Source of the DNA: Planctomycetota bacterium
Lineage (GTDB): Bacteria > Planctomycetota > GCA-002687715 > DRQF01
Assembly (NCBI GenBank): GCA_027001995.1
Contig: JALTLO010000026.1
Span: forward strand, 1 to 14,999
Length of the DNA: 14,999 nt
Direction: 5' to 3'
Both the position numbers and the translations under genes were made by a program. The number at the start of each line of letters is the position of its first letter. Position 1 is the first letter of the stretch. The notes under the pieces were generated by a model. It saw only the letters and a list, made by a program, of their open reading frames with translations, was not told the origin of the DNA and made no database searches. Shown here in pieces: positions 1 to 14,999 of the stretch.

Positions 1-1113
1 CGCCTCCCCATGCGTCTCCTGGCCCAAAACACGAATTACAACCGCCTGCCATTCTTTCACTTGCTCAAGAAACTCCAGCCAGAACGGTTCACCGGCATAT
101 GCGAGATCATCCTCTGTCACGGCAATGGCGACAAAAGCTTGGTACAGGCAGCCATCCAGCATTTGTTTGAGACAGACTCTCGCAAATCCGCGTTCGCTGT
201 TGCTCGCGCTATTACTCCCAATACACCCGTGTCAGTGAGAACCCAAGCCATCAACCTGCTCAACTATTGGCAATCCCATGAGGGCATCTCCAGTTGTTTG
301 GACTTAGGGCAAGGCTCCGACTTCGACACTGATTTGGCAGCTCGCGTTCTATTTCGCACGCCATCTGTCCTTGGCAGTCCTATCATTCCTTCTATGCGCT
401 TTGATCATTTTGCATCAGATCGTTCCGATGGCGATCTTAAAGCCATTGCCAAAGAAGCGGACCTCACCAAAGCCCCACTGAAGTTTTCACTTCAGGTTCC
501 CCAAAGTAGCTATCCCAAGTATGCCGTCCTCTTCCGCGCGACAGATTTGGAGGGGAAGCCCTTCGATGTCGATTCACTTCAGCTTTCTCTCAGCGTCAAC
601 GAAAAAGGTGGATGGCTGACAAAAGGAAGAATGACCAGCGACAAAGGTCTTATCTGCTTCGTCGGCTCTCTCCCCCAAGATCGACTAGAGCCAGGAACAA
701 ACACCTTCTCACTTCGCCTCAAGAATACCCTCAGAAAGAAAACAAAGGCCTATGCCTTGGGATTCGTCCTATTCCCCCGCAACCGCCAAATCGATCAACC
801 TGTCGTTGGCTTAGACACCAACCCCATTGGAGAATCAACGCCCGTGCGGGCCGCGGCAGGATATCTCAAGGGCGATGCCCGAAGTCATCTATTGTGGATT
901 CGGCGGGACGGCTTAGGAAAGCCCAGTGGTGAAGTCCGAGTTATGGCGAATGGAAGGACCTTCCTACGATTTGCTCTCGCCGCCCTGAAGACGCCTCGCA
1001 CCATCGAAATTAAGCTGCCAGAAAACACAGCCCGAGACAGCAAAATTGAATTGATCTGCGTGGACGTTCCAAAAAACATGGCCGTAACCGCTCTTCTTTT
1101 GGAACAACAATAG
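1..1113 (+). CDS. Hypothetical protein, C-terminal part (5'-truncated by the window); helical, possibly HEAT-like segment followed by beta-rich domains
   Basis: Frame 1 is open from base 1 (cgc ctc ccc atg...) to TAG at 1111-1113, giving at least 370 codons. It ends 14 nt from the stop of the convergent kinase gene. No family motif recognised; 'VSVRTQAINLL' is weakly HEAT-like. Confidence 0.7.
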   Translation, partial: RLPMRLLAQNTNYNRLPFFHLLKKLQPERFTGICEIILCHGNGDKSLVQAAIQHLFETDSRKSAFAVARAITPNTPVSVRTQAINLLNYWQSHEGISSCLDLGQGSDFDTDLAARVLFRTPSVLGSPIIPSMRFDHFASDRSDGDLKAIAKEADLTKAPLKFSLQVPQSSYPKYAVLFRATDLEGKPFDVDSLQLSLSVNEKGGWLTKGRMTSDKGLICFVGSLPQDRLEPGTNTFSLRLKNTLRKKTKAYALGFVLFPRNRQIDQPVVGLDTNPIGESTPVRAAAGYLKGDARSHLLWIRRDGLGKPSGEVRVMANGRTFLRFALAALKTPRTIEIKLPENTARDSKIELICVDVPKNMAVTALLLEQQ

Positions 1114-1127
1114 GGCTAGCAAGTCTA

Positions 1128-4100
1128 TCACTCCCAAAGAGAGAGATGTCCCTCTTTTCGCGCTTCGGTATAGGGGCTCTTACTCAATTCTGTCTTCAAC
1201 CAGCCAGGTTTGGGCTGTTTCTTGGCAACCAATTCCAAGATCGCCTTCAGATCTTTCCAGCGCTTTTCCTTGGCTGCTAGGCGAGGTGCCAAAGTCAGAG
1301 TCCAATCGTCAACATTTCGCTGCGACAAAGCGGAGGAATAAACAAGATGAGCTCGCTTGGTAAGTCCAAGTTCTTCCAGCGCCATGCCGTGAAGTGCAAA
1401 CATCATTGGCGCCCATGGTTTCTGTGAAATATCCTTGCGCTTGCTGAGCTCTGAATACAGGGCCACAGCCTGGCGCGGTTCATGACTCCAAAACTGAAGC
1501 GTCGCCAAGAGGAATCGCGCCATCACCGCATCTCGAAACAAGCCAGTGAGACGATCAAAACCCTCTATCTGTATCATCGCAAGATCGTCCGCCGCCCGGT
1601 GAGCCGCCCGATCGATCTCGACAAAAGTGAGATCCCATAGTTCTTCTTCTAATTCCGTAATATCGATGGGCTTGTAGCGAAACAAGGATGTGCGTTTTGT
1701 GTTGTGGATGTAGAGAAAACTTAACCATGCCCGCCACATACGAGAATCTGTTCCGACGTTTTCTCGACTATAAAGCTCGTTGCAGATTTCCTTTTGCTCA
1801 TCGAGTTCGCCAATGCGGATTCGCAATTCAGATAGCAGGAATCGAATAACCTGACTTTCAGGATTCTCTTCCGCCATTTCGCGCAGCTCTCCCTCAACGG
1901 CAGGAAGGCCAAATGTACTGTCGAGAGCGCTATTCCGGACTCGTTCCACCAATAGAAAAGCCGCAAGCTCTTTCGCTTCCAAATAGCGACCTGGCATCAC
2001 GGCCAAAGTGGCGAAAGTATCCTCCGCGATTTCGAATTGTCCTAGGGCCATTTGCGCTCGTCCCTTTTCTGTGATCGCAGAGACGAGGCTTTCTTGCCAC
2101 CGCTGACGTCGCCTTCCACTCTCAGGAAGGTTCTGTTTCAGCTCATTCAGGTGCCCTATGGCTCGATCATAGGCCAAGATGGCTTCTTCATGCCGCCCAA
2201 GTCCAGAAAGACAATAGGCAAGCGCTTTCTCTAGGACCCACGGTTTCAGGAAGTCTCCTGTCTTTCTAAAATCTGCCAGCGCAGACTCAAAATCCCCCAA
2301 CCGACTACTCAAGAGGCCTCGTTGATAAATGGTTGCCCGGAATAACCGCCCTTGGTCTCCTGCATCTTTCTCTGAGGACAGCGAGAGATTCCCAACAAGC
2401 CCACTGTAGACCTCGCGGGCAGCATCAAACCGCCGATTCTGCCGCAACAAATTCCCCCGAATGAACCGCCCCCAATAGTTAGATGGCCTTTGGCTGACCC
2501 AAATATTTATTTCTCTAAGACCAGCCTCTCTCCCACCGGGAAAAAGAGCCAAAACGAAACCAGCAAAGTAGTGGTCTTCGAGGGTGGTGCTTTCATCATC
2601 GCCTATAAGTTCTTCAATTCGGGCCTTCGCCATGGCTCTCTCGCCTTCACGTGCGAGGTAAGCTCGTAGAAGCCGCGTTCTTCGATTAGAACCCGCAGAT
2701 TCCTGATCCCAAGAATTCAAGAGATTCACGGCTTCCTTCACCCGTCCCAGGCGCTTCAAAACGACGATCTGAATAAAGCGAAAATGGTCAGTCAGCACGT
2801 CGGGACGCCCAAGAGCTTCAGCCCGTTCTAAGAGGTCTGTCATGCCTCCATCAGGATCAATAGCTTGGCCACCGCCAATACTATTGCGCATGTAAAGTAA
2901 GGTCATCAGACGATCATGCAGATCATGCTTCTTGACACGACTCAACGACTCCTCCAAGCCTTCGATGGAAGCGCCTTCCTCCGACAACTGACCCAGAAGA
3001 TGAGCTGCATAGCTGAATTTTTCTCTTTCAGCCGATTGCATGGCAGCCTCATAGACATCCATTTGGGCCGCCAAGCGGTCTGAGCGGCTCTTCAAGATCA
3101 GAGATCCGCCAGCAAGAACGAAAACGAGGACAAACAACAGCAAAGCCACCAACTTCTTGTGGCGAGCGGCGGTGCGGAGCCCCCGGCGAACAGGCCCTAA
3201 ATGCCGGGCACGAACAGGCAACTGTTCTAAGAATCGGCGCAGATCGGCAGATAGATCAGCGGCGGTCTGATAGCGTCTCTCCGGTTCTTTTTCTAAGCAG
3301 CGAAAGACAATCGCCTCTAAATCTTTGGGCACGCCATAGGCCCGCAAGGCTGGAGGATCGCGGGTGAGAATCTGACGGGCTACAGCCTGAGTACTACGAC
3401 CAGCAAATGGTACGGCACCGGCAAGTAGATGATAAAGGGTAGCACCGAAGGAGTAGACATCACCCCGGCGATCAAGAGATTCATTTTCCCCTCGTACCTG
3501 CTCCGGGGACATATAGGGCACTGTGCCCAACATGTCTCCAGGCTGAGTGAGTTGTATTTGTTCTTCATGGGACGCCAAGCCAAAGTCGACGATGAAAGGA
3601 GTCCCCTTCTCGACCAGAATATTGCTGGGTTTCACATCACGGTGCAGAATACCGGTCTCGTGAGCGTGGTGCAGGGCGTCAGCGATGTCACTCATCCAAG
3701 CGACGACTTCATCGTAAAGTCTGAATGTGGCCGAGCTGTCCCGGCCACGACTCTGGCTGATGGTCGATTCAATGTCCTTGCCAGCGATGTAGCGCATGAC
3801 CAAGAATTCGACGCCGTTCTCCTCACCCCGCCCATACACAGGAACGATATTCGGATGATCAAGAGAAGCCGTGATTTCTGCTTCACGATGAAATCGTTTG
3901 ATCGTCTTGCTGCCTACCCTCGATAAGAGTTTCAATGCGACCAGACGCCCAAGAGCCGTGTCCTCCGCCAGAAAAACCACACCCATGCCACCAGAACCAA
4001 TTTCTTGGATCAATCTGTAGCCGCCTATCCTGCGGCCAGATTCAACGTCCATGAGTTGCTGGGGTAAACCTTCGGCGGCCAAGAGCTCAAGGCCTTCTTC

Positions 4101-4280
4101 TGCCAATTCGTTCAAAGCAACCAAGCGCAGAAGTTTTTCGGGGTCGTCGACACTCTCCTGCATCAGCAATGCTTTCAAGGCATCGTCATCTTCCCCAGCC
4201 AAGAAAAACGCTTCCATGTGCCTGTCGAGATCAGAAACGGGCAGGTCATCATCCTCAGGGTTGTCTGCGTCCTTATGCAT
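1128..4280 (-). CDS. Hanks-type Ser/Thr protein kinase with one transmembrane helix and a large C-terminal TPR region
   Basis: All canonical kinase motifs are present: IGSGGMGVVF, VALK, RFHREAE, HRDVKPSN, DFGLA, GTVPYMSPEQ, DVYSFG, PERRY. A TM segment (LVALLLFVLVFVLAGGSLIL) is followed by TPR-like helices (e.g. LGRHEEAILAYDRAI, LGDFESALADF). Start placed at ATG 4280, which overlaps the sigma factor stop (ATGCATAA); the ORF-track start at 4298 is the alternative. Confidence 0.93.
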   Translation of the reverse strand: MHKDADNPEDDDLPVSDLDRHMEAFFLAGEDDDALKALLMQESVDDPEKLLRLVALNELAEEGLELLAAEGLPQQLMDVESGRRIGGYRLIQEIGSGGMGVVFLAEDTALGRLVALKLLSRVGSKTIKRFHREAEITASLDHPNIVPVYGRGEENGVEFLVMRYIAGKDIESTISQSRGRDSSATFRLYDEVVAWMSDIADALHHAHETGILHRDVKPSNILVEKGTPFIVDFGLASHEEQIQLTQPGDMLGTVPYMSPEQVRGENESLDRRGDVYSFGATLYHLLAGAVPFAGRSTQAVARQILTRDPPALRAYGVPKDLEAIVFRCLEKEPERRYQTAADLSADLRRFLEQLPVRARHLGPVRRGLRTAARHKKLVALLLFVLVFVLAGGSLILKSRSDRLAAQMDVYEAAMQSAEREKFSYAAHLLGQLSEEGASIEGLEESLSRVKKHDLHDRLMTLLYMRNSIGGGQAIDPDGGMTDLLERAEALGRPDVLTDHFRFIQIVVLKRLGRVKEAVNLLNSWDQESAGSNRRTRLLRAYLAREGERAMAKARIEELIGDDESTTLEDHYFAGFVLALFPGGREAGLREINIWVSQRPSNYWGRFIRGNLLRQNRRFDAAREVYSGLVGNLSLSSEKDAGDQGRLFRATIYQRGLLSSRLGDFESALADFRKTGDFLKPWVLEKALAYCLSGLGRHEEAILAYDRAIGHLNELKQNLPESGRRRQRWQESLVSAITEKGRAQMALGQFEIAEDTFATLAVMPGRYLEAKELAAFLLVERVRNSALDSTFGLPAVEGELREMAEENPESQVIRFLLSELRIRIGELDEQKEICNELYSRENVGTDSRMWRAWLSFLYIHNTKRTSLFRYKPIDITELEEELWDLTFVEIDRAAHRAADDLAMIQIEGFDRLTGLFRDAVMARFLLATLQFWSHEPRQAVALYSELSKRKDISQKPWAPMMFALHGMALEELGLTKRAHLVYSSALSQRNVDDWTLTLAPRLAAKEKRWKDLKAILELVAKKQPKPGWLKTELSKSPYTEARKEGHLSLWE

Positions 4281-4878
4281 TTTCCTCGAGGCCATCATTC
4301 AGTTCTTGAAGCAGTCGAACTCGAGCCCGCGCCAAGAGCATGCGCGTAGCTTGTTCGCTGCGGGACATGATTTTCGCCGCCTCTTCGTGGGTCTTTTTGT
4401 CAAAACGCATAAGAGTAATAATCTGACGATAATCTTCTGGCAACCGTCGCAAGGCTTTTAGAACCAACTCCATTTGCTCTGAATTACCGGCGCATCGGCT
4501 GGGAGTCGGAGCATCAGCGGGAGCTTGACTCACGGCAAGAATATCATCCGGTGCCTTGCCATTTTGACCTCGCCTTTTCTTGGCACCAAAATAGCGATGA
4601 CGGTCGCGAATGGTGTTGTCAGTGATTCTGGCCAACCAATGAAGGAATCCCTTCTCATCGCGATACTCCATGTCAGGAAGGCTCTTCATCGCTTCCATGC
4701 ACACACTCTGGACAACATCGGAAGACTCCAAATTGTTGCGGAGCTGGCCACCGAGCTTCTTGCGGACCAGATTGGAGATTCGCCCGCGGTAGAGGTCGAA
4801 AACCGCATCCAAAGCATCTCTATCACCTTGCTTCGCTCGTCTGATTAGTTCACTGAGTTCGTCCATAATTCTGCTCAT
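4273..4878 (-). CDS. ECF RNA polymerase sigma-70 factor, planctomycete-type, kinase-associated
   Basis: Region 2: LIRRAKQGDRDALDAVFDLYR...ESSDVVQS...FLHWLARITDNTIRDRHR. Linker contains TPS. Region 4: ALRRLPEDYRQIITLMRFDKKTHEEAAKIMSRSEQATRMLLARAR. Lies directly upstream of, and overlaps, the kinase. Start is ATG 4878 or 4866. Confidence 0.93.
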   Translation of the reverse strand: MSRIMDELSELIRRAKQGDRDALDAVFDLYRGRISNLVRKKLGGQLRNNLESSDVVQSVCMEAMKSLPDMEYRDEKGFLHWLARITDNTIRDRHRYFGAKKRRGQNGKAPDDILAVSQAPADAPTPSRCAGNSEQMELVLKALRRLPEDYRQIITLMRFDKKTHEEAAKIMSRSEQATRMLLARARVRLLQELNDGLEENA

Positions 4879-5041
4879 TTACTACACTGAACAAATCATA
4901 ACTGCTTGCTCTTGTTTGCAGGACAACTCTTTCTTTTGCGGCCCTTTTCTGGGGCTACATGAATGAAATCTCAAGAATATGCAGCGGCTTATGGCTGAAA
5001 TGGTCAAAGTCGCAGTCAAGAGCAGCGCAACGGACCTGGAC

Positions 5042-6040
5042 CTAAGACGGGCCACCATGGCACTGAGAAAGAAGCCAGGCATCTGCCAAAGCGAAGGCCA
5101 CCATAGCCTCCAAAACTGGAATCACTCGGGGCACGATGCAAGGATCGTGCCTGCCATGCTTGGCGGTCTTGGCGATTGAACTTGTGGGTTTAATAGCGGC
5201 CTGCAAGACAATGTCCTCGCCAGTCGAAATGCCTCCAAGAATGCCACCAAAATTCTCCCGGTTGGAAACGTAGTCTTGGCCTCTTTGTTCAACAGACGAG
5301 AATCCGACTCCATAAGAAAAGCCCGTGACCGCACCAACGCTCATGACGGCATCTGCCAAGGTCGCTTTGAGTTTGCGAAAAGTAGGGTCGCCAATCCCAA
5401 GAGGCGGTGAACTCACCCGGATTTCAACCAGACCACCAACGGAATCGGAAACATCTCGCACCTCTTCAATGTAGGCAATCATCTTGGACGCGGCTTCAGC
5501 ATCAGCACAGCGAACTGGGTTTGCCTCGATTTCCTTGGGATCAAAAGATGAAACCCGATGAGGACCAATCTGAAGAGCATGCCCCACGATAATCACATCG
5601 GGAGGCAAAATTTTCCGTGCCAAGACCCCGGCGATGACCCGCGCCAAAGTCTCCCTTCCGGAAGAGCGACCGCCACCCCGGTGGTCCCGATGCCCATACT
5701 TTTGGGCATAGGTTTCATCGGCATGTCCAGGCCGCGGGTTGTCGCGCACATGATCGTAGTCACCAGAACGCTGGTTGGTGTTGCGAACGATCACAGCTAT
5801 GGGTGCACCCGTGGTCTTGCCATCAAAGACGCCAGAGAGAATTTCGGGGTCATCGCTCTCAACTCGACTCGTCGTCATCGCGCTTTGACCCGGGCGCCTG
5901 CGAATCAATTCAGCCATGAGGTCTTTGGTGTCAACACAAATTCCAGAAGGACAACCATCAATGACTACCCCCAAAGCTGCACCATGAGATTCGCCGAACG
6001 TTGTCATCGTCAAGATGTTACCGAAGCTATTGCTGGCCAT
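5042..6040 (-). CDS. aroC: Chorismate synthase
   Basis: Signature motifs [47 protein letters not shown] and GRHDPC. The start overlaps the end of the upstream aroD-aroE gene by 14 nt. Confidence 0.97.
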
Positions 6041-7397
6041 GGTCGCTTAGCAGTCCATTCAAGAAGTCTCTGTCACTCTCATCAACAAGCTCCCCAGAGA
6101 ACTCGCGAAACTGGGCGAGTGCTTGAGCCTTCAGCATACCTTCTCCATCTACCCCATGATAGCCAAGGTCAGATGCTCGCCGCAGAAAATCTGTTTCCTT
6201 ACCGTAGCGTAGATCAATGGCGAAAGACTCTCCTTCCGGCTTGGGCAAAGAAAGATCCGGTAAATCCATAGGAAGAGCCCAGACCAGTAAGTGGGTCGAT
6301 GCCTTACCTAGTTGGCCAAGAGGAGCATGGTGGGCGTCAAACCTCTTAGCCAATGCTCTGCGGGCTTTTTCGTTCCGAGCATAGATTGTGATCGTCTCCA
6401 CCCCCAATTCTCTTAGAGCCAAAACGACACTCGAAAGAACTCCTCCGGATCCGACCACAGCGGCAGATTTCGCTCCTCGAAACTGAGGATAGCCTTCGAC
6501 AATCCCTTGTGGATCTTTTTGCCAGCCATGCCAACCGTCTTCGCGCTTGGCGCAGGTATTCACTGCACCCGTCTCCCGTGCGCTTAGTTCCAGATGAGGG
6601 ATCAAAGGACAAAGAGCCACTTTATGAGGTGCGGTCACCGAAAAACCAGCAAAACCAAAGGCGTCAAGGGCCTCAAAATCGGCCAAGAGATCATCCGTGG
6701 GCCAAGAGCCATAAAAACCGTTTATCCCATGCCTCTCCATCAGTCCATTGTGAATCAACGGACTCGCACTTTGAAGCTTCTCGCCCCCCAAGATGGCAAA
6801 CAGTTGGGGCTCCGGCTTTTGGCGACGAGTGTGGCAATCATCTAAGAGCAGCTGACCCGGTGCGGAGATACCCCCAACTTCCATGGCCACGTAGCTGAGA
6901 GAATTGCGCCACAGGGACATGATGCGATTCGGCCATGACTTAGGCCCCATGCCCAAAAAGGTGGTCGAAACCAGTTGTCCCATGGCTTCCTGAGCCTCCC
7001 GCAATGCCAAGAGGTCCTGGGCGTTGCGAACAAAGGTGGCCACCTTGACATGTCCACCCTGAGGCAGTTGGGCTTCCAGTGCTCTTGCCATCTCAACAAG
7101 AGTCTGGGTGTTTGGCGTCTTCTCATAATCATGGAAGGAGCGAATCTGATAGGGGCCCATTGGTCCAGAACATTTTTCGTCCAGCTCCAGGTCGACCCAA
7201 AAGACACCCCCCTCTAACAGGGCATGAAGGTCTCGACCTCGTGGCGCCGCCAGGATTGGCAAAGGGGAAGTAAAGGGGGCAAGGCCCGGTGTCAAGTCCC
7301 CACGGATCTCCAGGATGTCAGCCCCTCTTCTCTTGGCTTCCTCAGCAAAAGAAAGGGGATTCTCAGCGTGATTTGCCGGCAGAGTGACAACAAGCAT
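6027..7397 (-). CDS. aroDE: Bifunctional type I 3-dehydroquinate dehydratase / shikimate dehydrogenase (AroD-AroE fusion)
   Basis: N-terminal type I DHQase motifs: ADILEIRGD, VDLEL, SFHDYEKTP, VKVA (Schiff-base Lys), GMG...R, SAPGQ. C-terminal shikimate dehydrogenase motifs: SASPLIHN, GFSVTAPHK, GAVNT, GSGG, DLRY, DGEGMLKAQALAQF. Co-oriented with and overlapping aroC. Confidence 0.92.
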   Translation of the reverse strand: MLVVTLPANHAENPLSFAEEAKRRGADILEIRGDLTPGLAPFTSPLPILAAPRGRDLHALLEGGVFWVDLELDEKCSGPMGPYQIRSFHDYEKTPNTQTLVEMARALEAQLPQGGHVKVATFVRNAQDLLALREAQEAMGQLVSTTFLGMGPKSWPNRIMSLWRNSLSYVAMEVGGISAPGQLLLDDCHTRRQKPEPQLFAILGGEKLQSASPLIHNGLMERHGINGFYGSWPTDDLLADFEALDAFGFAGFSVTAPHKVALCPLIPHLELSARETGAVNTCAKREDGWHGWQKDPQGIVEGYPQFRGAKSAAVVGSGGVLSSVVLALRELGVETITIYARNEKARRALAKRFDAHHAPLGQLGKASTHLLVWALPMDLPDLSLPKPEGESFAIDLRYGKETDFLRRASDLGYHGVDGEGMLKAQALAQFREFSGELVDESDRDFLNGLLSDHGQQ

Positions 7398-7552
7398 GTC
7401 TTAGCATCCAAGGGACAAATTACTCTCCAAGTCTGACGAACGACCGAAGTTATTCAAGAGACGTATCACAATACCACCCCAGCAATCGCCCAAAAGCAGA
7501 CTTCGAGAATTCGGATATGATGCTCTCATCGAAGTAAGGAGACGGGATAGAC

Positions 7553-9346
7553 ATGGATGAATCAGTTGGCCTAATGCTGGTAGCCGTGGTTGGAGCGGCT
7601 GCCCAGTGGATTTCTTGGCGGCTCCGCATTCCAGCAATCCTGCTCTTGCTTCTTGGTGGAGTCTTGGCCGGGCCGGTATTGGGTTTCATTGATCCTGATG
7701 CACTCTTGGGAAGCCTCCTGCTTCCGGTTGTCTCTTTGTCTGTGGCCTTGATCCTCTTCGAAGGGGGATTGAGCTTGGAACTAAGAGAGACCCGCGAACT
7801 CAGAGGCAGCATCGTTTCCTTAGTGAGCTTGGGTGCTTTGGTGAGCTGGATTGTCGCCGCTATGGGGTCCCATTTCATTCTCACTATGGATTGGGGATTG
7901 GCATTCCTTTTGGGGGCGATCTTGACGGTCACGGGCCCCACGGTCATTGGTCCGATTCTCCGGCAAGTTCGGCCAACGGGTTCCTCCGGCACCCTGCTAA
8001 AATGGGAAGGGATCGTCATCGATCCTGTGGGGGCTATGTTAGCCCTCTTGGTTTTCAAGATTCTGGTGGCCCAGACCAAGGGCGAAGCATTCAGCACCAT
8101 CATGGTCGCCTTAGTCCTCACTCTTTTTGTCGGTGGTCTAGGCGGCTTTCTCTTGGCGCGCCTGATTCACCATGCCCTTCGGCGCCATTGGATTCCTGAA
8201 TTCCTACAGAATCCCTTCATGCTGGCCGCCGTTATCGGAGCTTTCGTCACCTCAAACATGATCCAAGAAGAGTCCGGGCTGTTAACAGTGACAGTGATGG
8301 GAGCAGTTTTGGCCAACCAAAAAACCGTCGTCCTACATCACATCATCGAATTTAAGGAGAATTTGCGGGTCCTGCTGATCTCCAGCATTTTTATCCTATT
8401 GGCGGCGCGGGTCGATTTAGAAGCCCTAATCGACCTGGGCTGGCGGGCCGGCGCCTTCTTGGCCCTCCTTGTCTTCATCGGACGCCCTCTTTCGATCTGG
8501 GTCTCAACTTGCCGTTCCCGCAGCATTTCATGGCGAGACCGGGGGTTCCTCATGTGGATGGCACCCAGGGGCGTGGTAGCAGCGGCGGTCTCCAGCGTTT
8601 TCGCTCTCGAATTGCATCATGCCGGGGTTCATGGTGCTGATCTCTTAGTTACCGTGAGCTTTGCCGTCATCGTCGGCACCGTCACTCTTTATGGACTCAC
8701 AGCCAAATTCGTGGCCAAGCAATTGGGCATAGCGGGTGGTGATGAAAACGGGCTGCTTTTGGTTGGTGCCCAACAGGGGGTCAGACAATTGGCTCTGATA
8801 ATTCAAGATCAAGACATTCCCGTCTTGCTGGTAGACAGAAACCGCCAGCGGATACAAAAGGCGAAACTGGCGGGCCTACCCTGCCATTGGGGTGATATTC
8901 TCAGCGAAGTTCTCTTAGAAGACCTCAACCTCAGTGGCATTGGCTATATGTTAGCCCTGACCCCGAGCAGCGAGGTCAATCAACTGTCGGCTTTGCATTT
9001 CGCCGAGGTTTTCGGCCGGAGCCATGTTTTTCGCCTTTCCGCCATGACCCTCAAAGAGCACAAGCAGGAAGTTGCTGTTCAGGCGGCGGATGGGCGCGTC
9101 CTCTTTGACAAAGACATGGGGCAGTCCTACATCGCTGGTCGCATCGCTTCTGGGGCCACGTTCAAAGCGACGAAATTGACGGAAGATTTCAACTTTCAAG
9201 CATTCAATGAACTCTACAAAGGACTTGCCCGTCCCCTCATGTTGATTCGGAACAAGACAATCACCCTGAGCAGCGCCGACCAGGGCTTAACACCAAAACC
9301 TGGTGATGTATTGATCAGCTTGGCCGATGAAGAAATCAAAAACTGA
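7553..9346 (+). CDS. Cation:proton antiporter (CPA1, NhaP-type) with C-terminal RCK/TrkA-N-like domain
   Basis: About 12-13 hydrophobic helices. Motifs ILFEGGLSL, LTVTGPTVIGPIL, LKWEGIVIDPVGA, QEESGLLTVTVMG and WMAPRGVVAAAVSS. Cytosolic tail GLLLVGA...VLLVDRN...GDILSE is RCK-like. SD-like aaggag/ggga upstream. Confidence 0.93.
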   Translation: MDESVGLMLVAVVGAAAQWISWRLRIPAILLLLLGGVLAGPVLGFIDPDALLGSLLLPVVSLSVALILFEGGLSLELRETRELRGSIVSLVSLGALVSWIVAAMGSHFILTMDWGLAFLLGAILTVTGPTVIGPILRQVRPTGSSGTLLKWEGIVIDPVGAMLALLVFKILVAQTKGEAFSTIMVALVLTLFVGGLGGFLLARLIHHALRRHWIPEFLQNPFMLAAVIGAFVTSNMIQEESGLLTVTVMGAVLANQKTVVLHHIIEFKENLRVLLISSIFILLAARVDLEALIDLGWRAGAFLALLVFIGRPLSIWVSTCRSRSISWRDRGFLMWMAPRGVVAAAVSSVFALELHHAGVHGADLLVTVSFAVIVGTVTLYGLTAKFVAKQLGIAGGDENGLLLVGAQQGVRQLALIIQDQDIPVLLVDRNRQRIQKAKLAGLPCHWGDILSEVLLEDLNLSGIGYMLALTPSSEVNQLSALHFAEVFGRSHVFRLSAMTLKEHKQEVAVQAADGRVLFDKDMGQSYIAGRIASGATFKATKLTEDFNFQAFNELYKGLARPLMLIRNKTITLSSADQGLTPKPGDVLISLADEEIKN

Positions 9347-9363
9347 GGCTGGCAGGATGATGG

Positions 9364-9738
9364 TCAGTTCTCGGCGGTAACCTTCTTCAAAGAAACGCAG
9401 GAGAACTTGGTGGTTTTCAAAGCAGCGTTCACCTTCTCAATGTCCAAGACCACAGAGTCTTTGACCGAAACGATGGCCGAATCTGAGATGAAACCTGCGG
9501 AGACGTGGGAGACACCTTCCAGGTGTCCGAGTAAGGCCTTTTCGACCTGAGCCACTCAGCTCGGCCCTCACAAGGGGGTGAGCTGAAGGTCATAGATCGT
9601 TTCGCCAGCCTGGCTTTCAGGAAAGCTGGGATTTCCTTGAGAGAAATACCAAGCAACAGCCAGGATTATCGCGACAAGCAAAAGAGGTTTTAGGAACTTC
9701 CTCTTACTCACCGTGGATGGAGATTCTGATTCGCTCAT
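9364..9738 (-). CDS. Putative double-selenocysteine HMA-domain (MerP/CopZ-like) metal-binding protein with N-terminal signal/membrane anchor, 124 aa, U57 and U61
   Basis: Manual minus-strand translation from ATG 9738 (alternative GTG 9711): MSESESPSTVSKRKFLKPLLLVAIILAVAWYFSQGNPSFPESQAGETIYDLQLTPL*GPS*VAQVEKALLGHLEGVSHVSAGFISDSAIVSVKDSVVLDIEKVNAALKTTKFSCVSLKKVTAEN. Both in-frame stops are TGA (9568-9570, 9556-9558) and fall at the Cys positions of the HMA motif C..C-V-x-x-VEKAL...EGV. SECIS-like hairpins lie immediately downstream. Confidence 0.8.
9511..9527 (-). promoter_or_regulatory. Candidate bacterial SECIS element 2 (for UGA at 9556-9558)
   Basis: Minus-strand RNA: GACACCU-[GGA]-AGGUGUC, a perfect 7-bp stem with a G-initiated loop 35 nt after the second UGA. 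Folded by eye. Confidence 0.45.
9527..9559 (-). promoter_or_regulatory. Candidate bacterial SECIS element 1 (for UGA at 9568-9570)
   Basis: Minus-strand RNA: CUGAGU-GGCUC-AGGUC-[GAAAA]-GGCCU-U-ACUCGG. It has a 5-bp upper stem with a G-initiated apical loop, 24 nt after the first UGA, and a 6-bp lower stem. Folded by eye. Confidence 0.55.
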
Positions 9739-9825
9739 AGTCCCTGATAAACAAAGCCTGAGACCTCTTCATTCCGGCAAAAGCAGGAAGAGGGTCGAAA
9801 ACAAAAAAACGATCAAAAAAGACGT

Positions 9826-9875
9826 AAAAACGGACCCTTCGCCCCAATCGAAATTGACTGTGCGAAGAAAGTCCG
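9826..9875 (-). terminator. Rho-independent terminator of rpsU
   Basis: Minus strand: CGGAC-UUU-CUUCGC...CAAU-[UUCG]-AUUG...GCGAAG-G-GUCCG followed by UUUUU and further U-rich tracts. It starts about 20 nt after the rpsU stop. Confidence 0.8.
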
Positions 9876-9896
9876 CTTTTTGTCAGGTAGCTAAGT

Positions 9897-10100
9897 CTAA
9901 AGCTGCTCGCGCAGACGATTAGCCAAGCGAATTGTCTTCAGGCGTTCTTTAGCCTTGCGACGACGCCTCTCACTGGGCTTCTCATAATACTTCCGAGCGC
10001 GATAACCACTGTAAATACCTTCGTTTGCGCACATTCTTTTGAGCCGGCGTAATGCCTTGTCGATGGGCTCATATTCGCGCAATTGGATCCGAATAGCCAA
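9897..10100 (-). CDS. rpsU: 30S ribosomal protein S21 (bS21)
   Basis: Sequence EPIDKALRRLKR...EGI...RARKYYEKPSERRRRK is the S21 signature; 67 aa, basic. TTG start preceded by SD AAGGAG. Confidence 0.96.
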   Translation of the reverse strand: MAIRIQLREYEPIDKALRRLKRMCANEGIYSGYRARKYYEKPSERRRRKAKERLKTIRLANRLREQL

Positions 10101-10325
10101 TTGAACCTACTCCTTAAGCATCCCGCACCAACGGCGGGGGTTTCTGTTTGGGACGCTATATCAACAACCTCAGAGGCCCGAGACAAGCTCGCAGTCAAAA
10201 CTCCTCTTCAGTTTGTGCAGAAAATTGACATAAACTGAGTACTCCTGGGTGCTGCTCTCACTTTGGCCGGACTGAGAAAACTCCGGGGCAGTTCTCAAAA
10301 GCCCCCAAACGAAGAGGATTGAGCG

Positions 10326-11150
10326 ATGACGACGGATGAAACTCCCAGCGGCTACCTGCATGGCTACAGCGAAAAAGAACGCAGCCGTTTGAGGCAACAG
10401 GCCCGGGTCTTGGAACACCGCATTCACGATCGCCTCCCTTTTCGTCGTTCCAAGGACATCGTGGAGATCGGATCTGGGGTCGGTGCCCAAACAGAAATCC
10501 TCATGAGGCACTTTCCTGACCTCAAAGTGACCTGCGTGGAATACAATCAAGATCAAGTTGAGGCGGCGAAGCAGCATCTAAGTCAATTGGAGTGGGCCCA
10601 GGGACGCTTCCGGTTGACCCAAGAAGATGCCATGCACCTTTCTTTCGAACGCGACCGCTTCGACGGGGCCTTTCTATGCTGGGTCCTCGAGCATGTTCCC
10701 AGCCCGGCCCGTGTTTTGGGGGAAACTCGCAGAGTCCTACGACCTGGTGCGCCAATATGCTGCACAGAGGTCATCAATTCCTCCTTTTTCATCGACCCTT
10801 ACAGCCCCCACACCTTGAAGTACTGGATGGCCTTCAACGACCACCAAATCGCCATGTCTGGGGACCCCTTTGTAGGAGCCAAGCTGGGTAACTTGCTCCA
10901 ATCTGCCGGTTTCAGAGACATCGAAACGAGGGTGAGAACCCTCCACTTCGACAACCGGGAGCCTGGGGAGCGGGCAGAATTCTTAGCTTATTGGACGGAC
11001 CTCTTGCTCTCAGGCGCCCCGGAGTTGCTGCGCATGGGGCTGGTATCAGCAGAGACCGTCCAGGGAATGAAAGATGAGTTGGAGGTTGTTGGGCGAGCCC
11101 CCAACAGCGTCTTCCTCTATTCCTTCATGCGCGCTACAGCCACGGCTTGA
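10326..11150 (+). CDS. Class I SAM-dependent methyltransferase
   Basis: Motif I (IVEIGSGVG), acidic residue after beta2 (VTCVE), QEDAMHLSF..DRFD, WVLEHVPSP..VLGE.RRVLRPG, and N-terminal YLHGYS..ERSRL..QA. SD GAGGA upstream. Confidence 0.92.
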   Translation: MTTDETPSGYLHGYSEKERSRLRQQARVLEHRIHDRLPFRRSKDIVEIGSGVGAQTEILMRHFPDLKVTCVEYNQDQVEAAKQHLSQLEWAQGRFRLTQEDAMHLSFERDRFDGAFLCWVLEHVPSPARVLGETRRVLRPGAPICCTEVINSSFFIDPYSPHTLKYWMAFNDHQIAMSGDPFVGAKLGNLLQSAGFRDIETRVRTLHFDNREPGERAEFLAYWTDLLLSGAPELLRMGLVSAETVQGMKDELEVVGRAPNSVFLYSFMRATATA

Positions 11151-11333
11151 TACCCCTATTCCCGAGGGGTGTCAAAAAAACTGACAGTCGTAACGATGGC
11201 GTAACGGTGACCTCGTTGGTCCTCAGTCGCAGCAAACTATCCACATAGACATAAACGCTTGTAGCAAAACAGTTTGCAACAATCGCCTCATTTGGCACAG
11301 GAGTCGCATAGATGCTTGGCAACGGAGAATCCT

Positions 11334-12353
11334 ATGTCCCGCTTGTTAAGCAAATTGATCGTCGTCAGTCTTCTTGTTTCCTTGGCATCTTGTCACGCTG
11401 TGGACTCATCATCGACTGTCAAGACCCCGAAAACCCAAACCATTGACACTTCCTTGGAGGCGGAGCCCGCCTACGAATTGGCTACTTTGGTGCGCTTGGA
11501 AAAGCGACAGCCCCTGGAGTCCGAAGGACTTCATAATGTTTATGTCTTAAGCGAGAACATTTCCTCGGGCTCAGAACCTGAAGGTGAGGAAGCTTTCGCG
11601 CGACTGCAAGAAATGGGAATCAAGACCATCCTCTCCGTCGATGGCAAGCTTCCAGAAGAAGCTTTAGCAAAGGCCCATGGCATGCGCTATGTCCACATCC
11701 CGATCCAATACAAAGGCATTGAAGACAAGGCTCTTCTGCATATCGCCAAGACGTTTCGCGAGCTGGAAGGCCCATTCTACGTTCACTGCTTCCATGGCCG
11801 ACACCGAGGGCCAGCGGCGGCGGCTGTTGGTCGCATCGTCCTCGACGGGGCCTCCCGCAAGAAAGCTCTGGCTGAGATGCGCCAATGGTTTGGTACGTCA
11901 TCCAAATACGAAGGTCTCTACCAACTCATCGCTCACGGAGCCTTGCCATCCGAGTCACTCACCCAAGAAGCCTCCTGGGACTTCCCAGCAGCCCATAGAG
12001 TTGAGGGGATTGCCAGTTCTATGGTGAGCATCTCTCGGGCTGAGGACGCCCTTAAGACCTCAGCAAAGCTCAATTGGGGCATCGATCCAGGGCACCCAGA
12101 TTTCAATGCGGTCAATGAAGCCAACATCCTGTTGGAGAGTTTTGAGCGTATGTCTGCCCTTTCGGCGGTTTCCCAGGGGCCACCTTCTTTGCGAGCCAAT
12201 GCAAAAGCCTCCATCTTCGCCACCCAGCAACTCAAAGACCAACTGTCCCGTTTTGCCCAAGGCGATGCCGCCGCTGGTCAATTGGCCTTGGGGAGCATGA
12301 AAACGATCAAACGCCTATGCAGTTCCTGCCATCGCGCCCATCGCAACCACTGA
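11334..12353 (+). CDS. Lipoprotein: CX5R protein-tyrosine/dual-specificity phosphatase-like (or sulfurtransferase-like) domain fused to a cytochrome c'-like (class II) domain
   Basis: ATG 11334 follows SD GGAG. Signal peptide MSRLLSKLIVVSLLVSLAS-C has a lipobox. PTP/DSP-fold motifs: SGSEP, GIKTILSVD, GMRYVHIPI, GPFYVHCFHGRHRG (CX5R). The helical C-domain ends in CSSCHRAHR, a C-terminal CxxCH typical of class II cytochromes c. Confidence 0.85.
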   Translation: MSRLLSKLIVVSLLVSLASCHAVDSSSTVKTPKTQTIDTSLEAEPAYELATLVRLEKRQPLESEGLHNVYVLSENISSGSEPEGEEAFARLQEMGIKTILSVDGKLPEEALAKAHGMRYVHIPIQYKGIEDKALLHIAKTFRELEGPFYVHCFHGRHRGPAAAAVGRIVLDGASRKKALAEMRQWFGTSSKYEGLYQLIAHGALPSESLTQEASWDFPAAHRVEGIASSMVSISRAEDALKTSAKLNWGIDPGHPDFNAVNEANILLESFERMSALSAVSQGPPSLRANAKASIFATQQLKDQLSRFAQGDAAAGQLALGSMKTIKRLCSSCHRAHRNH

Positions 12354-12376
12354 CTGAACCCCTCTCCAAATCACAG

Positions 12377-12420
12377 AAAAACCCCAAAGACGCCATAGAG
12401 AGGCATCTTTGGGGTTTTTT
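12377..12420. terminator. Bidirectional Rho-independent terminator between convergent genes
   Basis: AAAAA-CCCCAAAGACGCC-atagaga-GGCATCTTTGGGG-TTTTTT: a 13-bp stem (one C/A mismatch on +, U-G on -) flanked by A and T tracts, between the stops at 12353 (+) and 12452 (-). Confidence 0.9.
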
Positions 12421-12451
12421 GAGAGTCATGAAGAAGGGGCCGCAGGACTAC

Positions 12452-13465
12452 TTAGGAAACTGAAACGGATCCCAGGGCTTCTTCGAAGGCGTTTCGCAGG
12501 ACATCCACGTCGATCGTCTCGCTTTCGGCTTCCTTCAAGGAGCGCCACATGGCCAAGCGAACCGAGCGAACGAAGCGGGAGATAGGCTGGCCGTCGACCA
12601 AACCAACATTAATCAGATCAATGAGCTTACGCGCAGCGTGAAGATAGACACGTTTGGCTCCGTCCAGGTCACCGGCCTCTTCTTTGGTTGTTCCGAGAAT
12701 CAAACCCAACTCAAGAAGAGCCCCCAAAACATCATCATCCAATTTAGCGCCAGATGGGAGAACCGACGAGCAAGTGCCGTCGAATTGAACTCGCACGTCC
12801 TCTTCCACATCTCCCGTTTCCGAGTCTGTTGATTCTTCGGTGGTGTCATCGCACTGGACCTCGGGCACCTCTTCTTCCGCTGGGCCCGCGGCTATCTCTG
12901 GGGCGGCCACTTCAGGAGCCACAACATCGACCTCCCCAGCGGCTGGAATCTCTTCTAATTCTACGACGTTCTGATCGTCAACCATCTGGTTTTCTGCCAT
13001 GACCTCTTCGGCCTCCTCTTCGATTGAGGTGACATCAAACTCAGATGAAACTTGAGCTGCCAAGGTGTAAGCGACTTCAGTCATGTCATGATCGAGCTTA
13101 GCCGTATCTTCGAGAGCCAAGGTCCCAACTTTTGGCCAAATGCTGCTGCCATGAAGCCAAGGAACCACACGCCAAGCGCAAGGCCTTGCAGCTATGAGGA
13201 AAACGCTATCTGAGCTTGCCAGGTCTTGGACCATGGGATGGCGAATAAACTTGGATGAAAGAACTTGAGCAGAAAGCACCAAGACTAAGGCATCTCGGTC
13301 TTTAAGCTTGTTCTTGAGGGCCACAGTTCCCAAACGCTCTAAGCTCTCGACGGTTTTCGTTTCGAGCTTGGTGATGGTATCGAGGACCCCCAGGTGCTCC
13401 ATGACCGAGTCTGTTAGATCATCGTCTTCACTACTGTGAACCAGAATGATTCCCTTATTGGACAT
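12452..13465 (-). CDS. Protein with degenerate N-terminal TIR-like domain, acidic low-complexity linker and helical C-terminal domain (337 aa)
   Basis: ATG 13465 follows a strong SD AAGGAGG (the ORF-track start at 13540 is less likely). The N-terminus IILVHSSEDD...HLGVL...ALVLVLSAQVLSSKFI...VFLIAARPCAWRVVPWL follows the bacterial TIR pattern FISYSHxD...HL..L...AILLxSxxFLxSxFI...IxPxIxRPCxW. The middle section is Glu/Asp-rich. Confidence 0.7.
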   Translation of the reverse strand: MSNKGIILVHSSEDDDLTDSVMEHLGVLDTITKLETKTVESLERLGTVALKNKLKDRDALVLVLSAQVLSSKFIRHPMVQDLASSDSVFLIAARPCAWRVVPWLHGSSIWPKVGTLALEDTAKLDHDMTEVAYTLAAQVSSEFDVTSIEEEAEEVMAENQMVDDQNVVELEEIPAAGEVDVVAPEVAAPEIAAGPAEEEVPEVQCDDTTEESTDSETGDVEEDVRVQFDGTCSSVLPSGAKLDDDVLGALLELGLILGTTKEEAGDLDGAKRVYLHAARKLIDLINVGLVDGQPISRFVRSVRLAMWRSLKEAESETIDVDVLRNAFEEALGSVSVS

Positions 13466-13587
13466 GAGCCGACCTCCTTGATGATGCATATTCACCCATC
13501 TTTTCGGCTCAGGGAGGGCCAAACTTGAATGAATATGCAAAATCTCCGGGGTTTTTCGGACAATTCATCATCTTAGATGGCGGCGAT

Positions 13588-14145
13588 TCAATCCAAACGG
13601 AGATCTTGGCGGCCGAAGAGTGGCTCAAGGGTGACGCCACGGGCGGCAAAAGCCTCCATGGCACCTTCCCCCCGGTCAACCAAACAGATCACCCGCTCAA
13701 CGATGCCACCCGCTTCTCTGACGATGTCCAAGGCTTCTAAGGTTGAACCTCCCGTGGTGGTCGTGTCTTCCACCAAGGCAACCCGCTGACCAGGCTGGAA
13801 CCCACCCTCTAACTGTCTAGCCAGCCCGTGCTTCTTGGCTTCCTTGCGAACGAAAAAGCCCAGGAGATGACTGAAGTCAGGGTTTCCATCCGCCGCGGCC
13901 AGCACCGCGCTCACCAAAGGCACAGCTCCTACGGCCATCCCTCCCACAGAATCGACGGCTGTCCCCTGGGACAACAACCTAAGGACCATCTCCCCTGCCA
14001 AGGCAACACCCCGGGGTCGCATCAGGGTTTGGCGCAAATCCAGGTAGAAATGACTCTTCTTACCGCTGGCCAAGGTCACCGCACGTTTTTCCAAGGATAC
14101 CTCATGGATGAGGTCCAACAATTCTGATTGGGCTGGGTCATTCAT
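13588..14145 (-). CDS. pyrE: Orotate phosphoribosyltransferase
   Basis: Motifs TLASGKKSHFYLDLR, VGGMAVGAVP, FFVRKEAKKHG and the PRPP-binding loop VALVEDTTTTGGS, followed by LVDR.EG. Confidence 0.96.
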   Translation of the reverse strand: MNDPAQSELLDLIHEVSLEKRAVTLASGKKSHFYLDLRQTLMRPRGVALAGEMVLRLLSQGTAVDSVGGMAVGAVPLVSAVLAAADGNPDFSHLLGFFVRKEAKKHGLARQLEGGFQPGQRVALVEDTTTTGGSTLEALDIVREAGGIVERVICLVDRGEGAMEAFAARGVTLEPLFGRQDLRLD

Positions 14146-14223
14146 GTCCCCATTGTAGCCATGGAGGAGACTCAGAGCCAGCAGGCTTCAACCCAAGGAG
14201 AGAAAAACCGGAGAGATCAACGC

Positions 14224-14999
14224 TTACTTCAGATCCTTGTATTCGTTCAAGAGATTCTGTGCGCGGCGGTTTTGCGGATCGTCCTTCAAGACCAAAGCAA
14301 GCTGATGACGCCCCCTTTTCGCCAACTTGGCGACGAAGAACATTTTCGCCATCAAAATGCGGGCATCTGCGTACTTGGGATCATAGCGCACCGCCATCTC
14401 CAAGCTTTTCATCGCCTGCTGAGGTTTCGCTTGCCAGGTGTGCATAGCAAAGTAATAGCGGGCTACCGGATCTTTCGGGTTTAAGCGGCGGGCCTTTAAG
14501 ACAGCCTTGAATCCATCCTGAGGCCGCCCAGCGAGAACCAAAGCGTTTGACATTTTCACTTGAATGAGAGCATTTTCCGGTGCCAAGGAAGCGGCCTTTT
14601 CGAAATCGGCCACAGCTTCGCGATAACGCTTGAGGCCCACATAGGCATCAGCCCGAAAAGCGTAGTTGGCAGCTTCGTCATCTTTGATCGCTAACCGTCG
14701 GTTGGCCCACAACAGAGCTTTGTCATAGCGCCGGGCCGTGAGAGCACCGACAACACGCTTCTGCATACTCTGATAAGAACGACCTTTGAGAAGAACAGAG
14801 CGCATAATGGAGTTATTCGAAGCAAAGGTGCCCTTTTCGTCCTTGAGTCTCGAAATGCGATCGGTCGTTCGCTTAGCATTCTCCTTATCACCCACCATGG
14901 AATAGGCCCGGGCCAAGAGGTTTAGAACACTTGTCTGATTTGGTGTCTTTTCATCAGCGATTTCAAGATACTCGACGGCTTCCTTCGCCTTATTTGCCG
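14224..14999 (-). CDS. Tetratricopeptide-repeat protein, C-terminal part (5'-truncated by the window)
   Basis: The frame is open to the window edge (ANKAKEAVEYLEIADEKTPNQTSVLNLLARAY...). It has several TPR units, e.g. YAFRADAYVGLKRYREAVADFEKAASLAPEN, ARRLNPKDP, AVRYDPKYADA. Confidence 0.88.
   Translation of the reverse strand, partial: ANKAKEAVEYLEIADEKTPNQTSVLNLLARAYSMVGDKENAKRTTDRISRLKDEKGTFASNNSIMRSVLLKGRSYQSMQKRVVGALTARRYDKALLWANRRLAIKDDEAANYAFRADAYVGLKRYREAVADFEKAASLAPENALIQVKMSNALVLAGRPQDGFKAVLKARRLNPKDPVARYYFAMHTWQAKPQQAMKSLEMAVRYDPKYADARILMAKMFFVAKLAKRGRHQLALVLKDDPQNRRAQNLLNEYKDLK

Follow-up and report, generated by a model that had tools for sequence, protein, structure and literature searches.

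The minus-strand segment 9367-9738 is a real, conserved, and functional gene of an uncultured planctomycete, and its product is a small, membrane-tethered, exported protein that is a putative metal binder. As judged from sequence comparison, both predicted metal-ligand positions of this product are almost certainly selenocysteine (Sec). The gene lies in the window, by which we mean the whole 14,999-nucleotide stretch of Planctomycetota DNA that was analyzed. We consider it likely that the product is a 124-residue anchored HMA selenoprotein in which both UGA codons are read as Sec with the help of two RNA hairpins, and that it serves as a soft-metal carrier.

A single reading frame with two in-frame TGA codons

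Public annotation divides the gene into two meaningless fragments. The list of open reading frames (ORFs) likewise has fragments only, at 9364..9555 (63 aa, GTG) and 9568..9738 (56 aa, ATG), both on the minus strand. When TGA is read as U, one frame runs through both fragments and encodes 124 residues. The paired codons stand in the context TTG TGA GGG CCG AGC TGA GTG, which translates as L-U-G-P-S-U. The original prediction had extended the 3' fragment upstream in the same frame to TGA codons 57 and 61. These are present in the sequence, and the strings that it quoted (KRKFLKPLLLVAIILAVAW, TIYDLQL, and VAQVEKALLGHLEGVSHVSA) are all found in the translation. The features of the gene are listed in Table 1.

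Table 1. Features of the predicted two-Sec gene, with positions in the window
Feature	Position	Strand	Evidence
Predicted selenoprotein CDS, 124 codons, ATG at 9736-9738, two in-frame UGA	9367..9738	-	Full-length ortholog alignment; dN/dS <1 either side of the TGAs
True stop, TGA	9364..9366	-	Ortholog frames stop at the aligned place
Predicted N-terminal membrane anchor or signal-anchor helix, residues 16-33, after basic K-R-K	9640..9693	-	AlphaFold2 helix; hydrophobic ortholog N termini
HMA-fold domain, residues 46-120, β-α-β-β-α-β	9379..9603	-	AlphaFold2 (pLDDT 88-94), Foldseek, family profile vs. PDB, Pfam
Leu56 codon TTG, immediately 5' of UGA1, nucleotide-invariant	9571..9573	-	TTG in 12/12 orthologs
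UGA1, predicted Sec57, β1-α1 loop; replaces first Cys of HMA CxxC, with one extra residue (Gly) after it	9568..9570	-	TGA in 14/14 orthologs
UGA2, predicted Sec61, first turn of helix α1; aligns with second Cys of CxxC	9556..9558	-	TGA in 13/14 orthologs, TGC (Cys) in G005; HMM alignment to ATP7B HMA domains
Hairpin H1 (A), starts within UGA2; candidate SECIS for UGA1; register differs among orthologs	9529..9557	-	RNAfold -9.1 kcal/mol; synonymous-recoding z
Hairpin H2 (B), 7-8 bp stem, apical loop UGGAA, on codons G-H-L-E-G-V; best-supported SECIS candidate, proposed for UGA2	9510..9528	-	RNAalifold; covariation

Full-length orthologs were found in 12 of 401 sampled genomes of the phylum, with scores of 84 to 163 bits to the family profile. 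Four metagenome contigs also carry full-length orthologs, and two of these are new sequences. The complete set therefore holds 14 orthologs, namely the 12 from genomes and the 2 new ones from metagenome contigs.

The AlphaFold2 model (pLDDT 82.4 overall) has a helix at residues 16 to 33, followed by the β-α-β-β-α-β order of a ferredoxin-like fold; Foldseek and the comparison of the family profile with the PDB gave the same fold. The best Foldseek matches were HMA7, Atx1, MerP (1osd; TM 0.80), and CopZ (6ff2; TM 0.84), and all of the top 27 matches listed were HMA proteins. The family profile matched ATP7B at 1.5e-22, and the other leading PDB matches were HMA chains as well. All 10 family members matched Pfam HMA (PF00403) at E <= 1, with 6.8e-6 as the best value. 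The window protein itself scored 16.9 bits (E 0.0083) against PF00403, below the 24.8-bit gathering threshold, and its HMA homology is therefore supported by the family profile and the predicted fold instead. The HMA assignment made in the original prediction is borne out at these two levels, but not by the protein's own Pfam score. The GMxCxxC ligand motif is absent. The same place reads [PG]-L-U-G-x-x-U, with Sec for Cys, one more residue, and Leu for Met-Thr.

A hydrophobic N terminus is found in 12 of 12 genome orthologs, with a lipobox instead in G054 (LLWAC) and G078 (LLAAC). The predicted transmembrane helix and the lipobox of these two orthologs agree with the earlier proposal that the protein is exported or anchored. 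The predicted architecture is an N-terminal membrane anchor, with its N terminus inside, that a short linker joins to an HMA domain of ferredoxin-like fold outside the cytoplasm.

HMA selenoproteins have been recognized before, the UxxU family NF041115 among them, but the U-G-x-x-U branch fits no curated model. The original prediction knew of no UxxxU HMA family. Two-Sec HMA proteins proved to be on record already, in NCBIfam NF041115 and in a review table, but the U-x-x-x-U spacing in HMA proteins was not found in the literature searched. NF041115 (UxxU_metal_bind, metal-binding (seleno)protein) is a predicted, uncharacterized family that likewise has a small HMA-type domain with Sec at both ligand positions. 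It differs from the window family in its spacing (U-x-x-U vs. U-G-x-x-U), and the window family has in addition a membrane anchor or lipobox. The best of 10 window-family members reached E 4e-4 against NF041115, far below its 95-bit cut-off, and the window protein gave no match at E <= 10. The same genome has a second two-Sec HMA gene, on contig C188, in which a UxxU HMA domain is joined to a thioredoxin domain (motif WCVPC).

MerP (TIGR02052; PDB 1afi and 1osd) is also an exported single-domain HMA protein with its ligand pair in the β1-α1 loop, and the model of the window protein compares with it at TM 0.75 to 0.80. However, the window protein has no mer operon, does not reach the TIGR02052 cut-off (92.55 bits), is predicted to be membrane-tethered rather than soluble, and would have two Sec residues spaced one residue further apart. 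A Sec form of a "Mercuric transport protein MerP" is reported from the GOS ocean metagenomes in part of PMC2398784. CopZ, Atx1, and the N-terminal HMA domains of Cu/Zn P-type ATPases have the fold and ligand position in common with the window protein, and they supply its best profile (ATP7B and CopZ) and fold matches. These domains are cytoplasmic and carry CxxC or UxxC, whereas the window domain is predicted to be extracytoplasmic and free-standing, with UxxxU. Portions of PMC13188914 and PMC9312934 describe a UxxC selenoprotein form of a "Cation-transporting ATPase E1-E2."

Sco1/SenC and PCuAC, copper chaperones that are membrane-tethered or periplasmic and help to assemble the CuA site of cytochrome oxidase, may resemble the window protein in working, not in ancestry. 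The ligand motif of Sco is CxxxC. The Sco-like features of the window protein are its predicted N-terminal anchor and periplasmic domain, a ligand pair three residues apart, and an operon with ctaA in four genomes. The folds of Sco1/SenC and PCuAC are thioredoxin-like or cupredoxin-like, whereas that of the window protein is HMA and unrelated. We also considered TsoA (LULAxC, NF045695), which has a similar spacing. Its 170-bit cut-off was not reached, and a genome search at E <= 10 returned two weak matches elsewhere and none at the locus. The planctomycete selenoprotein list in Table S9 of PMC4807772 has no HMA entry.

Proposed soft-metal carriage and the genomic neighborhood

From these sequence features, we infer that the protein is a periplasm-facing, membrane-tethered carrier or chaperone of a soft metal. 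Its two selenolates would bind the metal ion at the place where ordinary HMA proteins have M-x-C-x-x-C. Cu(I) is the leading candidate for this ion, and we give it about an even chance of being correct. Few exported proteins use Sec as a metal ligand. With both ligands probably Sec, the window protein offers a natural system for comparing selenolate and thiolate coordination of soft metals, and its family is a two-Sec addition to the bacterial selenoproteome that annotation has missed.

In G013, G019, G021, and G022, the gene comes immediately after ctaA/COX15 (heme A synthase) on the same strand; in G013 and G019, about the first 34 bases of the gene lie within the end of the ctaA frame. This link is limited to these 4 related genomes, from 2 genera. 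In this one lineage, the carrier may be tied to heme-copper oxidase maturation. The thioredoxin fusion of the C188 paralog is a further hint of a connection with copper and the oxidase. The neighbors in the source genus are a Na+/H+ exchanger and a methyltransferase, and other genomes have RND efflux or ABC transporter genes nearby. The 12 orthologs share no conserved neighborhood across the family. There are no cop, mer, or cox genes within the window, and no recurring partner was found within 1.5 kb around 22 loci of wider relatives.

The reading can be made more specific: the di-selenolate U-G-x-x-U HMA protein would be a periplasmic Cu(I) carrier of Planctomycetota and a redox partner for heme-copper oxidase maturation, with its two UGAs decoded by tandem SECIS hairpins, one each. 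We regard this full combination as rather unlikely. It would make the protein a functional analogue of Sco or PCuAC with an unrelated fold, an analogy that we hold just as tentatively. No description of a tandem, one-SECIS-per-UGA arrangement was found in the literature searched. PCuAC occurs in just 13 of 401 genomes of the phylum, and its absence from G000 is therefore uninformative. The idea that the protein replaces PCuAC was dropped, given this rarity and the Sco homolog that G000 itself has.

Two other functions were weighed against soft-metal carriage. In the first, U-G-x-x-U is a redox center and not a metal site. It would work by diselenide/selenol cycling or through selenenyl-sulfide links, in a membrane-tethered periplasmic oxidoreductase that acts on cysteines of partners such as CtaA, Sco, or oxidase subunit II. 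The AlphaFold2 model places the Sec pair at the N terminus of a helix, like the CxxC of thioredoxin, and the three-residue spacing is the same as in Sco. The shared operon with ctaA and the C188 paralog, with its joined HMA and thioredoxin domains, also speak for such a center, as does the redox role of most known bacterial selenoproteins described in parts of PMC13188914 and PMC1088965. However, the fold and profile matches are solely to metal-binding HMA domains, and the protein has no thioredoxin-like features. We consider a redox center unlikely. It and metal binding are not mutually exclusive, as oxidized MerP (1osd) illustrates.

In the second, which we find similarly improbable, the protein would resemble MerP in capturing toxic soft metals (Hg(II), Ag(I), or Cd(II), for example) and would serve detoxification, not copper supply. 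The closest solved exported HMA protein is indeed MerP (1osd and 1afi), and the Sec-containing MerP from ocean metagenomes fits this proposal. Moreover, the G054 ortholog and a G173 relative lie beside RND efflux genes, in G173 together with an ArsR-type regulator, and the best DNA match is labeled as a hydrothermal vent metagenome, which may be the source sample itself. However, merT, merA, merR, and other mer genes were found near none of the 12 orthologs, and TIGR02052 matched only 2 of 10 family members, at E 0.01 or weaker.

RNA hairpins and the proposed decoding of the two UGAs

The Sec reading depends on a decoding machinery, and this is complete in the genome: selA (510.9 bits), selB (334.3 bits), and selD (357.2 bits) all score above their curated cut-offs, and a tRNA-Sec (anticodon tca) adjoins selA-selD. 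The selD gene itself carries an in-frame TGA and is Sec-containing. The computational evidence indicates that SelA, SelB, SelD, and tRNA-Sec decode both UGAs as Sec, placing U-G-P-S-U in the β1-α1 loop and the first helix turn. TGA is a normal stop in the window, since 6 of the 11 other long ORFs end in TGA and none of the 11 has it internally. At the aligned end of the gene, the stop codon is TGA in 9 of 12 genome orthologs and TAA or TAG in the other 3. The Leu56 codon just before UGA1 is TTG in all 12 orthologs, yet TTG makes up just 3 to 10% of Leu codons in the nine high-GC genomes among them.

Two hairpins lie 3' of the second UGA. For H2, 93.9% of alignment cells are paired, three pairs are altered on both sides, and none of 500 shuffles reached the covariation score. 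An A-U pair in G000, from His CAC together with Gly GGU, replaces the G-C of all the others. H1 was found in each ortholog in variable register, and its column-level support is weak. A fixed-register H1 helix was rejected as not column-conserved, with just 57% of cells paired. Synonymous recoding gave a mean z of -1.92 for H1 (below -1 in 11 of 12 orthologs) and -2.28 for H2, compared with -0.95 and -0.61 for the flanking controls. The two hairpin windows thus exceed their recoded versions in stability, and the control windows do not.

H2 lies 24 to 27 nt past UGA2 and 36 to 39 nt past UGA1. In E. coli fdhF, the SECIS spacing is shorter, at 11 nt. H2 is nevertheless a candidate SECIS element, with its 7-bp stem, UGGAN loop, and covariation. 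Bacterial SECIS elements are described, in part of PMC1088965, as stem-loops that lie just 3' of the UGA and have G in a small apical loop. Rfam gave no SECIS or other credible match, and the H2 loop is absent from the hairpins that follow the UGA of selD and of a U-V-P-U gene in the same genome.

An H2-type hairpin with a UGGAN loop follows 22 of 23 two-Sec (U/U) HMA domains and 2 of 16 one-Sec (U/C) relatives, an association that is confounded by relatedness because H2 goes together with both a conserved L-[DE]-G-V peptide motif and particular clades. G005, a U/C form, retains H2. This distribution suggests one SECIS per UGA. H1, directly after UGA2, would direct Sec insertion at UGA1, and H2, with its UGGAN loop, would direct insertion at UGA2. 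The presence of two hairpins at two-Sec sites and one at one-Sec sites makes it directly testable how bacterial SelB serves two UGAs with a spacing of just 12 nt.

Two Sec insertions within 12 nt are a demanding task, and this favors a reading in which just one UGA is Sec or in which UGA, through near-cognate read-through or a reassigned code, specifies Trp, Cys, or Gly. We consider such decoding very unlikely. TGA behaves as a terminator in the rest of the window, the two TGAs coincide exactly with the metal-ligand columns, which hold Cys in relatives, the genome has the full Sec machinery, and structured RNA lies 3' of the UGAs.

Conservation and selection across the two TGA codons

Among the 14 orthologs, 13 are U/U and one, G005, is U/C (TGA/TGC). 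As expected for two Sec ligands, Sec or Cys thus occupies both columns. No full-length ortholog of the 14 has Cys at the first position, where only distant CxxC HMA relatives align, and the usual Sec/Cys pairing is therefore seen solely at the second position (G005) and in the distant HMA relatives.

The family alignment has invariant residues on either side of the TGAs. Over seven pairs, dN/dS was 0.14 to 0.39 upstream (2 values saturated) and 0.22 to 0.57 downstream. By this measure, there is purifying selection on both sides of the TGAs, and the range as a whole (0.14 to 0.57) gives no sign of the relaxed selection that would have counted against the original prediction. An independent assembly of a relative with about 93% identity covers the entire stretch. 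No change at either TGA is among the differences listed (40 of 46), which argues against an assembly error. Of the CDS differences listed, 21 of 24 are at third codon positions, including 7 of 7 upstream of UGA1.

A decaying HMA gene with two nonsense mutations, or an assembly artifact, would fit the facts that gene callers stop at the TGAs and that public databases have fragments only, but this explanation is close to refuted and extremely improbable in our view, given a second assembly, the selection downstream of the TGAs, and the placement of both TGAs at the same columns in 13 of 14 orthologs, which span several families, even though their synonymous divergence is saturated.

The family was seen solely in the window's own phylum, the sole phylum searched, and on unlabeled metagenome contigs; one same-genus fragment is labeled Planctomycetota. 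A word-indexed protein database search with the U-to-C protein gave no matches; selenoprotein relatives are present there only as fragments. An exhaustive search of representative proteins gave six matches: three ortholog fragments, one ordinary CxxC HMA repeat protein, and two repetitive proteins (P0004 and P0005) that we treated as spurious. No RNA data set containing the stretch was among the matches listed. Of the 41 loci returned by a pattern scan of metagenome DNA, 4 belong to the family and the other 37 matched by chance. In the wider relatives, the motif is GMT-U-G-x-x-[UC]. We suggest that Planctomycetota have a wider group of exported HMA selenoproteins (GMT-U-G-x-x-U/C), of which the family is the part now in view, and that gene callers split their genes into "hypothetical" fragments.

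A conserved gene with two in-frame UGAs

Window 9367-9738 (minus strand) holds a genuine, conserved gene encoding a membrane-anchored HMA protein that has two selenocysteines (Sec, U) and is predicted to face outward. The mechanical list of open reading frames in the window held only two pieces of it, 9568..9738 (56 aa, ATG start) and 9364..9555 (63 aa, GTG start). Read directly, the sequence bears out the minus-strand frame that the original prediction had placed at 9364-9738. With TGA read as U, this single frame encodes 124 residues, MSESESPSTVSKRKFLKPLLLVAIILAVAWYFSQGNPSFPESQAGETIYDLQLTPL-U-GPS-U-VAQVEKALLGHLEGV..., interrupted at codon 57 (UGA1) and codon 61 (UGA2). The other 11 long ORFs of the window all lack in-frame TGAs, and 6 of them end with a TGA. 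Therefore, TGA is a stop codon in this organism, and the code is not reassigned.

The genome that carries the window (92% complete) contains selA (510.9 bits), selB (334.3 bits, on contig C17) and selD (357.2 bits). The selD gene has one in-frame TGA of its own (S-S-G-G-U-A-A-K), and the tRNA-Sec gene (anticodon tca) adjoins selA-selD. Thus, the Sec genes on which the original prediction depended are all present.

A word-indexed protein database search gave no match, and an exhaustive search of 1.84 billion representative proteins gave six. These were an N-terminal piece of 56 residues (95% identical), a C-terminal piece of 61 residues (source name "hypothetical protein [Planctomycetota bacterium]"), another piece of 43 residues, one ordinary CxxC HMA repeat protein, and two repetitive proteins that we treated as spurious. 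That protein databases yield only fragments is expected, because gene callers truncate such genes. We also searched genomes in six frames, reading through stops. A single-protein query matched in 14 of 61 related genomes, mostly with two internal TGAs, and a family profile found a full-length ortholog in 12 of the 401 genomes sampled from the phylum (84-163 bits). The window's order supplies nine of the 12, from its own family (5 of 9 genomes) and a second family (4 of 8). Scanning metagenome contigs with a DNA pattern gave 41 loci, of which 37 were chance matches; the remaining four belong to the family and include two new sequences.

The resulting 14 orthologs share the motif L-U-G-x-x-U in 13 cases, the exception being L-U-G-S-S-C in genome G005. 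Residues P40, L56, G58, V65, L73, G75, V76, A81, G82 and A106, on both sides of the TGAs, are invariant, so the original prediction held up among homologs both at the TGA pair and on its flanks. The dN/dS ratio (Nei-Gojobori, seven pairs) was 0.14-0.39 upstream of UGA1, where two values were uncomputable because of synonymous saturation, and 0.22-0.57 downstream of UGA2. Contigs of an independent sequencing study contain a relative about 93% identical over the whole stretch. Among the 40 of 46 differences listed for this comparison, none falls at either TGA or inside the H2 hairpin described below; third codon positions hold 21 of the 24 listed within the CDS and all 7 listed upstream of UGA1. 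A pseudogene or an assembly error is therefore very unlikely, because the TGAs are conserved, dN/dS is below 1, and the relative was sequenced independently.

All 12 of 12 orthologs use TTG for the Leu directly ahead of UGA1, and the context UUG UGA GGN is kept. In the nine high-GC ortholog genomes, TTG makes up just 3-10% of the codons used for Leu. The invariant TTG suggests a nucleotide-level constraint.

Coordinates of the features (window positions unless a contig, locus or residue range is given)
Feature	Position	Strand	Remark
Leu codon before UGA1	9571-9573	-	TTG
U57	9568-9570	-	in-frame TGA
U61	9556-9558	-	in-frame TGA
True stop	9364-9366	-	TGA, end of the 124-codon frame
Hairpin H1	9529-9557	-	starts inside UGA2
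Hairpin H2	9510-9528	-	codons R/H-L-D/E-G-V; RNAalifold
Predicted helices	residues 16-33, 59-72, 100-109		AlphaFold2
Predicted strands	residues 46-53, 76-82, 87-93, 114-120		AlphaFold2
359-residue ORF	11274-12353	+	
selA, selD and tRNA-Sec	own genome C148:21750-24413		one cluster
Second two-Sec HMA gene	own genome C188:266-1060	+	locus L029
ECF-domain protein, G005	L078:2822-5959		
ECF-domain protein, G008	L079:935-4081		

Fold, ligand site and membrane anchor

The window protein matches TIGR00003 at an E value of 8e-4. Its own Pfam HMA score (16.9 bits) is weak and lies below the threshold of 24.8, but the family profile and the predicted fold uphold the HMA assignment of the original prediction. 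Ten of ten family members match Pfam HMA at E ≤ 1 (best, 6.8e-6). Against the PDB, the family profile finds ATP7B first (1.5e-22), followed by HMA domains of Cu/Zn ATPases, CopZ and MerP. An AlphaFold2 model built from a 12-sequence alignment has a mean pLDDT of 82.4, with 88-94 across the HMA domain, and an HMA-type fold. Its Foldseek matches in the PDB are HMA7, Atx1, MerP (1osd, TM 0.80), ZntA and CopZ (6ff2, TM 0.84).

Sec57 is in the β1-α1 loop of the predicted structure, and Sec61 is in the first turn of the helix. The HMM alignment places Sec61 opposite the second Cys of CxxC, and more distant relatives have the motif G-M-T-U-G-x-x-[UC]. Therefore, Sec57 replaces the first Cys and is followed by an inserted Gly. 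The ligands are thus spaced by three residues, in contrast to two in the CxxC of HMA domains.

At the N terminus, a hydrophobic helix comes after a basic stretch; a lipobox takes its place in two orthologs (LLWAC in G054 and LLAAC in G078), in agreement with the anchor and export first proposed. By the well-established positive-inside rule, the HMA domain is predicted to face outward.

HMA-type selenoproteins are already known. A 2026 review (PMC13188914) tabulates a "cation-transporting ATPase E1-E2" with UxxC and a MerT-type selenoprotein, and the GOS paper (PMC2398784) tabulates a "mercuric transport protein MerP." Two-Sec HMA proteins are among those on record, with the UxxU model NF041115 in NCBIfam. 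NCBIfam model NF045683 describes a MerT/CopZ fusion selenoprotein. Neither the window gene's family nor the 12 wider relatives tested reach the curated NCBIfam cutoffs, and by these scores the family is outside the curated models. The strings UxxxU, UxxxC and PF00403 are absent from the review, and Table S9 of a planctomycete genome paper (PMC4807772) has no entry for an HMA selenoprotein. Full-text searching turned up no paper that combines "selenoprotein" and "UxxxU," and only unrelated ones that combine "selenocysteine" and "heavy-metal-associated"; literature beyond that searched may describe the family.

Hairpins following the UGAs

Two candidate SECIS hairpins, H1 and H2, follow the UGAs. 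RNAalifold gave H2 a 7-bp stem and a UGGAN loop. Pairing holds in 93.9% of cells across the 14 sequences, and three pairs have changed on both sides; the covariation score was reached by 0 of 500 shuffles. When the partners were slid by one to three columns, only 33-57% were paired. One A-U pair is unique to the window's gene, where CGC has become CAC (Arg to His) and the partner Gly codon has changed synonymously from GGC to GGU. A hairpin forms at the H1 position in every ortholog. As a fixed-column structure, H1 was poor (57% paired), because its register differs between orthologs.

We then compared each of 12 orthologs with 300 synonymous versions sampled according to its local codon usage. 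Mean z was -1.92 in the H1 window and -2.28 in the H2 window, each with z below -1 in 11 of 12 orthologs, versus -0.95 (5 of 12) in the upstream control and -0.61 (3 of 12) in the downstream control; the sequences are related, so the orthologs are not independent trials.

We surveyed all 39 Sec-containing HMA domains in the retrieved loci. A UGGAN-loop hairpin is at the H2 place in 22 of 23 two-Sec domains versus 2 of 16 Sec/Cys domains (17 of 23 versus 1 of 16 when at least four contiguous pairs are demanded). Both Sec/Cys exceptions are closely related to two-Sec domains, one being the G005 ortholog and the other the second member of a tandem pair. A first hairpin, GGUC-loop-GACC, occurs in both classes. 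This distribution fits a model in which H1 would direct Sec insertion at UGA1 and H2 would direct it at UGA2. We offer two-hairpin decoding as a hypothesis and not as a result, because both the peptide motif L-[DE]-G-V and clade membership confound the association. It is the most interesting testable lead from this work. H2 lies 24-27 nt after UGA2, farther than the 11 nt that we take to be the spacing of the Escherichia coli fdhF element, and within what is presumably the bacterial SECIS consensus of 16-37 nt from UGA to apical loop. Rfam gave no match. The hairpins after the UGAs of another two-UGA gene of this genome (U-V-P-U) are unlike H2.

Gene neighborhoods, function and wider relatives

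No gene in the window indicates a pathway. On one side, the window gene converges with the gene of a Na+/H+ exchanger that has a TrkA-N domain; on the other, it diverges from that of a class I methyltransferase. This arrangement is common to the genus only. In four genomes from two genera of another family (G013, G019, G021 and G022; loci L080-L083), the selenoprotein gene forms a two-gene unit with ctaA/COX15 (heme A synthase), which it directly follows on the same strand. Coordinates worked out for G013 and G019 show the selenoprotein gene starting about 34 bases before the ctaA frame ends. In G013, G019 and G022 (three of the four), this unit diverges from a sulfatase/peptidase S9/HEAT fusion gene. 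The G054 ortholog adjoins an OEP and ACR_tran efflux pair, and the G329 ortholog follows an ABC transporter and a DUF3299 gene. Beside the orthologs in G005 and G008 is a protein 1046-1049 residues long, which joins an ECF sigma domain (regions 2 and 4) at its N terminus to a long C-terminal part that includes a CarboxypepD_reg-like domain.

The best reading is that the protein would be tethered to the membrane and carry a soft metal in the periplasm, bound by its two selenolates; Cu(I) is the most likely metal, at about even chances. The window's genome has ctaA and a Sco homolog elsewhere. PCuAC was not found there, which carries no weight because it is rare in the phylum (13 of 401 genomes). 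A thiol/selenol redox role is unlikely, and scavenging of the Hg type is similarly doubtful. Carrier, redox and scavenging roles can overlap.

The 359-residue ORF has an N-terminal hydrophobic stretch, HCFHGRHRG (H-C-x5-R type) and a C-terminal C-S-S-C-H (CxxCH), and it lacks Pfam matches at E ≤ 1e-5. In the two other genomes of the genus, an ORF that is likewise unmatched and about as long is at the same relative position, as compared by position and length.

Among sampled genomes of the phylum (G010-G392), loci L041-L075 hold a wide range of genes for exported, HMA-like selenoproteins. Their products carry signal peptides, frequently with tandem domains and K/E-rich tails, and show the motifs GMT-U-G-x-x-U, GMT-U-G-x-x-C and GMT-U-G-G-C, with no recurring neighbor within 1.5 kb. 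The second two-Sec HMA gene of the window's genome is a lipoprotein-like ORF of 265 codons. Its HMA domain (T-U-Q-A-U; Pfam HMA, 32.7 bits) is fused to a thioredoxin domain (WCVPC; 44.6 bits), and its UGAs are followed by an H2-type hairpin, GAGUCCC-UGGAA-GGGAUUC. Just upstream, at the contig edge, is a Cys-type HMA (GMHCEAC).
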